DNA from: an uncultured Aminicenantes bacterium
Lineage (GTDB): Bacteria > Acidobacteriota > Aminicenantia > UBA2199
NCBI GenBank assembly: GCA_965195285.1
Contig: CBDAFS010000003.1
Span: 8,257-72,256 of the forward strand
Direction of reading: 5' to 3'
Length of the DNA stretch: 64,000 bases
A program made the position numbers and the translations under genes. Under the pieces are notes generated by a model. That model worked only from the letters and a program-made list of their open reading frames with translations, had not been told where the DNA came from and did no database searches. Shown in pieces: positions 1-64,000 of this stretch (position 1 is its first letter; every line of letters begins with the position of its first letter).

Positions 1-2
1 CG

Positions 3-608
3 ATCAACCAGATCAAACCATTCTTCATCCTGGTATTGAGACAGCCATTTCTGTTTTTTCTTTTTGTTTCTGATAAATTCAAACATAAAAAACATCACAA
101 AAATAAGGTAAAACAATCCTCCGCTGATGAAAGCCCAGGCCTGCTTAGACATTAAAAAAGCCGAATAAACAATGAGAACGGTATGAAAAAGAAACAGGAA
201 AAATATGATTTTTAAACTTCTATTGAACTGATTTAGGCCTTGATCATCCAGCTGGATATTCTTCATATACCTTTTGGAAATCAACAGGATAATATTTGTG
301 GGCGAATAAATGGAAATCCCCAGGATAGTACAAAATATCAACTCAATAATGGCCGGCTTCAGTTTAAAGAATATTTCATTTTCAAGCAAAATCGAAATCA
401 TTCCCAGCACCACAATCAGTCCGATATCCAGCAGGATGAACTTATCAACAATTTTTTCCTTTATATATGAAAATATGAATTCAACGAGACCAAAACCAAT
501 GGCAATCATGAGCCCCACCCGGGTGCCCCATATGGAATCAGCTACAATGAAAATGATCAAAGGCAAAAATCCCGGGGCCAGGCTCTTGAGCAGTTTTAAT
601 TGATCCAT
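3..608 (-). CDS. Partial (runs off window) membrane protein, IspA/YciB-like N-terminus probably fused to a NUDIX hydrolase
   Basis: Not in the ORF track. Manual translation from ATG at 608 gives MDQLKLLKSLAPGFLPLIIFIVADSIWG...FFKLKPAII...QYQDEEWFDLVD, with several TM helices and no stop before the window edge; EEWFDLVD resembles the start of IDI-like NUDIX domains. Confidence 0.65.
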   Translation of the reverse strand, partial: MDQLKLLKSLAPGFLPLIIFIVADSIWGTRVGLMIAIGFGLVEFIFSYIKEKIVDKFILLDIGLIVVLGMISILLENEIFFKLKPAIIELIFCTILGISIYSPTNIILLISKRYMKNIQLDDQGLNQFNRSLKIIFFLFLFHTVLIVYSAFLMSKQAWAFISGGLFYLIFVMFFMFEFIRNKKKKQKWLSQYQDEEWFDLVD

Positions 609-609
609 T

Positions 610-1539
610 TTATGATTTCATCCATCCGACATATCGACCGGCAAAACTGACAATTCTCGAACCCAGTGCAACTCCCAGTTCTTTGAGCTTTTTCTTAAAC
701 GGCAGCTTTCTTGAAATAATATAGAATGTATCTGAGATGAATTTCAGTATCATTCCACCAGTAACCAGGAACAAACCCAGTACAATATTCAAGGACCTGT
801 ATCTAAATGCTTTCAGGGATTGTCCCAGGCGGACTTTGATCCGGTACAATTCCTTGAGAGAATAATTATGAGAATGAGTGACCATTGACTTTGGTTGGTA
901 AACAATCCGGTAACCCTGATCGATGATATTTCTGGCCCAATTCTGGTCCTCGGCAATCAGTATATGGTCATCAAATGGATATTGCTTCCAAATGGACCGT
1001 GGTATGACGCAACTGACCGTCGAAAACAACAGGGAATCCCGGGAGTTAAAACGGGATATGACCTTTCGGGAATCTGGCATCGAACACCGGATATCGCGTT
1101 CCATATAAAGATGACAATCTTGTCGGGGAATATGACGGCTGAAAACACCGGCAAAGGACCGGTCTTGCTTGATACTGTCAATGAGTATCTTCAGCCAGTT
1201 TCTATTGGCCGGAATGGCATCGGCATTTAAAAAAACGATATATTCCCCTGCTGTCATTCGAGCGCCTGTGTTTCTGGTCTTTCCATGTCCGAACTCCTCC
1301 GGTTTTATGGAGACCAGTTTGACAGAGGGAAAACTTTTCACAATCCGTGTGGTTTGATCGGTTGAACCGGAATCGATTACTAAAATATCAAATTGAAGAT
1401 CTGTATTCTGGTCGAAAATGGCGTCCAGACATTTTTTTATATAGGTTTCCTCGTTTCGGGTCGGAATGATTATTGAAACATTCAATTTCATGAAAATTTT
1501 ACTTTTTACAATAACTTCATTTCTGGAAAATGATTTCAA
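610..1539 (-). CDS. Glycosyltransferase family 2 (rhamnosyltransferase-like)
   Basis: VSIIIPTRNEE, IDSGSTD, FGHGKTRN, FLNADA, AEDQ motifs; true start probably near 1491 (MKLNVSII). Confidence 0.9.
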   Translation of the reverse strand: MKSFSRNEVIVKSKIFMKLNVSIIIPTRNEETYIKKCLDAIFDQNTDLQFDILVIDSGSTDQTTRIVKSFPSVKLVSIKPEEFGHGKTRNTGARMTAGEYIVFLNADAIPANRNWLKILIDSIKQDRSFAGVFSRHIPRQDCHLYMERDIRCSMPDSRKVISRFNSRDSLLFSTVSCVIPRSIWKQYPFDDHILIAEDQNWARNIIDQGYRIVYQPKSMVTHSHNYSLKELYRIKVRLGQSLKAFRYRSLNIVLGLFLVTGGMILKFISDTFYIISRKLPFKKKLKELGVALGSRIVSFAGRYVGWMKS

Positions 1540-1636
1540 TGCAATTATGAATTATTCCTGATATTAATTCAAGACCTATCAATTGTCAATCAATTCATGA
1601 CCGCATTTCTGTTTTACTCCAGCCATCAAACCATTC

Positions 1637-1665
1637 TTGACATCCAGGAGTAAAAATGAGAGAAT
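1637..1665 (+). promoter_or_regulatory. Putative sigma70 promoter for mglA-like gene
   Basis: TTGACA (1637-1642), 17 nt spacer, GAGAAT preceded by TG. Confidence 0.45.
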
Positions 1666-1667
1666 AA

Positions 1668-2660
1668 ATGGGGAAATTCATGTTTATCAATCATACTTCA
1701 AAAGAAGTAACGGCAAAAATCGTCTATTACGGCCCCGGCTTAAGTGGAAAGACAACAAATCTGCAATATATATTTTCGGTAACCAATCCCCAATCTAGGG
1801 GCGAGCTGGTCAGTATCGAGACCGATATCGAGAGGACCCTGTTTTTCGACCTCCTGCCGATCAATGTGGGATTGGTGAAAGGATATCAGACCAAATTCCA
1901 GCTCTATACCGTGCCCGGCCAAATCTTCTATGATTCAACCCGGAAACTGGTATTGAAGGGCGCCGATGGAATTGTTTTTGTATGTGATTCCCAGGAACCC
2001 ATGGAAAAAGCCAATATTGAAAGTCTAAAAAATCTGAAATCAAATTTAAAGGAACACAATCAAAATTTGGCTGATCTCCCCTGTGTTTTTCAATACAACA
2101 AGAGGGATTTGGGTAATACACTCCCGATCAACGGCCTGAACCAACTTCTGAACAATACCAACAGACCTTTTTTTGAAGCCACGGCAACCCGAGGTGAAGG
2201 GGTTATTGAAACCCTGCGAGAAATCTCCAGCCTGACTCTTATCCAGATCAAGAAAACAATCGAACATACTAAAAATATAAAAAAGGAAAGTATTCTTATT
2301 GATTTTGATACCAATGAAAACCAGGAAATCATCAAGAAAGAAGAGCTACCTTTTAAAAAGATCTCGCTGGAAAACATCTCCAGTATAAATGATAATGAAT
2401 TTATCCTGGACCTTGACCAATTTGATGAAAGAGAGGAAGAGCTGAAGATCATTGAAAAAACAGTGAAGGATTCAGGCCTTGATCTCCTGAACACAATGGA
2501 GGATAAATCAAGAATTACCATTATCAAGAAAGTTCCGCTTCAAAATTCCGAACTGTCCATTGTAGTAAAGGATTCCAATTCCAAAACACTGGAATCCATC
2601 AACCTGGATGTAAATCCGGAAGTCAAGAAAATCACCCTGATTCTGGATGTCAAAGACTAA
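1668..2660 (+). CDS. mglA: MglA-family small Ras-like GTPase with C-terminal extension
   Basis: KIVYYGPGLSGKTTN (G1), RTLFFD, TVPGQ (G3), NKRD (G4); likely start ATG 1680 (MFINH); ~130 aa acidic tail beyond typical MglA length. Confidence 0.85.
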   Translation: MGKFMFINHTSKEVTAKIVYYGPGLSGKTTNLQYIFSVTNPQSRGELVSIETDIERTLFFDLLPINVGLVKGYQTKFQLYTVPGQIFYDSTRKLVLKGADGIVFVCDSQEPMEKANIESLKNLKSNLKEHNQNLADLPCVFQYNKRDLGNTLPINGLNQLLNNTNRPFFEATATRGEGVIETLREISSLTLIQIKKTIEHTKNIKKESILIDFDTNENQEIIKKEELPFKKISLENISSINDNEFILDLDQFDEREEELKIIEKTVKDSGLDLLNTMEDKSRITIIKKVPLQNSELSIVVKDSNSKTLESINLDVNPEVKKITLILDVKD

Positions 2661-4017
2661 AATCTATATTTCTTTTCTCATTGTACTGACCTTTAATGCC
2701 TGCTCCATGGTTCAAAGAAATTCTCCGAAAGCGGAAATCCAGCCTCTTCCCCCGTATCTGAAAAGAGCTGAAATGCAGTTTCAGAAAGGGGAGAAAAAGT
2801 TTTCGGAAGGGGATATCCAAGCTGCCAAATACCATTTTGACCGCACCATTAATATTTTACTGGACTCGGATTCAAAAAATCCGTTAATCAACAATCAGTT
2901 TAAGAATTATATCGATAAAATTTCAGAAATAGAACTCTATTACCTTCATTGTATTGAGCCCGATAACCTGGAGGAACACGAGACTTTTCTGCAGGAAGTC
3001 ATATCCTCTCCCCTATTTGTTCCCAGTGAAAGAGAGATATCAGAGGTGAAGCAAAAACTTGACCAGAAAAAACCAGAACACACCATCCCCCTTATTGTCA
3101 ACAGCAATGTGGTCTCGTTTTTGCATGCCTTTCAAACGGTTCGCAACCAGAGTATTCAGAGAGCATTAAACCGATCGGTAGAGTACTTAGATACCTTTAA
3201 GAAAATTTTTAAATCATACGAGCTTCCCGAAGAACTGATTTATATTCCCATCATTGAAAGCGGATTCCGCTATAATGCCCTTTCCAGGGCCCGGGCCCGG
3301 GGCATGTGGCAATTTATGGCTTCCACAGCCAGAATGTTTGATCTTAGGGTTGACTGGATAGTCGACGAAAGGCTCGACCCATTCAAGTCTGCCATTGCAG
3401 CGGCAAAGTATTTCAAATGTCTGTATGATGAATACGGAGACTGGTTTTTGGCACTGGCCTGCTATAATGGCGGCACCCGCAGAGTCAACAGAGCCATTTC
3501 TCAGCTCAAAACCAGAGACTTTTTCGTAATAGCCCGGACTCGTTACCTGAGACGGGAAACCCGAAATTATGTTCCGGCTTTTTTAGCCTCGGTGATTATT
3601 GCTCAATCTCCCACAGAATATGGTTTTTTTCTTCCGGAATCATCTCCCCGGTGGGCCTACACCAAAATCGTTAATATACCGTCTCCGGCAGATCTGCAGG
3701 CAGTGGCCAAAATATCCGGTATTGACTTGGAAACCATAAAGGATTTGAATCCCGATTTGATCAGAGAATTTACCCCCTTCAACAAGAAATTCCATGCGCT
3801 CAGAGTTCCGCTGAATCTGGATGAAAACCTTTTGAAGAACATCAAGAGACTTCCGCCGGAAAAAGAATATTTCGTAGGCTGGTACCGGGTCAAAAAGGGA
3901 GACAGTCTTTATAAAATTGCCAGGAAATTCGGAACCTCTGTCAAAAAGATAAAAAAGACCAATAAGTTACACTCAAATCTGATCAAACCGGGTAAACAAT
4001 TGTTAATTCCCCGGTAA
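2647..4017 (+). CDS. mltD: Membrane-bound lytic murein transglycosylase D (SLT + LysM lipoprotein)
   Basis: Lipobox FNAC; IIESGF, ARGMWQFM, LACYNGG, RETRNYVP; C-terminal LysM (YRVKKGDSLYKIARKFG). Confidence 0.9.
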   Translation: MSKTKIYISFLIVLTFNACSMVQRNSPKAEIQPLPPYLKRAEMQFQKGEKKFSEGDIQAAKYHFDRTINILLDSDSKNPLINNQFKNYIDKISEIELYYLHCIEPDNLEEHETFLQEVISSPLFVPSEREISEVKQKLDQKKPEHTIPLIVNSNVVSFLHAFQTVRNQSIQRALNRSVEYLDTFKKIFKSYELPEELIYIPIIESGFRYNALSRARARGMWQFMASTARMFDLRVDWIVDERLDPFKSAIAAAKYFKCLYDEYGDWFLALACYNGGTRRVNRAISQLKTRDFFVIARTRYLRRETRNYVPAFLASVIIAQSPTEYGFFLPESSPRWAYTKIVNIPSPADLQAVAKISGIDLETIKDLNPDLIREFTPFNKKFHALRVPLNLDENLLKNIKRLPPEKEYFVGWYRVKKGDSLYKIARKFGTSVKKIKKTNKLHSNLIKPGKQLLIPR

Positions 4018-4194
4018 ACCCCTGCTGGTTACAGCCATAAAAAAAAACATGGGGTCAGGTCTTTCATTTTAGCATTTTATTAAAGATGAACTTTAATTAA
4101 CACTTTCCATCATTCCCTTTTTTTTCGAAATCTGTTGATTGTATTATCCCAAATCCACCGCTTGAATTTCCTAATTTGATGAAAAATATGATCA

Positions 4195-4277
4195 GTAATG
4201 GGTAAGGGCAAGCCTTACCCCTACAAAAACATGAATAAAAAATGTAGGGGCAATCCCTTGCGGTTGCCCATCATTAC
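4195..4277. repeat. Inverted pair of GTAG-type REP-like palindromes
   Basis: Minus strand 4225-4200 TGTAG-GGGTAAGG-CTTGC-CCTTACCC; plus strand 4243-4269 TGTAG-GGGCAA-TCCCTTGCGG-TTGCCC; flanked by GTAATG/CATTAC. Confidence 0.65.
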
Positions 4278-4339
4278 AGGATTGTGGATTTTGGATTATG
4301 TCATCTAATTGTTTTTATTTTACTGGTTTGGTATAAGGA

Positions 4340-5413
4340 GTGATGATAAGCCAACTAAAATCGATTATCCTGAACGGACTCGATGCAATCCTGACAGATG
4401 TTGAAGTGGGATTTTCCCGGGGAATCCCGGGAGTTACCATTGTCGGACTTCCCGACAATGCCATCAAAGAGAGCCGGGAACGGATCAAACTGGCCATCAA
4501 ACATGCCGGTTTTGAATATCCGGTAGGCCAGAAAATTGTGGTCAACCTGTCACCCGCAGACCTTCGCAAGGAAGGATCTTCCCTGGACCTCCCTATTGCA
4601 GTCGGAATATTAAAAAACAAGTATGAACTGAAAAGTCCGGTTTTCAGAAATTATCTTTTTTTTGGTGAACTCAATCTGAAGGGTGATCTGAATCCGGTCC
4701 GGGGTGTTCTGAACCTGGCCTTATTTGCCAAAAAAAACGGCTTCAAAGGAGTGGTTATTCCTTACAAAAACGGTAATGAAGCGTCTTTTGTCAGCGGAAT
4801 CGATATCTATGCCTTTGAAAACCTGAAATCCGTAGTGGATTTCATTATTGCCCCGGATCAAACGCTGCCGTTCAAGGGATCCCGCATCATCAAAGCCAGT
4901 GAAAACCAGGAAGAGGATTTCAGTGAAATCAAGGGACAGTACCTGGCCAAGCGGGTTATGGAAATTGCGGCTGCCGGTTTTCATAATGTATTGATGATCG
5001 GACCGCCCGGATCCGGTAAATCCATGCTATCAAAAGCCTTACCATCCATTCTCCCGGATATGGAAGAAGAGGAGACTCTGGAAACCTCATTGATTTACAG
5101 TGCTACCGGCTATTTAAACCAGGACAACTACATTGTTTCCAAGAGGCCCTTCCGTTCTCCCCACCATACCATTTCAGACGTGGGGATCACCGGGGGCGGT
5201 AAATATCCGATCCCAGGGGAAATATCACTGGCCCACAATGGTGTACTGTTCCTGGATGAACTTCCATACTTTAAAAAAACCGCCTTAGAAGTATTAAGAC
5301 AGCCCCTGGAAAATGGAGAGATTACCATCTCCCGTTCTCTCACTACCCATACATTTCCGGCAAAATTCATGCTGGTTACGGCAATGAATCCCATCACTCC
5401 GTATTATAACTGA
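4340..5413 (+). pseudogene. comM: ComM/YifB Mg-chelatase-like AAA+ ATPase, 5' part, interrupted by integrated element
   Basis: [65 protein letters not shown]; homology ends at TAMNP (5392), then ITPYYN-stop read from element DNA. Confidence 0.95.
5377..5392 (+). repeat. Left att core, 16-bp direct repeat TACGGCAATGAATCCC
   Basis: Identical to 16499-16514; flanking bases differ on both sides. Confidence 0.95.
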
Positions 5414-5429
5414 ATCTTAGGGGTTTTGG

Positions 5430-5446
5430 GTAACGTGAGAGTAACA
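5430..5446 (+). promoter_or_regulatory. Putative integrase arm-type binding site (left)
   Basis: GTAACGTGAGAGTAACA, 15/17 identical to GTAACATGAAAGTAACA at 16354-16370 near the other end. Confidence 0.6.
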
Positions 5447-5518
5447 GAGAATTTACTATTTTCTCAATATTTAATAAACTGGGTCTTCTGAAAAACCACT
5501 AAATTGACCCCCTCCGAT

Positions 5519-5737
5519 TTACTTTTTTAATTTAACAATCTCAATTTCTCTTTTAGTGCCACAATGTAAAACTACAACATAATTATTTTCACTTTTTTCC
5601 TTTATTTCAAATAGAGAGCAACTCGATATACATTTCCTTTTATTCATAAAAGGACACATACAATTTCTGTCTCCATCTTTACCATAAACTAAATAATACA
5701 TATCCTCATCTATTGAATCTAAAAAATAGTCTTGCAT
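5519..5737 (-). CDS. Small Cys-rich hypothetical protein (element cargo)
   Basis: AAGGAGG RBS; CxCPF..C...C pattern suggests a metal-binding mini-domain. Confidence 0.65.
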   Translation of the reverse strand: MQDYFLDSIDEDMYYLVYGKDGDRNCMCPFMNKRKCISSCSLFEIKEKSENNYVVVLHCGTKREIEIVKLKK

Positions 5738-5822
5738 TTAAACCTCCTTTTATGGTTTTTAATCTCTCCGCTCCAATTATATTGATGTGAAATTATATTT
5801 CAAGTTTATATTTTGAGATATT

Positions 5823-6380
5823 CTATAAAAAGCCTTTTTGTAATTCTTTATAAGCATTTAATACATCAAGTAATGCTTGCTTTCTTTTCTTTTTAATTTT
5901 CATTTGATGATATTTTGTATCTCCAGAAAATCTAACAGCAATCTTTTGAGCTTTTGTAATTTTTTCAAGCATAGTAATATAAGATTCAGTTATCAATTTA
6001 TCATACCACTCGACTCGTCTTGGACTATGAAAAATTTCTGTTTTTCTTTTTAGTGGATCAAATTCTTTTCTAAATTTCTCATCATCAGCTTTTACAATTA
6101 TCCTGTTAAAAAAAATCCAACCATTTGGTTCAGCTTGAACTCTTAATCGTAGCAATACTTTTCCTTCTTCTGTTTTTCCAATATACAAATAAAAGCAATC
6201 ATTTCTCCTAAGCAGATTCGTGTTACTCTTGGGTGTTAATTTTGAATGATACCATGTGATTCCTTCCATATCATCTGTTTTTTTTCTCAAATTATACTTT
6301 TGCATAAAAACAGATTCATTAAATGTAAAAAGTGATAATACAAAAAACAATAAGATGATTCCTAAAAATATTTTTTTCAT
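5823..6380 (-). CDS. Exported hypothetical protein (element cargo)
   Basis: AAGGAG RBS; N-terminal signal peptide MKKIFLGIILLFFVLSLF; basic soluble domain. Confidence 0.8.
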   Translation of the reverse strand: MKKIFLGIILLFFVLSLFTFNESVFMQKYNLRKKTDDMEGITWYHSKLTPKSNTNLLRRNDCFYLYIGKTEEGKVLLRLRVQAEPNGWIFFNRIIVKADDEKFRKEFDPLKRKTEIFHSPRRVEWYDKLITESYITMLEKITKAQKIAVRFSGDTKYHQMKIKKKRKQALLDVLNAYKELQKGFL

Positions 6381-6425
6381 CTCTCACTCCTTTTTATTTA
6401 TATTAATAATACTATATCTTGATAT

Positions 6426-6467
6426 AAAAAAAAAGGGACCCCGCCCCATTTGTTAGACGGGGATCCC
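6426..6467 (-). terminator. Putative intrinsic terminator after the terminase gene string
   Basis: GC-rich hairpin GGGACCCCG...CGGGGATCCC next to an A-run on plus (U-run on minus). Confidence 0.55.
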
Positions 6468-6519
6468 CGGAGGTAAATTTATGTTACCACCCTCAAAATT
6501 TTGAAGGTTTAATTCTGTA

Positions 6520-7368
6520 TCAATCCACCGGCTGGCCAAAGGGCATGTTTGCTCTTTGAGAAAGGGGGTCCCAAAAAGGGTGTGGTTCAGGCTGTGGTGT
6601 AAATTCTACCGGGATTAAATCTTTCCCGCTTCCGGATTCCTTAAATGCTTTGACATCTTTTGAATAGGCAACGAAGCGGCCCATCGGCTCACCTTCCTTA
6701 ATAATCACCGTTGCGGAGTTATACGCTCGAACAGAAGCCCCCGGAAATACTTCAACCCTGGAATTATTGGAAGCCCTGCAGGACTGGCTTGAAGTAAAGA
6801 TATAGCCGGTTGATTTATCATGCAGATTTGTTTCAGCCCTGCAGTTACATTCCTGAATAACTTTACTGTCATTATACGCCCAGCATTGACCGCCATTCTG
6901 ATTGACCTGGGAGCGGTTCAGAGCTACAATCGCCTGACCTTCTGAGCAGGTAGCTGATCCCTTGTAAATTAAATGAGATTTTGCCCACCCAGAGAGTAAC
7001 TTCAAACATTCCTTTTTAATTTCATCGATATGAACCCAGCCGGGAATCTCAAAAGGTTGATGCCGCAACGCAAATTTCCACTGATCAAAAGGTACTAAAT
7101 AATCAGCATTGACATAACGCACCATTCCACCGGGAGCCATCCTTAAATCAACTTTGGGTCTCATCTGGCAGGCAACGAACCCCTCAAGCTGGCCAGGCCC
7201 CGCCGCCTGGACTTCATGCCAGTCAGTGAAGCCGTAAGTCTGATTTAAAAATTCCCTTTCATTAAGAAAATTGCCTCGCCTGTTATAATAATGATCAAAC
7301 CCGCCTGCCTTTTTCTTTTTTAGGATAATCAAGGCTTTTAGAAAACATTCCGACGCTGGCATGGTCAA
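6520..7368 (-). CDS. Phage-type hypothetical protein with short beta-helix-like repeats
   Basis: Repeating A-x-N/D-x-S-x-V units (ALNRSQV, AYNDSKV, ASNNSRV, AYNSATV); start overlaps the upstream stop. Confidence 0.7.
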   Translation of the reverse strand: MTMPASECFLKALIILKKKKAGGFDHYYNRRGNFLNEREFLNQTYGFTDWHEVQAAGPGQLEGFVACQMRPKVDLRMAPGGMVRYVNADYLVPFDQWKFALRHQPFEIPGWVHIDEIKKECLKLLSGWAKSHLIYKGSATCSEGQAIVALNRSQVNQNGGQCWAYNDSKVIQECNCRAETNLHDKSTGYIFTSSQSCRASNNSRVEVFPGASVRAYNSATVIIKEGEPMGRFVAYSKDVKAFKESGSGKDLIPVEFTPQPEPHPFWDPLSQRANMPFGQPVD

Positions 7369-7712
7369 TCAATTATTGGAATGGCTGGGTTTTGATTCGG
7401 ATCTGTGTAGTCAATTTCATCTGGCTTCTTTTCAGTTTCATCCGGTTCTGGTTGAAATAAATCTGAATCTGTAACGATTGCCGGGTTAAATTCCGGATTG
7501 CAATAATCAGTTTTTAGATTCAAAAATTCCTGCAAGGTTTTCATGGCCCAGCTACCCGCTTTTTCCAAAAGGACATTATCAAGGTACATTTTACCGTCTT
7601 CGTTTTGGTTCGGCCATTCTATCAACTGGCCTCCCGGAAGTTCAAGGGTGTCTGAAAATTCACCCTTTGCCTTTATCATTTGTTTTATTACGGTTTTTTC
7701 CTGTGTATACAT
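7365..7712 (-). CDS. Hypothetical protein (element)
   Basis: GAGGTG RBS, operon context, acidic Pro-rich C-terminus. Confidence 0.7.
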   Translation of the reverse strand: MYTQEKTVIKQMIKAKGEFSDTLELPGGQLIEWPNQNEDGKMYLDNVLLEKAGSWAMKTLQEFLNLKTDYCNPEFNPAIVTDSDLFQPEPDETEKKPDEIDYTDPNQNPAIPIID

Positions 7713-7723
7713 TTTATCACCTC

Positions 7724-8290
7724 TTAATTTTTCCTTATTTCCTGAGCTATAATCGCATTAAGTTTTTTCCTTTCCTCTGACAAAACCCATTCACCATTTT
7801 TTAACACATGGCCGGTTGCTTTCATTCTGATTGCCTGCTCTTCAAGTTCATAAGGTGTTTTTTCAAAACAGGCAAAGTCCTTTTTCCATACCGCCCACTT
7901 TTTATAATATGTTCCCATGGGCTTTTCCTGATCCGCAGGAATCCGTTTCCAGCCTCCTATTTTTGCAATCTCTTTTTCATGCCCCCTCATTTCCAGGGAG
8001 ACTTCCTCCAAGCGTACCCTGGCCGCATTGTATAGGCCCTGAATCCGGTTCACCTTGTCTTTTTCAATCTCGGCCTCTTTACGCTGTGTCGTTATCTTTT
8101 CCAAAGCCTCCAGCCGGGGCTTGTCTTTTTCCGCTTGCTTCTCATTTTCCTTTCTTGACTTGTCAAGCCATTTTTGATTTACATCTTTACTCTGATCTGT
8201 CATTTTGTCAAAATCAATGTCGCCAACATCCGAAGTTGAAACATTGTCTAACGGCTTTTCTTTCTTTCTGAAAATTTTTGGTACTTCCAT
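7724..8290 (-). CDS. Hypothetical coiled-coil protein (element)
   Basis: GGAGGT RBS; charged helical sequence; directly downstream of terminase. Confidence 0.75.
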   Translation of the reverse strand: MEVPKIFRKKEKPLDNVSTSDVGDIDFDKMTDQSKDVNQKWLDKSRKENEKQAEKDKPRLEALEKITTQRKEAEIEKDKVNRIQGLYNAARVRLEEVSLEMRGHEKEIAKIGGWKRIPADQEKPMGTYYKKWAVWKKDFACFEKTPYELEEQAIRMKATGHVLKNGEWVLSEERKKLNAIIAQEIRKN

Positions 8291-8313
8291 AATTTACCTC
8301 CCAGTAAATTTAT

Positions 8314-9918
8314 TTAATCTCGGTCGCTGTAGTCATGCTCCGAATCGTTGCTTGTGACTACTCGATTAATTTCATCCCCTTTCAATTCTATGATTTTGGT
8401 TTTATTCCTTTTTAAATCCCGGTCAAAACTATCATCAATTTGTGAACCGGGGCGGCCGTTCCCCATTAAACTATTGGGGCCGTATAACGATTCATTTGAA
8501 TACCCGAAATATCCGCCGCCTGATTGATTATACTTAACGGCATAAGAACAGACCGCCATTGCATTTGATAAATCGCAATGACTCCCGTCTTTTCCCCTGG
8601 GTGATATTACGGTGTCCTTTCCTGAAAGTGTTACTTTCCTTAATAAACTTAAAAGCTCATTGCGTAATCTCTCAGAATCCGGAAGCTCAATATTATTATC
8701 ACTAAATTCCGGGATCAGTAAAATAAAACATTCGCTTGCGTTTTTATCACTGTATTCAATTTTAATCCCGCACTTATCAAACGCCTCAAAAACCCACTGG
8801 CTGCCATATCGATCCGAAAGGCATTTATTAATTTTGTATGATTTCATGGTCCCTGCAAAACGTTCAGCAACCTCGCTGGGTGTCATTTTACTTTTAACAG
8901 GTATGACTTCATCCAAAAGGTCAATGATGATTTTCCCATTCTCTAAATGAGATATACATAATGAATGGCTGTTAGCCTTGCCGCCGCTCATGTCGATTCC
9001 CGCTGAATATGAAAACTCACTCTTATAAGGTAACATTTGACGGCCCGGTACGATTGCCATATCGATTGAAACTGAATTGAATAAGCTGGATATATCATCC
9101 CTGAAAATACTCTCATATTCACAAAGTCCCCTGGCTCGATCTTTTGCAATCGCCCGGTCTATTTTCTTTTGACTAAATGTCGGATTCATTTTCCTGGTAG
9201 TACTCAACCATATTAGAGTTTCAGGATCATCCTTTCCATAGTATTGATCATACATAGAAAATAAATAACCTTGACGGGAAAATGCACTTGATATACCAAT
9301 CAGTAAAGAACCCTCCATGATCCCCGGCTCCAATGCTGTAATCACTTCATCCGCTGGGTTTGCAAAGGTCTCTGCATTTTGCCAAAAGGCCAGTTCATCC
9401 AAGCATACCACCGGGCCATATAACGGGCCTCTGATTGCACGATAATCTGCTACCCGGATCATAATTTTTACCCGTCCAGAATTTAGGGTGATATCCTTTT
9501 GCCTTTCAATGTTGATCTCTTTTTTAAAGAGGGGATTTGAGTTAAGCATACCACTGATAAAATTGTATATAAGACTTGCACCCGTTTTATCCTGAGCCAA
9601 AATCGGAAGTATCAACTGTTCACCGATTGCCAGCTTATCCAGGAATTGATCTATGCTGAACAAAACTGAATATACAGATATTAGGCTTGTACAAAATGAC
9701 TTGCCTCCCTTCCTTCCTACAATAGCGTATACTTCTTTAAACTTCTGATCAGGGGGCTTTGATCTACCAGTACACTTTTTATAGATTTCATATTCCTGAT
9801 CTGTAAATGGAATGGCATATATTGACTTTAAGAAAGCCCGCCATGCAGTCCAAGTTGACATATCTTTAAACAAATAACCCAATAATCCGGGATCATCCAT
9901 ACATTCAATGATATTCAT
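8314..9918 (-). CDS. Phage terminase large subunit-like protein
   Basis: Walker A GRKGGKS, Walker B VVCLDE, motif III ISS, RNase H-like nuclease residues GIDMSGG / SDRY / HCDLSNA. Confidence 0.8.
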   Translation of the reverse strand: MNIIECMDDPGLLGYLFKDMSTWTAWRAFLKSIYAIPFTDQEYEIYKKCTGRSKPPDQKFKEVYAIVGRKGGKSFCTSLISVYSVLFSIDQFLDKLAIGEQLILPILAQDKTGASLIYNFISGMLNSNPLFKKEINIERQKDITLNSGRVKIMIRVADYRAIRGPLYGPVVCLDELAFWQNAETFANPADEVITALEPGIMEGSLLIGISSAFSRQGYLFSMYDQYYGKDDPETLIWLSTTRKMNPTFSQKKIDRAIAKDRARGLCEYESIFRDDISSLFNSVSIDMAIVPGRQMLPYKSEFSYSAGIDMSGGKANSHSLCISHLENGKIIIDLLDEVIPVKSKMTPSEVAERFAGTMKSYKINKCLSDRYGSQWVFEAFDKCGIKIEYSDKNASECFILLIPEFSDNNIELPDSERLRNELLSLLRKVTLSGKDTVISPRGKDGSHCDLSNAMAVCSYAVKYNQSGGGYFGYSNESLYGPNSLMGNGRPGSQIDDSFDRDLKRNKTKIIELKGDEINRVVTSNDSEHDYSDRD

Positions 9919-9987
9919 GTTATACCCTGAATAAAGCCCTTTTAAATCGATTGTAAGGGGCGATCTCTATCATATCAGTATCATTCA

Positions 9988-10407
9988 TCATGTTTTTTCA
10001 CCTTTCTGTTTAGATTGAATGTAGTCTTTAAGGGTATTCCCCTTATCTGCTTTCCTTTCAAGCCCCAGCTCACGGAGGGACCTTTGAATATTCGCACAAA
10101 ACCCCAGGTATGAATTAGCCAACACCGGGGTCAACCGCCCGGACTGCGTAAAAACTCCCTTTTCAGACACCCAGGATTCTATCAGGACCCGGCAACCAAT
10201 GAGATTTACTGTTTGGTCAATCAGTATTAATTGAGCCTGGGAAAGGGTAGACAAACCCCCCAGGTCATTTATGATATTTTCCCGGACCCGGTCTAACTGA
10301 GTCTTTAAGTCTTTATGATCCGCTGGCAATATACCGGATTCCTTAAACCGATAAACTCCATGCTCACCTTTCCGGGGCCGCCCTCTTTTACGCTTTTTAT
10401 CAATCAT
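9988..10407 (-). CDS. Putative terminase small subunit
   Basis: Directly upstream of TerL; basic N-terminus RGRPRKGEHGVY, helical core, LRELGL motif near C-terminus as in many TerS; GAGGT RBS. Confidence 0.6.
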   Translation of the reverse strand: MIDKKRKRGRPRKGEHGVYRFKESGILPADHKDLKTQLDRVRENIINDLGGLSTLSQAQLILIDQTVNLIGCRVLIESWVSEKGVFTQSGRLTPVLANSYLGFCANIQRSLRELGLERKADKGNTLKDYIQSKQKGEKT

Positions 10408-10762
10408 TTTATCTAATTTTTACCTCATTATATCGTTATTATTTAACTATTTTAATGATATTTTAATAATACGCCCGGTATTCGTTACCCGGTTGTTACT
10501 TTTTCTAATCAAACCCCTTGAAACCCTGATATAATCAGGCTTTTCAATTTCTGACAGGTTCCTTATAGGTAACCAGCACTTATTTATCAAATATAAACAA
10601 CCTCTAAGCATAAAAAACTGGAAAACGTGTTTGTGATTTTTCTTTATTAAGAGGGTTGCTGATTGCCTAAAATCAGCTAAACCCTTACTCTCTTTTAAGA
10701 GAGTTTTAAAAGATTTTAGCGAAAGTTGAAATGCTTTATTATCATTCATTTTAGGCATTTTC

Positions 10763-10825
10763 TGTTACAGTTAAGTTAAGTAAACGTTTCACTTAAGTTA
10801 AGTAAGTGTTACAGTTAAGTTAAGT
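10763..10825. repeat. Three iteron-like 22-bp-period direct repeats (putative replication origin)
   Basis: TGTTACAGTTAAGTTAAGT at 10763 and 10807, CGTTTCACTTAAGTTAAGT at 10785; exact 22-bp spacing, right after the rep-like stop codon. Confidence 0.8.
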
Positions 10826-10839
10826 CTCTCTTTTTTTTA

Positions 10840-12063
10840 TCATTTAATTAATTCCTTATCATTCACATTTTTTGACTTTTTAAACTCGAAAATAGCACTT
10901 TCTCTATTTATGGCATACCCTTTCAGCAACTTCTCTTTTACTGCAAATTCACATAAATTTTCAATCATTTTTTTAAATCTATACTGTTTGACTCGATTTT
11001 TAAAAACCCCCTTATTATTCAAATAATCATTTTTTTTTATAGTTCCGCATAATTTATTTAATTCTATTTTTTTAGGTTTTCCATGCTTGTAAAAGTTTCC
11101 GGTTTTTATCAGAAATTCCAAAAAGTTCAAATCCCATTCCCGGACTTTTTTAAATGCTCTCAGGTTTGCGATTAAATCAGAATGAATTATTACATAAAAA
11201 AGGGACTGGGAATCTGTTAAGTCTGTGATTAAGGTTAAGTTATTTAATTGGAGATAAAGTTTACTGGTTGAAATATTTTTTGATTCAGTTTTTGGATTAA
11301 GATTGAGTTTTTCCAATGGAATAAATTTAAAAATCGGTTCATCTGAATCTATAAAATTATAAACTTTAGAATCGGTTTTATCCGGGAAAATCATATAACA
11401 AGGAAACCTTTTTTTTGTAAGTCCCACCATAGCCTTTTTTATTTTTACCAGTTCTGTGCCTTCAGTATCTTTAAAACCCAAACTTTTCATTAAGTCCACG
11501 AAATAAAAGGGAGTGATTTTGAGGTTATTATCTGATAGAATTTTGAAACCACCGAAAATAGCGAATTTTTCATAAACAGAGAGTTTGTAATTTTCCAGAA
11601 AATTTTTCCCACACCGTTCCAACATTTCATTGGCCCGTTTTATCTGTTTTTTTATATCTTTTTTTTCTTTTAAATCTGTAGTTTTTTTCAAATTGTTTTC
11701 CAGTTCCCGGACATCTGAATTAATTTTTTTAAAAGTCGCTGACTTGGTGGTCAATGATGTATTCAAATAATTTACCGGGAGTTTGATTATTTTTTTACTC
11801 CAATATTTTTTCCCCTTCAAATTGATAAAATAATCTATTCTATTTTTTAATTCTGCTTTGTCCTGAGTGTCGAAAAATAAAGATAATTTTAAAATATTTT
11901 CCTGGGATAGTGAATCGAATATATCTGATATATTAAAACAACTCAAAACATAAAAAAATTTATCCATCTCATTTCCGCTATGGCTCTGAGCCAAACTTTC
12001 AAACCTTTTATGATCATTTTTCCTGGTATGTAATATTAAATTTAAAACATTTTTCTCATTCAT
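10840..12063 (-). CDS. Putative replication initiator (Rep) protein
   Basis: 407 aa, very basic; translationally coupled to DnaB-like gene and followed by iterons; family not recognised by sequence. Confidence 0.55.
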   Translation of the reverse strand: MNEKNVLNLILHTRKNDHKRFESLAQSHSGNEMDKFFYVLSCFNISDIFDSLSQENILKLSLFFDTQDKAELKNRIDYFINLKGKKYWSKKIIKLPVNYLNTSLTTKSATFKKINSDVRELENNLKKTTDLKEKKDIKKQIKRANEMLERCGKNFLENYKLSVYEKFAIFGGFKILSDNNLKITPFYFVDLMKSLGFKDTEGTELVKIKKAMVGLTKKRFPCYMIFPDKTDSKVYNFIDSDEPIFKFIPLEKLNLNPKTESKNISTSKLYLQLNNLTLITDLTDSQSLFYVIIHSDLIANLRAFKKVREWDLNFLEFLIKTGNFYKHGKPKKIELNKLCGTIKKNDYLNNKGVFKNRVKQYRFKKMIENLCEFAVKEKLLKGYAINRESAIFEFKKSKNVNDKELIK

Positions 12064-13490
12064 TATCCAATCCTGTCACGTGACCCATAGTCTTCCGATT
12101 CTTCAATCTCGTTCTCTAATGTTCGGTTAAACTCTGTCATCCGGGTTGTATACTTTTGAAATTTCAACCTATATTCACCCTTGAAATAACTCAATTTGTT
12201 TTTAGCAAAACTGACTTTTAAAATAGGCTCCTTTTGATCTGAATCGAAAAAGTCATTTTCATTTTCAGGTTCTAATAATAAAACCAAGTCGGCCCGGTAA
12301 ACCAGGCGTTTACTCCCGGATATATCGGAAATGGTCAAACGCCGCTCCTTTGATTTCCCATTTTTATATTTTTGGTCTTTGTCTTTTCGTACCTCTGCCG
12401 TTGTGATTATCGGGATATCATAGTTTGATACAATTCGTTTAATAATTTCCGCTTGCCGCTCATCACGTTCATTGCCCTGAAAATTTCCAACATCCAGATA
12501 ATGGAAACCGTCAATAAAAATCACCGTATTTTTATTAATGGCCAGAGACCTCTCAATGATACGCCTAACCTCTATAATCTTAAATCGCTCTATAACATCA
12601 AGCCGTTTATCCAGGAAGTATTTTTTTACTTTTTCGACTGTCTGCCTTTGCAGATCCCCGGCTTTTATCTTTTTACCGTCAATCTGAAAAGAGGTATTAT
12701 CACCCTGCCGCTTGTCAATATCCATTAATTCAATCCCTGAAATATTGCTATACAGTCGATTCAGAATTTTATTGATTGAATCATCCAGGGTGAAATATAG
12801 ACATCTTATTTCCGGGTTACTTTTCAATAAGTCTAAAAATAGATTTACTAAAATGGCAGTTTTCCCGATATTCGATTCAGCACCTATGATATAAAATCCG
12901 GCCTGTATACCGTCCACCGCCTTTGTTAACTGAGGGTAATTTTTCAATATATAACCTTTTGGGTTTTCCGGTTCTCTTTTCAAGTCCTCAGTAAATTTTT
13001 TATCAATTCTCTGATCAAGGGTCAGTTCCGGGCTATATGACCTGTCGGTAATTTTTAAAATATCTGCATTTAATTGATTTACGATTTCATCCGGTTCATT
13101 TTGGAGTTTAAGTGATTCAGCACCCGCCCTTTGGGTCGCCTTGAATATTTCCCTTTTTTCTGATTCTTTCTTTACCTTTTCGGCATATTCAGAGACGCTT
13201 ATATTTTCCGGGATCCCGTCAACCAGCCCGTTAATATAATCATACCCACCAATAAATTTTAATTCTTTTTTCTCTCTGAGGCATGATGATATTGTAACCG
13301 TATCAGCTCTTTTCTTTTTATCTGTCAGTTCGATAATGGCCTTTGCAATTTCCTTATGTCCATCTTTGTAAAAATCATCAATATCAATAATAGAAAAAAC
13401 ATCATTAATATATCGGTTGTCAATCAACATAGCACCCAAACAGGCCTTTTCTGACATTTCATCAAATGGTAACGTTTCATTCTGAGTCAT
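12063..13490 (-). CDS. DnaB-like replicative helicase (element-encoded)
   Basis: DnaB N-domain (LPFDEMSEKACLGAML, DFYKDGHKEI, IGGYDYI), Walker A GAESNIGKT, FIDG, ISGS..LVYRAD, AKNK. Confidence 0.85.
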   Translation of the reverse strand: MTQNETLPFDEMSEKACLGAMLIDNRYINDVFSIIDIDDFYKDGHKEIAKAIIELTDKKKRADTVTISSCLREKKELKFIGGYDYINGLVDGIPENISVSEYAEKVKKESEKREIFKATQRAGAESLKLQNEPDEIVNQLNADILKITDRSYSPELTLDQRIDKKFTEDLKREPENPKGYILKNYPQLTKAVDGIQAGFYIIGAESNIGKTAILVNLFLDLLKSNPEIRCLYFTLDDSINKILNRLYSNISGIELMDIDKRQGDNTSFQIDGKKIKAGDLQRQTVEKVKKYFLDKRLDVIERFKIIEVRRIIERSLAINKNTVIFIDGFHYLDVGNFQGNERDERQAEIIKRIVSNYDIPIITTAEVRKDKDQKYKNGKSKERRLTISDISGSKRLVYRADLVLLLEPENENDFFDSDQKEPILKVSFAKNKLSYFKGEYRLKFQKYTTRMTEFNRTLENEIEESEDYGSRDRIG

Positions 13491-13506
13491 TTTTTACCCC
13501 CTGTTT

Positions 13507-13977
13507 TCATTTTTCAATCCCATACAATCCCAATAAAAGGGCTTCCGCAATTCCATCATGTTTCCGGTATTTTTCCCAATCTATTTGATCCGGAAAAAGC
13601 TGTTGTGCTTTTATTATAGAATCCCCTTTTCCTTTTCCGATCAGGCCATGATATTTTTTCCACCGCACCGGCACTATAATTTCATGTCTTATATTCATTG
13701 ATACAAAAATATTTCTGAAAGTATAAAACCCGCCGCCGGTCATAAAGTTTGACTTTGAGGACTGGCCCGGATAAGCATGAAGTAACTCAATAAATGCCCG
13801 GTCAATAATATCCCTATGAGTAGTAAAAATATTCCACAAAACCCTTAAATCATAATCCCAGCTTTTCTTCTTATTTTTTATGATATCCAGCACCGGCATT
13901 TTATAATAAAATTCTATTCTCTTATTATCCATTATTGCAATGGCCCCGTTTTTTCCAACATCGATACTGGCTATCAT
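13507..13977 (-). CDS. RuvC-like Holliday junction resolvase (phage type)
   Basis: IASIDVGKNGAIA, AFIE, PVRWKK, HDGIAEALLL. Confidence 0.8.
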   Translation of the reverse strand: MIASIDVGKNGAIAIMDNKRIEFYYKMPVLDIIKNKKKSWDYDLRVLWNIFTTHRDIIDRAFIELLHAYPGQSSKSNFMTGGGFYTFRNIFVSMNIRHEIIVPVRWKKYHGLIGKGKGDSIIKAQQLFPDQIDWEKYRKHDGIAEALLLGLYGIEK

Positions 13978-14198
13978 TTATATTTCCTGACTTCCTTTAT
14001 GTCGCCATCAATAGATAATTGACCGATCCGAATTAAAAGGTCGGCTTTGATTTTATAGGGACTTGATAATTTTCCCAGTTTCCCGGATTGAATTAAATAC
14101 GAAAAGAATCGGAGCAGATCCCTTGAAGTCATTTTGCCCGTTTCGTACTGGATGATCCAGAAAGAGAGTCGATGATCTTCATCAATGAAATTTTCCAT
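13974..14198 (-). CDS. Small hypothetical phage-type protein
   Basis: IIQYETG...FFSYLIQSG; stop overlaps resolvase start. Confidence 0.7.
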   Translation of the reverse strand: MENFIDEDHRLSFWIIQYETGKMTSRDLLRFFSYLIQSGKLGKLSSPYKIKADLLIRIGQLSIDGDIKEVRKYK

Positions 14199-14217
14199 AG
14201 TTCACACCAAAGCCCCT

Positions 14218-14454
14218 TTATTTTGAATTGTTAATAATATGATCAGCGGCCTGGGTTTCCACTTCTTTTTGAGTTCTAACAGGATTTGAAAAAATAAAAT
14301 TATCCAGGTCTGACTTTTTGAAAATGATTTTTTTCTTAGACGGTTTGAAATATTTGATTTGCTTTAAACTGGTCAGTTTATAAAGCCAATGAGTTGAAAT
14401 ATTCAAATATAAAGCCGCCTGTTTTACGTTCATGATCTGACTTTGTTCTGACAT
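14218..14454 (-). CDS. Excisionase-like helix-turn-helix (HTH_17) protein
   Basis: MNVKQAALYLNISTHWLYKLTSLKQIKYFKP..IIFKKSDLDNFI; GGAGG RBS before ATG 14454. Confidence 0.85.
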   Translation of the reverse strand: MSEQSQIMNVKQAALYLNISTHWLYKLTSLKQIKYFKPSKKKIIFKKSDLDNFIFSNPVRTQKEVETQAADHIINNSK

Positions 14455-14569
14455 AAATACCTCCAATATTATTTATTCACCTATATTGTGCTATATGTTG
14501 GGGGATTAATCTTACGGGGTTTTCCGCTATTTTCTATGATTTTCTATGGAAAAATAAAATAATTTTAGA

Positions 14570-15202
14570 TTATTCGACTTTTTCCTGAAATTTTTCTTTA
14601 AAACGAATTAAATCAGAACCTTTTATTTCAAACTTTTTTGATATTTTTGATTTTTCAGCTTCTAAAGATATCAACCCATCTTCTTTATGATTTTTCCCAC
14701 CATGTATATAATTTAGTATTGACCTTTCATCACAATTATAAAGCTCTGCCGCTTCTTTTACTGAATAGATTTTATCCGGGTCAATTTTTTGAGTTTCCCT
14801 TCCAAGCCCGGCTTTAACGTTTTTTGATTTTTTTAAATTCTCTAACTCAAACAAATTTTTTTCATACTCTATTAAAGCTTCCAATTTTTCAATAATAGAT
14901 GGTACTTTAAAATCAAATTCTTGAAGTAATTCTTTTCCATGTTTTGTAAAATCTACAGCAAAAGAACCATCGATTTTTTGTTTTTCATCTTTTAAAACTT
15001 TTAAGAGACATTCAATTCTATTTTTCCTTTTTTTAATTTCTTTACATGGTTCTATAATTAATTCATATTTCTCATTTTCTAATTTTACATATAAATAAAT
15101 CCAATACCTTTGCTGTGTCGGTATAGGCCAAGCTCTAATATCTTTACCTTCAAATTCTGCAATTTCTTTTTCTACGGCTTTTAAAAATTCATGTTCATTC
15201 AT
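14570..15202 (-). CDS. Protein with C-terminal Xis/MerR-like HTH (putative regulator)
   Basis: IYSVKEAAELYNCDERSILNYI...KFEIKGSDLIRF; overlaps integrase stop. Confidence 0.7.
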   Translation of the reverse strand: MNEHEFLKAVEKEIAEFEGKDIRAWPIPTQQRYWIYLYVKLENEKYELIIEPCKEIKKRKNRIECLLKVLKDEKQKIDGSFAVDFTKHGKELLQEFDFKVPSIIEKLEALIEYEKNLFELENLKKSKNVKAGLGRETQKIDPDKIYSVKEAAELYNCDERSILNYIHGGKNHKEDGLISLEAEKSKISKKFEIKGSDLIRFKEKFQEKVE

Positions 15203-16298
15203 AATTCACCTCAATTTCCGGTAGTAAATCAACCGCCTGTCTCTTTTTATCATCTACAATTTTAGAATAAATCTCTGTGGCCTGCAAAGTTTTATGACCC
15301 AGCATTTTTGACAGCGTATAGATACCAACACCACTGGTTAGACTCATAACGGCAAACGAATGCCGGGATACATGGAAATGAACATTTTTATCAATCCCTG
15401 CTCTGGCCGCCCAAACTTTTAACGCCCTGTCAATCTGTGAATGATTCTGTATTTCAAAAACCCTTTTTCCTTTCAATTTGTCAAATTCAATATTTTCAAT
15501 ATTCAATATTTTCTGAGCACTTTTTGAAAGGTAAAGATATTCATATCCCTTTGTCTTTTGCTGTCTAAAATCAATCCTATAATAAACATCACCTTTAACA
15601 ATATCTTTTTGAAAATCATTCCAGTTTAAATTAAAGGCGTCATTTTTTCGTAACCCGGTATAACAGCAAAAAAGAAAAATCTTTTTCACCCCTGAATTAT
15701 TGCAAGGTGTGTTTGCCAGTTTCTGAATTTCCTCAAAAGTTAAATGAGTCCTTTTAGTTTCCAGGGATTTTATATTTGAAACATTACTTCCGGGACTGGT
15801 TTCGATTATTTCATCTCTTACCGCTTGATTTAGGGTAGCTTTAATTTTAACAAAATAATTATGGGCCGTGTTTTGATGAAGTGAATCCTGGAATAACAAA
15901 AACTCTTTAAACTGCTCTAAAAATGACCGGGTAACATTTTCAATAGTAATATCTTGTAAACCCTTTTCAATTAAAAACTTTTTCAAATAATTCAAGGTAT
16001 TTTGCCATGCCCTATTGTTTTTTGATCTCTCATTTTTGAGCTTATTAAAGTATGTTATAAAGCTCCCCTTTTTCTTAAAATTAGATATTGAACCGTTATT
16101 AGAGCTGGCAATCTCTAACTGTTTTCTGGCTCTGATATTTTCTGCAAGTCTCCAGGTTTCTTTATTGACCTCTTTATCATTTTCCAGGTAGAGGTTTAAA
16201 AAATCATATTCACGTTCCCCATTATTGTAAATATCTAAATAAAGTGAACGTCTGTTACCTTTCCCTTTTAGCTTTTTTTCTCTAATTTTAACACTCAT
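15195..16298 (-). CDS. Tyrosine recombinase/site-specific integrase (arm-binding + SAM-like + catalytic domains)
   Basis: SLYLDIYNNGEREYDFLNLYL arm domain; TGLRKND, QQKT, HFHVSRHSFA, LGHKTLQATEIY (R-K-H-R-H-Y); AAGGA RBS before ATG 16298. Confidence 0.95.
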   Translation of the reverse strand: MSVKIREKKLKGKGNRRSLYLDIYNNGEREYDFLNLYLENDKEVNKETWRLAENIRARKQLEIASSNNGSISNFKKKGSFITYFNKLKNERSKNNRAWQNTLNYLKKFLIEKGLQDITIENVTRSFLEQFKEFLLFQDSLHQNTAHNYFVKIKATLNQAVRDEIIETSPGSNVSNIKSLETKRTHLTFEEIQKLANTPCNNSGVKKIFLFCCYTGLRKNDAFNLNWNDFQKDIVKGDVYYRIDFRQQKTKGYEYLYLSKSAQKILNIENIEFDKLKGKRVFEIQNHSQIDRALKVWAARAGIDKNVHFHVSRHSFAVMSLTSGVGIYTLSKMLGHKTLQATEIYSKIVDDKKRQAVDLLPEIEVNYE

Positions 16299-16319
16299 GA
16301 TCAATCCTTTAAATTTGAT

Positions 16320-16370
16320 TGAGTAACATTTTAATTTGTTACTCATTATAATAGTAACATGAAAGTAACA
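16320..16370. promoter_or_regulatory. Integrase-proximal GTAAC repeats (arm-type/operator sites)
   Basis: Inverted repeat TGAGTAACA-N8-TGTTACTCA (16320-16345) plus direct pair GTAACATGAAAGTAACA (16354-16370). Confidence 0.6.
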
Positions 16371-16487
16371 TAATATCAACTATAATGTATAATAATATGA
16401 AAAAATAGAAAAATATAAACATCATGGTATATCCTTTGTTTACAAGCTTATAAAAGGATATACAGTCAAATATAATCATATAAAAGA

Positions 16488-16997
16488 TTGATGATAAATA
16501 CGGCAATGAATCCCTGTGAAGACTCAATCGGAATCAAGGAATATCAATATTACAATTGCACGGAATCCCAGCGAAGAAACTACTATTCAAAAATTTCAAA
16601 ACCACTGCTGGACCGAATTGATTTGCAAATTGAGGTGAAAAAAGTCAAAATTGATGAAATCACCTCCACTGTTCAGGCAGAAAGTTCCAAGGATATCAAG
16701 CACCGAGTGGTGAAAGCCAGGCAAGCTCAACTCCAGCGTTTTAAAAACCTCAAACATAAAATATTCGCCAATGGGCAAATGTCCAATAAAGAAATAAAAC
16801 AATTTTGTTCCCTCACCCGCCAAAGTGAAGAGCTCATAAACAGCGCCATTGACAAATTGAATTTAAGCGCCCGGAGTTATTTTAAAATTCTGAAAATTGC
16901 CAGAACTATTGCCGATCTCGAAAATGCAACTGAAATTAAAACCAGCCATCTTCAAGAGGCCCTCCAGTATCGAAACCTTGACCTGTTCCGTCTATAA
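16488..16997 (+). pseudogene. comM: ComM/YifB C-terminal part
   Basis: TAMNPC...KISKPLLDRIDL, LSARSYFKILKIARTIADL, HLQEALQYR; joining at the att core gives an intact ~511 aa ComM. Confidence 0.95.
16499..16514 (+). repeat. Right att core, 16-bp direct repeat TACGGCAATGAATCCC
   Basis: Identical to 5377-5392. Confidence 0.95.
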
Positions 16998-17008
16998 GAA
17001 ATGAGTGA

Positions 17009-17584
17009 TCAATCCTGGATGGTAAGCCGGGTGGAGTCATCCTCATTCTGGTAAAAATCGGTCAGCAGCCGGACCAGTATCGGTGCGTATTTTTCTCCAC
17101 AACCATAACAAACTGGCCTGAAAACAGCGGATGATGAATAATCAAATAAAAAAAGTCCCAGTGGTATTTTGGTCTGGCTTCTTCTTCCGCACATAGCGCA
17201 GGGTTCTTCTCGGTTGATATTGTTGAATTTTATCACCAGATGCGGATGCAAATCATATTCAAACCCGGCATCAATCACATCACCGGTCTTACAATCCAAC
17301 AATCCGGAACTTCCCAGTTCGGTAATCTTGGAGTAATATTTTGATTTATTCCAATGCGGGAGAGATTTCACATATTCTTTAGCTTCTGCCACGGTTTTAA
17401 ATCGCGTCTCATCACTTCTGTCTTTAAAAGTACTCAGAATGGTTACATCTATTTCTTTATCAATTTTTATATCCCCGACCAAACAATGCAGGGTACCATC
17501 GCCCACTTCAACCCATTCTACCCAGCCATTCCCATCAGAAGATTCAAAAATTAAATTTCCATTCAAATTATATTGTTTTTTCAT
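17009..17584 (-). CDS. Hypothetical protein with C-terminal CxxC...CxxC zinc-finger-like motif
   Basis: CAMC and CYGC pairs. Confidence 0.65.
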   Translation of the reverse strand: MKKQYNLNGNLIFESSDGNGWVEWVEVGDGTLHCLVGDIKIDKEIDVTILSTFKDRSDETRFKTVAEAKEYVKSLPHWNKSKYYSKITELGSSGLLDCKTGDVIDAGFEYDLHPHLVIKFNNINREEPCAMCGRRSQTKIPLGLFLFDYSSSAVFRPVCYGCGEKYAPILVRLLTDFYQNEDDSTRLTIQD

Positions 17585-17663
17585 TTTCTAACTTAGACAT
17601 ACCATAAAATCGAGTAAATTAAAACCATAGTGAATTTAAAATTTTAATTTAAAATGAAATATA

Positions 17664-17692
17664 TTGACAAAAGAACATTAGACTGTTATAAA
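17664..17692 (+). promoter_or_regulatory. Putative sigma70 promoter
   Basis: TTGACA-17 nt-TATAAA with extended TG. Confidence 0.6.
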
Positions 17693-17715
17693 TTGCTCAT
17701 CGGATTCAGGTTGAG

Positions 17716-18900
17716 ATGTTAGAGAAACTTAAGCAAATAATGGCAAAAAAGTCCAGTACGGCAGAACTCTATGAAAAAAAGGGTCAATTAACCGATGCCT
17801 ATCAGGAATACCTGAGAACCGGTAATATTGCCAAGGCAGGCGATATCCTAACAAAAACCGGTAAATGGAATGATGCGGCAAGCCTATTCATCCAAAACAA
17901 CGAAATTGACCTGGCCAGAAGAGCAATCGAAAAATGCTTTAAAAGCGGAAAATCATGGGAAACATATCCGCTTGAGAAAGAAAACTCTATTACCATAGAA
18001 GACTGGCTGAAAAAAAACAACCAGACCCGACGGTTTGTTCGATATGTTCAGGATGTTGAAACATTCACCCCGACCGGAACTCCTTTAGTCATTGTCCTGG
18101 CCGGCAGATTAAAAAAGGCCGATGAACACAAAAATGCAGCTGAACTATATAAGCGAGGTTTTTACCTGGTCAATCAAGGTAAATCAAGCAAAGCCATAAA
18201 AAATGAAGTCTGGCTGAAATATGCAACTGAATGTTATGCCAAAGCTAAATTGTATATTCTGGCAGCTGAATGCTTGAAATCTCTCATGCTAACCGAAGTG
18301 CAAATCGGAACAGATATTTCAAAAGATTATCGATATAATCCCTACCGTAATTATACTTATCATCTTCAAACGGCAAAGGATCTCAATTTTCTTAAAGCGT
18401 TCATAGACAGCTTGGAAGATTTTGATCCGTTTAATATTGCCTATGATTTGATTAAAATCAAGGAAACCCTACTCTCACTGGAATTGTTTTTCAAATATTA
18501 CGGAAGAATTGCCAAGAAATATCTATCCGAAGAGGAAACTGAAATCCGAAACGAAAAGGTCAGTTATTGTTTGAACCAGTATGTTGTATACTACCGAAAC
18601 AAGAAGGAATATATTAAAGCTGCGGAAATTGCGCTGATCAATTCTCAAAAGAAAAATGCCGCTGAATTGTATAAACTGGCTGAACAGGAAAAAAAGGACC
18701 CTGAAGGAAAGCAGCTAATCTACAAAAGTGAAAAGGTTAGAAAAATTATTAAATGCCCCCATTGTAATGAAGAGGTCAAACCCGAATGGGCAATTTGTCC
18801 AAATTGTGAAAACAGTTTATCATTGAATACCTGTGAATGCGGTGAACAAATAAAGCCTCACTGGAAAATTTGCCCGAACTGCCGTCGAAAGCTCGGATAA
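17716..18900 (+). CDS. Helical-repeat protein with C-terminal double zinc ribbon
   Basis: AA.LY/A..CY helical repeats; CPHC..CPNC..CEC..CPNC with PEW/PHW motifs. Confidence 0.75.
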   Translation: MLEKLKQIMAKKSSTAELYEKKGQLTDAYQEYLRTGNIAKAGDILTKTGKWNDAASLFIQNNEIDLARRAIEKCFKSGKSWETYPLEKENSITIEDWLKKNNQTRRFVRYVQDVETFTPTGTPLVIVLAGRLKKADEHKNAAELYKRGFYLVNQGKSSKAIKNEVWLKYATECYAKAKLYILAAECLKSLMLTEVQIGTDISKDYRYNPYRNYTYHLQTAKDLNFLKAFIDSLEDFDPFNIAYDLIKIKETLLSLELFFKYYGRIAKKYLSEEETEIRNEKVSYCLNQYVVYYRNKKEYIKAAEIALINSQKKNAAELYKLAEQEKKDPEGKQLIYKSEKVRKIIKCPHCNEEVKPEWAICPNCENSLSLNTCECGEQIKPHWKICPNCRRKLG

Positions 18901-18920
18901 TCTCCTCTGTTTCCCCTGCA

Positions 18921-19673
18921 CTATTTCTTTAGCAGATTCCTTTCGGTGAAGGTTTCCGAAGGGATTTGCACGTCAAAATCAATTCGGGTCAGAAGCATTT
19001 CAGTCCTGGAGTTTTTTCTGAGTTTATCCTCCAGGATGATCCGGGTAGGATAGAATCGGTTTTGATAGGTCTTTATTTCATCAACTGTCATCACTTTCAA
19101 TAGTTTACCGCTCTTGGAATAGAGTTCTTCCTTCAATCCCAAAAAACGTTCCTTATCCACCCAGATTTTACGGGTAAAATAGGTCTGTTTGGGAAGGTTG
19201 GAAACCAGAACCACCAGATAGCATAAACGATCATCTATGGTTTCCTCTCCGGCTACTTCAGCTGTATACTCTTCCCGCAGTTTTGTTGCCCGTTCGGTCA
19301 TATCCTCAAAGGAAAAATCAGATCCCATCATGCTCTGACGCAGCATATGGCCGGAAAGCCTCATCACCCGTTCCGCTGAAGGATAATAAATCTTTACAAT
19401 ATCTTCAATTTTTAAAATTTTGGTACCCCGATCTCGTGCCGGACTTAAAAATTTAATGAATGATTTTTTATTTCCTTCTGAATAACTGACCAGCTTTTTG
19501 GTAATAACCCGGTTTTTTATGGTAATGATCATTTCAGATTCTGCATATGCGGTCTTATAAACCATGTTCTGGTCAATCCTATCCAGGATATCCATGGCAT
19601 CGGTAAGATCCTGAGAAAAATTCCCGTTAAATGCCCAAAATCCAATCAATAGAGTCCATATGATTTTTTTCAT
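18921..19673 (-). CDS. Outer membrane lipoprotein-sorting protein (LolA-like)
   Basis: Signal peptide; FLSPARDRGTKIL, MMGSDFSFEDM, FTERNL. Confidence 0.85.
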   Translation of the reverse strand: MKKIIWTLLIGFWAFNGNFSQDLTDAMDILDRIDQNMVYKTAYAESEMIITIKNRVITKKLVSYSEGNKKSFIKFLSPARDRGTKILKIEDIVKIYYPSAERVMRLSGHMLRQSMMGSDFSFEDMTERATKLREEYTAEVAGEETIDDRLCYLVVLVSNLPKQTYFTRKIWVDKERFLGLKEELYSKSGKLLKVMTVDEIKTYQNRFYPTRIILEDKLRKNSRTEMLLTRIDFDVQIPSETFTERNLLKK

Positions 19674-19685
19674 CTATTTTCTCCT

Positions 19686-20954
19686 CTACACTTTTAATTC
19701 GGTTCGAAACGCTTCTACCGGAGACATCTGGGCCGATTTGAATGCCGGGTAGAGAACCGCCAGCAAGGTAACCAGTATTCCAAAAATCATGGCCCCGATC
19801 AGGATCGCGAAACTGAAATCCGGATAGATGAATCGTCCATAAAACGGGACAGGAATATCAATTTTATCCATCATCCCGCCTGAAAAAGCGGCAAAATCAA
19901 TGCCCACTTTTTCCACATAGGCGGACAATGCTCCGCCCAGAATACCTCCCATTACGGCTCCGATGATTCCGATATAAAATGCCTCCGAAAGAACCATGAA
20001 AAACACCTCCCGATTCTTGAAGCCCAGGGCCTTGATCACCCCGATTTCATGATATCGTTCCATCACCGCCATCAGCATGGTATTCAGTATTACCAGGCCG
20101 GCAATAAACATAACGACCCCCATTATGACATTGTATATACTGGAAACCATAGGCATCAATTCAATAAATTCATTCTGCTGCCAGGGAATGACCTTGTATT
20201 CATGTCCGGACTGGCTATCATTCAGTATGGCTCCCACTTTTCGGGTCACTTCAAAGGACCTCCCCGGATCATTCAGATAAATCAGAATCTCATGCAGCGA
20301 ATCGCCGCAATCCAGCATCTCCTGGGCTTTTTTCAGCGGGATATATAATAAATGTTTATCAAACACTGAATATCCGGTCTCGAAAATGCCCGCAATCGTG
20401 AAGGGTAACGCATAGGTGGAATAATTGATATCCGTGGTGACAAGCAGGAGTTCCTCTCCAACTGTAACCTTAAGTTCTCTGGCCAGTTTTTTTCCGATGA
20501 TTAAATTCAGTCCGGATTTATTCAAATATTCTCCTTCGACAATGGATTTGGACAATTCCAAAAATCTGTCACTCATTTCCGGATTTATCCCGATGGCAAC
20601 CGCTGCTTCGGTGTTGCTGCTGTGGCTGAGCAGCACATTGAATTTGATCCGTTTAATAATGGAATCAACACCTTCAAGTTGAGAAATTTCCCGGTACAAT
20701 TGAGCTGTGTCATTGACCAGATATTCTTTGGGAAGAATACGTTCCAATCGCAGATATTCACTGTGGACAATTCGAACATGTCCGATTTGAGTTCTCACGA
20801 TGGTATTGCTGGCCCCGCTTAAAATACCGGCTATGTAGCTCTTGGCAAAAATAATGGAAAAGACACCGACAACAATTGCCGTGAGAGTCAGAAAAGTCCT
20901 TCTTTTATTTCTCCAGATATTTCTCCAGGCTAGTTTTAATAAGTTTATGATCAT
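19686..20954 (-). CDS. ABC transporter permease (LolE/MacB/FtsX family)
   Basis: LAWRNIWRNKRRT, NTMLMAVMERYHEIGVIKALG, YPAFKSAQMSPVEAFR. Confidence 0.9.
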   Translation of the reverse strand: MIINLLKLAWRNIWRNKRRTFLTLTAIVVGVFSIIFAKSYIAGILSGASNTIVRTQIGHVRIVHSEYLRLERILPKEYLVNDTAQLYREISQLEGVDSIIKRIKFNVLLSHSSNTEAAVAIGINPEMSDRFLELSKSIVEGEYLNKSGLNLIIGKKLARELKVTVGEELLLVTTDINYSTYALPFTIAGIFETGYSVFDKHLLYIPLKKAQEMLDCGDSLHEILIYLNDPGRSFEVTRKVGAILNDSQSGHEYKVIPWQQNEFIELMPMVSSIYNVIMGVVMFIAGLVILNTMLMAVMERYHEIGVIKALGFKNREVFFMVLSEAFYIGIIGAVMGGILGGALSAYVEKVGIDFAAFSGGMMDKIDIPVPFYGRFIYPDFSFAILIGAMIFGILVTLLAVLYPAFKSAQMSPVEAFRTELKV

Positions 20955-20966
20955 CTTCTCCTCCTG

Positions 20967-22244
20967 TTAAATATGCCTCAGAGCCTGAATGGGATTCATT
21001 TTGGCTGCTTTGCGGGCCGGATACATACTGGCCAATACGGCAATGAGAGTTCCAAAAACAAAGGTCATCAACAGGGTGCCAAAGGTCAAGTCCGCAAAGT
21101 AGACATCCTTTACCGGATAAACGGATTCCATCATTCTTTCCAAGTTGGCGCTTTTGGTCAGGAAGGACATGGACCAGCCTTTAACTTCCAGATACCAGCT
21201 TCCCAGCCCTCCCAGCAGGCAACCCAGCAGGCTGCCGAATATGCCGATGAACCCGCCCTCGAAGATGAAGAGTTTCATAATCTCACCCTTTTTCATGCCC
21301 AGAGCCGCCATCATGCCGATCTCCCGGGTACGCTCCAAAACCGCCATCAACATGGTATTGATTATTCCCATGGAGGCGATAAACAACAGGATGAAGATAA
21401 TCATCCCGGTCCCCTTGCTCTTCATCTGGCTGATCATGAGAAAATCACCGGCCAGATCCTTCCAGGAATAGACTTCAAGGTTCAGGTTTCTTGATTTCAG
21501 TCGCTCCCGGATTCCAGCCATAACCCGTTCGATAACCCGGTCATCGCCGGAGTTCAGCCGGACCACGATTTCAGTCACATCTGTTTCCAGGCTCAAACCT
21601 TCCTGGGCAATACCAAGTGGAATGATGATTCTCATATTATCAACGGTCGGATTCCCGGACTCAAATATTCCCTTGACTTCCAGATCCATGGCATTCCAGC
21701 TGAAATCCTCCTCATCGGATGAGGTAATCATCCGTACCGTAATCAAATCTCCCACCTTCAACCCGATGTCCCTGGCCAGATCTTTCCCGATCAGGACTTT
21801 TGCCTCCCCGGGCTGCAGCCATTCCCCTTCCAAAATTGACTCCTTTATATTGAACAGATCGGGATCCTTGTCCGTCTCAACGGCAACCCCGAGACAGGGT
21901 AACTCATCCACACCTTTAATCAAACTTGCGCCGAACAGAATTCGATTCTCAGTCGCCTTGACATCCTGAATTTCGCCGATCAGTTCATGAACCTCCTCGG
22001 ATCTATTTATGGTCAAATCCATGGGAACCTTATCCTTGCGGTCAAAATACCCTTTTTGAAAGATTTTGACATGAGAGGTCTGACAATTGATGATATTGGA
22101 AATGGATTGTTGATCGATTCCGTCCAGAAGACTGATTGAAATCACCAGCAGGGCCAGCCCAATCGAAATGGCTGTCAGGGTAATAAAGGTTCTCCGTTTA
22201 AACCGGAACACATTGCGAAATGCCAACTTGAGTAAACTTCTCAT
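20967..22244 (-). CDS. ABC transporter permease (LolC/MacB/FtsX family)
   Basis: LAFRNVFRFKRRT, ERTREIGMMAALG, YPARKAAKMNPIQALR. Confidence 0.9.
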   Translation of the reverse strand: MRSLLKLAFRNVFRFKRRTFITLTAISIGLALLVISISLLDGIDQQSISNIINCQTSHVKIFQKGYFDRKDKVPMDLTINRSEEVHELIGEIQDVKATENRILFGASLIKGVDELPCLGVAVETDKDPDLFNIKESILEGEWLQPGEAKVLIGKDLARDIGLKVGDLITVRMITSSDEEDFSWNAMDLEVKGIFESGNPTVDNMRIIIPLGIAQEGLSLETDVTEIVVRLNSGDDRVIERVMAGIRERLKSRNLNLEVYSWKDLAGDFLMISQMKSKGTGMIIFILLFIASMGIINTMLMAVLERTREIGMMAALGMKKGEIMKLFIFEGGFIGIFGSLLGCLLGGLGSWYLEVKGWSMSFLTKSANLERMMESVYPVKDVYFADLTFGTLLMTFVFGTLIAVLASMYPARKAAKMNPIQALRHI

Positions 22245-22246
22245 GA

Positions 22247-22936
22247 TTACCCCCTTTTCTCATCGGATTCGATTTTTCCGTCTTTTAATTTGATGAGCCG
22301 ATGGGCAAAGTCCATGACCATCTTATCATGGGTGGAAAATATGAAGGTGGAGTTGGTTTTTTGATTTAGTTCCAACATTAATTCCAAAATCTCTCTTCCG
22401 GTCTTGGAATCCAGGTTGGCCGTGGGTTCATCGGCCAGTATCAATTGGGGTTTCTTGACCAGTGCCCGGGCCACAGCCACCCGTTGCTGCTGGCCTCCGC
22501 TCATCTCAGAGGGTTTCCTGTTGAAAAAATCCTTGAGCCCCACCTCGGTCAATATATCTTCGACCATGGATTGGCGCTCTTTAAGACTCATATTACCCTT
22601 GAGAATCAGGGGAAACTCAACATTTTCAAAAGCCGTCAGTATGGGTATCAAATTAAAGGTTTGAAAAACAAATCCAATGTTATACCGACGGATATTGGCC
22701 AGTTCAGTACTCTTCTTGGCGCTGATTTGTTTTTCATCCAGGAACACTTCTCCCCGGGTGGGAACGTCCAGGCAACCGATGATATTCAATACTGTGGTCT
22801 TTCCGGAACCGGAAGGACCCGCAATAGATAAAAACTCTCCCGGTTCCACAGAAAAGGAAATATCATTAAGAGCGGGAAATGAAATGTTATTGGTTTTATA
22901 AATTTTTGAAACGTTCTCAACTCTTATGATCGACAT
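22247..22936 (-). CDS. ABC transporter ATP-binding protein (LolD-like)
   Basis: GPSGSGKT, MSGGQQQRVAVARAL, LADEPTANLD; AAGGAGG RBS before ATG 22936. Confidence 0.92.
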   Translation of the reverse strand: MSIIRVENVSKIYKTNNISFPALNDISFSVEPGEFLSIAGPSGSGKTTVLNIIGCLDVPTRGEVFLDEKQISAKKSTELANIRRYNIGFVFQTFNLIPILTAFENVEFPLILKGNMSLKERQSMVEDILTEVGLKDFFNRKPSEMSGGQQQRVAVARALVKKPQLILADEPTANLDSKTGREILELMLELNQKTNSTFIFSTHDKMVMDFAHRLIKLKDGKIESDEKRG

Positions 22937-22947
22937 GTAAACCTCCT

Positions 22948-24087
22948 TTAGAAATTTATTTTGAGCCACAAAAAAAATGCAGGTGAAATTTCTTGGTATT
23001 CCCCGTCCTGGGGAACAGAATTGAACTCCCCCCCGGATTGACCCAGAGGAAGATAGAAACCACCGGCTAACTGAATATTTTGACCCAGTTCATATCGAAT
23101 GACCGGGCTGATTATATATGAACCATCACCCCAGTTGGCGATATAACTCAGTGAGACAGAAAATAAATTTGAAAACCCGTAACTCAGCATGGACAAAAAA
23201 TATTTGCGGCCCAGTGTGAAACGTTCTCCTGAATAAAGCAACTCATAATCATGCTCACCTATACTATCGGCACCACTGGAGTCATAAAAAAATTCACTCA
23301 GCCAGTACAGTCCGTTCCCCAACGGAAAAGTATAATCAAAGCCTAACACCAGTTTTAAGTCGTTATTCTCGCAGGTTTTAAAAATACCTCCCTCAATCCA
23401 CCAGCCGATAAAATTTTCACCCCTGATATCCAAACCATAAACCGTTGTTCGGGTAATCCCGGAACGGATCAAGGTCAGGCCCATATCTACACCCACAACC
23501 TGGGTTTTGGCCCGCAACGCATACCGGGAAGTTTCAAAATTGTTATCCGGTGAAAACACACCCATGATTCCGGAAGATGCTCCCAGGGGGACATAGATTT
23601 TAGCGGCATTGGCCCCGGGCTTTTCCTCTTTGGGTTCCAAAATATTAACCCGGTTGAAGATATCCAGCGGTGCCCACAAATAGGAGACTCCCAGCGCTAT
23701 CCGTTGTTTCCCGATGGAAATATCAAAATGTTTGAAATATAGATCCACATAAGCCCGATCCAAGTTGATACTTAGACTTTCAATGTCCACTGATTCCGGT
23801 TGGTCGTATGTCCCCGGCGGTTTGGTAATAAAACCATAAAAAGTAAAAAAATCAATGGCAACATTCACTCTCACCTTATCAGACGGGGAAGCCATGAGAA
23901 TGAGCCGGAGCCGGTTGTAATCCCCCAGATTGAATTTCTCACCAATATCACACCATTCCACTTCCGGTTCCAGGGCCAGGTAAAACCGGTTTTCGAAGTA
24001 CCCGGATACCTCAATCCCTGCCGGCAGGATCAAAACCCCCATCCACATGACCATGATCATAATTGAAAATATTTTTTTTACATTCAT
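22948..24087 (-). CDS. Putative outer-membrane beta-barrel protein
   Basis: Signal peptide, LDRAYVD / IGKQRI motifs, alternating aromatic strands, C-terminal Phe. Confidence 0.7.
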   Translation of the reverse strand: MNVKKIFSIMIMVMWMGVLILPAGIEVSGYFENRFYLALEPEVEWCDIGEKFNLGDYNRLRLILMASPSDKVRVNVAIDFFTFYGFITKPPGTYDQPESVDIESLSINLDRAYVDLYFKHFDISIGKQRIALGVSYLWAPLDIFNRVNILEPKEEKPGANAAKIYVPLGASSGIMGVFSPDNNFETSRYALRAKTQVVGVDMGLTLIRSGITRTTVYGLDIRGENFIGWWIEGGIFKTCENNDLKLVLGFDYTFPLGNGLYWLSEFFYDSSGADSIGEHDYELLYSGERFTLGRKYFLSMLSYGFSNLFSVSLSYIANWGDGSYIISPVIRYELGQNIQLAGGFYLPLGQSGGEFNSVPQDGEYQEISPAFFLWLKINF

Positions 24088-24088
24088 T

Positions 24089-24196
24089 TCAAATGAGATT
24101 ACCCCTGCTTCTTTTCTTTCCGCTCAATTCCTGACCAGGTAAGAATGGGACCATCAAAGCGATTACCACCAAAACCGAAATGATTATTCTTTTCAT
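24089..24196 (-). pseudogene. 35-aa ORF, probable remnant (signal peptide only) of a deleted exported-protein gene
   Basis: AAAGGAG RBS then MKRIIISVLVVIALMVPFLPGQELSGKKRSRGNLI*; not in ORF track. Confidence 0.5.
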
Positions 24197-24218
24197 GGGT
24201 TTTCTCCTTTTTTTATGG

Positions 24219-24908
24219 TTATTTGTTCATTTCTTTTGAAAACATCTCGATGATCCGCCTCTCAACCACGGAAAAAGATCCCTCCGGAGCTCCCAATATG
24301 CGTTCAACCGACCGCTCGTAAACCTTTAATCGCCTTTCGATTTTATCCAGATTTTCCGGCTTTTTTTCTGCCTCCAAGAGCAGTTTAACCGTGGATTCGC
24401 TTAAACTTAATGACATGGAGAATATCAATTCAGCGGTTTCAACTTCATCTGCAGGATTAAAATGACCTTCCTCAATTCCCTGCTTAATGACTTTAACAAA
24501 TTCAGGTGTTAACCATTTAAGGCTCTGCTGAAGCATCTTGTAACGCATGATTAAATTTTCATCCCTGTACATTACTTTCATGAGCATTTTCATCAATTCC
24601 ATGTTCTCAACTTTATAATCCCGTATGGTTATAAAAAATTGATTTAATTTTTCCAGAGCATTGATATCCGGTTTTTCCACTAATTTATTTACCCGATCTA
24701 AGGTGGCCCTGGACCAGCGGTCAACTATTTTATCCAGCAGATCATCTTTGGAACTAAAATAGTGGTAAAAAGTACCTTTGGCCACGCCGACTTTTTCAAT
24801 GATATCGTTGACAGAGGTGAGTTCATATCCCTTTTGGAAAAAAAGCTGCTGGCCAACATCCAGTAATTCGTTTAATCTTTCATCATATTCTTTGGATACT
24901 CGAACCAT
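24219..24908 (-). CDS. TetR/AcrR family transcriptional regulator
   Basis: LFFQKGYELTSVNDIIEKVGVAKGTFYHYFSSKDDL; AGGAGG RBS before ATG 24908. Confidence 0.92.
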   Translation of the reverse strand: MVRVSKEYDERLNELLDVGQQLFFQKGYELTSVNDIIEKVGVAKGTFYHYFSSKDDLLDKIVDRWSRATLDRVNKLVEKPDINALEKLNQFFITIRDYKVENMELMKMLMKVMYRDENLIMRYKMLQQSLKWLTPEFVKVIKQGIEEGHFNPADEVETAELIFSMSLSLSESTVKLLLEAEKKPENLDKIERRLKVYERSVERILGAPEGSFSVVERRIIEMFSKEMNK

Positions 24909-24920
24909 GAGCAACCTCCT

Positions 24921-24983
24921 GACCGAACGTCGGTCTAGACCGACCGTCAGTCTAATAATAGTATAAATCTTTTTATCTGTCAA
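24921..24983 (-). promoter_or_regulatory. TetR promoter with tandem palindromic operators
   Basis: TTGACA (24983-24978)-17 nt-TATTAT; GACCGA-ACG-TCGGTC (24921-24935) and AGACCGA-CCG-TCAGTCT (24937-24953) between -10 and RBS. Confidence 0.75.
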
Positions 24984-25041
24984 CCTTTGTTGAAAAATAA
25001 AGTAAATTTTATCGTTTGGTTTGCGATCAAATCCGGGTTTA

Positions 25042-25368
25042 CTAACCTGACGGTTTCTTTATGATGATCAGCGGATCATCAGTCCATATATTATCTCCAT
25101 CAAAGACCGCAACCATATATTTTACAATTTTCAGGTGATCAGATCCGGGTTTCACCGGAATCGTGGTGGTAACCTTTTCATTATTCTGGGCCCTGAAACG
25201 TCCTTTCTCAAGAGGTGAATCCCTGCCAATATGAACAGCAAACGGGTGTCCCTCAGGACAATTCCACTCAATGGTATCACCGGGATCGATATAAATTATC
25301 TCATTTCCATGATAATCGAAATTCCCGTCTTTAACCGTAAACGAGATAGTGTGTGATGTAGACATCAT
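25042..25368 (-). CDS. Small beta-sandwich hypothetical protein
   Basis: AAGGAGG RBS; PGDTIEW...YMVAV...DDPLIII pattern. Confidence 0.7.
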   Translation of the reverse strand: MMSTSHTISFTVKDGNFDYHGNEIIYIDPGDTIEWNCPEGHPFAVHIGRDSPLEKGRFRAQNNEKVTTTIPVKPGSDHLKIVKYMVAVFDGDNIWTDDPLIIIKKPSG

Positions 25369-25426
25369 TCCTCCTTGTTATTCTATTTTAATATTTAAAA
25401 AAATTTCATTTAAACACAATTTCAGT

Positions 25427-28021
25427 TCAATCAGTGATGTTTTTTTCTACCCATTTCTGGTAGAGTGGATCCTTTTGCAAATCAAAAAGATCCGGCTCCC
25501 GTCTTATATCCTCCAATGAACCATAACGTATCATATATTCTCCCACAGCATTTAAAGCTTTCTGCCGCTGTTTCAAAAGCTCAAAAACCATGATCGATCT
25601 TCTTATAATTTCGGTTTCATTGGGGGCCAGTTCCAGTGCTTTTTCAATTAATTTGCCGGCCTGTTCCCGTTTTTTAATTTTTACCTGATAAAGAGCCAGG
25701 ATGGAATAAATTTCAGCACTTGCCGGTTCTTCAATCAATGCCTTTTCAGCCAGCTCAATAGCCTGCCGATAAACAGTCATGGATTTTTCTTTGTATTCCG
25801 GTATCAATCGATAGGCATCAGCCAGATTTCCCTTTAAAATATAATTATGTTGGTTTTGCCTGACCGCCTTTTCAAACATCCTGGCTGCATCCTGATAACG
25901 TCCGTGGAAAAAATATAAAGTACCAAGATTGGAAATTAAATCAGGATCCACTTTAATACGGTAAGAATTTTCGAACATTTCGAGCGCCTGATCCATTTTT
26001 CCGATGGTATAATAAATTCCTCCCAGGTTGATATAGCCAATATTATTCTCAGGTGCCAGCTCAATAACCTTCCGGTACATTTGAACCGCCTCTTCGAGCC
26101 GGCTGTTTTTATAATAAAAATAACCCAGGTAATCGTAACCTTCATAATAATCAGTTCTTGTATTTATTGCTTTTTTATAGCTTTCTTCCTCTTTCTTTGA
26201 ATTTTGTGTAACCTCATAACCCTTAGCCAATTCCAAATAAGCATAAAAATCCTCTGGATTGTCAATCAACACTTTATGGATTTGTTCAAACGCTTTATTA
26301 AATTGTCGCCTTTCCTTATAAATTTCACTTAGTATTATATGGGCATGCTTTTCTCTTTCATTGTTTTTTAGTGCTTTATAACAATATGATTCAGCTTTTG
26401 AAATCCATTCCTGTTCTTTTGTCAATTTAAATTTATTCCAGTATGCTTCAGCCAGCAAGGCATTGGCCAGACTATAAACAGGATCCTGTTTGATGGCCAT
26501 TTTTAAACAATCAATGGCCATTTCAATATCCTGTGTTTTCATATTTTTTGCCAGATAGCCGAGTCCTTTGATATAATTTTCAAATGCACCGGGCAAAGAT
26601 GTGCCGGCGGCAATCAACCGGGATTGTATTTCAGAAGTCACTTTAATATCAAGCATATCCAGTATTTTCAATATCACCCCATCCTGCCATATGGAAAGAT
26701 TGGTTATGTGTCCGGCCAACATTTCATATTTCATCTGCTGTTCTGATTCAGGATTCTCAAACTTAATTCCGAATTCGATCAAATTACCCTTTCGCCTTAA
26801 TGTTCCTTTAATGATAAGATTTACAGCAAAAAGTTTCCGGGCGTCCTGCCCCGTTTTAACCTTTTTATTCTCCAATGATTGTGACGAGACCGTCCAGAAA
26901 TCTTGTTCATATTTTTCCATCTGAATCAGTTTATCGGTTATCATTCGAGCCATCCCAATCCCAAACACCCGCACAGCCGGATCGTCTCCATCAACAGAAA
27001 AAGGCAATACAGCCAGATGTTTCTGAGCCGGGACTTTATTGATACCCACCCAATCCATTATCATTCTTCTGGAAGTTGGAATCACCAGGACAATGCCTAA
27101 CAGTATTGATATGAGTAAAAACGGAAATAAGAATTTTCGCCTGGAAACCCGGAACTTCTTTCTGAAGGGGCCGGTCTTCAGTTTAGTGGTGTGTCTTTCC
27201 ATGCCGAGCTGTTCCCTTAAATTGACCAGATCGGAACGTAATTCTGACATGGACTGATAACGGTCCCTGGTTTGCTTGCTCATACATTTTTTGATGATTT
27301 TGATTAGCTTTCTGGGAAGTTGTACCTCCAGGTCTGAAAATCCGGAAGGGTCCTTTCTGACAATCGAATAGACCATTGAACGGGGTGAATCACCACAAAA
27401 GGGAAGCTTTTTGGTTATAATTTCATACAACACCACTCCCAGAGACCAGATGTCGGTTCGGTGATCCACATTTTCTCCGCTGGCCTGCTCCGGTGACATA
27501 TAGGCAGCCGTTCCAACCGCAATACCGGTTCTGGTCAGGCTGGTATCACCCCCAAGCTTGGCCAGCCCGAAATCAAGAATTTTGACTTCTCCACGCGGGG
27601 TGATCATGATGTTGGCCGGCTTGATATCCCGATGAACAATGCCCGCTTCATGGGCCCTATTCAAGCCATCACAAATTTCAACCATAATGTCCAGTGTGGA
27701 TTCCAGAGTCATTGAATCCTGTTCAATCTTCTGTTTGATGGTTTCACCCTCATAAAAAGCCATGGCAATAAACATCTGTCCTTTTTCGGTTTCATCAATC
27801 TCATAAATGGTACAGATATTGGGATGATCCAGAATGGAGGCTGAACGGGCCTCATGGATGAAGCGTTGTTTGGCAATGGTATCCTGGGTAATGTCCATGG
27901 GTAAAAACTTCAAGGCTACGGTTCGCTTCAGTTTGGTATCCCTGGCCTTGTAGATGGCACCCATTCCGCCTTCGGCAATTTTATCAATGATTATGTAGTG
28001 GGATACGGTTTGACCTATCAT
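25427..28021 (-). CDS. Hanks-type Ser/Thr protein kinase with TM helix, TolB-N-like segment and TPR repeats
   Basis: VALKFL, HRDIKPAN, DFG, GTAAYMSPEQ, DIWSLG; TM near aa 300; LAVLPF; multiple TPRs. Confidence 0.92.
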   Translation of the reverse strand: MIGQTVSHYIIIDKIAEGGMGAIYKARDTKLKRTVALKFLPMDITQDTIAKQRFIHEARSASILDHPNICTIYEIDETEKGQMFIAMAFYEGETIKQKIEQDSMTLESTLDIMVEICDGLNRAHEAGIVHRDIKPANIMITPRGEVKILDFGLAKLGGDTSLTRTGIAVGTAAYMSPEQASGENVDHRTDIWSLGVVLYEIITKKLPFCGDSPRSMVYSIVRKDPSGFSDLEVQLPRKLIKIIKKCMSKQTRDRYQSMSELRSDLVNLREQLGMERHTTKLKTGPFRKKFRVSRRKFLFPFLLISILLGIVLVIPTSRRMIMDWVGINKVPAQKHLAVLPFSVDGDDPAVRVFGIGMARMITDKLIQMEKYEQDFWTVSSQSLENKKVKTGQDARKLFAVNLIIKGTLRRKGNLIEFGIKFENPESEQQMKYEMLAGHITNLSIWQDGVILKILDMLDIKVTSEIQSRLIAAGTSLPGAFENYIKGLGYLAKNMKTQDIEMAIDCLKMAIKQDPVYSLANALLAEAYWNKFKLTKEQEWISKAESYCYKALKNNEREKHAHIILSEIYKERRQFNKAFEQIHKVLIDNPEDFYAYLELAKGYEVTQNSKKEEESYKKAINTRTDYYEGYDYLGYFYYKNSRLEEAVQMYRKVIELAPENNIGYINLGGIYYTIGKMDQALEMFENSYRIKVDPDLISNLGTLYFFHGRYQDAARMFEKAVRQNQHNYILKGNLADAYRLIPEYKEKSMTVYRQAIELAEKALIEEPASAEIYSILALYQVKIKKREQAGKLIEKALELAPNETEIIRRSIMVFELLKQRQKALNAVGEYMIRYGSLEDIRREPDLFDLQKDPLYQKWVEKNITD

Positions 28022-28197
28022 CGTCTCAATTCCATACTATGAAATCTGACCTTGACCTGAGAATCTTCATCTCCGGAAAAGTAAATCACTTGAATACGGG
28101 TTTTCATAACAATTCCGATTTTCAAAACCCTAAATCAATACGTCCCAACCCTTTTACATCATATATTCAGGGTTTACTGATTATATTTATTATGAGA

Positions 28198-29049
28198 CTA
28201 TTTCTTTGAAATCCCGTCTATCTTTCCAGGTAAAGATAAAATGGCCCGGACAATATCCACAACCAGATAATACAATACGAAAACGATGTAGGCAATAAAA
28301 GGCAGGAGACCGGCTGTCAGAATTGACATCGCATTGGCATTTCCCGAAATCCAGGCTTGTGAGATTTTTGCATCACTGAAGAGCCCAAATGAATCGATAA
28401 ACAACATGATAGTCCCAATGGCGACACCCACCCCAAAAAATATTGGCACCAGCTTCATCAAACCCTTGATAAAAAAAGTAACAATACCAATCGCTTCCTG
28501 GCCGGCTGAGGTCTCTTTAACAATTTCTATGGTAATGGTTTTGAAATTGAAAGAAACAATGGCAATGAATTCAAAGAATACAAAAACACCCAGTCCCATC
28601 AGGAAGGTGTTGAAGTCTCCGGTTCTGATAAGGCCGATAAGATGTATAATAAAAACAATCAATCCGGCAATCACGAAAATAAAGGCGACGCAGTCCAGAA
28701 AGGCCCTGGATGCCAGGCTGGTGGAATTATTTTTAATCAGATTCTCACCCGCATTCGAGAACCTGTGGGCAATGTACTGTACCACCATAACCACAAAAAG
28801 CCATGCAATCCCGATTAAAAAAGCATAAAAATCATTGACCCGAATCGCATATATTATCGCAAACAAAAATCCCAGAATGGCCGCCACAATAAGGCCGAAA
28901 TGTCCGATGACCATAACCCATTTCAAAGTAAAACCCAAAACCTTCTCTGAAAACAGGGTTCTCAGAAATTCAATCAATTTTTCAATTAATCTGACTCCAA
29001 AAAGGTGACCCTTGATTTCCCCTTTTTTGCTCTTTGCTTTTGCTACCAT
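28198..29049 (-). CDS. Multi-pass membrane hypothetical protein
   Basis: AGGAGG RBS before ATG 29049; about six hydrophobic helices. Confidence 0.75.
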   Translation of the reverse strand: MVAKAKSKKGEIKGHLFGVRLIEKLIEFLRTLFSEKVLGFTLKWVMVIGHFGLIVAAILGFLFAIIYAIRVNDFYAFLIGIAWLFVVMVVQYIAHRFSNAGENLIKNNSTSLASRAFLDCVAFIFVIAGLIVFIIHLIGLIRTGDFNTFLMGLGVFVFFEFIAIVSFNFKTITIEIVKETSAGQEAIGIVTFFIKGLMKLVPIFFGVGVAIGTIMLFIDSFGLFSDAKISQAWISGNANAMSILTAGLLPFIAYIVFVLYYLVVDIVRAILSLPGKIDGISKK

Positions 29050-29567
29050 GTTGCCTCCTGTTATAAAATTAATATCCATTACATATTATATTTTCAAAAA
29101 AAAGATGTCAAGCTTCAGCATTAAGATTTCTATCTCCACCCTACATCGCCTGACTTTATTTTTTCACCCGTAAATATTATAATGCTGACACCCATGTCAT
29201 TTAAATTTAAACTTCTCCTGTCTCTGTTTATTTTCTGGTTAACAATATTCTGAAACTAAAAGAGGGGCAAAGATGGTGGATTCATTTTCATGATCATGAA
29301 ACCTACGACATATTTTTTCAAACCCAGGAAACCAGCTGAAGTTCGATGTCCATTCATTCAAATTGGATTCCGCCCCGGAGGGAAGCCCGCGATTCGGTCT
29401 GCTGAAAATACTCATCTCTCTGGCCAACAGTCAGGCCCTTTTCAGCAAGCGGATTAATCTGAATTGATTGAATTACGGTAAAAGCCATTATATCAGGAGG
29501 AATCGGTCAAATGCAAAGTATGCCCATTTAATCAGGAGTTGAAATACATAAAACCACAATGTCGTCT

Positions 29568-30875
29568 TCAGCGAATATAACCCAGGGTTTTGAGTTCTTT
29601 TAATTCTTTTTTATCCAAACTTAACTCCACAGTTTCTTGCTTGAACTTTGTACAGTTTGATTCAAATTCGATAAATTTATATTTTAGCAGATTAAAAATA
29701 TTTAAATCTTTATTATAAAGATTGTTCGTCTCATCTGGATCAACGGTAAGATCATATAGCTCTTTTAAATCCCTATGGTTAAAAATACATTTCCAATTTT
29801 TATGAATCACTGATTTTATGAGAATGTCTTTACTTGTCAGTTTTATGTGAAGGTGAGAAAAAATATATCGGGGATTTTTTTCTGATTTACTGCTGAAGAC
29901 AATCGGCATAAGATTTAATCCCTCATCATTTTGACTTCCATCAAGGTGAAGATAACCTCTTAAAGTAGGCAAAATATCAATATTACTGACATTATTCCTG
30001 ATCCGCTTTGGCTGCCTATCTCTTTCCGGGAAGTAAATAAAAAAAGGTATTTGAATAACTTCAGAATACAATGTCCTACCATGATTTATTTGACCATGAT
30101 CCCAGAATTCTTCACCATGGTCCGAGGTAATAATAAGAACTGTATTTTTATGCCATTCAAACAGCACAAACATCTCCCTTATCATGTCATCTACATAACT
30201 GATTTCACTATCATATCTTGATATTATATTGGCCTTCATCTTCTTGCCTTTTTGATACCAGGGTTTTCTCTTATGATAAGGTTTATGGGGATCATTATAA
30301 TGTATATATAAGAAATATTTTCCATTGGTTTTAATTTTTGGCGCCCATTTTTTCAATTGATCATTTACTTCTTTTTTATTTCCCCGGTAATAATCAAACT
30401 TGTTGAATATATCAAAGCCCTGGGTAAAACCTTCTTGCTCACAGATATTGATATTATTAGCCACTCCATAAGTATAATATCCGTTTTCTTTTAGCACTTC
30501 CGGGATAGTTTTTATTTTTTCAGGAATACGATTGATTGTCACTTCTTTCTTTTTGGGCCGCGGCAGAAACCCCATTACTACACCATGTTGAAAAGGGTAA
30601 AGAGAGGTAAAAATTGAAGCTGTAGATGGAGCTGTCCATGAAGATGCTGCAAAAGCCTTTTCAAAAACCACACTTTTAGCTGCGATTTCAGAAAGAAAAG
30701 GAGCAGTATTTTTTTTATAACCATAAAATGGAAGATGATCGTGTCGTAAGGTATCAATAACTATCAAAACCACATTTACATTCTTATGGTGTTTTCTACA
30801 ACCCGGTAGAAAGGTAAAATAGATTATTCCCAACAGAATCATTAAGGCATAAAAACTTTTATTTCTAAAATTCAT
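29568..30875 (-). CDS. Sulfatase-family lipoprotein (Ser-type)
   Basis: IDTLRHDH, SWTAPSTASIFT, HYNDPH, SDHGEE, ELYDL, LKTLGYI; lipobox LPGC. Confidence 0.88.
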   Translation of the reverse strand: MNFRNKSFYALMILLGIIYFTFLPGCRKHHKNVNVVLIVIDTLRHDHLPFYGYKKNTAPFLSEIAAKSVVFEKAFAASSWTAPSTASIFTSLYPFQHGVVMGFLPRPKKKEVTINRIPEKIKTIPEVLKENGYYTYGVANNINICEQEGFTQGFDIFNKFDYYRGNKKEVNDQLKKWAPKIKTNGKYFLYIHYNDPHKPYHKRKPWYQKGKKMKANIISRYDSEISYVDDMIREMFVLFEWHKNTVLIITSDHGEEFWDHGQINHGRTLYSEVIQIPFFIYFPERDRQPKRIRNNVSNIDILPTLRGYLHLDGSQNDEGLNLMPIVFSSKSEKNPRYIFSHLHIKLTSKDILIKSVIHKNWKCIFNHRDLKELYDLTVDPDETNNLYNKDLNIFNLLKYKFIEFESNCTKFKQETVELSLDKKELKELKTLGYIR

Positions 30876-30897
30876 GATGCTTAACTATGTTAAAAAA

Positions 30898-30970
30898 CGC
30901 GCCTGGCTGGATTCGAACCAGCGGCCTTTGGTTCCGGAGACCAACACTCTATCCTCTGAGCTACAGGCGC
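30898..30970 (-). tRNA. tRNA-Arg(CCG)
   Basis: GCGCCTGTAGCTCAGAGGATAGAGTGTTGGTCT-CCG-GAACCAAAGGCCGCTGGTTCGAATCCAGCCAGGCGCG folds as a cloverleaf; CCA not encoded. Confidence 0.95.
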
Positions 30971-31068
30971 ATGGGAACATTATATCAGAAATACTTCTTA
31001 CAAAAAAGTATTACCATTATGATTAATCCCCATTCATCATTACCATCGATTTAGACCCCAAATTATAC

Positions 31069-31097
31069 TTGACAAAATCGACATTACTCTATACCAT
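31069..31097 (+). promoter_or_regulatory. Putative sigma70 promoter
   Basis: TTGACA-17 nt-TACCAT, then AGGAGG RBS. Confidence 0.6.
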
Positions 31098-31119
31098 AAG
31101 AAATTAAAAAGGAGGATAA

Positions 31120-31830
31120 ATGAAAAAATTATTGGTAATTGTTATATCAGTACTTTTCCTAACTATTTTATTGAATGCAGATTTTTTAATCAAAACCAAA
31201 ATGCACATGGATGCTTTTGAAATGATGGGCCAAAAACAGCCGGCCACCGATGAGATGGTGGAAAACTGGATTGGCAAGAATAGAATGCTCACTCATCAGC
31301 AGGAAAAAATATTCATCGTCCGGATGGACCTTAAGAAAATGTATTACGCCATGTCCAAAACAAAATCTTATATCGAAATCGACCTGCCCTTTGATTTTTC
31401 ATCACTATTACCCCCGGAAGCGGTCCAAATGATGAGCATGATGAAAATGACCCTGAAGGTCACTCCCACCAAAAACACCAAAATGATCAACAAGTGGAAT
31501 TGTCAGGAGTACATAGTCGAAATGAAGATGGCCATGGGTTCTTATACCATGAACATGTGGGTAACCCGGGATATCAATATCAATCTGGATGCCTATGCTG
31601 AGATGTATACCAATGTGACCGCAATGGGTTTCATTGAGAATGCGGATGAATACAAAAAGATCAAAGGCTACCCGATCCATGTTGACATGAATATGAATAT
31701 GATGGGAATGAATATCAAGGGATTCAATACCGTTATCGAAATTATTGAAAAAACTCCACCCAAAGGGCTTTACTCCCCTCCGGCCGGATTCCAGAAAAAG
31801 GAAAAACTGGGCATGCAGGATTTCCGTTAA
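31120..31830 (+). CDS. Exported DUF4412-like protein (Met-rich)
   Basis: Signal peptide; WIGKN, INKWNCQEY, MWVT, GYP, YSPPAGF. Confidence 0.7.
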   Translation: MKKLLVIVISVLFLTILLNADFLIKTKMHMDAFEMMGQKQPATDEMVENWIGKNRMLTHQQEKIFIVRMDLKKMYYAMSKTKSYIEIDLPFDFSSLLPPEAVQMMSMMKMTLKVTPTKNTKMINKWNCQEYIVEMKMAMGSYTMNMWVTRDININLDAYAEMYTNVTAMGFIENADEYKKIKGYPIHVDMNMNMMGMNIKGFNTVIEIIEKTPPKGLYSPPAGFQKKEKLGMQDFR

Positions 31831-31877
31831 TAAATCCCCCTGCCGATCAATTTACTGAATTCCGATTTGATTGATAG

Positions 31878-32570
31878 ATGTTAAACAAACTGTACTGTAT
31901 ATTTATCGCCATTTTTACATTATATTCCTCTATTCAAGCGGATATCCTTATCAAGCAGAAAATTCAGAATAACCTCTCCGGTACGGAAATATCGGAAATA
32001 TGGATTGGGAAAAACCATTACGCTTCCATTCAAAAACGCGAATCCATTATTGTGGACCTGATCAAAAATGTGCTCTATCGCATCAATCATTCGGCCAGAA
32101 CTGTCCAGGAATTGGCCATGCCGGTCGAAACCCTGGACTATTTTCCCCAACCATTAGCCGGACTGCTGGGAGACATGCTGGATTCAATAACCGTTCAGGT
32201 TCAATCAATTGATCAAAACCAAACCATCAACAAATGGCAATGCAATCGATATGAGGTGGATATTTCGGTTCAACTGGCAGGAGTCCCGGTAATCATCAGC
32301 ATGGTTATCTGGGCAACTGTTGATGTCCCCTTCGATTGGAGATCGGTGAACCGAAGATTGAATTTCAATATGATGAAAACCCTGATGAGTTTGAATGAGG
32401 AGATTCAGGAAGAAATTAAAAAAATAACCGGTTTCCAAATCGCATCGGATATTCGCATCCAGATTGCCGATACCCGGATGAATCTTCGCACCGAAGTGAT
32501 CGAAATATCACAACGATTACCAGACTCCAAAACCTATTCAATCCCGAATGATTACCGACATTTGCAATAG
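31878..32570 (+). CDS. Exported DUF4412-like protein (paralog of upstream gene)
   Basis: WIGKN, INKWQCNRY, IWAT, YSIPNDY shared with upstream gene. Confidence 0.7.
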   Translation: MLNKLYCIFIAIFTLYSSIQADILIKQKIQNNLSGTEISEIWIGKNHYASIQKRESIIVDLIKNVLYRINHSARTVQELAMPVETLDYFPQPLAGLLGDMLDSITVQVQSIDQNQTINKWQCNRYEVDISVQLAGVPVIISMVIWATVDVPFDWRSVNRRLNFNMMKTLMSLNEEIQEEIKKITGFQIASDIRIQIADTRMNLRTEVIEISQRLPDSKTYSIPNDYRHLQ

Positions 32571-32622
32571 ACTGAAAAACAAAAAGCCATGAACCCTGTC
32601 AGGTAATCCCTGTCAGGAATGA

Positions 32623-33915
32623 TTAATCAATACTATTCAAGAGTTTTCTGATTGAAACCAGTGCCTCTGAAGGCGACACTTGCTCAGTTGGATTGAATTG
32701 ATTTTCTGAATTCAGTTTCATCAACTGGGCATTGATCACAAACTTGATGATGGCATAATATTTATGAAGCGGAGAAATATCCTCAGGCTCAATCACTTCA
32801 TCCAAAGGATTGATTTTAATAGAATAGCCCTCGTTCTCCAGATAAAGGCTCAAGGTATACAGGACCACTGCAAAGGCCGAACGACTGATATCGGTAAATC
32901 GCTGAAATCGATGGTCCGGTCTGATCTCCATTATCTTCAAGGTACATAATCTAATAATGTAGTCCCGGGCAAATGATCCGGAAATATCTGTGATAATGAT
33001 GGGAGTGGAATCAAGTTTCAAATAACGATTGAAATAATGACCGATCAGGGCGGCCAGGTCTTCACGGTTTAAATAATACTTGAAAAATATATTTTTAAAC
33101 TTCACAGGAAGATCGGATTCATAAAATTTGATTTTCAAATCGGTTATTTTATCCAACAGTTCTTTATCCCCCGGTCTTAAATCCAGAATCCTTTTATAGA
33201 CGATCAGAGCAGAATCATATTTCTCCATCTGCTCATAGATCTGGCCCAGTTTGGTAAGGATGTCTTCGCGGTTGGGTAGTTTTTCGATAATTTTTTCAAA
33301 ATGATAGGCCGCATTCTCATATTGCTGGTTTTGATAATAGAAATCGGCAATTCTGATTTTAATCTCTATGATATCCTCTGAATAGCTGGCTGCATCTTCA
33401 AGTGCTCGGATATAGGCATCATTGTTTTTATTTTTTATTTTTTCCGCTTTATTCAAGTAAAATTGGGTTTGACCGGACCGAATATGATCATACCGCAACT
33501 TTACCCAGGCATTCTCGGGATATTTGGCTCTCAAATGGGCATATACCCGGAAGGCCCGCTCAATATCATCGGACAATTCAAACAGGGTCGCCATGCCCAA
33601 TTCGGCTTGAATATTATTCGGATTAATTTCCAGAGCCCTTTCAAAATTCTGTTTGGACAGGCTTATTTTTTTCTGGAGCAACAGGGTGTAACCGAAGGCA
33701 ACGAATAACTTTTCATCCTCAAGATTACTTTGCTGGAAACTTTCCATGGCCATCCTGGGGTTTCCTTCTTTAAGTTTATTCCAGCCCTCCATATATGGAG
33801 AATCATAATATTCTGACTCACCCAGATCCGGGATATTTATATGCGGGGCTACCTGTTTCACACCACCGCAACCCAACAGGATTAGCACCAGAGACAACAC
33901 GATCAACCATTTCAT
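32623..33915 (-). CDS. TPR-repeat lipoprotein with C-terminal SLH-like domains
   Basis: Start at 33915 (MKWLIVLSLVLILLGC lipobox) overlapping hflX stop; TPRs; F.P...ISR-type SLH motifs. Confidence 0.75.
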   Translation of the reverse strand: MKWLIVLSLVLILLGCGGVKQVAPHINIPDLGESEYYDSPYMEGWNKLKEGNPRMAMESFQQSNLEDEKLFVAFGYTLLLQKKISLSKQNFERALEINPNNIQAELGMATLFELSDDIERAFRVYAHLRAKYPENAWVKLRYDHIRSGQTQFYLNKAEKIKNKNNDAYIRALEDAASYSEDIIEIKIRIADFYYQNQQYENAAYHFEKIIEKLPNREDILTKLGQIYEQMEKYDSALIVYKRILDLRPGDKELLDKITDLKIKFYESDLPVKFKNIFFKYYLNREDLAALIGHYFNRYLKLDSTPIIITDISGSFARDYIIRLCTLKIMEIRPDHRFQRFTDISRSAFAVVLYTLSLYLENEGYSIKINPLDEVIEPEDISPLHKYYAIIKFVINAQLMKLNSENQFNPTEQVSPSEALVSIRKLLNSID

Positions 33916-35228
33916 TTTATATAACCTCCGAATTTCTCCTTGAATTTTATCATTTTTTCTCTCGAACATAAAACCTCGAGATGGAGCCAGTCCCCTTTCC
34001 GGTCATGATGGGTCACAATGGCCCAGTTTCGGATCGAATTCAGGCTCTTTAAATCCTGAGGAATGGCAAAGGAAAAACGCTGAAAATCTTTAAAATATTT
34101 TAAAAATAATATTTTTTTCAAAACCAAAATACCCCTCCCTTGTGTTGCCGACACAAAGACCTCCGATTCCGAATCGCCCTTCTGAAACCCGGATTGATTC
34201 CCGGAATCCCATTTTTCATACTCAGGATCTTTTTTCATTTCGATTATATCGGGTGAGTCCGGATTCAGCAGATCCGTTTTATTGTAGACATCAATGATCC
34301 TATCCTCTGGAATTTTTATCTCCTCCAGCACTTTTTCTACTTCTTTTTTTTGATTCAGATAATCGGGTCGGGAGATATCAATGACATGCAACACGATATC
34401 TGCATGTATCATTTCCTCCAGGGTTGCCCGGAAGGATTTGAGTAACTCACTGGGCATTTGCCGGATAAATCCAACCGTATCGGACAACAGAAAATAGAAT
34501 CCCCTCTCAATTTCATTCAAATCCACCCTCCGAAGCAGAGGGTCCAACGTTGAAAACATCTTGTTGGAAATAAATACATTTTCGCCGGTCAATGTTTTAA
34601 ACAGAGTAGATTTCCCCGCTGAAGTATATCCAACCAGAGAGACCACCGGAATCGGAAATTCATCTCGGTTTTTTCGCTGTATATTCCGGTTTTTGATCAC
34701 CCTGACCAACCGTTTATTGATGATCGAAATCCTCTTTTTTATCCGCCTCCGATCTACTTCAAGTTTTGTTTCTCCCGGGCCTCTGGTCCCGATTCCACCT
34801 CCCAGTCTGGACAGTTCAACACCCTTTCCGGTCAATCTGGGAAGCAAGTATAAATGCTGGGCCAACTCCACCTGAAGCTTGCCTTCGAGCGATCTGGCCC
34901 GGGTAGCAAAAATATCTAAAATCAGGCGGGACCGATCGATAACTTTCAAGTCGAAAAATCTCTCCAGATTTCGCTGTTGAATATTGGTCAATTGATTGTA
35001 AAACACAACCAAATCAATATGTTTTGCATAGGCAAAATTCTTTATCTCTGTAGCCTTGCCCTTACCAAGGAGATATTTTTTATCCGGAGCATTCCGTTTC
35101 TGAAAGAAGACTTTAACCACATCTCCACCGGCACTGCGGGTTAACTGTTCCAGTTCCTCCATGATGTAATCGATTTCATAACCCTGCTTCCGGGTATCAA
35201 ACATGCCCACCAGTATCGATTTTTCCAT
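33912..35228 (-). CDS. hflX: GTPase HflX
   Basis: LILDIFATRA, GGIGTRGPGETKLE, GYTSAGKST, DTVGFI, NKTD. Confidence 0.95.
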   Translation of the reverse strand: MEKSILVGMFDTRKQGYEIDYIMEELEQLTRSAGGDVVKVFFQKRNAPDKKYLLGKGKATEIKNFAYAKHIDLVVFYNQLTNIQQRNLERFFDLKVIDRSRLILDIFATRARSLEGKLQVELAQHLYLLPRLTGKGVELSRLGGGIGTRGPGETKLEVDRRRIKKRISIINKRLVRVIKNRNIQRKNRDEFPIPVVSLVGYTSAGKSTLFKTLTGENVFISNKMFSTLDPLLRRVDLNEIERGFYFLLSDTVGFIRQMPSELLKSFRATLEEMIHADIVLHVIDISRPDYLNQKKEVEKVLEEIKIPEDRIIDVYNKTDLLNPDSPDIIEMKKDPEYEKWDSGNQSGFQKGDSESEVFVSATQGRGILVLKKILFLKYFKDFQRFSFAIPQDLKSLNSIRNWAIVTHHDRKGDWLHLEVLCSREKMIKFKEKFGGYIK

Positions 35229-35246
35229 TAGGCTTTCAACACCAGA

Positions 35247-36170
35247 TTACCGGCCTCCGGCTGTTGATAAACGGGACTTTATCCACTCAACAATTTGCTC
35301 GAATTGAGAAGGATTAAACCAGGCAATGTCCCTTTCCTGCCGAAACCAGGAGAGTTGCCGCTTGGCAAAATTTCGGGTGTGCTGTTTGATCAGATTTGTG
35401 GCGGTCTCCAGATTTATCAAACCATCCAGGTGCATGGAGATTTCTTTATAACCCAACGATTTGAATGGGGGGCAATTGGCCGGATATTTTTTTCTCAACA
35501 ACTGAACTTCCCGGATTAAACCTGAATTCAGCATTTGATCCACCCGCTGATTGATTCTCTGATACAATTCATCCCTGTCCAGGGTCAGTCCGATCCGGAT
35601 AATCAAATAGTCCCGGAAGGGAGTCCGGGTCGTTTTGAAGATTTCCGTTGGAGGCAATCCCTGGTTGTGGTAGATCTCCAAACCCCTGATGATTCTAATC
35701 CGATCATTGGGACTGATTTTCACTGCATATTCCGGGTCCACCCGGTTTAATTTTTCCCAGAGCGAGGACAACCCATCATGATCCGCCTGCTGGTTCAATT
35801 CTTCCCTGGATACTTTATTTTCAGTCTGCTCAGGGAAAATGCCCCGGATCATGATTTTCAAATATAAAGCCGTACCACCGCAGACAATGGGAAAACATCC
35901 CCGGCTGATAATATCTTCAGATACCTTAAACGACATGCTCAGGAACCTGGCCGCATTATATTGTGAACAATCGGAAAAAACATCAATCAGATAATGGGGA
36001 ATCTTCTTTAATTCTCCTTTGTCCAGTTTTGCGGTTCCGATATTGAAGTCACGGTAAACCTGCATGGAATCGGCGGAAATGATTTCTCCATCAAGTTCAG
36101 GGGCCAGCGCCAAAGCCAGTTTACTTTTTCCCACTCCGGTTGGTCCGAGTACCTGAACGATTCTCTTCAT
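35247..36170 (-). CDS. miaA: tRNA dimethylallyltransferase
   Basis: GPTGVGKS, ISADSMQVY, GGTALY, LGYKE, TRNFAKRQLSWF. Confidence 0.95.
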   Translation of the reverse strand: MKRIVQVLGPTGVGKSKLALALAPELDGEIISADSMQVYRDFNIGTAKLDKGELKKIPHYLIDVFSDCSQYNAARFLSMSFKVSEDIISRGCFPIVCGGTALYLKIMIRGIFPEQTENKVSREELNQQADHDGLSSLWEKLNRVDPEYAVKISPNDRIRIIRGLEIYHNQGLPPTEIFKTTRTPFRDYLIIRIGLTLDRDELYQRINQRVDQMLNSGLIREVQLLRKKYPANCPPFKSLGYKEISMHLDGLINLETATNLIKQHTRNFAKRQLSWFRQERDIAWFNPSQFEQIVEWIKSRLSTAGGR

Positions 36171-36297
36171 GTATTTAATACTTTTTCCTTCCCCCAATTG
36201 TTATCATGTCCCGATTAACACGTGATGAGGGCATACAGACCAACAAACAATATTATTAAAAAAAGCATCTGTTTCTCCTGTAATTTCTGTTTCCGAT

Positions 36298-37437
36298 TCA
36301 ATGGAACCATTTTAATATTTGTTGTTCATATTCAATTCCCAGATGTTTTTTGACTGCATATATCTCCGCATACAAAATCTCTTCCAATCCTTTGACGAAC
36401 TCCCCGATATACTGTTCAAAATCATAATACCACACCGATTTCAGAATGGGCGTTTTCTGTATACTACCATCTGTCCCTAATGTCACTTTTTTTAAAAAAA
36501 ATGGGAGTTTTTCCACAACATCCTCAATGGATTTTGAAAGTATGGACAGGGCTATGGGCCCGATTTCCTTTGATAGGATCTTATATATCATTTCATATTT
36601 CAAATTGAAATATCCCAGGGCTTCATCAAAAGATACAAATGTACTGATGGAAATCACCCCCGCTTCTTCGGAATAGACTGACTTTTTTTTCCCTGAGGGG
36701 TCAAATCGCCTCTTTACAGGTAACTCGGCCTTTTCACTGGAAATGATCTCCAGAACCAGAAACATTAACAGTATCCTCAGGGTATCAAATTTCAGCAGCT
36801 CACTCATTTTTAAGATATCCTTGATCCTGGATTCCTTCTCTACCAGTTGAAGAATATGAAGTTCATAGGGTTTCAGCTCCAGCCCCCGGGCTGCATCCGG
36901 ATTATATAGAAACAAATGGTTGATATTTTCCAGTTTCTTAAATAGAACTTCTTCATCTTCAAAATCCCTCATACCCTCCACAATAATGGATAAAATATCA
37001 ACATCCAGGACAATGTTCTCATTGAATTCATTTTTTTCCGTCTTGATCCGGTATTCGGCATCCCCCACCTGAAAAAATGAAAAAAGCAGACACTTCAAGT
37101 GACTCTGAATGGCCTTCCAGAAGTGGTCATTACTCAGAAAGTCGAGTTCCAGTAAGGCTCTTCCAAAGCGAATTTTATTCTTTTTCATCCGCGCAGAGGC
37201 TTTCTTGGCCGTGCCCTCATCTATGATTTTTTCTCTTATCAGGTATTGTCCCAGTGTATTGTCCTCTGATCCCGAACTGGCAAAGACAATTTTACGATTT
37301 TCGACGATAATGGTGCTGATCCGGGCTTCATGATGGAGCTCGAGGGTACCTGAAATGGATTTTTTATACATGCCATATAAAATGGAGGGAAAGTCCAGAG
37401 CCTTCATCTCTCCTGAAAGTGAAAAAACGTTTTCCAT
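36298..37437 (-). CDS. DUF4388 (PatA-N-like) domain protein
   Basis: LSGEMKALDFPSIL, SGTLEL, IVFASS, LGQYLI, RFGRALLEL. Confidence 0.7.
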   Translation of the reverse strand: MENVFSLSGEMKALDFPSILYGMYKKSISGTLELHHEARISTIIVENRKIVFASSGSEDNTLGQYLIREKIIDEGTAKKASARMKKNKIRFGRALLELDFLSNDHFWKAIQSHLKCLLFSFFQVGDAEYRIKTEKNEFNENIVLDVDILSIIVEGMRDFEDEEVLFKKLENINHLFLYNPDAARGLELKPYELHILQLVEKESRIKDILKMSELLKFDTLRILLMFLVLEIISSEKAELPVKRRFDPSGKKKSVYSEEAGVISISTFVSFDEALGYFNLKYEMIYKILSKEIGPIALSILSKSIEDVVEKLPFFLKKVTLGTDGSIQKTPILKSVWYYDFEQYIGEFVKGLEEILYAEIYAVKKHLGIEYEQQILKWFH

Positions 37438-38912
37438 TAAAATATCATTGATAGTTCAAGTTGCTTTGACTTGTTGCTATCCCTTTCCACCTGGATCTGG
37501 TCCAGAATTTCTTTGGTTACATCACCGGTTGGATAAACACCTGAAAAACAGGCCTTGCAGAATGACTTGATGGATTTATTTTCTTCCCGGACCGCTTGCT
37601 CCATATCTTTGATATCCTGATATATCACCGTATCGGCATGAATCTTCAAGGCCACCTGAGCCGGGGTTGAATTCCTGGCAATAAATTCGCTTTTGGTCTG
37701 CATATCAATCCCATAGACACATGGACTGACCAGCGGTGCCGAGTAAGAGGCAAAATAAACCTTGGAGGCCCCCGCATCACGAACAATCTGGATGATGGAT
37801 CTGGAGGTGTTTCCCCTGACAATGGAATCATCCACAAGCAGGACTTTCTTGCCCTCAAACACACTGGCGATAGGACTCAATTTCTGGCTGATGGACTTTT
37901 TACGAATCTTATCGCCGGGCATGATAAAGGTTCTGCCGATATATCGATTTTTAACCAGCCCCTCCCGATAGGTCTTCTTTAAGATGCGCGCAATTTCAAT
38001 GGCTGCTGCCCGGGCTGAATCCGGTATGGGAACCACCACATCAATATCAATATTGGCCATTTTTATCTTTTTTGCCAAACGATTTCCCAGCATGACCCTG
38101 GCTTGATACACATTGATTTTGTTGAGAATTGAATCCGGACGGGCAAAATAGATATATTCAAAGATACAGGGCCTGAAAGGCTTCCGGGCTATTTTTTTTT
38201 CAAATACATTTTTTCTTTGATCGATGAATATGGCGGAGCCGTGTTCTACATCACGAATATTCCTGAATCCGATTGAATCCAGTGAAACACTTTCCGAGGC
38301 AAAGGCAAAAGAATTAACCAGTTTATCTTTTTTAATACCAAACAGCAACGGCCTCAATCCGAAGGGATCCCGAAACCCAACCATTCCGATTCCGGCAATG
38401 TACAGAACCACGGAATAACTGCCCTTAACCCTCCTGAATACATAACGCACGGCATTGAATATGAGTTCGGGCGAAATATGCTGGGAATGGAACTTTTCAA
38501 GGTATTCGGCAAAGACATGCAGGATCACCTCCACATCACAATTGGAATTGATAATCTTATGCGATTTTTCAAACAATTCCTTTTTCAGCTGCAAGAAATT
38601 GGTCACATTTCCGTTATGGGCACCACAAATTCCAAATGGAAAACTGATCCAGAAAGGCTGAGCATCTTCCACCGAACCTTCGCCAACCGTGGGATAACGG
38701 GTGTGGCCGATACCTATATTGCCCTTCAAGCGGGTGATATTGGTGCCGTCAAAAATATCTTTAACCAGACCATTCCCCCTTTTCAGATGGAAACGGCCAT
38801 CGTAAGTGAGAATTCCGGCTGAATCCTGACCTCGATGCTGAAGGGTCATCATAGCCGTATACACTTTGGCAACAACCTCTTCGTTATCAAATAATCCAAT
38901 CACACCACACAT
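37437..38912 (-). CDS. purF: Amidophosphoribosyltransferase
   Basis: Start MCGVIG (catalytic Cys), LQHRGQDSAG, GHTRY, HNGN, VDDSIVRGNT. Confidence 0.95.
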   Translation of the reverse strand: MCGVIGLFDNEEVVAKVYTAMMTLQHRGQDSAGILTYDGRFHLKRGNGLVKDIFDGTNITRLKGNIGIGHTRYPTVGEGSVEDAQPFWISFPFGICGAHNGNVTNFLQLKKELFEKSHKIINSNCDVEVILHVFAEYLEKFHSQHISPELIFNAVRYVFRRVKGSYSVVLYIAGIGMVGFRDPFGLRPLLFGIKKDKLVNSFAFASESVSLDSIGFRNIRDVEHGSAIFIDQRKNVFEKKIARKPFRPCIFEYIYFARPDSILNKINVYQARVMLGNRLAKKIKMANIDIDVVVPIPDSARAAAIEIARILKKTYREGLVKNRYIGRTFIMPGDKIRKKSISQKLSPIASVFEGKKVLLVDDSIVRGNTSRSIIQIVRDAGASKVYFASYSAPLVSPCVYGIDMQTKSEFIARNSTPAQVALKIHADTVIYQDIKDMEQAVREENKSIKSFCKACFSGVYPTGDVTKEILDQIQVERDSNKSKQLELSMIF

Positions 38913-39113
38913 GAAATGCCCTTTATACCATAATTGTTTATATCCTGAATCACAAAAAATGTCAATATTGTAATTCACAACCCCCGTCCCCTACTTAGTT
39001 GATTTCTTATCATTTTTCCTATAGTATCTTCATGAGAGTTAAGTAATTTCAATACTAATTTAATATTAATTATAAAAATAGTTATATGGCCTTATTTCAC
39101 TTTACAAATTAAA

Positions 39114-40214
39114 ATGATATTAAAAGAAAAATATGCTGTAATCGGAGCCGGATGCGGTGGGCAGGCTATAACAGGCTATCTTGCATCCATAGGCGTTGAT
39201 GTGACTTTATATAACAGGTCAAGTGACAGGATCAGACCTTTACAAAAAGAATGTTATATTGATCTGGAAGGCACCATGAAAGGGAGAGGTAAATCGCATT
39301 ATATTGGTACGGATATTTCTAGAGCTCTTGCAGGGAGAAATATTATCATGGTTGTTATAACAGCAGATGGACACAAAGAGATTGCTCAAAAGATTGCTCC
39401 ATATTTAAGTGATGGCCAGATAATCATTCTTAATCCAGGAAGGACATGTGGTGTTCTGGAATTTGATTATACACTTAGAAAATGTTGTTGTAAAGCTGAT
39501 GTTGTAGTCGCAGAAGCTAATACTTTAGTGTTTACAGTAAGAGTAAAAACTCCTGGGATTGCAACAATAAAAGGTGTAAAAAGAGAGGTTTCTGTTTCAG
39601 CATTAAATGCTAAGGATACAGCAAACCTAATTGGCAGAATTCATTCTACTTTTCCTCAATTTGTTGCTGCGACCTCTTTTTTAGAGACAAGTTTTGGTAA
39701 TATAGGAGCAATATTTCATCCTGCAATTACATTGTTGAATAAGGACAGGATTTTATCAAAGGAGACATTTGATTTCTACATAGAAGGAGTTACGAAAAAA
39801 GTTGCTGATCTTATTGAAAAAGTTGATTATGAAGCACAAAATGTAGCAAAAGCATTAGGGACAAAGTCATTGTCTGCCAGAGACTGGCTAAGTTCCAGGT
39901 ATGATCTGGAACTTTTTGATTTCTTTACCATGATAAAATCAAACCCAACCTATTATGGAATAAAGGCACCGACATCATTAAACCACAGGTACTTATGGGA
40001 AGACATTCCTACAGGACTTGTACCTATATCCTCATTTGGAAGCGCACTCGGTGTTTCAACAGAGGCGATTAATTTTCTGATTGATGAGGGTTGTAATATT
40101 TTGCAGAGAAATTTTTGGGAAGAAGGAAGAACACCTGAAAAATTGGGTTTATCTAGAGAAAATATTTTGTCAGACCTGGAAAAAATAATTGATTATAAAA
40201 AAGAGATAGCATAA
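39114..40214 (+). CDS. NAD(P)-dependent opine (octopine/nopaline) dehydrogenase family protein
   Basis: Rossmann GAGCGG; NPGR; EANT; NIGAIFHP; FYIEG; HRYLWEDIPTGL. Confidence 0.88.
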   Translation: MILKEKYAVIGAGCGGQAITGYLASIGVDVTLYNRSSDRIRPLQKECYIDLEGTMKGRGKSHYIGTDISRALAGRNIIMVVITADGHKEIAQKIAPYLSDGQIIILNPGRTCGVLEFDYTLRKCCCKADVVVAEANTLVFTVRVKTPGIATIKGVKREVSVSALNAKDTANLIGRIHSTFPQFVAATSFLETSFGNIGAIFHPAITLLNKDRILSKETFDFYIEGVTKKVADLIEKVDYEAQNVAKALGTKSLSARDWLSSRYDLELFDFFTMIKSNPTYYGIKAPTSLNHRYLWEDIPTGLVPISSFGSALGVSTEAINFLIDEGCNILQRNFWEEGRTPEKLGLSRENILSDLEKIIDYKKEIA

Positions 40215-40276
40215 ATTATTGATTTTTTAGTTAATCTGGTACTCTAAGATAATACTTTCAGATTTATAGATAAAAA

Positions 40277-42142
40277 ATGACTAATCAAATAACATTCTCT
40301 GATATAATAGGTCTGGCTAAGACAGGATTAGATGTTCATACTCTTGGATTATCATCTATTAATGAAATATTACGAGAATGCGGATTTAAAACAATAGTAA
40401 CAGATTCGATTGTTTCAAAAGCTTTTTCAGAACCGAGAGAACTTAACAATTTTATGTTAATAGAGAAATGGATTTGTGAGAATAAAATTACTGTTTTAGG
40501 ATTTAGTTACAGACTGGATATTGACGATGGTGTATTGCTATTTAAGAGACTCATGAATCAACTTGAGAAGAAAAAACTGTTGAAAGTTACCGGGGGGCAT
40601 ATTAAGAAGATTTATTTTGCAGGACTGCCGAAAGCTTGTGACATAATAAAACACATCTTCAGAAGTGAAGTAGGTGTTTTTTACGGTGATGAAACACCTA
40701 TTGAAAGCCTTCAAATTTTAGGGATTGATTCTTCCCTGGCACCCCTGGATATTATTAAGAGACACCACTATGATATTATATTAGAAGAATTTGGAAAAGA
40801 CATTATTCAAAAAGCTGATTATGTGTCAATTGAACCTGTTGACAGGTATTCGTCAAAAAACTTTGGATCAAAAAAAGAAAGACTCGTAGACAGGATAAAG
40901 CATAGCGGGGAAAACAACCTGCCTCCATTAATCAGGACGCATGCAGGTCCATATCAACAGAACAGAGATGAGGCTGTAAATCAATTTGCAGAATGGTCAC
41001 AGCAGCTTGCTAAAAATAGACTATTAGATGTGCTTTCTATAGGGACTTCACAACTATCCCAGGAGAAATTTGGAGAAAACTGGGACGGGTTGCCCAATGG
41101 CGGTGGAGTACCAATAAATTCTCCTGAAGAATATCGTATGATCTATGATGTTTCACGTCCGATGCTTGTCAGGACATATGCGGGGACGAAAAACATAAAG
41201 CAACTTGCCAGGATGTATGAGGATACAATAAATATTGCCTGGCATGCATTATCTTTATGGTGGTTTTCACAGATTGACGGAAGGGGTCCGAATTCAGTTC
41301 TTGATAACCTGAAAGAGCACTTTGATACAATTAGATATATTGCATCGACGGGTAAACCTTATGAAGCAAATGTTTCACATCACTTTGCTTTCAGGTCATC
41401 GGATGATATTAGTTACGTTGTATCTGCAGTCCTGGCAGCCAGAGTGGCAAAAAGAGTGGGAATCAAAGATTTTGTTCTTCAAATTATGTTAAACGATCCG
41501 AAATACACCTGGGGTGTAAATGATCTTGCCAAGGCAAGAGCAACTCTTGAACTTGTAAGGAAGCTTGAAGATGCGGATTTTAGGATATATCTTCAGACAA
41601 GGGCCGGACTGAATTATCTCTCTCACGAAGCAGAAAAAGCAAAGAGTCAGCTTGCTGCTGTCACTGCTTTAATGGATGATATTGAACCATTTAATATACA
41701 TAGCCCAAGTATTATTCATGTGGTTGGTTATTCCGAAGGAAGTCATTTAGCTACGCCGCAAATAATAGATGAGAGTATTCGGATTACCAGAAAGGCGCTT
41801 TATTCATATAGGCTTCTGAAAATAAAAGGCAATGTTGATGACATGTCAAGGCATCCAGATATAGAAGAGAGGATGAGTTTTCTTATTCAAGGGGCTAAAA
41901 AGGTATTAAGAACGATTGAGTACTGTATAAAGAATCCATATACGTCACAAGGATTATATGACACATTCAAAATGGGTTTTCTTCCTGTGCCCCGGTTACT
42001 GTATTGCAGGGAGGAATTTCCAGAAGCAGTGAGATGGCAAACCAAAATAAGAAATGGCGGTGTTGATATTTATGATAATAATAAAATGATGTCCCCAAAA
42101 GACAGGATGGATTATATTAAAGAAGAGGTTCTACGAAGATGA
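40277..42142 (+). CDS. Cobalamin-binding domain fused to GlmE-like TIM barrel; putative AdoCbl-dependent mutase
   Basis: DVHTLG (DxHxxG), LGFSY, YFAG B12-domain motifs; NGGGVPINSPEEYRMIYDVSRPMLVRTYAGTKNIKQLA resembles the glutamate mutase E NGFP...ARHGT region by eye. Confidence 0.7.
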   Translation: MTNQITFSDIIGLAKTGLDVHTLGLSSINEILRECGFKTIVTDSIVSKAFSEPRELNNFMLIEKWICENKITVLGFSYRLDIDDGVLLFKRLMNQLEKKKLLKVTGGHIKKIYFAGLPKACDIIKHIFRSEVGVFYGDETPIESLQILGIDSSLAPLDIIKRHHYDIILEEFGKDIIQKADYVSIEPVDRYSSKNFGSKKERLVDRIKHSGENNLPPLIRTHAGPYQQNRDEAVNQFAEWSQQLAKNRLLDVLSIGTSQLSQEKFGENWDGLPNGGGVPINSPEEYRMIYDVSRPMLVRTYAGTKNIKQLARMYEDTINIAWHALSLWWFSQIDGRGPNSVLDNLKEHFDTIRYIASTGKPYEANVSHHFAFRSSDDISYVVSAVLAARVAKRVGIKDFVLQIMLNDPKYTWGVNDLAKARATLELVRKLEDADFRIYLQTRAGLNYLSHEAEKAKSQLAAVTALMDDIEPFNIHSPSIIHVVGYSEGSHLATPQIIDESIRITRKALYSYRLLKIKGNVDDMSRHPDIEERMSFLIQGAKKVLRTIEYCIKNPYTSQGLYDTFKMGFLPVPRLLYCREEFPEAVRWQTKIRNGGVDIYDNNKMMSPKDRMDYIKEEVLRR

Positions 42143-43125
42143 AAAAATTTAAGATAGGTTTACTAAATAAAAAAAGGGGAAATTTCAGGTTGCAGGAAAA
42201 GTTTTCAGATTCTGAAGATGTTGTTGATGAGACATACAAAGAAATTGCCCATCACTATGAAGCTTTGAATAATGGAGACTATGATGTTTATACAATAGTA
42301 TGGGGACCGGAATTTATTAACGATTTGAGGAGGTTAAAAGTTGATCTTATTTTTAATGTTTCAAGTATGGTAGAAGCAGCGATACTGGAAGAGTTAGAAA
42401 TCCCTTATGTTGGTTCCGATACTTTCACAATAGCACTTGCAACGGATAAATCTTTGGCAAAAAGGATGTGGCAGAATGCAGGTTTACCGACATCTCCTTT
42501 CCATGTAGCCAGGACTGAAGCCGACTGCCAGATTTTCAAGGAGAACCCTCCTTTTGACTATCCACTTTTTATTAAGCCTTTGGCAGGTAGAGGCAGTGCC
42601 GGGATAACCAGGGAATCTGTCGTTAAAAACTATGACCAGTTAGTAAAAGGTGTACTGGAAAGATATAGAGCCATTGGGCAGCCGGTTCTGATTGAGAGAT
42701 TCCTGAAAGGTAGGGAAATAACATTCGGTATTTTAAATAATGATGAAGATATAAGGTCACTCCCACCTTTAGAGGTTGCTTATCGTGAAGGTGATATTAC
42801 CCTGACGTTTGAGAAGAAAGAAATGGATAATGATAATTTTTTCTGTCCGGCAAGACTAACAGATGAAGAGACATCGGATATGCAATCGCTGGCAATTAAG
42901 GCTTACAAAGTACTGGGTTTCAGGGATTATGGAAGGATTGATACCATATTAACAGAAGACGGCCCCTTTCTTCTTGAAGGAAATACTTTTGCAGGTTTAA
43001 TGTGTACACCTGAAGAAAAACCTCATAGTTATATAGGATTTATGGCTGTTGCAGAAGGAAAAGGCGGCGAGGAGTTGCTTGATGAAATAATACAGGGTGC
43101 AGTAAAGAGGTATAATTTAAAATAG
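42139..43125 (+). CDS. ATP-grasp ligase (D-Ala-D-Ala ligase-like fold)
   Basis: IPYVGS, DKSLAK, YPLFIKP..GRGSAGI, LIERFLKGREIT, YGRIDT, LEGNTFAG; ATGA overlap with upstream gene. Confidence 0.85.
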   Translation: MKKFKIGLLNKKRGNFRLQEKFSDSEDVVDETYKEIAHHYEALNNGDYDVYTIVWGPEFINDLRRLKVDLIFNVSSMVEAAILEELEIPYVGSDTFTIALATDKSLAKRMWQNAGLPTSPFHVARTEADCQIFKENPPFDYPLFIKPLAGRGSAGITRESVVKNYDQLVKGVLERYRAIGQPVLIERFLKGREITFGILNNDEDIRSLPPLEVAYREGDITLTFEKKEMDNDNFFCPARLTDEETSDMQSLAIKAYKVLGFRDYGRIDTILTEDGPFLLEGNTFAGLMCTPEEKPHSYIGFMAVAEGKGGEELLDEIIQGAVKRYNLK

Positions 43126-43185
43126 ACAATTTGGCATGTCAGTACCCAGGATTGAGATCAATCTAAAAAAAATACAATGGTTAAA

Positions 43186-43256
43186 TGGAGCCAAGCGGAG
43201 TCGAACCGCCATCTTAGCCTTGCGAAGGCTATGTTCTCCCATTAAACTATGGCCCC
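43186..43256 (-). tRNA. tRNA-Ala(CGC), short atypical body
   Basis: GGGGCCATAGTTTAATGGGAGAACATAGCCTT-CGC-AAGGCTAAGATGGCGGTTCGACTCCGCTTGGCTCCA; G3:U70 and A73; 71 nt; CCA not encoded. Confidence 0.9.
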
Positions 43257-43280
43257 AATAAAGTTTTTTTATGCCGCGGG

Positions 43281-44291
43281 TCAAAAAGGATCGCAACTCT
43301 GAATCAAACCACTCACTTCATTCCATTTTTGATCATTCATTTTTGCCCCGATCACCTCAACCACTTTTCCACCCACACAGGCTCCCATTTTTCCGGATAT
43401 CTCCACCGAATAACCATTCATGAGACCGTACATAAAACCCGCCGCATACAGATCACCCGCTCCGGTGGTATCAAGGGCCTGAATTGAAATCGGCTCTATT
43501 CGGTATTGTTGGGATTCATGCTGGATGAAAGATCCACTTTCCCCGCATTTTACCACCGCAATCCTGCACTGTTTGGCAATTTCCCTCAGGGCTTCCCGGG
43601 GATTTTCTTTTCCGGTGAAAGTCCGGGCTTCATCTTCATTGGCCAGTACAATATCCACATATTTACCCACTATATAATCAAGATATTCCCTGTTTTCCTC
43701 AACCGTGCCAAAACTCGAAAAATCCATGACAATTTCAAGCCCGGCATCTTTGGATGATTGAAAAACCTTTTCAAGCATTTCTCGGTAGGGTATCAGATAA
43801 GCTTCAACCAGTAAATAATCATAGTTTTTAAATATATCACCGCCAATATCGCACATGAACAACTCATTGGCAGCTCCCAGATAGGTGGCCATGGTTCTCT
43901 CGGTATCCGTAGAAATCAGAGAAATCGACTTTCCGGTCTCTAACTCGCCTTTAAAGAGATGGGCCTGAATGGAGTTGGAAGCCATATCGGACTGAAAAAA
44001 ACTGCCAAACTCATCATTGCCGATGGTTCCGATAAAGCCGACCGGTACTCCCAGTCGAGCCAAACCGCTAACCGTATTGGCAGAAGATCCGCCACTGGAT
44101 TTATGATGCTCCAAATGGGCGGTTTTTTCCAGTATGTGCCTTACTTTTTCTTTTTCAATCAGGGTCATTCCCCCCTTGGATAATCCCAATTCATCCAAAA
44201 GGCTGTCATCATCAATTTGAATCAGGATATCCACCAGGGCATTTCCGATTCCCAGTAACCGTTTCCGGTTATCTTTCTGCCCGGGATTCAT
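43281..44291 (-). CDS. PfkB-family carbohydrate/adenosine kinase
   Basis: GIGNALVD, SGGSSANT, ANEDEA, DTTGAGDLYAAGF. Confidence 0.9.
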   Translation of the reverse strand: MNPGQKDNRKRLLGIGNALVDILIQIDDDSLLDELGLSKGGMTLIEKEKVRHILEKTAHLEHHKSSGGSSANTVSGLARLGVPVGFIGTIGNDEFGSFFQSDMASNSIQAHLFKGELETGKSISLISTDTERTMATYLGAANELFMCDIGGDIFKNYDYLLVEAYLIPYREMLEKVFQSSKDAGLEIVMDFSSFGTVEENREYLDYIVGKYVDIVLANEDEARTFTGKENPREALREIAKQCRIAVVKCGESGSFIQHESQQYRIEPISIQALDTTGAGDLYAAGFMYGLMNGYSVEISGKMGACVGGKVVEVIGAKMNDQKWNEVSGLIQSCDPF

Positions 44292-44656
44292 AGTTTTCCA
44301 TTCACGATTTTTTCAATTTGATTGTTATCATTCATGATCAGGACAACCGAATTCAGGGAATTCAATTCCCGTTCATCAATCAGGGCATAGGCAGCGATGA
44401 TGATGGTATCGCCTTTGGAAACCAGGTGGGCAGCAGCTCCATTCAGTACAATATCCTTTGAACCTGCCTGTTCTTGGATCACATAGGTTGCAAAACGGTT
44501 TCCATTTGAAATATTATATACTTCAACTTTCTGAAACTCTCTGAGATTGGCCTTGGTCATGATCTCTTCATCAATACCAATACTTCCGGCATAATCCAGG
44601 TTGGTACCGGTTACCCTGGCTTTATGAATTTTTGAAATCAGAAAGGGTATTAACAT
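44288..44656 (-). CDS. panD: Aspartate 1-decarboxylase
   Basis: SKIHKARVT, YAGSIGID cleavage site, RFATY, LNGAAAH. Confidence 0.95.
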   Translation of the reverse strand: MLIPFLISKIHKARVTGTNLDYAGSIGIDEEIMTKANLREFQKVEVYNISNGNRFATYVIQEQAGSKDIVLNGAAAHLVSKGDTIIIAAYALIDERELNSLNSVVLIMNDNNQIEKIVNGKL

Positions 44657-45502
44657 TTATATTTCTCCTAAAATAAAATTATCAATAAGGCGGGTGTTAC
44701 CCACCCTGATGGCAGCTGCCACCAGGGTGTTTTCCGGATCCACGCTGTCCAGTAGTTCCAGATGATCGAGACTCACTATCTCTATATAATCAATTTTGAT
44801 CAATCGATTCTGTTTCAATATCACCTCTATCTCTTCTTTCAGGGCAGCTGAATCTTCCCGGCTTTCACCAATACGGCTTTGAGCTGTACTCAGTGCAGTG
44901 TGCAGTAAAACGGCTGCTTGCCTTTCCTGATCGGAAAGGTATCTATTTCTGGATGACAGTGCCAGTCCGTCATCATCCCTGATGATGGGCAGCACCTTTA
45001 TATCCAAATCCAGGTCCAGATCCGCTACCATTCTCTTGATGATGATGGCCTGCTGGGCATCCTTTTGACCAAAATAAGCCGTGGTCGGCTGAACCAGGTT
45101 AAACAACTTCAATACCACGGTGGTCACCCCTCTGAAATGGGTCGGGCGGGTTTTACCGCAGAGGACGGTTCCCAATTTTTTTACTTCAATAAAGGTGGCA
45201 TAATTCGCCCCGTACATTTGATCCGAGCCCGGGGAAAAAATACAATCCACTGACCGGGCTTCCAATAGTTGTCGATCTTGTGGAAAATCGCGGGGGTATC
45301 GATCCAGATCCTCTTCGGGACCAAACTGGGTGGGATTCACAAATATGGAAACAATAGTAGCCTGATTTTCTTCAAGGCTTTTGTCGATCAGGCTGAGATG
45401 CCCGTCATGTAGATAACCCATGGTGGGGACAAAACCGATTTTCTTCCGATTTAATGCCCGGCGGTATTGTCTGAATTCATCAATTTGAGAAATGATTTTC
45501 AT
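44657..45502 (-). CDS. panC: Pantoate--beta-alanine ligase
   Basis: FVPTMGYLHDGH, SIFVNPTQF, FGQKDAQQ, LALSSRN, RLIDN. Confidence 0.95.
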   Translation of the reverse strand: MKIISQIDEFRQYRRALNRKKIGFVPTMGYLHDGHLSLIDKSLEENQATIVSIFVNPTQFGPEEDLDRYPRDFPQDRQLLEARSVDCIFSPGSDQMYGANYATFIEVKKLGTVLCGKTRPTHFRGVTTVVLKLFNLVQPTTAYFGQKDAQQAIIIKRMVADLDLDLDIKVLPIIRDDDGLALSSRNRYLSDQERQAAVLLHTALSTAQSRIGESREDSAALKEEIEVILKQNRLIKIDYIEIVSLDHLELLDSVDPENTLVAAAIRVGNTRLIDNFILGEI

Positions 45503-46344
45503 TTTATGAATGTTTCGATATCTTTCTGTAAATGATAGCTTTCATCATCACCGGGAAATGATCCAGCCTGGATATCATGAATATATTGTTTCAGGGCCTC
45601 CTGGATGATCCCGTTTAAATCCGCGTATTTTCTGACAAATTTGGGGAAATACAAACTGGTCAATCCCACCAGGTCATGAAATACCAGTATCTGTCCGTCA
45701 CAAAATCTACCTGCCCCGATTCCGATAGTGGGGATTTTCACCGATTCAGTGATCTTCCTGGCCAGCTCCAAGGGAATGGACTCCAGAACCATGGCAAATA
45801 CCCCGAGTTTCTCCAGTTCGATCGCATCCTCCAGGATTTCCCTGGCCACCTCCCTTTTTTTCCCCTGCACCTTAAATCCCCCCAATCTATGAACCGACTG
45901 GGGAGTCAGGCCTAAATGCCCCAGGACCGGGATTTCAATATTTAGGATAGCCTCAATCATCTTAAACCGTCTTCTCCCTCCTTCCAGCTTCACGGCTTCG
46001 GCTCCGCCTTCCTTCACGCAGCGGATGGCATTCTCCAGGGTTTTTTCAATACTCACGTGATAGGAGTGAAAAGGCATATCACTGACTACCATGGAAAGGG
46101 TATTGGATCGCGATACCAACCGGGTATGGTAAACAATTTCATCCAGGGTCACTCTCAAGGTATCCTTTTCGCCCTGGATCACCATGCCCAGGGAATCCCC
46201 GACCAGAATAAGATCAATTCCAGCTTCGGAAGCGATTTTGGCAGTGGGAAAATCATAGGCGGTTATTGCCGATAGCTTCTCACCCTGTTCCTTGATTTTT
46301 TTCAGGTACAAAACAGTACGTTTTTCTTGGTTAGGCTGGAGCAT
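45499..46344 (-). CDS. panB: 3-methyl-2-oxobutanoate hydroxymethyltransferase
   Basis: TAYD, LVGDSLG, VKLEGG, GHLGLTPQ, IGIGAG..CDGQILV. Confidence 0.95.
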   Translation of the reverse strand: MLQPNQEKRTVLYLKKIKEQGEKLSAITAYDFPTAKIASEAGIDLILVGDSLGMVIQGEKDTLRVTLDEIVYHTRLVSRSNTLSMVVSDMPFHSYHVSIEKTLENAIRCVKEGGAEAVKLEGGRRRFKMIEAILNIEIPVLGHLGLTPQSVHRLGGFKVQGKKREVAREILEDAIELEKLGVFAMVLESIPLELARKITESVKIPTIGIGAGRFCDGQILVFHDLVGLTSLYFPKFVRKYADLNGIIQEALKQYIHDIQAGSFPGDDESYHLQKDIETFIK

Positions 46345-46969
46345 AATATCTTATTCCTTTTTTATGGGTTTTGATTTCCTTCATCAGTTGCTGAACTTCA
46401 TTATGATTTTTCAAGTTCACCTTTTCCATATTGACAACCAGCAACGGTGAACGGTTGTAATTAAAAAAATAATAATTATAGGCTTCAAAAACTTCTCTCC
46501 AGTATTCCTGGGGAACTTCTTTTTCACCGTTGGTTCCGCTGTCCTGAATTCTTTTCAGCATCTCAGAAAAAGAAATCTGTAAATACACCACCAGATCCGA
46601 ATGAATGATGTTTTCAAGAAACAGATTGAACATCTTTTTATAGATCTCCAGTTCCTCATCATTCAGGATCAGATGGGCATAGATACCATCGCGGAAGAAT
46701 ATATAATCGGAAACGGTCATTTTATGAAAGAGTCCCTTCTGCTTGATTTCCAGTTGCTGTGAATAACGGTTCAGCAGAAAAATCAGCTGGGTTTTCAGGG
46801 AAACCAAGTCCTCACCTCTGGCCAACGATGAAAAAAAATCCTTTAAAAAGGGATTTTCCTGATTGTCACAGATCAACCGGGCATTGAATTGCTCGGAAAT
46901 AATCTGGGCCAGTCTGGTTTTTCCCGAACCAATCAACCCATCAACTGCAATATATCTGAACTCATTCAT
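46331..46969 (-). CDS. Deoxynucleoside kinase family protein
   Basis: YIAVDGLIGSGKT, NPFL, QLIFLLNR; usual position upstream of panB. Confidence 0.85.
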   Translation of the reverse strand: MNEFRYIAVDGLIGSGKTRLAQIISEQFNARLICDNQENPFLKDFFSSLARGEDLVSLKTQLIFLLNRYSQQLEIKQKGLFHKMTVSDYIFFRDGIYAHLILNDEELEIYKKMFNLFLENIIHSDLVVYLQISFSEMLKRIQDSGTNGEKEVPQEYWREVFEAYNYYFFNYNRSPLLVVNMEKVNLKNHNEVQQLMKEIKTHKKGIRYYAPA

Positions 46970-47150
46970 CAGGCCAAAATTATATCACTTATTGGCAGGC
47001 ATGTAAAACCGGATTCTCACCCATATGATCCCCTGATCAGGTCTTCGTATAGCCCACAGTTAAATCCTTTATGCTTGAATCCGGACAGCAGGGTCAGCGG
47101 TACGGACTTGGCCTGAATCTCTCTCACACCCATGATTTACATCGGGAAAT

Positions 47151-47969
47151 TCAACTTCTCAATTTTCGAACTTGCCGGGCAATGATTTTTTTTATTTTTT
47201 TAAAAGTGGGGGGAGGACCGGTCCTGACAGATTTACCATTTATATACAGGGCATCTGAAATCCCCCACTCTAAAAAAACATCTCTATTAATGGTTTGAAT
47301 CTCCTCAAACTCCACCAGGTTTCCGAATTCTTCCGATGCCTGTTTTGCCCTCTCATGAACGATATTTTGAGCCGGACACCATCCATTTAGGAATGAAGTT
47401 ACCTTCACCTTCCCCGGTATGAACTCAGGTTTTTTTTTCATTCTGATCCATCTAGGGGATACGGCATCATCAGAAAATGGTTTCCACAAGAGAACCTGCC
47501 CTAAAAGACCCATTTTATCTACTCTGGTATAACCTTGCTTTTTAAACCAGGAGGCCTTCATCCAGAACGGTAAGGGGATTCCCCAGGCAACCATGCCCTT
47601 GGCACCTCTACTTCTGGCATCCGCCTCTGCGGCCTGAATCAGGGCTTTTCCCATGCCCCTTCCCTGAAAATTTCCCCGGCCCTTTTGATATCCATGCACC
47701 CAGATGCATTTGATAACATACAGATCCTCACCGGCTGTAAAGGAATGTTCGATGGGAATATACTGGATCATCCCCCCTACCCGGCCATTCTCATCCTGAG
47801 CCAGTTTGACTGCCAATCCTTTATCCTTCATTCGCTCATACCACAATTCCTTATAATTTCCGGCTTCTTTCATTTCATCCGACCAGTCCTCCAGGCAGAC
47901 AAAATAGGACTGTTGATGGGCTTCATCCAGGTCAATGATTTTTATATCTTTAAATTGATTCATAGCCAT
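47151..47969 (-). CDS. GNAT acetyltransferase with C-terminal thioredoxin-like domain
   Basis: CIWV, FQGRGMGKAL; WCP motif in C-terminal domain. Confidence 0.8.
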   Translation of the reverse strand: MAMNQFKDIKIIDLDEAHQQSYFVCLEDWSDEMKEAGNYKELWYERMKDKGLAVKLAQDENGRVGGMIQYIPIEHSFTAGEDLYVIKCIWVHGYQKGRGNFQGRGMGKALIQAAEADARSRGAKGMVAWGIPLPFWMKASWFKKQGYTRVDKMGLLGQVLLWKPFSDDAVSPRWIRMKKKPEFIPGKVKVTSFLNGWCPAQNIVHERAKQASEEFGNLVEFEEIQTINRDVFLEWGISDALYINGKSVRTGPPPTFKKIKKIIARQVRKLRS

Positions 47970-48001
47970 CCTCCTGAAATATTAAATTGCCCATGAAAAA
48001 C

Positions 48002-48787
48002 CTACTTTTGCATCAGGGCTTTTTTTATGACATTTTTTGAAATCCCGTATTTATCCTTGAAAAAAGTAAAAATATCCTCCCGGGAATGAATCTCCGGCTT
48101 CATTGGGCTGCGCCTTTCCTTGCTGGCTCCTTCCACAATAATGACGATTTCACCCAACAGGTGCTCCGGTTCCAGAACCGTTTCCAGCGATTCCAATTCA
48201 CCCCGGATCATTTTTTCAAACCGTTTGCTGATCTCCTTTCCAATGCAAAATCGCCGGTTTCCCAGTACCGAATAAGCCGCTTTTAGAAAATTCTCCGCCC
48301 GGCGGGGAGACTCGTAAAAAACCAGGGTGTGGGGACAAGGAGCCAAGGATTTAAGACCTGACACCAGTTCACCTCTTTTTCGCGGGGGAAACCCCATAAA
48401 AACAAATGATTTCGGATTGATACCCGAGGCCACCAGGGCCGGGATAAAAGCAGTGGGGCCCGGCAGGGGAATGATTTCAATTCCATTTTCAATGGCTTTT
48501 TCGATCAGAATATAGCCGGGATCCGAGATCAGGGGAGTTCCGGAATCGGTGATCAGGGCTGCATCCCGGGTCCTGAGCATGTCGATAATGGCATCGGCCT
48601 TCCGGGATTCATGGGGTCGGTAATAACTGATCAACTTTTTTTTAATTTCCAGATGAGTCAGCAATTTCAAAGAATAACGGGTATCTTCAACAATAATGAA
48701 ATCGATTTTCCTCAGAGTATCAATGGCCCTAAGAGTAATATCTTTCAAATTTCCAATCGGAACCGGAACCAGGTACAACCTCATCAT
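48002..48787 (-). CDS. rsmI: 16S rRNA (cytidine1402-2'-O)-methyltransferase
   Basis: PIGNLKDITLRA, EDTR, DSGTPLISDPG, YESPRR, EISKRFE. Confidence 0.93.
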   Translation of the reverse strand: MMRLYLVPVPIGNLKDITLRAIDTLRKIDFIIVEDTRYSLKLLTHLEIKKKLISYYRPHESRKADAIIDMLRTRDAALITDSGTPLISDPGYILIEKAIENGIEIIPLPGPTAFIPALVASGINPKSFVFMGFPPRKRGELVSGLKSLAPCPHTLVFYESPRRAENFLKAAYSVLGNRRFCIGKEISKRFEKMIRGELESLETVLEPEHLLGEIVIIVEGASKERRSPMKPEIHSREDIFTFFKDKYGISKNVIKKALMQK

Positions 48788-48812
48788 TTATTATACTTTC
48801 CTAAGAAATTGT

Positions 48813-49628
48813 TTATTTATTCCAATCCCTCAAATACCGGAACTCCAGGCCGATGGTTCGGTTCTGCAACTTGGGGATGGGGGGCATGGTTCGCTTGAAT
48901 TGTGAATTTACGATCAAATTTTTTATCTTTTTAATCCACTCTTGGGGATATCCCAATTTTTGAATGTCTTTATCCTTCTTCCTCCTGTCAATCAGCTGGT
49001 AGAGGATTTCATCCAGTTTCCGGTAGGAAATCCCGATTTCCTTTTCATCGGTCTGATCCTTCCATAAATCGGCAGAGGGTTTTTTATTGATGATAGCCTC
49101 AGGTATCTTGAGATACCGGGCAAAATCGAAGATCTGGGTTTTGTAGAGATCACCCAGGGGAAAGAAGGCTGCTGCCGAATCACCAAACAGGGTGGAATAA
49201 CCGATCAACAATTCACTCTTGTTGGAGGTACCGATCACCAGGGCCTTTTTGCGTATGGAAAAATCATATAAAACCGACATCCGCTCCCGGGCACATTTGT
49301 TTCCAATTAACATCCGGTTATTGGTGGGATATTGATCAAAATAGGCATTCACAGCGGGGGAAATATCGATCACTTCATATTTTACCCCAAATTGATCGCA
49401 GATCATCTTGCCATGGGTCAGGCTTTCCGGTGATGAGTACTGATAGGGCATCAACAGGGCGAAGCTGTGATCCTTACCCAGGGCCTCCCGGGTCAGGGCC
49501 AGAACCACCGCCGAATCAAGACCGCCCGAGACCCCCAGAATTCCATTTTTAAAGTTGTTCTTTTGAATCGAATCCCGGATGAAACCGACAATCACCTTCT
49601 TGGCAACTTCAAAATTGATCTCAATCAT
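48813..49628 (-). CDS. nadE: NAD+ synthetase (synthetase subunit)
   Basis: GVSGGLDS, ARERM, GTSNKSE, GDLYKT, PSADLW..QTDE. Confidence 0.93.
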   Translation of the reverse strand: MIEINFEVAKKVIVGFIRDSIQKNNFKNGILGVSGGLDSAVVLALTREALGKDHSFALLMPYQYSSPESLTHGKMICDQFGVKYEVIDISPAVNAYFDQYPTNNRMLIGNKCARERMSVLYDFSIRKKALVIGTSNKSELLIGYSTLFGDSAAAFFPLGDLYKTQIFDFARYLKIPEAIINKKPSADLWKDQTDEKEIGISYRKLDEILYQLIDRRKKDKDIQKLGYPQEWIKKIKNLIVNSQFKRTMPPIPKLQNRTIGLEFRYLRDWNK

Positions 49629-50454
49629 TTAATATCCTCTTCAACTCCTTCAGAATGACCCCGGGTTTGTCATCCCGCAGATAATTGCTTCCGAGCCTGG
49701 CCCTGCGGACCGCTTCTAGGTCGATTTCAAAATCCAGGTAATCCTCCTCAAAGCAATCAGCCCGTTTCACAATGCCCTGGCCGGCCCGGGCAAAAAACGA
49801 TCCGCCCGGGAAACCAATGCCGTCCTCAAATCCGGTGCGGTTCACAAACACATAATGCTGATGGTAAAAAACGGAATACACGTACCCCATGTTTTCCCAG
49901 AGCTGAAGGGATTTGAAATGGTCTTTGTCCAGCATCCGGTGGGGGCTGTTGGATATGCCGATCAGAAAATCCACACCCTGCAGAAAATAGAGATAAGCAT
50001 GCACGGGAAAGAGAATTTCCCGGCAGATGATCAACCCCACCGTAAATTCTTTGATTTTAAAGCTACGGAAAGTATCCCCTGCTCCGAATATCATTTCTTC
50101 CTGGAACATGCCGAAATTGGGCAGCTGGACCTTTCGATGGACATGGCGGAGATCCCCTTGGGAAAAATACAGGGCTGAATTGTATATGATTCCGGGAATT
50201 TCTTCATAGGGGGCTCCCACCACGATATCAATTCCCCGGCTGAGGTCTTTCAATCTTTTGACCTCCGGGCTGGCCGGGTTCAGGGCCACATCATAGACAA
50301 TATCCATCAGATGGTAGCCGCTCAGGCTCAATTCCGGAAAAACAATCAGCTTACATTTATCCTCAACCGCCCGGTCAATCTGATGACAGTGGTATCTCAT
50401 ATTCTTTTTCAGATTTCCAAGGACCGGACTGAATTGAATGCCCCTCACTTTCAT
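49621..50454 (-). CDS. Nitrilase-family C-N hydrolase; probable separate glutaminase subunit of NAD synthetase
   Basis: E-K-C triad motifs FPEL, HRKVQLP, ICRE; overlaps nadE start. Confidence 0.85.
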   Translation of the reverse strand: MKVRGIQFSPVLGNLKKNMRYHCHQIDRAVEDKCKLIVFPELSLSGYHLMDIVYDVALNPASPEVKRLKDLSRGIDIVVGAPYEEIPGIIYNSALYFSQGDLRHVHRKVQLPNFGMFQEEMIFGAGDTFRSFKIKEFTVGLIICREILFPVHAYLYFLQGVDFLIGISNSPHRMLDKDHFKSLQLWENMGYVYSVFYHQHYVFVNRTGFEDGIGFPGGSFFARAGQGIVKRADCFEEDYLDFEIDLEAVRRARLGSNYLRDDKPGVILKELKRILND

Positions 50455-50545
50455 ATCCCCAATATACCACACAAAAAAAAATCAATCAACCGCGTTCATC
50501 TTCAATTGATAAGACAATCATGGATCACATATTTCAACAATTTAT

Positions 50546-50573
50546 TTGACAATATTTTTTTTTCGGATACAAT
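50546..50573 (+). promoter_or_regulatory. Putative sigma70 promoter of the M16 pair
   Basis: TTGACA-16 nt-TACAAT; the TTG start in the ORF track coincides with this -35 box. Confidence 0.55.
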
Positions 50574-50593
50574 ATTTCAACAGATTTCGGAAG

Positions 50594-51964
50594 ATGAAAC
50601 AGAAATACATCCAACCCCTTTTCATTTTCAGTCTTGGCCTGCTGGTATTCACCCAGCAGCTGGTATCTCAGTCCCTCCTCCGGCATCAATATTTCCGGAT
50701 GAAAAACGGGTTACAGGTGTTCCTGAAGACCAAACCGGGAATTCCGCTGGTCAACATGGTGCTGGCAGTCAATATCGGTTCAAAGGACGAATCCAACTCC
50801 GAAAGCGGACTGGTCCACCTGATGGAACACCTGCTGATGTTTTCCGGAACTGAATCCCATACCCGTTATGAGCTCATTCAATTGTGGAGACAAAAAGGTT
50901 GCTATGTCAATGCCCATACCGATCATGACCTGATGACCCTTGAAATCTCCTGTCCGGTCCGGCAGGCCGAATACTGCCTTTCATTGTTAAAAGAGAAGTT
51001 GTTTACACTCAAACCACAACCCAAGGATTTGCTCAAGGAAAAGCAAATCATTGCCGAAGAAATCATTCAAATGCAGGACGATGTTTTCCAACAGGGAACC
51101 GACCGGGTTTTAAACCTGCTATTTCCCGATCATCCCTATGCCAACCCGATATACGGACAGGCCTCTGTTGTCAAAAATGCCCGGCTGGATCAGGTCCAAG
51201 CAATTTATAACCGCTATTTCAGACCCTCCAACTGTTCACTGGCCGTGGTGGGAGATGTTGATCTGGATGAAATGAAAAATTATATCAACCGAACATTTGC
51301 CGATCTGAAACCGCCAGCTATTCCTTGGCCTGTCCCGGCCAAAGCAAAGCCTTTAACCCGGAACCGGGATGAGACCCTGGAAATGGATATCGAACAGGCC
51401 ATGCTTGTCATCGGTTTTTCGGCCCCTGAATTCAATCATAAGGATCAATTTGCCCTGTCTGTACTGGGACACATCCTGGGTAAAGGACCCAATCCATTGC
51501 TGGGGTTTGCCATCCGTTCCCGAAAAAAGCTGCCATCCAGTTTTTCAGCCCGGTACATTAAACTTAAATACACCGGGGCCTTCCTGGTCTATCTCAGAAC
51601 CGATCCCAAAAGGGTTAAATTACTGAAAAGACAGGTCATTAAGTTCCTGAACAGGACCAATACCTTTCGCTATGCAAAAACCGATTTCCTGAAAAAAGAC
51701 CGGCTCCAGGTCATCGATTACCTGGAGAGTGCCCGGAATGATATTAAACTGAGCGCCGAAAAATTCAAGGAAAGGGGGATCAACTCAGCCGTATCTTTTT
51801 CCCGGTTCATGCTCTTGAGAAATCCCGGGAAACAGATTGACTTCCAGCAGGAAATGCAAAATGTTTCAACGGCTGATCTGAGACGGGTGGCATCCAAATA
51901 TCTGTGCGGAAAATCCCATGCAACCGTTTACATTCTGCCTTTGAAAAAAAATGAAAGACAGTAA
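50594..51964 (+). CDS. M16 family zinc peptidase (catalytic subunit)
   Basis: HxxEH (HLMEH), NAHT, HPYANPIYG; signal peptide. Confidence 0.88.
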   Translation: MKQKYIQPLFIFSLGLLVFTQQLVSQSLLRHQYFRMKNGLQVFLKTKPGIPLVNMVLAVNIGSKDESNSESGLVHLMEHLLMFSGTESHTRYELIQLWRQKGCYVNAHTDHDLMTLEISCPVRQAEYCLSLLKEKLFTLKPQPKDLLKEKQIIAEEIIQMQDDVFQQGTDRVLNLLFPDHPYANPIYGQASVVKNARLDQVQAIYNRYFRPSNCSLAVVGDVDLDEMKNYINRTFADLKPPAIPWPVPAKAKPLTRNRDETLEMDIEQAMLVIGFSAPEFNHKDQFALSVLGHILGKGPNPLLGFAIRSRKKLPSSFSARYIKLKYTGAFLVYLRTDPKRVKLLKRQVIKFLNRTNTFRYAKTDFLKKDRLQVIDYLESARNDIKLSAEKFKERGINSAVSFSRFMLLRNPGKQIDFQQEMQNVSTADLRRVASKYLCGKSHATVYILPLKKNERQ

Positions 51965-53234
51965 ACGTATCCGTCCCTGGCTTGTTATCGTATTATTGAT
52001 TGCGGTTCCGGTATCTGTTGCCAGCAAAAAACTGCAATTGGAAAATGGAATCAGGCTGATTGTAGAGCAGGATCTATCTTCCCGGACCACGGTCATTCAA
52101 ATCCTGATCAAAGGGGGAAAACAGGCTGAACCAGTTTTGAAAAACGGACTGGCTTATCTGACCACCCGTCTTTCCATCGAATTGCCGGATGCCCTGAAAC
52201 AGAAAAAAATCATTGAAATGGCTTCCAGGATTAACTTCCGGGTCTTTAGCCAATTCTGCGTCATTACCCTTAACTGCCTGTCGGAAAATGTAAGCGATAC
52301 CCTGGAGATATTTTCAACTGTTTTTTCCAAGCCCTTATTTTCGGGGTTACGGATCAACCGGAACAAGAACCAAATGCAGCATCTCCAAAAATTGAAAAAC
52401 GAAAATGATCTGAAATGGAGTCAACAAAAACTAAAACAGATTTTTTTCAATTTGCCCCAATACCACGGCTCTGTTTACGGAGATCCGGAATCTCTGAAAA
52501 ATATTTCAGGAAAAGACATCCTCGAGTTTCACAGACAATATTTTCATGGTTGCAATATGACGGTTGCGGTTTCCTCAAATTTGCCCGAAACAGAACTAAT
52601 CCCGGTGTTAAGCCAAAGCCTTTCCAGGATTCCTTCCGGACATCAAATTCAATTCCAACCGTTGGAATTGAACCGGCCCGATAAAAGGAAATTTTTTCTC
52701 AAACGAAGAAAAAAACAGTTTTTTATTGCCCTGGCCTGGGTAAATTCAGAATTGAATTCCAGAAATTTCGCCCGAATTATTTTATTGGAAAATCTGATGG
52801 GCAAAGGAATCGGGTCCATATTATGGGAATTAAGGGAACAAGAAAAACTGGCCTACCAAGTAGATTCATTCTCAGATATATACCAGAATGCCGGGCTCTT
52901 CCTGGTTTATCTGAAGACCCATCCGGAGAAGCTGCCCCGGGCCCGTGAAAAGTTAACCCGGCTGGTATCAAAACTCTACCAGGAAGGGCTCAATCAGAAA
53001 ATCCTGAAAGTCCATAAAAATTATGCCCGGTCTGATTTTCTACGATTAAATGAAACCAAAGAGCGGCGGACTTTCTATCTGGCATTTTTTGAAGCCCTGG
53101 GATTGGGGTATCAATACCTGGATCAGGTTCCGGCCGACATTGACCGCATCCGGGATGGGGATTTTAATGATTTTTTGAAAATCATTTTCAATCCTGAAAA
53201 TCGGATCGAATTTGTCACCGGTCCCGAAACCTAG
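51951..53234 (+). CDS. M16 family peptidase, non-catalytic partner
   Basis: LENGIRLI, GLAYLT (no HxxEH), LREQEKLAY. Confidence 0.82.
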   Translation: MKDSKRIRPWLVIVLLIAVPVSVASKKLQLENGIRLIVEQDLSSRTTVIQILIKGGKQAEPVLKNGLAYLTTRLSIELPDALKQKKIIEMASRINFRVFSQFCVITLNCLSENVSDTLEIFSTVFSKPLFSGLRINRNKNQMQHLQKLKNENDLKWSQQKLKQIFFNLPQYHGSVYGDPESLKNISGKDILEFHRQYFHGCNMTVAVSSNLPETELIPVLSQSLSRIPSGHQIQFQPLELNRPDKRKFFLKRRKKQFFIALAWVNSELNSRNFARIILLENLMGKGIGSILWELREQEKLAYQVDSFSDIYQNAGLFLVYLKTHPEKLPRAREKLTRLVSKLYQEGLNQKILKVHKNYARSDFLRLNETKERRTFYLAFFEALGLGYQYLDQVPADIDRIRDGDFNDFLKIIFNPENRIEFVTGPET

Positions 53235-56200
53235 TCCGGAATAACATTTGGTAGATCACCGGCATAAGCAATAAAGTGGTAAAAATGGAGAACAAGATCC
53301 CACCGATAACCACGATAACCAACGGTCTTTGTATTTCAGATCCGATTCCTGAAGCAAAGAGTAGAGGCAAAAGCCCGATAATAGTAGTAAATTTGGTCAT
53401 CAGAATGGGCCTCAACCGTAAGGCAACACTATCACGGATTGCTCGGTCAACATCATGGGTGTTGACAGTCTTTCGTTTAAAAAATGAAATCAACACCAGT
53501 GTGTTTTCCAGGGCAATTCCCAGCAAGGCCAGAAAACCGATAGTAGAAGGAACCGACAGGTAAGTTCCGGAAATCCATAAAGAAAGGATCCCTCCGCTCA
53601 AAGAAACCGGTAGATTCACCAGGATCACCAGAATGTCTCTCCAGGATTTCAAATAATCGAATAACAATACCAGGATCAAGATCAAGGTGACAAAAAGGAC
53701 AACATATAATTTTTTTTCTGCCCTTGCCTTGAGTTCAAACTGGCCTCCCCATTTCAAATAATATCCGAAGGGAAGCTCAATTTGGTCATAAATTTTCCGG
53801 GTGGACTCCCTGACAATGCTACCGATATCCCTCCCTCTCACATTACATTGAACCGCAATATAGCGTTTTCCATTCTCCCGGGTAATGTTGGAGAAACCGG
53901 TTGTCTCAACCACCTCGGCCACATCAGATAATGGAATCATCTGGTTTTTACCGGAATGAACAAAATACCGACTTAAATCTTTCAAATCCTTTCTGAACTC
54001 AGAGCCATAACGTATGAACACATCGTACACCACATCCCCCTGGTAAATTTTGCTCACGACCTTTCCACCGAATGCAGCCTCGATTTCCTTTAGTACATCG
54101 GTCGGATTCAGGTCATGGCGACCCAATTCCTGTCTTTTCATCTTCACCACAATCTCATTCTGGCCGGAAACCCGGGTTACCTGAGCATCACTCACCCCCT
54201 GAATTTTTTCCAGGATAGCTTTGATTCTATCTGCCACTGATATTAACCGATTGAAATCATCCCCATACACTTTAATAGCCAGATCGGCTCGAACTCCGGT
54301 GATCAGGTGATCGAGATTGTGCTTGATGGGCTGGGTAAAGTTCAGTATAACACCGGGAACATTTTCCTTTATCCTGGCTTCAATACTCTTGATTAATTCA
54401 TCCTCACTGTCAAAGTCCCAGTATTTCCGATCCTTTAGAATAATAATGGAATGCCCCACATTTACCGGATGGGGATGGGTACCGGCTTCCCCCCTGCCGA
54501 TCCGACCATAAATCTTGTCAACAGCTTGAAATTCCATTATTAATTGCTGAATCCGCTGAATTACTTTTTCTGATTCTTCCAGGGAAGTATTTTGAGGTAA
54601 TAACTGTTCCAGCTGAATGGTTTGCTCATTTAATTTGGGGATAAATTCGGACCCCATATTGAGAACCACAACCATACTGAAGATAAAAATCAGGACAAAA
54701 CCGACCACTACTATTTTTTTCCTTGGGTAAAAATAATCAAATATTCTGAGGTATGTTTTTTTTAAAAAATTGAAAATGAATGCGGTAGAGAACAATTTTC
54801 TGGGCCCAAAACAATTCATCAGCGCCGGAGAAATAAACACCGCATAAATGATGGCAGAAGTAATGGCTATCAATAGAGTCAATCCAAAAGGCCTGAACAT
54901 TTTTCCTTCGACTCCGGAAAGTGTCAAAATGGGAATGAAGGAAAAAATGATTAAAATCATGGCGTAACTCAGCGGTTTCAAAACTTCTCCGACAGCCGAT
55001 AAAATATCCTGGCTATGGCAAATCCCTTTGGAACTTTCCTCCCGTTTGCGGGATATGTTTTCCACCACCACCACAGTGGCATCGACCAGAAGCCCGATGC
55101 CAATAGCCAAACCTCCGAATGACATCAGGTCGGCTGTCATACCGGTTAAGGCCATCACCACAAAGGTTATAGAGACGGCAAAAGGAATGGACAGGGCCGA
55201 AACCAGTGCCGAAGACAGATCATTGATAAATAGAAACAGAATAATCGCCACCAGGATAATGCCGATGATTAAGGCTTCGGATACAGTCCTAAAGGCAGCT
55301 TTGATAATCAGCGCCTGATTATAGACCGAGACCAATTTTATACCCTCGGGCAATCCGGAGTTTATATCCTTGATCTTCTTATCTATCCGATCGATCAGCT
55401 CTGAAGTGTTGACTCCGATCAGTTTCATGACAATTCCGGACACAATGCCAGTCTTCCGGTTAAGCAAGGCTTCACCTCTCTTTATAGCTGCTCCCGGTCT
55501 TATCTCGGCTATGCTGTCCAGAAAAACCGGAACCGATCCAAATTCTTTCACAACCACTTGCTTTAAATCTTTAATCTCTGAAAATAACCCCAGTCCCCGG
55601 ATGATATATTCCTCTTTGTTTCGGACAATATAACCCGCAGTTATATTACGGGAACTTTTTTTTATCCGGTCGACTACCGTATGCAGATCAAGATTATATT
55701 TAAACAGTTTACCGGGATCGACTATGATCTGAAACTGTTTCACCTCACCGCCGTGACTCATCACCGAAGCAATACCGGGAATGGTTTTCAGCTGAAGTCT
55801 AATCACCCAATCCTGCAGGGTTCTCAACTCAATGGAGGGAAGATTACCCTCCAGGACATAGACATAAACCATTCCAAGCCCGGTGGTGATCGGCCCCAAT
55901 GAAGGCGCCTCAATAAATTCAGGCAACCGGGCAGAAATAGCCGGAAGTTGCTGAGCAACCAGCTGACGGGCAAAATAAATATCAACCCGGTCATCAAAAT
56001 ACACATTCACCGTTGACAGACCGAACATTGAAAAAGAAGTTATTTTGTTGACATTCGGCAAGCCGAACAATGAGGTTTCAATCGGATAGGAAACAAACTT
56101 CTCCACCTCCTCCGCGGCCATGCCCTCTGATTCGGTAAAAATCTGAACCAAAATCGGCGAGGGATCCGGAAACACATCAATTTTCAGACTTTGATAGGCA

Positions 56201-56283
56201 ATGATACCCGCCATCGCAATGACAAAAACAACCAGTAATACAAAAACTTTTTTTTGACAGAGTATTTCAATTAATCGCTTCAT
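53215..56283 (-). CDS. CusA/CzcA heavy-metal efflux RND permease
   Basis: IDVFPD, EEVEKFVSYPIE, GLAIGIGLLVDATVVVVEN, EGKMFRP, RLRPILMT, GSEIQRPL. Confidence 0.93.
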   Translation of the reverse strand: MKRLIEILCQKKVFVLLVVFVIAMAGIIAYQSLKIDVFPDPSPILVQIFTESEGMAAEEVEKFVSYPIETSLFGLPNVNKITSFSMFGLSTVNVYFDDRVDIYFARQLVAQQLPAISARLPEFIEAPSLGPITTGLGMVYVYVLEGNLPSIELRTLQDWVIRLQLKTIPGIASVMSHGGEVKQFQIIVDPGKLFKYNLDLHTVVDRIKKSSRNITAGYIVRNKEEYIIRGLGLFSEIKDLKQVVVKEFGSVPVFLDSIAEIRPGAAIKRGEALLNRKTGIVSGIVMKLIGVNTSELIDRIDKKIKDINSGLPEGIKLVSVYNQALIIKAAFRTVSEALIIGIILVAIILFLFINDLSSALVSALSIPFAVSITFVVMALTGMTADLMSFGGLAIGIGLLVDATVVVVENISRKREESSKGICHSQDILSAVGEVLKPLSYAMILIIFSFIPILTLSGVEGKMFRPFGLTLLIAITSAIIYAVFISPALMNCFGPRKLFSTAFIFNFLKKTYLRIFDYFYPRKKIVVVGFVLIFIFSMVVVLNMGSEFIPKLNEQTIQLEQLLPQNTSLEESEKVIQRIQQLIMEFQAVDKIYGRIGRGEAGTHPHPVNVGHSIIILKDRKYWDFDSEDELIKSIEARIKENVPGVILNFTQPIKHNLDHLITGVRADLAIKVYGDDFNRLISVADRIKAILEKIQGVSDAQVTRVSGQNEIVVKMKRQELGRHDLNPTDVLKEIEAAFGGKVVSKIYQGDVVYDVFIRYGSEFRKDLKDLSRYFVHSGKNQMIPLSDVAEVVETTGFSNITRENGKRYIAVQCNVRGRDIGSIVRESTRKIYDQIELPFGYYLKWGGQFELKARAEKKLYVVLFVTLILILVLLFDYLKSWRDILVILVNLPVSLSGGILSLWISGTYLSVPSTIGFLALLGIALENTLVLISFFKRKTVNTHDVDRAIRDSVALRLRPILMTKFTTIIGLLPLLFASGIGSEIQRPLVIVVIGGILFSIFTTLLLMPVIYQMLFRTRFRDR

Positions 56284-56295
56284 CTATCCCCCGAA

Positions 56296-57561
56296 TCAGT
56301 GCTGGTGCCCGGCATGAGGACCATCCAAATTTCCTCTTTTCAACTCATACTCAGCTTTTAAATAAAAAGAACCGTGGACCACAATCTTTACATTCTCCCG
56401 GATCCCCTCTGTAAATACAAACCCTGAAGAATCCATATCAATAATTTCAATGGGCTTGAATACAAAACCATCTCCATCTTTAATAAATATTCCCTTTACC
56501 CCCGATATGTTCACCACCGCTTGGACCGGAAAGGCTAAAAACTGTCCACTGTGTTTTTTCTCAATATATCCCTTCACATACATATTGGGTCGCAACATTT
56601 CTTTTTGGTTATCAACCTCAATTCGAACCTTTATGGTTCGCAGTTCGGGATCCAGAGACACCCGGATATTGGTAATTTCACCGTGAAATTTTTCATCCGG
56701 AAACACATCGGTATGAATTTCAACTCTATTCCCCTTGGTAATATACTGTAGATCTTTTTCGAGTGCATCCAGAATCACCCAGATCCGTCTGGTATTGGAA
56801 AGCGTAAAAATGGTCCGGTTATAACCGATCATCGCACCGAGATCCAGACTTCTTTCCATCACAATACCTTCGCCTGGTGAGGGAATCCGATAATATGGAG
56901 ACAGATATGCTTTCATTGCTTCGATGTCATCGGTCTCTATAGCCCTCCGGATTTGATTCAAATCAATGCTGTCCAGGCAGATGGAATCGATTTTAGCTTC
57001 CAGCGCTAAAAATTCGGCATTGGCCGCTTTGTAGACTGTTTCCCGATTTATCAGGGATTTCTCTTCAATGGCCTTGATTTCGAAAAGATTCTTGGCCCGC
57101 TCATAATCAGCCTTTGAGCGCCGCAATTCCCCATAGGCCTTAACAACATTTTTCTTTAATTCCAATAATTCCGGGGAATTGATCACACAGAGGGTATCTC
57201 CTCGACGAACCCAATCACCAATATCCTTTCTGATATCCATGACAATACCGGAAACCAGTGAATGGATCAAAAATGTGGAGTGGCGATTCACTGTGACTAT
57301 TCCATTTAATTCGATTTTTTCAATCCGATACCGGAGCTTAGGCTGAGAGACCCTTATTCCCCATTTGTCAATTATTTTATCACTGATATGAAGATGAAGA
57401 TGCTCAGTCTGGCCATTCTGATCGGGATCAAGATGTTTATCTTCATTCTCATGGATTTGCGTTTGTTCAGTATGGTCATGATCATCATGATCATGATTGT
57501 GTTTCTCCCCACAACCTATAACATAAATAATGAAAACCAATATGACTATGATTTTTTTCAT
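56296..57561 (-). CDS. RND efflux periplasmic adaptor (CzcB-like)
   Basis: Lipobox, His-rich N- and C-termini, LDPELRTIKVRIEVDN..LRPNMY. Confidence 0.9.
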   Translation of the reverse strand: MKKIIVILVFIIYVIGCGEKHNHDHDDHDHTEQTQIHENEDKHLDPDQNGQTEHLHLHISDKIIDKWGIRVSQPKLRYRIEKIELNGIVTVNRHSTFLIHSLVSGIVMDIRKDIGDWVRRGDTLCVINSPELLELKKNVVKAYGELRRSKADYERAKNLFEIKAIEEKSLINRETVYKAANAEFLALEAKIDSICLDSIDLNQIRRAIETDDIEAMKAYLSPYYRIPSPGEGIVMERSLDLGAMIGYNRTIFTLSNTRRIWVILDALEKDLQYITKGNRVEIHTDVFPDEKFHGEITNIRVSLDPELRTIKVRIEVDNQKEMLRPNMYVKGYIEKKHSGQFLAFPVQAVVNISGVKGIFIKDGDGFVFKPIEIIDMDSSGFVFTEGIRENVKIVVHGSFYLKAEYELKRGNLDGPHAGHQH

Positions 57562-58775
57562 AACTCCACTCCTAATAATTCTTCTAATTCACTCTTTAAA
57601 ATTTTCCATTCGGTAATGACTTCAAAGTACCGCTTCTTTATCTCAAAATAACTGTTTTGAGAATCCAAAAAAACCATTAAAGGAACTTCTCCGGCCAGAT
57701 ACAATTTTTTGGAAAGGTCAAGGTTCTCTTTTCCTTCAATCAGGATGGCCCCCTTGAAAGTGTCGATTTCTTTTTCCAGAATCCGTATTTCAGTTATCAT
57801 CCGGTTAATATCGGCGCCGAGATGCTGCCGCAAATATTCCAATTCCAAGCGGACTTTTTCTCTTTCCAGTTTGGCTTTTTTGATTGAAAAGTGTTTGGTA
57901 CCAAAAACCGGAACTTTAATTCCAACCCCAAATTTCCAGACATTGGCATCCACCTCCCTGGCTTTTGAGGCAAAAAGTTCAAGACTTTCGATTAATGAAA
58001 ACTGACTGGATTTTATCTGAAAATTTTTCTGCTCCAGATCCAACCTTTTAAATCCGATAAGGGGATTATTATTCCTGACCCGATCGATCTTTGATTCAAT
58101 ATCGGGAAGCGGTGAAAAGTTGAAATCATTGGCAAACTTCGAATCTACAGACAGTGAGTTGTTTAAAAATTCGTTCAGCCTGGTTTTTTCATAAGAGAAT
58201 CTTTTCCGGTTTTTGAATCGGTTTGTTGTATTCTTCTGTAATTCAACCGATGATCTGAGATAGTCAATACCCCTGGCTTCCCCTATACTCACCTTTAGCT
58301 TGGTTATTCGGGTTATTTCGGTCAAGACTTTTTGCTTTTCCCCAAGTAATGAATGCAGGCTCTTAAAATACTGATAGCGGTAAAAATGGGTTTTGAATTC
58401 CCGAACAATGGACAGGTTATGAATTTCAGTCATCAGCCGGGTTTTGGATATCGACTGTTTTTCCGCTTTCAGGTAATAATGGCGAAACACAGGATTCGGG
58501 ACCTCGAGTTTAAACTCGATTCCCCAGATCAACCGGGAATCAGCGGATTCCAAGGTTTCTCCCTGCCCCCTTGACAATTCCAATTGCGGATCAGGGAACG
58601 AGCGATTGATATTATAGAATTGTATTGCCAGGCTGTTTTCGATTTCATGAATCTTAAGTAAAAGGTTTTGTTCTTTTAACATATCAATCAGATTTTCCAA
58701 ACGGTAGGTTTTTTCAGCACCCAAGGTCACGGTCAACCCGATAATGGTGAATAGAAAAATCAAGGTATTTTTCAT
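57558..58775 (-). CDS. TolC/CzcC family outer membrane protein
   Basis: GGAGGAG RBS before ATG 58775; signal peptide; YLAGE..LMVFLDSQ. Confidence 0.85.
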   Translation of the reverse strand: MKNTLIFLFTIIGLTVTLGAEKTYRLENLIDMLKEQNLLLKIHEIENSLAIQFYNINRSFPDPQLELSRGQGETLESADSRLIWGIEFKLEVPNPVFRHYYLKAEKQSISKTRLMTEIHNLSIVREFKTHFYRYQYFKSLHSLLGEKQKVLTEITRITKLKVSIGEARGIDYLRSSVELQKNTTNRFKNRKRFSYEKTRLNEFLNNSLSVDSKFANDFNFSPLPDIESKIDRVRNNNPLIGFKRLDLEQKNFQIKSSQFSLIESLELFASKAREVDANVWKFGVGIKVPVFGTKHFSIKKAKLEREKVRLELEYLRQHLGADINRMITEIRILEKEIDTFKGAILIEGKENLDLSKKLYLAGEVPLMVFLDSQNSYFEIKKRYFEVITEWKILKSELEELLGVEL

Positions 58776-58848
58776 ATCTCCTCCTTCATACCCTAAAAAT
58801 CTCAAGAAAATATCAGAGTGGAATGATTTTAAAAAAGGAGAGGTGAAA

Positions 58849-59310
58849 TCAACAACGGAAAATATTTTTCTTGACCAAATAATCAAATGTATAAATGAAT
58901 TTATTTATGTGAAAATTTCTGAAAAATCTTTGATAACAAAACTGAAAACCGACAGGTCCGGTTTCCGCCGCTTCTACTAATTGTAAATATTCAAAAAAAA
59001 CGATCCATTCGGTCAATTCCCGAACCAGCCGGCTATTTTCCACCGGAATATCAAAACAACTGTGCTCACCGGGGAAGGATTGAACAGTAGAGCAGGATGA
59101 ATCCCTCAGAGAGAGATTCCTCTCACCGGAATGGGTATGGGTGCACTGACATTGATAATTGAACAGGGTATACTCAAGGTCTATGGTCCCATTATGTTTC
59201 AGGCACCATACTTGGGTGAGCACAACTTCCTGACCTAAAAAAAGCAAATATATAAGCAACAGACTCTTTATCAAGACATTTCGACTTCGGCCAAGATGAT
59301 TTTTCATCAT
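58849..59310 (-). CDS. Cys/His-containing exported protein upstream of czc operon (CzcI-like position)
   Basis: Signal-like N-terminus, CQCTHTH and HSC motifs; operon position. Confidence 0.5.
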   Translation of the reverse strand: MMKNHLGRSRNVLIKSLLLIYLLFLGQEVVLTQVWCLKHNGTIDLEYTLFNYQCQCTHTHSGERNLSLRDSSCSTVQSFPGEHSCFDIPVENSRLVRELTEWIVFFEYLQLVEAAETGPVGFQFCYQRFFRNFHINKFIYTFDYLVKKNIFRC

Positions 59311-59429
59311 GGAAATCTAAACACAGAAACAGTAAAAAGTCAATGCAGTGTATAGGTTGCATACATAAGAGTCTCATATGTTTCGTAACTTATTCATGCA
59401 GGGATTGGTGAGAAAAACCCCCTGCCCGA

Positions 59430-59627
59430 CTATTTGGTAGGGTTGAAACCCAGCAGGTGAATTTCCCGGTACCAGACAATGATACTGGCCAGGGCCGCAT
59501 ACAACATGACAATGGTCACGACTTTAATCAGGATTTTATACCATTTTTTATCCAGGTATTCTTCGAATAAGACCTGAAGCCCGCGCATGATGATATACCA
59601 GCCAATGGCAAAAAAAGTATAGTTCAT
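59430..59627 (-). CDS. Small two-helix membrane protein
   Basis: AGGAGG RBS; two hydrophobic segments. Confidence 0.7.
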   Translation of the reverse strand: MNYTFFAIGWYIIMRGLQVLFEEYLDKKWYKILIKVVTIVMLYAALASIIVWYREIHLLGFNPTK

Positions 59628-59684
59628 GTTATCCTCCTAAAAAAGAGAAAAGGTGATATCAATAATTTAAATTATTTATCATTT

Positions 59685-60950
59685 TTATAATGGATTCCAG
59701 CAAATCCGAAAACCAATATAGGCGGCCGGTTCAACCGGATCCTCGGTGAGACGGCAGGCGGAACGGATTCGATCGGCACTGTTCACCCAGCTTCCGCCCC
59801 GGGTAATCTTCATAACCCCGGTTTCCGGACCGGTCGGATTGTTGAGCGGTGAAGTGGAATAATAAGCGGTCATATACCAATCGGAACACCACTCACCCAC
59901 GTTTCCGGCCATATCATGGATACCATAAGGTGAAATTCCTGATGGGTAACTGCCAACCGCAGCGGTCCGGCCGAGGCAACCGGCAAAATCGGTTTTGGTA
60001 CAATCAGGGGCTTCGTTTCCCCATGGATATCTCCTCTGGTCGGTTCCCCGGGCTGCTTTTTCCCACTGCGCTTCGGTAAGCAGCTGGATTTTCTTACCGG
60101 TTTTATCAGCCAGCCAGCTGCAGAATGCCTCGGCCTCCTCCCAGCTGACATAAATCACCGGCATATTCCCCCGGCCCCATCCCCGATCATCTTTTAAACT
60201 CCTGCCGGTATCCTCACAAAACAAATCATACTGTTCAAAAGTAATTTCATATTTGGAAACCCGGTAAGCGTCAAGGTAGACCGTGTGAACCGGTAATTCA
60301 TTATCCATCCCTTCATTGAAATTATCTCCCATCAGAAACTCACCGGCAGGAACATCAATCCATTCAATGCCCAATATTTCAGTATCGTAGTCGGGGTCAC
60401 TGGTATCATCCTTCTTTTTTTTCAGCAAGATGAACAAGCTGGCAATGATCACAATGACAATGCCGGTAACCAGAACCCATGGGAATTTCTTTTTTTTCTT
60501 TTTTATTGGTTTTTCAAATACTTTTTTTTCCGCTTTGCGGGGAGCCAGGTCTTTATTTTGAATGATCCGTTGATACTCGATGAGCTCATTGAAATCAATA
60601 CCGGCTATATCCGGTATCAACTTGAGTTCCTTGACCTTTTCATAATTCTTCCGGGCCTCGGTAAAATCCCCCTCTTTTTCATAAGCAGCTGCCAGCAACA
60701 AATACACCCTGGCCAGTAAATCTGTATCTCCTGGCTTCAACTCTCCTTTTAACCGACCGATTCGATGGATTCGCTCCAGCTTATCAATGGCCTGATCATA
60801 GAGTCCAGCCATATAATCCTGTTTTGCCTGATTAAAGCGGGCCTGGTAATCTGCAGTTTCCGCATAAATGGATAAATCACCCTGCAAGAATAAGAATGCC
60901 AATAACAGGGCCAGACATTTCACCAAGGCAATCTTTTTGATATGAATCAT
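59685..60950 (-). CDS. FGE-sulfatase (SUMF1/EgtB/PvdO) domain protein with N-terminal TPR
   Basis: GEFLMG, ELPVHTV, PVIYVSWEEA, TEAQWEKAARG, DMAGNVGEW, RGGSW, IGFR. Confidence 0.88.
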   Translation of the reverse strand: MIHIKKIALVKCLALLLAFLFLQGDLSIYAETADYQARFNQAKQDYMAGLYDQAIDKLERIHRIGRLKGELKPGDTDLLARVYLLLAAAYEKEGDFTEARKNYEKVKELKLIPDIAGIDFNELIEYQRIIQNKDLAPRKAEKKVFEKPIKKKKKKFPWVLVTGIVIVIIASLFILLKKKKDDTSDPDYDTEILGIEWIDVPAGEFLMGDNFNEGMDNELPVHTVYLDAYRVSKYEITFEQYDLFCEDTGRSLKDDRGWGRGNMPVIYVSWEEAEAFCSWLADKTGKKIQLLTEAQWEKAARGTDQRRYPWGNEAPDCTKTDFAGCLGRTAAVGSYPSGISPYGIHDMAGNVGEWCSDWYMTAYYSTSPLNNPTGPETGVMKITRGGSWVNSADRIRSACRLTEDPVEPAAYIGFRICWNPL

Positions 60951-61188
60951 AAAATACCTCCATTTCTCTGAATATTAAAAAGTAAATTTAATATAGTTCT
61001 CAACACTCTATAGCATAAATGCAAAAAAATTGCCAAAAGAAAAGACCCTATATGTCCCCAATTCAGGACAATAAAAGAAGAATTGGGAAAAATAGTGCAA
61101 TTTGCCGGAATCTAAGAAAACGGATAATGCTTCCTGATATTCAACCGTTAATTCTTGCATAAATAAAAAAAAAAACCTAAAATATGGA

Positions 61189-63981
61189 TTGACCTATGGT
61201 TACCAAGAGCCATCCGGGCCAGGCAACATGAATAAGAGAGAATCAAGCCTATTGAAAACTTTACCCCGGTCATTCCGGATAGCCGTCATATACGCATTCC
61301 TCTTTGTCATTCCGCTTCAGGCAACGGGAAACACCGATTACATCATCAAAGCCTGGATGATCGAGGACGGACTTCCTCAAAACTCTGTCTTAACCTTATC
61401 CTATAGCCAAAGTGGATACCTGTGGTTTGGTACCCGGCTGGGATTGATTCGTTTTAATGGGTTGACTTTTCCGGTCTTCAATATCTGGAACACACCAGGT
61501 CTTAAAAGCAATCAGATTGTCAGCCTGTATGAAGATATAAACGGAACCCTCTGGATTGGATCCCGGGGCGGAGGCCTGACCACGCTTAAAAATGGCCTTT
61601 GGAAAAATTACCAGATCCAGGACGGCCTGGCCAGCAATCATATCAAGGCCATCATGGAACACCCATCCGGTACCATATGGTGTGGAACAACAAGGGGATT
61701 GAATTATTTCAGGGACGGCAAAATATTCAAAACCAAAATCAAAGGGGAAATGGCCAATGCCAGCATCAATGCCCTGGCTGCTGACAAAATGGGAAATCTC
61801 TGGATAGGTTCAGAATACGGACTACTGAAGAAGGCATACGATCAACCTCTCGATCAGGACAAATTGACCATGATCTTGAATGAACCGATTTCGGATTTGG
61901 CCAGCGATAAAGCCGGAAACCTGTGGGTCGGGACACAGAAGGGTGTCAGATTTTTAAAAGACGGACAGATCCTCTCTCCTTTTTCAGATCATGAATCCCT
62001 GTCCGACATTACCGTCACCTGCCTGTATCCGGACCAAAAGGGCACACTGTGGATAGGGACTTATGGTGATGGGCTCTACCGGATCCAGAACGGACATATC
62101 CGCCATTACGGCTCGGCCAGTGGCCTCAGTGATGATTTCATTCATTCCCTCATCGAAGACAATGAGCACAATATATGGATTGGAACCTTCACCGGTGGCC
62201 TGGTCAGATTGAAACCCAGGATTGTTTCAAACATCACCCGGGAAATGGGACTCCCCGCTTCCCCGGCCACTTGCGTACTTCAGGATCGAAAAGGATTTTT
62301 ATGGATTGGTACCCTACACCATGGCCTCAGTCAATTTAAAAATGAACGGCTGGTAAAAACGGTTTCCCGGGAAGACGGGCTATCAAGCAATCGGATCCTT
62401 TCCCTGTGCGAGTCCAACAACGGCGACATATGGATCGGTACCGAGCTGGGGGGATTGAATCGAATCACCGATGACCGACTATATATATACACAACAAAAC
62501 AGGGGCTGACATCCGATTCAGTCTCTGCCATTTTACAGGATCGTTCCGGAATACTATGGATCGGTACCGCCGAGGGTTTGAATGCATTTATCAATGATAA
62601 CTTCATCACCAAAGAAATGTTCCGGGGATATCATGTAAAAACTTTATTTGAAGATAGCCAGGGAGCCCTCTGGGTGGGTACCCAGAAGGGCTTATACAGG
62701 ATCAAACATGATCTGGTGCGGCACTTCCAGGCCAGTGATGGGGAATCCGGTTATGAGGTGCTTTCAATTTTCGAATCTCCGGATAAACCCGGGGTATTAT
62801 GGATCGGTACCAATGGCACCGGACTGTTGAGATTCGAAAAAGATCAGTTTACTCGGTATACTGAAAAAAACGGATTGCACAGCAATTTCGTTTTCTCCCT
62901 TACCGAAACCGGAAAGGGTCACGATCATTATTTATGGATGAGCTCCTTTACCGGAGTTTTTCGGGTTTCCTTCAAATCTTTGAACCAATTTTTTAACAAT
63001 GAAACCAATTTTATCACCTCCACTTTTTTTAATGAATCGGATGGGATGATCAGTAGCGAATGTGTCGGCGGCAGTTTCCCTTCAGTCTGGAAAAGCCAAG
63101 ACGGAAAAATCTTTTTCCCAACCACCAAAGGATTGGCTATTCTGGATCCACAAAATATTTCCGGCAAAAAATCGGAATTACCCATCGTCATTGAAGACTT
63201 TATTATCGACAACAAGTCTTATATCCACAAAAAGGCATTGAAAATCAAATCCGGTAAAAAGATGTTTGAATTCTATTTTACCGCCCTGAATTATAGTTCT
63301 CCGAGAAATATCATATTCAGATACAGGCTGGAAGGATTCGAAGACAAATGGACCACCCTGGGTTCCAATCAAAAACGCATGGCCCTGTATTTCAACCTGA
63401 GCCCAGGAAGCTATCGTTTCCGGGTAATCGCCTGCAACCATCTGGGACAGTGGAATGAAGATGGAATCACATTGCCCTTCCGAATCCGCTCCGATTTCAA
63501 AGAAGGCCTGTTGGTATATATTCCCAGAATCATCATATTGCTGATATTTATCGGCGGATTCTTACTCTGGCGGCAAAAGAGAACCCAACCGATTAAGCAA
63601 ACCAAAAAATACAAGACCTCGGCCCTTACCCCGGAACGCTCGCAGGAAATTCAACAAAAACTATCAGAGATAATGGAGAATGAGAAAATCTACCTGGATC
63701 CAGACCTGACCCTCAAAAAACTATCGGAAAAAATCATGGTTCATCCCAATCATATTTCCCAAATTGTCAATGAAATATTTAAACAGAGTTTTAATGATTA
63801 CATCAACAATTTTCGCATTACCGAAGCCAAAGAAAAATTATTGGACCCGGAGGAAAAGCAAAAAACCATTCTTGAAATTGCTTATGATGTGGGTTTTTAC
63901 TCAAAATCGGTATTCAATACCGCTTTTAAAAAATTTACCGGAATAACCCCTTCCCAGTTCAAGCAAAAGTCAAAACAATAA
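61189..63981 (+). CDS. Membrane-anchored regulator: beta-propeller (Reg_prop) + Y_Y_Y + TM + AraC HTH
   Basis: Many D..G.LWIGT..GL repeats, FRYRLEG..W, YRFRV, TM helix, IAYDVGFYSKSVFNTAFKKFTGITPSQF; start may be ATG 61228. Confidence 0.9.
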   Translation: MTYGYQEPSGPGNMNKRESSLLKTLPRSFRIAVIYAFLFVIPLQATGNTDYIIKAWMIEDGLPQNSVLTLSYSQSGYLWFGTRLGLIRFNGLTFPVFNIWNTPGLKSNQIVSLYEDINGTLWIGSRGGGLTTLKNGLWKNYQIQDGLASNHIKAIMEHPSGTIWCGTTRGLNYFRDGKIFKTKIKGEMANASINALAADKMGNLWIGSEYGLLKKAYDQPLDQDKLTMILNEPISDLASDKAGNLWVGTQKGVRFLKDGQILSPFSDHESLSDITVTCLYPDQKGTLWIGTYGDGLYRIQNGHIRHYGSASGLSDDFIHSLIEDNEHNIWIGTFTGGLVRLKPRIVSNITREMGLPASPATCVLQDRKGFLWIGTLHHGLSQFKNERLVKTVSREDGLSSNRILSLCESNNGDIWIGTELGGLNRITDDRLYIYTTKQGLTSDSVSAILQDRSGILWIGTAEGLNAFINDNFITKEMFRGYHVKTLFEDSQGALWVGTQKGLYRIKHDLVRHFQASDGESGYEVLSIFESPDKPGVLWIGTNGTGLLRFEKDQFTRYTEKNGLHSNFVFSLTETGKGHDHYLWMSSFTGVFRVSFKSLNQFFNNETNFITSTFFNESDGMISSECVGGSFPSVWKSQDGKIFFPTTKGLAILDPQNISGKKSELPIVIEDFIIDNKSYIHKKALKIKSGKKMFEFYFTALNYSSPRNIIFRYRLEGFEDKWTTLGSNQKRMALYFNLSPGSYRFRVIACNHLGQWNEDGITLPFRIRSDFKEGLLVYIPRIIILLIFIGGFLLWRQKRTQPIKQTKKYKTSALTPERSQEIQQKLSEIMENEKIYLDPDLTLKKLSEKIMVHPNHISQIVNEIFKQSFNDYINNFRITEAKEKLLDPEEKQKTILEIAYDVGFYSKSVFNTAFKKFTGITPSQFKQKSKQ

Positions 63982-64000
63982 ATACTTTGGTCCTGAATCA

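Follow-up and report, generated by a model that had tools for sequence, protein, structure and literature searches.

Can an integrative element carry a complete DNA-packaging motor and no genes for the head into which DNA would be packaged? This question is raised by an element that interrupts comM in an uncultured Aminicenantes bacterium. The window (the whole analysed stretch of 64,000 nucleotides) contains 11,138 bp of inserted DNA, from 5377 to 16514, between the copies of a 16-bp direct repeat. A sequence-only reading had proposed that a terminase-encoding element of this kind may dock onto the procapsid of a helper phage and represent a new type of phage satellite.

The element is complete, and its limits are exact on both sides. 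The left copy of the att core (TACGGCAATGAATCCC; direct repeat D8) is located at 5377..5392 and the right copy at 16499..16514, and the core sits within a 31-nt repeat whose copies are 81% identical. The insertion cuts off the N-terminal part of comM, a Mg-chelatase/YifB-like gene (4340..5413, plus strand; PF01078 6.3e-70, PF13541 7.3e-42), from the C-terminal part (16488..16997, plus strand; PF13335 3e-32, PF01078 3.2e-11). In two genomes of the same genus, G001 and G002, comM is unbroken, with frames of 512 aa. G001 provides the empty site: around the core, 35 of 45 positions match the left flank of attL and 28 of 45 the right flank of attR. All 15 ORFs of the element lie on the minus strand and 92% of its length is coding; its GC content is 0.348, against 0.416 in the rest of the window. 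The element retains an intact integrase, intact replication genes and two intact att sites, and the frames of the large terminase subunit (TerL) have no internal stops. The earlier description of a complete, one-stranded, att-bounded element of about 11.1 kb with no evident frameshifts was therefore borne out. The host is an uncultured bacterium from marine sediment.

The integration and regulation genes, like all element genes on the minus strand, begin with a tyrosine integrase containing arm-binding, SAM-like and catalytic domains (15195..16379; PF17293, PF13102, PF00589; phrog_1 1.2e-40). It is accompanied by a protein of 210 aa whose C-terminus has a weak HTH (14570..15202; PF12728 at 6e-4, below the cut-off), an 82-aa HTH_17 excisionase/AlpA-like regulator (14218..14466; PF12728 2.4e-9, phrog_25262 2.3e-15) and a 74-aa DUF7417 protein (13974..14198; PF24192 1.5e-8, phrog_3908 1.3e-7). 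Weaker matches of the 82-aa protein were to phrog_66, annotated as "excisionase and transcriptional regulator" (4.9e-6), and to TIGR01764 (1e-5, below the cut-off). The replication module comprises a RuvC-like Holliday-junction resolvase, matched over its full length (13507..13977; phrog_1770 3.1e-17), a DnaB-family replicative helicase (12063..13490; PF00772 7.5e-22, PF03796 2.1e-15, phrog_19 7.2e-47, TIGR00665 3.2e-37) and a putative Rep of 407 aa (10840..12063). The last was named from its position adjoining iterons, a 22-bp unit repeated 2.8 times at 10764..10825 (TRF score 96, 85% matches; repeat families D3 and D4), which presumably form the replication origin. The putative Rep matched no family in Pfam, PHROGs or NCBIfam. 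It has two homologues and an Atlas lead to Rep3_N at 0.94. In VIA, its low-confidence model (pLDDT 54) resembled RctB (Z 7.3), Pi (Z 6.1) and RepE (Z 6.0) weakly, and none of the 50 rows was a capsid or portal. Between the iterons and the next gene lies a doubtful gene of 103 aa (10447..10758) with a sub-threshold Pfam match only and no homologues found in related loci; this stretch is possibly an ori/pac region.

The packaging motor itself appears to be genuine. TerL (8314..9918; phrog_9 6.2e-11) has an N-terminal ATPase and a C-terminal RNase-H-like nuclease. The match to the Pfam TerL_ATPase family (PF03354) falls under the curated cut-off, at 19.8 against 23.7 bits, and the identification is drawn from PHROGs and homologues, from motifs, and from a family profile that matches solved nuclease domains. 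Many of the 91 homologues carry PF03354, PF03237 or PF27249. Relatives also lie in head-packaging modules of phages: in numerous IMG/VR loci, L004, L011, L022 and L038 among them, the gene that follows TerL directly encodes a portal. Among 28 aligned homologues, the ATPase motif residues, in Walker A (GRKGGKS at 68-74, with R69, G72 and K73) and in the LDE ending at E175, are invariant or nearly so, and the acidic nuclease residues D309, D369 and D449 are invariant. The family profile also matched the solved TerL nuclease domains 5tge (2.5e-5) and 5m1f (9.3e-5). Judged from these residues and matches, the protein is a real packaging ATPase-nuclease, as the sequence-only reading had supposed.

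The gene at 9988..10407 encodes a protein of 139 aa, named TerS-like from synteny. Homologues were found in nine IMG/VR loci, in five of which they lie directly upstream of a TerL homologue, in three related genomes and in 27 metagenome loci. None of 13 family members has a Pfam match, and no match was obtained for the family in PDB profiles or for the protein itself in PHROGs or NCBIfam; an Atlas lead points to Terminase_4/Terminase_6 at 0.92. Thus, the names Rep-like and TerS-like stand on position and synteny, and neither protein belongs to a Pfam, PHROG or NCBIfam family. The predicted complex of the TerS-like protein with the TerL N-domain scored 0.40 (runs of 0.40, 0.41 and 0.39; best control 0.00). 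In the benchmark, 116 of the 157 solved complexes reach this mark, as do 2 of the 215 mismatched pairs; just 18 of the 157 solved complexes, and both mismatches, do so with a score of at most 0.60. At least 83% of the contacts were common to the runs, and the pLDDT of the partner was at least 70. This prediction weakly suggests that the TerS-like protein binds the TerL N-domain.

Beyond TerL, the coding space amounts to 585 aa in three ORFs. Directly after TerL is a charged ORF of 188 aa, helix-rich by eye (7724..8290). It is an orphan, with no relative but itself among 1.84 billion representatives, and it aligned with the post-TerL coiled-coil family at an hhalign probability of only 1.1%. 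The next ORF, of 115 aa, has an acidic C-terminus (7365..7712). The third, of 282 aa (6520..7368), is the only one of the three long enough for a capsid protein. Its AlphaFold model (pLDDT 83, pTM 0.83) shows an alpha/beta part at the N-terminus, followed by a right-handed beta-helix towards the C-terminus. Foldseek against the PDB returned nothing at E<=1e-3; VIA gave TibA (Z 12.1) and the CAP C-terminal domain (Z 10.2 over residues 132-260). A capsid or portal identity was rejected for this ORF, the predicted fold being a beta-helix and not HK97 or portal, in agreement with the earlier expectation. Eight homologues of the protein are known at 45-57% identity, and the one neighbourhood inspected, in a Planctomycetota MAG, is a 20.9-kb locus without TerL. 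BLAST counterparts of the three ORFs were not found in related loci.

A hairpin followed by a T run (6435..6462, minus strand; 8 pairs, 6 of them G-C) resembles an intrinsic terminator and closes the long operon after the 282-aa ORF. Past it lie two cargo ORFs, one of 185 aa with a hydrophobic N-terminus, signal-peptide-like by eye (5823..6380; GC 0.267), and one of 72 aa rich in Cys (5519..5737; GC 0.256). For the 188-, 115-, 185- and 72-aa ORFs, searches of Pfam, PHROGs, NCBIfam and PADLOC were all negative, and PADLOC matched none of the eight unannotated ORFs of the element. The genes after TerL and past the terminator are probably accessory or cargo genes.

The absence of virion genes extends over the whole element. 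None of the 15 ORFs matched a capsid, portal, protease, tail, lysis, relaxase or T4SS family in Pfam, PHROGs and NCBIfam, as had been claimed, although profile searches could miss very divergent small structural proteins. Nor was a helper detected in the host genome, which is 94.9% complete: no match to PF05065, PF04860, phrog_10 or phrog_12 was obtained, a capsid or portal family was found nowhere in it, and its sole phrog_9 match is the element's own TerL.

The relatives of TerL show that the element is not a one-off. The TerL of the window groups with those of L093, L082, L100, L094, L095 and L083 in a clade of seven, with a support of 99 in FastTree (149 rows) and an SH-aLRT of 99 in IQ-TREE (45 chosen rows). 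Six of the seven members, all but L095, were assessed for virion genes, and none had a match; L095 shows the same gene order (int, xis, helicase, TerS, TerL). These closest relatives, 40-48% identical to the window TerL, lie in small elements with integrase and replication genes and without virion genes, and a recent deletion derivative of a prophage was rejected on this ground. Direct repeats derived from tRNA genes delimit four relatives: L083 (10.7 kb, tRNA-Thr), the only one within the clade of seven, and L109 (10.1 kb, tRNA-Leu), L108 (15.1 kb, tRNA-Asn) and L116 (11.8 kb, tRNA-Arg), which belong to the wider 46-row TerL set. Their larger ORFs had no virion match at 1e-5, and their 51 remaining ORFs no head, connector, tail or lysis PHROG at E<=1e-3. 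Among the relatives the replication modules vary (DnaB with Rep, D5-type primase-helicase, AAA_25 helicase, PrimPol) and the TerS-TerL pair is kept. The element therefore belongs to a recurring kind of probable phage satellite, apparently undescribed.

The reading that we prefer, with a probability of roughly 55%, is that of an integrative, self-replicating and helper-dependent satellite which brings its own complete terminase and uses the procapsids and tails of a helper. The integrase and the HTH_17 excisionase would cut the element out of comM at the 16-bp core. Rep may bind the three iterons and load the element's DnaB for replication, and the RuvC-like resolvase would debranch the products. 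The TerS-like protein would recognise a pac or cos site in the element's DNA; TerL would then cut the DNA, dock on the portal of a co-infecting phage's procapsid and pump the DNA in, and helper tails and lysis would complete the particle. Such a course requires that the element's TerL fit a foreign portal. Because the element measures only 11 kb and has no recognisable gene for size redirection, its DNA is more likely to be packaged as concatemers that fill full-size heads, as has been reported for VEIMEs and PICMIs. No hijacking gene beyond TerS and TerL was found by BLAST to be common to the element and its relatives.

The same genes may be read otherwise. The element could descend from a small prophage or a satellite that formed capsids and now be in decay, its head genes lost and replaced by unrelated ones and its terminase left over without a role in transfer. 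The sister TerLs of the clade adjoin portal genes (L004/L098, with L096 and L102 in the BLAST cluster of the L004 portal); the set of 13 or 16 rows that unites the clade with these sisters has a support of 99. A neighbouring TerL group includes elements of about 8 kb that still have a major head protein (L009, L015, L071), and the genes after TerL, among them the orphan 188-aa ORF, vary between members. Against a remnant stand the intact att sites, integrase, replication genes and TerL frames, and the distance to any full prophage: the best TerL match among 5.8 billion proteins is 48% identical, and a search of 50,697 deposited phage records gave a single match, at 24.5%. Moreover, since the clade is without detectable virion genes in all six members assessed while its TerLs, only about 40-45% identical to that of the window, keep their catalytic residues, the capsid-less state is probably old and TerL constrained. 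Decay is accordingly considered unlikely.

Less probable still is an island of defence or interference, in which TerS-TerL would cut or mis-package phage DNA or occupy procapsids and would not move the island. Cargo of the relatives speaks for it: L084 encodes a DRT UG19 reverse transcriptase (1.2e-129), and both L083 and L108 have TIR-effector-like proteins. The element's own unknown ORFs, however, are silent in PADLOC, and TerS-TerL is always accompanied by an integrase and by genes for autonomous replication, for which pure defence would have no use. Satellites are known both to interfere and to transfer; the two are compatible, so this alternative is largely a sub-case of the satellite proposal. 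A small autonomous virus, or packaging by a GTA-like particle or vesicles, with structural proteins among the unrecognised ORFs or encoded elsewhere, is very improbable. Five ORFs have no family at all, and VEIME-like concatemers were also reported from a vesicle-enriched fraction (PMC9618062). Yet the space after TerL is small, the 282-aa protein is a predicted beta-helix whose family occurs without TerL, and the host genome offers no capsid or portal family. TerL is not known to work with any heads but portal-bearing ones of the HK97 type.

How far the proposed satellite is new depends on the known families with which it is compared. Like PICIs of the SaPI and EcCICFT073 types, it is a one-strand island of about 10 kb with int, a putative regulator of AlpA/HTH type, replication genes and an origin, a gene in TerS position and accessory genes, and it has no tail or lysis genes. 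The PICI core set modelled in SatelliteFinder consists of an integrase, an alpA/merR/stl regulator, a primase-replicase and a capsid-morphogenesis gene, and PICIs are described there (PMC10085698) as having no structural or packaging genes beyond TerS and no large terminase. The element has the integrase; no match was found to a primase family (Pfam, PHROGs, NCBIfam) or a capsid-morphogenesis gene (Pfam, PHROGs), and unlike PICIs so described it carries a full TerL, replicates with DnaB and a putative iteron Rep in place of a primase-replicase, and sits in comM of its uncultured marine-sediment host. It shares TerL and, by position, TerS with cf-PICIs; unlike these, defined by capsid, protease, portal and head-tail adaptor/connector, it has none of them detectably.

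P4 is marked by sid/psu/delta and the alpha primase, and PLE by a gene set of Vibrio; general Pfam and PHROG scans of the element showed nothing resembling either. PICMIs and P4-like satellites are likewise integrative and devoid of capsid genes, helper dependence being a proposal for the element; unlike the element, they have no TerL, PICMIs depending on a DNA motif and P4 using the terminase of P2. PICI-like tycheposons (bioRxiv 10.1101/2020.12.28.424599) are also marine, with a tyrosine recombinase, DnaB or a primase, and a packaging-related gene, but are reported with either a major capsid protein or TerS, TerL being unmentioned in the part of the preprint available.

VEIMEs (PMC9618062) are the nearest published concept: small integrative elements of marine bacteria without major capsid genes, some with TerS and some with "motor-like ATPases", packaged as concatemers in full-size heads. 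Five VEIMEs of one module are annotated "COG4220 (Terminase large subunit)" in its supplementary table, while its text takes the helper as supplier of TerL and describes no TerS+TerL class. VEIMEs are defined by presence in particles, whereas the element is likened to them by description. Literature searches found no account of a capsid-less TerS+TerL class. Therefore, the claim that the element fits none of the known families holds for the tested features of PICIs and cf-PICIs, and the capsid-less, virion-packaged life style has a published precedent.

A broader proposal, to which we give somewhat less than even odds, is that of an old, coherent and widespread class of headless satellites, combining TerS-TerL with integration and replication genes, using the procapsids and tails of unrelated helpers and often carrying defence cargo. 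If this were true, large terminases could be portable between portals, and satellites would be the main home of a TerL lineage that hardly occurs in deposited phage genomes. No attP/attB joint was found in the only run that holds DNA of the element; its contigs carry the integrated form, and in this one metagenome the depth of the element equals that of its flanks.

An exact 16-bp direct repeat, TACGGCAATGAATCCC, marks both ends of the 11,138-bp element (5377-16514) and lies within a gene of the comM/Mg-chelatase family. The N-terminal part of this gene (357 codons) ends at 5413 and the C-terminal part (169 codons) starts at 16488; uninterrupted comM frames of 512 aa are present in two genomes of the same genus. 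At the empty site of the same-genus genome G001, the left flank of attL is identical at 35 of 45 positions and the right flank of attR at 28 of 45; the alignment is contiguous through the core, in which 3 of the 16 positions differ from the repeat. The boundaries 5377 and 16514 proposed by the sequence-only reading are thus exact, because G001 reads straight through the empty comM site. The GC content of the element is 0.348, compared with 0.416 for the remaining window; coding density is 92%, every ORF is on the minus strand and no tRNA gene is found within the element. Two minor observations concern comM itself. Upstream of the element (window 4606-4717), a source-like run contains two alternative 112-base contigs, of which the variant shows 5 differences and a depth of 5.2 versus 18.2, suggesting strain variation. 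In the related genome G008, which carries island L082, comM matches appear in several pieces (G008:C3:86743-87804), two of them with internal TGA stops, and this copy may be broken.

The 15 ORFs were compared with Pfam, PHROGs, and NCBIfam. Read in the direction of transcription on the minus strand, the first encodes a tyrosine integrase comprising arm-binding, SAM-like, and catalytic domains. Next come a 210-aa protein whose HTH is weak, an 82-aa protein of HTH_17/excisionase-like type, a member of DUF7417, a resolvase resembling RuvC (phrog_1770, 3.1e-17), and a DnaB-family helicase. These are followed by a 407-aa protein without any family match, iterons at 10764-10825 (2.8 copies of a 22-bp unit), a doubtful 103-aa gene, a 139-aa protein in the TerS position, also without any family match, and a TerL of 534 aa. 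TerL is followed by three ORFs (188, 115, and 282 aa) and, after the last of them, by a good minus-strand terminator (6462-6435), beyond which lie two AT-rich ORFs, 185 and 72 aa long. A candidate region for the pac or cos site spans 10408-10840. The 407-aa ORF is situated between dnaB and the iterons. Its structural model is poor (pLDDT 54), and with Z scores of 7.3 for RctB (rmsd 8.9), 6.1 for Pi, and 6.0 for RepE its VIA structural matches are middling; winged-helix proteins are further weak matches; position and model together suggest a putative winged-helix replication initiator.

The TerL-like protein is a genuine large terminase, and its reading as a packaging ATPase is borne out by family, homologues, motifs, and nuclease-domain profile. 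Its score against Pfam PF03354 is 19.8 bits, under the cut-off of 23.7, and NCBIfam gives neither a match nor a name; it does match phrog_9 (6.2e-11), and a search at E<=1e-3 returned 91 homologues, of which many contain PF03354, PF03237, or PF27249. An alignment of 28 TerL sequences retains Walker A (GRKGGKS) and Walker B (E175), as well as the acidic nuclease residues D309, D369, and D449, and the profile built from it matches solved TerL nuclease domains (5tge, 2.5e-5). TerL is immediately followed by a portal gene in many of its IMG/VR relatives. The 139-aa gene is assigned as a putative TerS by position only. Its homologues occur in nine IMG/VR loci, directly upstream of a TerL homologue in five of them, and in three related genomes and 27 metagenome loci. 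The family has no match in Pfam or the PDB; in a language-model look-up the nearest named cluster was Terminase_4/Terminase_6 (0.92). The predicted complex of TerS with TerL residues 1-270 scored 0.40 (best control 0.00), a mark reached by 116 of 157 solved complexes versus 2 of 215 mismatches, although scores reaching the mark at <=0.60 came from only 18 of the 157 solved complexes and from both mismatches. At least 83% of contacts agreed between runs, and the partner pLDDT was at least 70. These predictions lend weak support to a binding of TerS to residues 1-270 of TerL.

Pfam, PHROGs, and NCBIfam assign none of the 15 ORFs to a family of capsid, portal, protease, connector, tail, or lysis proteins, in agreement with the earlier claim that no recognisable head, tail, or lysis gene is present. 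Only two unknown ORFs have the length of a capsid or portal protein, those of 282 and 407 aa. The 282-aa ORF has eight homologues and a confident model (pLDDT 83, pTM 0.83), in which a right-handed beta-helix forms the C-terminal half (TibA, Z 12.1; C-terminal domain of CAP, Z 10.2); Foldseek returned nothing from the PDB at E<=1e-3. A homologue with 47% identity (L087:10007-10870) is located near two integrase-like genes in a Planctomycetota MAG, and in this one neighbourhood inspected, a locus of 20.9 kb, no TerL was found. The beta-helix and the L087 context together rule out the 282-aa ORF as a head protein; it is read as cargo, of a family that seems to travel on different mobile elements. 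Among the 50 structural matches of the 407-aa ORF, no capsid or portal is present.

The 188-aa ORF following TerL matched only itself among 1.84 billion representatives, and is far shorter than the portals found in this study (at least 461 aa). In several capsid-less islands, a charged family of 276-321 aa, helix-rich by eye, lies directly after TerL (L083:4125-5090, L104:2700-3530, L109:6776-7711, and also L111, L112, and L146); a role in scaffolding or size determination is a guess. A relation of this family to the 188-aa ORF is undetectable. By hhalign, the 188-aa ORF gave a probability of 1.1% against the post-TerL coiled-coil family (L083, L104, L109, L111, L095, L100), and the 184-aa ORF of L082 gave 0.2%, so that a scaffold-like gene common to all members is unsupported for the window.

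The TerL phylogeny bears on whether the head genes were recently deleted. In a FastTree phylogeny of 149 TerLs, the TerL of the window groups with those of L093, L082, L100, L094, L095, and L083 with support of 99, and the same seven are recovered by an IQ-TREE quick search of 45 rows hand-chosen from the 149 (SH-aLRT 99). Within this clade, TerL identity to the window is approximately 40-45%. The six members assessed downstream of TerL, all but L095, have no virion gene match. Portal-bearing relatives are found just beyond: a 76-row tree unites the window with L082 and L083 at 91 and places the portal-bearing L004 as sister at 99, and the next enclosing set (support 99) brings in the portal-bearing contigs L004/L098, L096, and L102. 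The trees are midpoint-rooted, their groups are analyst-defined, and capsid-less labels in them mean no hit. With no virion gene detected in the clade of seven, the capsid-less condition is, on TerL sequence, a state shared by a deep clade rather than a recent deletion, and the phylogenetic check called for earlier thus speaks against a deletion derivative.

Islands of similar anatomy recur among relatives. TerL matches were found in 4 of 60 related genomes, one of them marginal. Three of the matches lie in small islands that combine TerS-TerL with an integrase and a replication gene, and in these neither Pfam nor PHROGs detects a head gene. L082 encodes a D5-type primase-helicase, TerS, TerL, a 184-aa ORF, and a 1045-aa fn3 protein; L083 encodes xis, an AAA_25 helicase, TerS, TerL, and three ORFs (321, 109, and 311 aa) ahead of int; and L084 encodes an HTH protein, a reverse transcriptase, TerS, TerL, a PrimPol-helicase, and int. 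The ends of L082 and L084 show just 14-bp and 11-bp repeats, unconvincing as boundaries. When metagenomes were scanned with the nearest TerLs (an alignment of 6 rows), 80 loci were returned, 27 of which reach at least 2.5 kb past TerL. PHROG scans of 24 of these (L139, L164, and L166 lying outside the 24) found a virion gene in four, L098 (same contig as L004), L107, L154, and L168, and none in the other 20; for 14 of the 24, the scan took in up to three of the largest downstream ORFs only. Contexts were classed by PHROG scans, home-made portal and capsid HMMs being too narrow, and the loci include near-copies (L106/L108, L115/L116, L160/L164); L109, L111, and L112 are likewise close to one another. 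L093, with 45% TerL identity, consists of primase, TerS, TerL, xis, and int with nothing between, and L095 repeats the order of the window (int, ORF, xis, helicase, ORF, TerS, TerL). Four relatives are fully bounded by tRNA-derived direct repeats: L083 (10.7 kb, tRNA-Thr), L109 (10.1 kb, tRNA-Leu), L108 (15.1 kb, tRNA-Asn), and L116 (11.8 kb, tRNA-Arg). Only L083 belongs to the clade of seven, the others falling in a wider 46-row TerL set. In these four, the 51 ORFs left over from the preceding scans match no PHROG of head, connector, tail, or lysis function at E<=1e-3.

The published core sets of PICIs (PMC10085698) and cf-PICIs served as the yardstick for membership. Against them, the element is not a PICI, because it has TerL and lacks a primase-replicase and a capsid-morphogenesis gene, nor a cf-PICI, because capsid, portal, protease, and adaptors are missing. 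As described in the parts of the literature covered, P4 takes its terminase from P2, PICMIs carry a DNA motif only, and PICI-like tycheposons (bioRxiv 10.1101/2020.12.28.424599) carry a capsid protein or TerS, whereas the element encodes its own TerL and a putative TerS. The closest concept, by description, is that of the VEIMEs (PMC9618062), which are marine, capsid-less, and packaged as concatemers, some with TerS. The VEIME text expects TerL from the helper, and for five VEIMEs of one module a supplementary table records "COG4220 (Terminase large subunit)". The suggestion that the element fits no known family therefore holds against the PICI and cf-PICI core sets but is tempered by this published concept. 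The full texts within our coverage describe no capsid-less satellite class with TerS and TerL, although supplementary tables may do so; the element is taken as a probable phage satellite of an apparently undescribed variety.

A satellite with its own terminase is the preferred reading, in which we infer each step of the cycle. The gene set is sufficient for the steps up to DNA packaging: Int and Xis would excise the element, Rep, iterons, and DnaB would replicate it autonomously, and the RuvC-like resolvase would serve in debranching; TerS and TerL would then recognise, cut, and translocate its own DNA. The genes for building a virion are all missing from the element, none having been detected. 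In its own genome, 94.9% complete, no helper prophage is detectable by PF05065, PF04860, phrog_10, or phrog_12, and a helper, if there is one, would therefore have to arrive as an infecting phage; the phrog_146 search matched no control genome and is hence uninformative. In sequencing run X1, possibly the source and the one data set containing the DNA of the window, every contig represents the integrated form and neither an attB nor an attP joint is seen, although contigs cannot reveal rare forms; run X2 contains almost none of this DNA, and no RNA run containing it is listed. The observation is confirmed and its interpretation partly supported: the anatomy, the recurrence, and the non-membership in PICIs and cf-PICIs are shown, and the life style is predicted from gene content.

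If packaged, such elements would represent a fourth hijacking strategy beside redirecting capsid size, swapping TerS or mimicking cos, and making a capsid of their own: the satellite would supply the whole packaging enzyme and need only an empty head. Testable predictions on TerL-portal promiscuity and procapsid competition would arise, and many "hypothetical" islands would join the mobilisable gene pool, including some from uncultured bacteria of sediments and some on small plasmids in cultured Alphaproteobacteria. Because related members carry anti-phage cargo, the class would, if packaged, also matter for the spread of defence systems. In L084, a defence-type reverse transcriptase (7091-9163; PADLOC RT_UG19, 1.2e-129) lies directly upstream of TerS-TerL, and a common cargo family, phrog_16139, occurs in two different terminase islands (L083:2509-3444 and L108:11233-12147); in both proteins the C-terminal domain is TIR-effector-like (PADLOC, 7.6e-11 and 2.7e-8, respectively).

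In deposited phage genomes, TerL matched 1 of 50,697 records, at 24.5% identity, and among plasmids 5 of 72,556. Komagataeibacter nataicola pKNA06 (L089, NZ_CP019881.1) carries VapE, a recombinase, a small ORF, TerL, DUF2213, and ParA. On pM44601 of Methylobacterium sp. 4-46 (L173, NC_010373.1), TerL is accompanied by a small ORF, and the vicinity contains no head gene; in both, TerL is labelled "hypothetical protein". These small or medium "non-mobilizable" plasmids of cultured hosts, with no adjacent head genes, are possible plasmid-type satellites and could serve as laboratory models. Methyloceanibacter sp. wino2 and Siccirubricoccus are further cultured carriers of this TerL family. Three other elements of approximately 8 kb, L009 (1-8549), L015 (1-8231), and L071 (1-5462), combine TerS and TerL with a major head protein (phrog_10); L071 also has a protease, and none has a portal match. 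L009 has an integrase and a 46-bp tRNA-Arg repeat as boundary, and the ends of the L015 contig overlap by 114 bp, the signature of a circle or concatemer; these resemble miniature capsid-forming satellites in which no portal is recognisable. In one TerL subgroup (L007, L008, L010, L012, L013, L014, L016, L017, L020, L023, L024, L028-L030, and L043), a prohead-protease-like, tape-measure, or baseplate-hub gene follows TerL with no intervening portal match, and L013 and L014 are contigs of 9.4-9.8 kb with terminal overlaps.

Follow-up and report, generated by a model that had tools for sequence, protein, structure and literature searches.

The opine dehydrogenase (ODH) and the predicted single-chain adenosylcobalamin mutase encoded side by side in this DNA form a strongly conserved module that is very widespread among anaerobic microbes and to which a gene for an amide-forming enzyme is often added. 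In the window analysed, a stretch of 64,000 nucleotides from a sediment bacterium, the module is followed by a ligase gene, and the resulting three-gene operon probably makes an amino-acid-derived small molecule, possibly with a role in coping with salt. We lean, by a modest measure, towards a reading in which the module would produce a salt-related opine-type solute by means of the ODH, a new B12-dependent rearrangement and, often, an amide-forming enzyme, the operon itself having been horizontally acquired.

The first-pass annotation had described three co-oriented AT-rich genes on the strand opposite to all neighbours, between purF and the 3' end of a tRNA, with a 62-bp gap and an ATGA overlap, and the ORF list, the GC content and ARAGORN bear out this layout (Table 1). 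Indeed, the 3' end of the tRNA-Ala(cgc) faces the ligase stop, and the 4-bp overlap of mutase and ligase must read ATGA, since the ATG start is at 42139 and the stop ends at 42142. All three families named in its title are present, but the title listed them as mutase, ligase and dehydrogenase while the actual order is dehydrogenase, mutase, ligase. Local GC is 0.30-0.41 within the cassette against 0.42-0.47 outside, the whole cassette having a GC of 0.370 versus 0.407 across the remaining window, and GC3 of the three genes is 0.245, 0.304 and 0.319 compared to 0.479 for purF and 0.457 for pfkB. Rfam gave no family at E ≤ 1 in the purF-ODH intergenic region and no match at gathering score in the ODH-mutase spacer, near which a weak sRNA match at 40104-40154 (E 0.66) is at chance level. 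No conserved leader was seen upstream of the ODH on comparison with 9 related loci.

Table 1. Features of the cassette and its surroundings, in window positions.
Feature	Position	Strand	Description
purF	37437-38978	-	neighbouring ORF
purF-ODH divergent intergenic region	38979-39113	.	135 bp, AT-rich; presumed cassette promoter region
Opine dehydrogenase (ODH, P0001) gene	39114-40214	+	366 aa; CENDH/ArODH type, acid-preferring subclass
ODH-mutase spacer	40215-40276	.	62 bp, from ORF list
Mutase gene (P0002)	40277-42142	+	621 aa; single chain, B12 domain and predicted glutamate-mutase-like barrel
Cobalamin-binding Rossmann domain of P0002	40277-40726	+	N-terminal, residues ~1-150; D19-x-H21-x-x-G24 motif
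Predicted glutamate-mutase-E-like TIM barrel of P0002	40859-42142	+	residues ~195-613 and C-terminal tail
Ddl-fold ATP-grasp ligase gene (P0003)	42139-43125	+	328 aa; paralogue, not the housekeeping D-Ala-D-Ala ligase
Spacer from ligase stop to tRNA-Ala 3' end	43126-43184	.	59 bp; one edge of indel
tRNA-Ala(cgc)	43185-43257	-	ARAGORN; Rfam tRNA 66.5 bits; insertion-site landmark, outside pathway
pfkB	43281-44291	-	neighbouring ORF
panD, panC, panB		-	neighbouring ORFs following pfkB

The family assignments made from the letters alone held for the ODH (PF02317, 1bg6) and for the ligase (Dala_Dala_lig_C), and for the mutase they held by fold, its sequence matches being sub-threshold. In the case of the ODH, PF02317 scores 131.9 bits and the protein aligns end to end with ArODH/CENDH (PDB 1bg6; E 5e-69 across residues 2-347). 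The catalytic residues H202, R292 and D297 are retained, N34 and S36 occupy the cofactor-preference positions (NADPH type), and the specificity determinants R110 and G198 are both present, as they are in 20/20 mutase-linked ODHs examined; these same features liken the protein to the metagenomic ODHs (mODHs) of Telek et al. The accessible part of Telek 2024 (PMC10787698) describes a preference for L-Asp, L-Glu and NADPH in metagenomic ODHs that have Arg at ArODH position 111 together with Gly at position 198, and shows experimentally that exchange of the two residues exchanges the specificity. L-Asp is a poor substrate of these mODHs, with a KM of 24.8 mM, a kcat of 0.9 per s and a kcat/KM of 0.04 per s per mM. 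We take this as a hint that the true substrate may be another acidic amino acid. The same accessible text (PMC10787698) is silent on gene context, with no cobalamin, operon or gene cluster.

The Pfam B12-binding profile matches mutase residues 12-109 at a sub-threshold 20.1 bits (cut-off 32.1) and reaches 45-47 bits in a distant subfamily; across 28 homologues H21 and G24 of the DxHxxG motif are invariant and D19 is nearly so. The first-pass annotation had proposed a fold check by AlphaFold and Foldseek, and for the mutase an AlphaFold2 model (mean pLDDT 90.3) returned a GlmE-like barrel, the best Foldseek match being 1cb7_B (E 2e-12). By VIA the barrel compares with GlmE at Z 28.1 (rmsd 3.3 Å, 379 residues aligned, 13% identity), followed by KamD (Z 26.6), OraE (Z 24.9) and MCM (Z 19.5). 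As modelled, the catalytic part is thus clearly a glutamate-mutase-like barrel by fold, and all eight predicted barrel strands end C-terminally in invariant polar residues. The protein shares with adenosylcobalamin-dependent GlmS + GlmE (PDB 1cb7, 6h9e) the B12 Rossmann domain with DxHxxG, but it is a single chain with an N-terminal B12 domain, the middle of the pocket is replaced, and its relationship to GlmE escapes both PF06368 and a profile search of PDB sequences. Moreover, the partner of glutamate mutase is methylaspartase whereas here it is the ODH. The barrel match to KamDE and OraSE (PDB 8t0v, 1xrs, 3kow) is nearly as good (Z 24-27), but the domain order differs and the B12 domain carries no invariant Lys among the 28 homologues; by its position in KamDE/OraSE, we take such a Lys to be the PLP holder. 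The genome encodes a CobA-type corrinoid adenosyltransferase, and neither a MutL-type reactivase nor a PduO-type adenosyltransferase was found in it (94.9% complete).

For the residue-level comparison with GlmE we used an hhalign alignment, to which a probability of 1-4% is assigned. In it, invariant R230 and R299 coincide with two of three GlmE Arg positions, which we take to hold glutamate, and the likewise invariant E487 with a GlmE Glu that presumably binds ribose. In the same low-probability alignment the third Arg position, together with the Glu171/Tyr181 segment of GlmE that we assume holds the amino group, is replaced by an invariant W322-H323...W328-W329-F330...D334-R336 segment. The three coinciding residues, GlmE as best fold match and the poor L-Asp kinetics of the mODHs, expected if a related acidic amino acid were the substrate, would suit a glutamate mutase or close analogue acting first, which would make a branched amino acid (e.g. 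3-methylaspartate) for the ODH to N-carboxyethylate and the ligase to extend. We hold this to be the less likely reading. The third Arg position and the amino-group segment are replaced, and the strict pairing with the ODH would be left unexplained. Furthermore, the same bacterial family contains ordinary fused GlmS-GlmE proteins that Pfam recognises (about 400 bits), which shows that an enzyme can remain a plain glutamate mutase without diverging past recognition.

The ligase matches Dala_Dala_lig_C at 93 bits and TIGR01205 at 125.4 bits (protein) or 124.7 bits (genome search), far below the cut-off of 245.65, while a canonical Ddl is encoded elsewhere in the genome at 342 bits. It has the full three-domain fold of Ddl/VanA (Z 28-31, 22-28% identity), and its best 50 fold matches are Ddl/VanA without exception. 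The ATP/Mg residues (Lys, Arg, Asp, Asn, Ser) are retained, but two features of the genome's own Ddl are not found in it, namely the Glu-containing motif at the N-terminus and the His loop. In addition, Glu replaces the Tyr that follows the catalytic Lys in Ddl, and a 6-residue insertion precedes the conserved Ser. With the first-D-Ala site motifs missing and a separate Ddl present, the sequence argues against an enzyme that makes only D-Ala-D-Ala, an outcome that the first-pass annotation had envisaged. The same annotation had likened the operon to PylB/PylC/PylD. The formal scheme of mutase, ATP-grasp ligase and dehydrogenase stands, but the likeness goes no further: the mutase is of B12 type and not radical SAM, the dehydrogenase belongs to the opine family, and the nearest ligase folds are all Ddl/VanA.

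Mutase homologues numbered 2727, the best 120 of which show 53-95% identity and come from many phyla. The ODH lies directly upstream of the mutase in 17/18 genome loci having upstream DNA, in 54/57 metagenome loci having at least 1100 bp upstream and in 6/6 loci of relatives, including a subfamily with 27-35% identity over near-full-length matches. Downstream of the mutase, 54 loci with room hold a ligase (15), an AsnB-like gene (14) or neither (25); not every locus would thus include an amide step. This alternative partner is a Cys-less AsnB-like enzyme scoring 108 bits against TIGR03104 (cut-off 570). In 11/13 loci the ligase is followed by a racemase, which in the four-gene operons is Orr-like (NF040742 413.6 bits, cut-off 480), of PLP fold-type III and not DapF-like; Orr also accompanies OraSE, a further likeness to that system. 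The three families are hence neighbours across many phyla, consistent with the proposal of one conserved small-molecule pathway, while the step order first put forward (rearrangement, ligation, capping) finds no support, and many relatives do without the ligase.

The combination had also been thought undescribed, and in this the annotation was anticipated. The accessible part of Zhang, Rodionov, Gelfand and Gladyshev 2009 (BMC Genomics 10:78, PMC2667541) predicts, from 11 genomes, a novel B12-dependent family with an N-terminal distant B12-binding domain, always beside a pfam02317 octopine/nopaline dehydrogenase and with a D-Ala:D-Ala ligase or asparagine synthase nearby; in that part the catalytic region has no fold assignment and no function is given. 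The mutase belongs to this family, with the same gene context as described there. Relative to the accessible text, our analysis places the barrel in the GlmE/KamD/OraE fold, identifies the ODH subclass and adds riboswitch and channel links. A characterised pathway matching the cassette, catabolic or other, was not found in the literature.

In the proposed route, the ODH would begin with an NADPH-dependent reductive condensation of pyruvate with the amino group of an L-amino acid of the acidic Asp/Glu type, yielding an N-(1-D-carboxyethyl) amino acid; this step is indicated by the family, by the catalytic residues and by both specificity determinants, and experiments on relatives suggest the substrate. 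The fused B12 enzyme would then carry out a radical 1,2-rearrangement, a reaction suggested by its fold together with a His-on B12 motif and a conserved barrel pocket. The opine is our preferred substrate for this enzyme, since its pocket has been remodelled in comparison with glutamate mutase and it hardly ever occurs without the ODH; we consider the reverse order, a branched acidic amino acid subsequently capped by the ODH, nearly as likely. Finally, the Ddl-type ligase, judging from its fold and ATP/Mg residues, would activate a carboxylate with ATP and couple it to a second amine as an amide. In four-gene versions this amine is probably a D-amino acid from the Orr-like racemase, which this window lacks.

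The link to salt comes from a sister clade with mutases 50-54% identical to the one studied here, in which a c-di-AMP or Li+/Na+ (nhaA-I) riboswitch heads 10/19 operons. Rfam gives no riboswitch within this window (E ≤ 1) and one at gathering score in 1 of 25 scanned ligase-bearing loci; the salt link is therefore borrowed from that clade. One locus (L096) reads nhaA-I, EIIA-ODH, AsnB-like, mutase and a ligase 67% identical to that of the cassette. An MscS-type channel gene lies within 4 operons, and in a ligase + racemase operon (L119) an MS-channel-like gene separates ODH and mutase. By analogy with these riboswitches and channel genes, the likeliest product is a small solute of high polarity that cells would synthesise in response to salt or osmotic stress. 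The osmolyte pathway for NAGGN (N-acetylglutaminylglutamine amide), with ATP-grasp Ngg and AsnB-like AsnO, is similar in starting from acidic amino acids and in pairing an ATP-grasp enzyme with an AsnB-like amide former, but it has neither an ODH nor a B12 enzyme, and the AsnB-like enzyme of the module is far below the TIGR03104 cut-off.

The same riboswitches and channel genes would be left unexplained if the operon made a cell-envelope block, i.e. a peptide containing a D-amino acid, or an acidic group with which peptidoglycan, capsule or some other surface polymer is decorated. The Ddl fold, the racemase that follows the ligase and sugar-nucleotide genes near single loci (an epimerase in L002, a DegT aminotransferase in L127) would agree with such a role, which we nonetheless hold to be improbable: in 101 loci the neighbouring genes include no recurrent glycosyltransferase, Mur-type ligase or flippase, and purF, a tRNA and pantothenate genes flank the cassette in the window. 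Still harder to credit is an opine-type metallophore like staphylopine or pseudopaline (racemase, backbone enzyme and ODH). In those pathways CntM is the ODH-type final reductive condensation step and CntK the racemase, which the ODH and the four-gene racemase resemble, and a secondary amine with several carboxylates would be a metal chelator. Against this, neither a nicotianamine-synthase-like gene nor an importer or exporter gene is present in the cassette or among recurrent neighbours, so that the module has no conserved transport partner, the racemase is of the Orr-like type and Rfam shows no metal-responsive element in the scanned loci. We see equally scant probability in a catabolic role, in which the ODH would oxidise an opine or N-carboxyalkyl amino acid taken from the environment and the amino acid set free would enter fermentation through the mutase. 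The reversibility of ODH reactions and the classical catabolic role of glutamate mutase speak for it, but an ATP-consuming ligase or AsnB-like amide synthetase has no role there, methylaspartase, transporter or thiolase genes do not recur among the module neighbours, and salt-activated ON riboswitches suit synthesis better.

Metatranscriptome contigs from two libraries fall on all three genes, one spanning the mutase/ligase overlap, and none of them lies on the purF part; as assembled contigs they cannot prove transcription. As for the origin of the operon, a congener (G001) has the gene order panD-pfkB-tRNA-Ala-purF with the cassette absent and the same tRNA-Ala about 105 bp from purF. The tRNA adjoining purF there makes the block a 4.1-kb indel, and in the alignment to this empty site partial similarity persists ~50 nt beyond the tRNA. 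In the tree, near-identical cassettes come from Bacteroidales, Spirochaetales, Chlorobiota, Victivallaceae, Cloacimonadota and Desulfuromonadaceae. Horizontal acquisition is the best explanation for the empty site, the low GC3 and the tree placement of the three-gene operon. The cassette occurs in sequencing runs of marine-sediment and cold-seep metagenomes.

The cassette consists of three genes read in the order opine dehydrogenase (ODH; protein P0001), B12 mutase (P0002) and ATP-grasp ligase (P0003), with a 62-bp spacer between the ODH and mutase ORFs and a 4-bp start/stop overlap shared by the mutase and ligase ORFs. The first-pass annotation had the three genes, their spacing, their flanks and the AT-richness of the block right, and only the gene order that it gave had to be corrected. 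The GC content is 0.30-0.41 in the cassette vs 0.42-0.47 outside, and the GC3 of the three genes is 0.245, 0.304 and 0.319 compared to 0.479 for purF and 0.457 for pfkB.

Positions of the cassette, its flanks and further features in the window and in the surveyed genome and metagenome loci (L-numbers)
Feature	Locus	Position	Strand	Remark
ODH gene, mutase gene, ligase gene	window	within 39114-43125	+	ORFs of 366, 621 and 328 aa
purF	window	37437-38978	-	cassette flank
tRNA-Ala(cgc)	window	43185-43257	-	cassette flank; 3' end faces the block
pfkB, panD, panC, panB	window	beyond the tRNA side	-	cassette flank
DUF4388 gene	window	36298-37437	-	directly after purF
Mutase gene with in-frame stop	L002	6974-8866		Aenigmatarchaeota chromosome
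nhaA-I operon with both amide formers	L096	2596-8876
Second Ddl-like ATP-grasp	L009	3434-4387
Second Ddl-like ATP-grasp	L013	8859-9944
Second Ddl-like ATP-grasp	L066	6965-7879
Second Ddl-like ATP-grasp	L122	6979-7929
B12-binding radical-SAM gene	L008	10907-12298		just after the racemase gene
Homologue of the L008 radical-SAM gene	L021	8384-9394	opposite	~3.8 kb downstream
Second uncharacterised cluster	L033	6628-11313		contig C55 of the window's genome
tRNA gene	L013	5244-5317		directly beside the cassette
tRNA gene	L016	5309-5509		directly beside the cassette
tmRNA gene	L062	3455-3815		directly beside the cassette

The mutase has 2727 scored homologues; the top 120 share 53-95% identity with it, span many phyla and are annotated at most as 'cobalamin-binding protein'; an identity of at least 60% is kept across phyla, with ~100 invariant residues. 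In 21 species-representative genome loci the ODH gene lies directly upstream of the mutase gene in 17 of the 18 that include upstream DNA, and the ligase gene follows in 18 of the 21. Of 80 metagenome loci, 57 have room upstream, and 54 of these carry a same-strand ODH gene immediately before the mutase; the 54 with room downstream carry the ligase (15), an AsnB-like gene (14) or neither (25). The three families are neighbours across many phyla. The ligase gene is then followed by an Ala_racemase_N gene in 11 genome loci (Orr-like, 413.6 bits on NF040742 vs a cut-off of 480) and by a racemase in 11 of 13 metagenome loci. The sole genome locus with upstream DNA but without the ODH pairing is an archaeal copy (L002), 62% identical, with neither ODH nor ligase nearby. 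It has one in-frame stop, which probably reflects gene decay or an error in the sequence.

Furthermore, 8 of 60 relatives of the window's genome have a mutase match, comprising three close orthologues and a distant subfamily only 27-35% identical over near-full-length matches. ODH precedes this distant mutase as well, in all six loci with upstream DNA, which makes the ODH-mutase pair an old, obligatory core; here the mutase is followed by an AsnB-like gene with Ser, not Cys, after Met. An amide-forming enzyme is often added to this core and can be exchanged for another. No fused form was found at E<=1e-20 among proteins of 1088-3105 aa, which is weak evidence, and a complex prediction for ODH and mutase (score 0.00, mark 0.32) says nothing either way. 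A racemase elsewhere in the genome was considered as the missing fourth gene of the cassette and rejected: the genome has a single Orr-like gene, at 47% identity to the cassette-type racemase and with 358 bits on NF040742, which shares a different contig with a gene for a RimK-like ligase and was treated as part of a separate cluster. This second uncharacterised cluster (L033) encodes a DHO_dh-like protein, a RimK/MptN-like ATP-grasp enzyme, the Orr-like racemase and an NMO-like FMN enzyme. Some Bacteroidales-type and Victivallaceae cassettes hold a second divergent Ddl-like ATP-grasp gene (26-30% identical to P0003) between mutase and ligase, and a B12-binding radical-SAM gene accompanies the cassette of L008, with a homologue in L021.

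P0001 matches PF02317 over residues 186-328 with 131.9 bits (cut-off 30), carries an N-terminal Rossmann GxGxxG motif (G11-A-G-C-G-G16) and aligns over residues 2-347 with N-(1-D-carboxyethyl)-L-norvaline dehydrogenase (CENDH, also ArODH; PDB 1bg6) at E 5e-69. Its H202, R292 and D297 align with identical residues of 1bg6, Arg292 being a catalytic residue in the numbering of the 1bg6 literature. R110, G198, H202, R292 and D297 are present in 20 of 20 aligned mutase-linked ODHs, and N34 and S36 stand at the positions of two Asp in ArODH. As judged from the domain and Rossmann motif together with the catalytic residues, P0001 is a member of the octopine/nopaline dehydrogenase family of the CENDH type. 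In Telek 2024 (PMC10787698), a catalytic His-Asp dyad of ODHs is named and six metagenomic ODHs (mODHs) are characterised, which use pyruvate, mostly prefer NADPH and, unlike ArODH, favour L-Asp, L-Glu and sulfonate analogues. According to the same paper, Arg at ArODH position 111 and Gly at 198 set this acidic preference, as double swaps exchanged the specificity. Its R110 and G198 place P0001 in the acid-preferring mODH subclass, as defined by these two residues. The L-Asp kinetics given in that paper are poor (KM 24.8 mM, kcat 0.9 per s), which fits either another native acidic substrate or an enzyme for very high acidic amino-acid pools; the gene context of the ODHs is not discussed in it.

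Unlike P0001, P0002 is hardly recognised by curated models: the B12-binding Pfam domain (PF02310) scores 20.1 bits, below the cut-off of 32.1, no other family is visible by sequence, and NCBIfam gives no match. It does contain D19-x-H21-x-x-G24 (DxHxxG), of which H21 and G24 are invariant among 28 homologues, and the B12 domain of the distant subfamily scores 45-47 bits. The conserved motif and the sub-threshold score make P0002 a candidate His-on cobalamin binder. Its AlphaFold2 model (pLDDT 90.3) has the epsilon subunit of glutamate mutase, 1cb7_B, as best fold match (Foldseek E 2e-12), and in the VIA comparison residues 195-613 superpose on it with Z 28.1 and an rmsd of 3.3 A over 379 residues, ahead of lysine 5,6-aminomutase (Z 26.6), ornithine 4,5-aminomutase (Z 24.9) and methylmalonyl-CoA mutase (Z 19.5). 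A language-model search also pointed to a glutamate-mutase-like protein. Each of the eight predicted barrel strands has invariant polar residues at its C-terminal end (R220, H222, R299, H323, E363, N365, H368, Q402, N406, Q440, R442, H481 and E487). The model thus predicts for P0002 the epsilon-subunit barrel fold of glutamate mutase.

At the sequence level this relationship is remote. PF06368 (Met_asp_mut_E) has no match on P0002 at E<=0.01 and none in the search of the window's genome, although it does detect GlmS-GlmE proteins, both ordinary and fused, of related genomes, and phmmer and a 28-homologue profile against PDB sequences returned no GlmE chain, chance matches only. With hhalign, the P0002 family and GlmS-GlmE proteins are collinear over 240-310 columns, at only 1-4% probability. 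In this alignment of 1-4% probability, invariant R230 and R299 stand at two of the three GlmE Arg positions, the third being Ser/Gln; invariant E487 stands at the GlmE Glu position, and the invariant stretch W322-H323...W328-W329-F330...D334-R336 stands in place of the GlmE Glu/Tyr segment. In GlmE, the Arg triad binds glutamate, the Glu/Tyr segment serves the amino group and the aligned Glu binds the adenosyl ribose. A mutase-first order, in which the amino acid would be rearranged before opine formation, is a rival to the preferred rearrangement of the opine. KamDE and OraSE have a similar barrel (Z 24-27), but their PLP-binding Lys, presumably placed in the B12/Rossmann domain, has no counterpart in P0002. 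Indeed, no Lys is invariant or near-invariant in residues 1-150 among the 28 homologues, hence a PLP-type aminomutase is disfavoured. The window's genome (94.87% complete) encodes a CobA-type adenosyltransferase; neither a PduO-type adenosyltransferase nor a MutL/GlmL reactivase (PF13941) was found in it, the latter being also absent among recurrent neighbours. Five loci of the same bacterial family (L024, L025, L026, L028 and L032) encode single-chain GlmS-GlmE fusions of 645-673 aa with an N-terminal DxHxxG and ~400 bits on Met_asp_mut_E, which are separate from the P0002 family.

P0003 has a complete Ddl/VanA fold (Z 28-31) and retains the ATP/Mg residues. On TIGR01205 (cut-off 245.65) it scores 125.4 bits as a protein and 124.7 in the genome search, compared to 342.1 bits for the canonical Ddl of the same genome, found on another contig (C14). 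Relative to this Ddl, the N-terminal Glu-containing motif and the His loop are absent or deleted in the P0003 family, and Glu replaces the Tyr that follows the catalytic Lys. On both the curated score and the first-D-Ala site motifs, P0003 appears not to be a D-alanine-D-alanine ligase. An envelope building block as the product is a rival to the salt-solute opine pathway. Of PylBCD, to which a likeness had been drawn, the radical-SAM PylB has no counterpart in the cassette, in which no Radical_SAM domain was detected by Pfam in any of the three proteins. As to PylC, none of its models stands among the best 25 of 52 NCBIfam matches, and the best 50 fold matches of P0003 are all Ddl/VanA. A metallophore would be in keeping with an opine dehydrogenase, but Cnt-type systems have CntL and transporters beside the ODH and the cassette has neither. 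Indeed, no CntL-like nicotianamine synthase or dedicated transporter occurs among the three genes and the purF/tRNA/pfkB/panDCB flanks, nor is either family present in the recurrent neighbour clusters, the representatives of which were scanned with Pfam.

Upstream of the window copy, Rfam gives no match. No Rfam riboswitch was detected at E<=1 across 38000-44000, the promoter/terminator scan gave only consensus matches and, within the ODH gene, a single terminator-like hairpin, below the number in shuffled sequences, 10 aligned upstream regions of ligase-type loci share no conserved leader (mean column identity 33%), and none of 14 + 16 mostly ligase-type loci scanned has a riboswitch. In a sister clade (mutases 50-54% identical), a same-strand riboswitch precedes the ODH-homologous region by 0.2-1.4 kb in 10 of 19 loci; these are two c-di-AMP aptamers (87 bits) and eight nhaA-I motifs (44-56 bits; gathering score 37). 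In White 2022 (PMC9646797), nhaA-I is a validated Li+-I ON riboswitch with weak Na+ affinity, associated with genes of cation transport and osmotic stress. All four ODH genes of nhaA-I operons that were scanned with Pfam encode a fusion of ODH with a PTS EIIA(Ntr)-type domain, an MscS-type channel gene lies between mutase and AsnB-like gene in 4 loci, and 3 loci have a Na+/H+ exchanger nearby. Two arrangements are bridges from the sister-clade type to the ligase type: L096 has in order nhaA-I, the EIIA-ODH fusion, the AsnB-like gene, the mutase and a ligase 67% identical to P0003, and L119/L120 have ODH, a mechanosensitive-channel-like protein, mutase, ligase and racemase. As both amide formers occur in the L096 operon, some products may hold two amide bonds. 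The cassette-bearing runs are marine-sediment and cold-seep metagenomes, and contigs from two metatranscriptome libraries lie on part of each of the three genes, one spanning the mutase/ligase overlap, which hints at expression. A salt-stress solute is the best-supported physiology, and for the window copy it rests on the sister operons; catabolism is a rival reading of the cassette's role.

The cassette product is most likely a small, polar, amino-acid-derived compound. In the proposed pathway, an acidic L-amino acid would be N-carboxyethylated with pyruvate by the ODH, a radical B12 rearrangement of the opine (preferred) or of the amino acid beforehand would follow, and the Ddl-type ligase would complete the product by ATP-dependent amide formation. 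The pyruvate-derived arm has D configuration in CENDH-type opines, per the enzyme name, hence such an opine is an N-substituted D-alanine; this D-alanine-like arm may explain why a Ddl-type ligase and a racemase were recruited. We further propose, tentatively and as a rather unlikely case, that the substrate of the fused B12 enzyme is not a free amino acid but the partner's opine product, an acidic amino acid with an N-(1-carboxyethyl) group, in an undescribed class of adenosylcobalamin rearrangement on a secondary-amine polycarboxylate, that the amide-forming enzyme then caps or cyclises the product, and that the products of these enzymes form a so far undescribed family of salt-stress solutes, with wide occurrence among anaerobic bacteria and archaea. 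The rearrangement could for example convert the 1-carboxyethyl arm to its 2-carboxyethyl isomer or yield a branched Asp/Glu skeleton, and the amide former would be the Ddl-type ligase here and a Cys-less AsnB elsewhere.

The B12 family itself was predicted, with ODH, Ddl and AsnB context, in Zhang et al. 2009 (PMC2667541), and no later characterisation was found in the searchable literature. In that literature no paper joins opine dehydrogenase with cobalamin and ATP-grasp, with glutamate mutase or with ydaO, and nothing relevant was found on opine dehydrogenase and B12 or on adenosylcobalamin mutase and compatible solutes. B12-dependent isomerases form a small, well-counted set of enzymes, and this mutase family, an orphan since the 2009 prediction, comprises thousands of proteins across many anaerobic phyla. 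Three links make it testable, namely the acid-preferring ODH partner, the c-di-AMP and Li+/Na+ riboswitches and the mechanosensitive channels. If true, the proposal would mean a new B12 reaction and probably also a previously undescribed compatible solute in anaerobes of sediment and gut.

The window copy is an ordinary member of the family, notable only as a clean case of recent acquisition beside a tRNA gene. In the congener G001 (purF 82% identical) the site is empty, with the order panD-pfkB-tRNA-Ala(cgc)-purF and ~105 bp from tRNA to purF, hence the cassette is a 4.1-kb indel on the 3' side of the tRNA. A cassette with 91% identity is found beside efflux genes instead in the congener G002, and two further genus members (91% and 87% complete genomes) have no mutase match. 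The purF-cassette-tRNA arrangement is present in an independent sample (run X2). In a tree of 98 mutases (mafft and FastTree, no support values), from which five of the 21 genome loci, partial or interrupted by a stop, and two of the 80 metagenome loci, with short matches, were omitted, the window copy clusters with ligase-type cassettes; very similar mutases in its group come from Bacteroidales, Spirochaetales, Chlorobiota, Victivallaceae, Cloacimonadota, Desulfuromonadaceae and others. In unrelated genomes (L013, L016 and L062), the cassette likewise has a tRNA or tmRNA gene directly beside it. Such adjacency in several genomes is compatible with island-like insertion, no integrase gene being seen. 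On the other side of purF, the pairing with the DUF4388 gene is kept in five related genomes.
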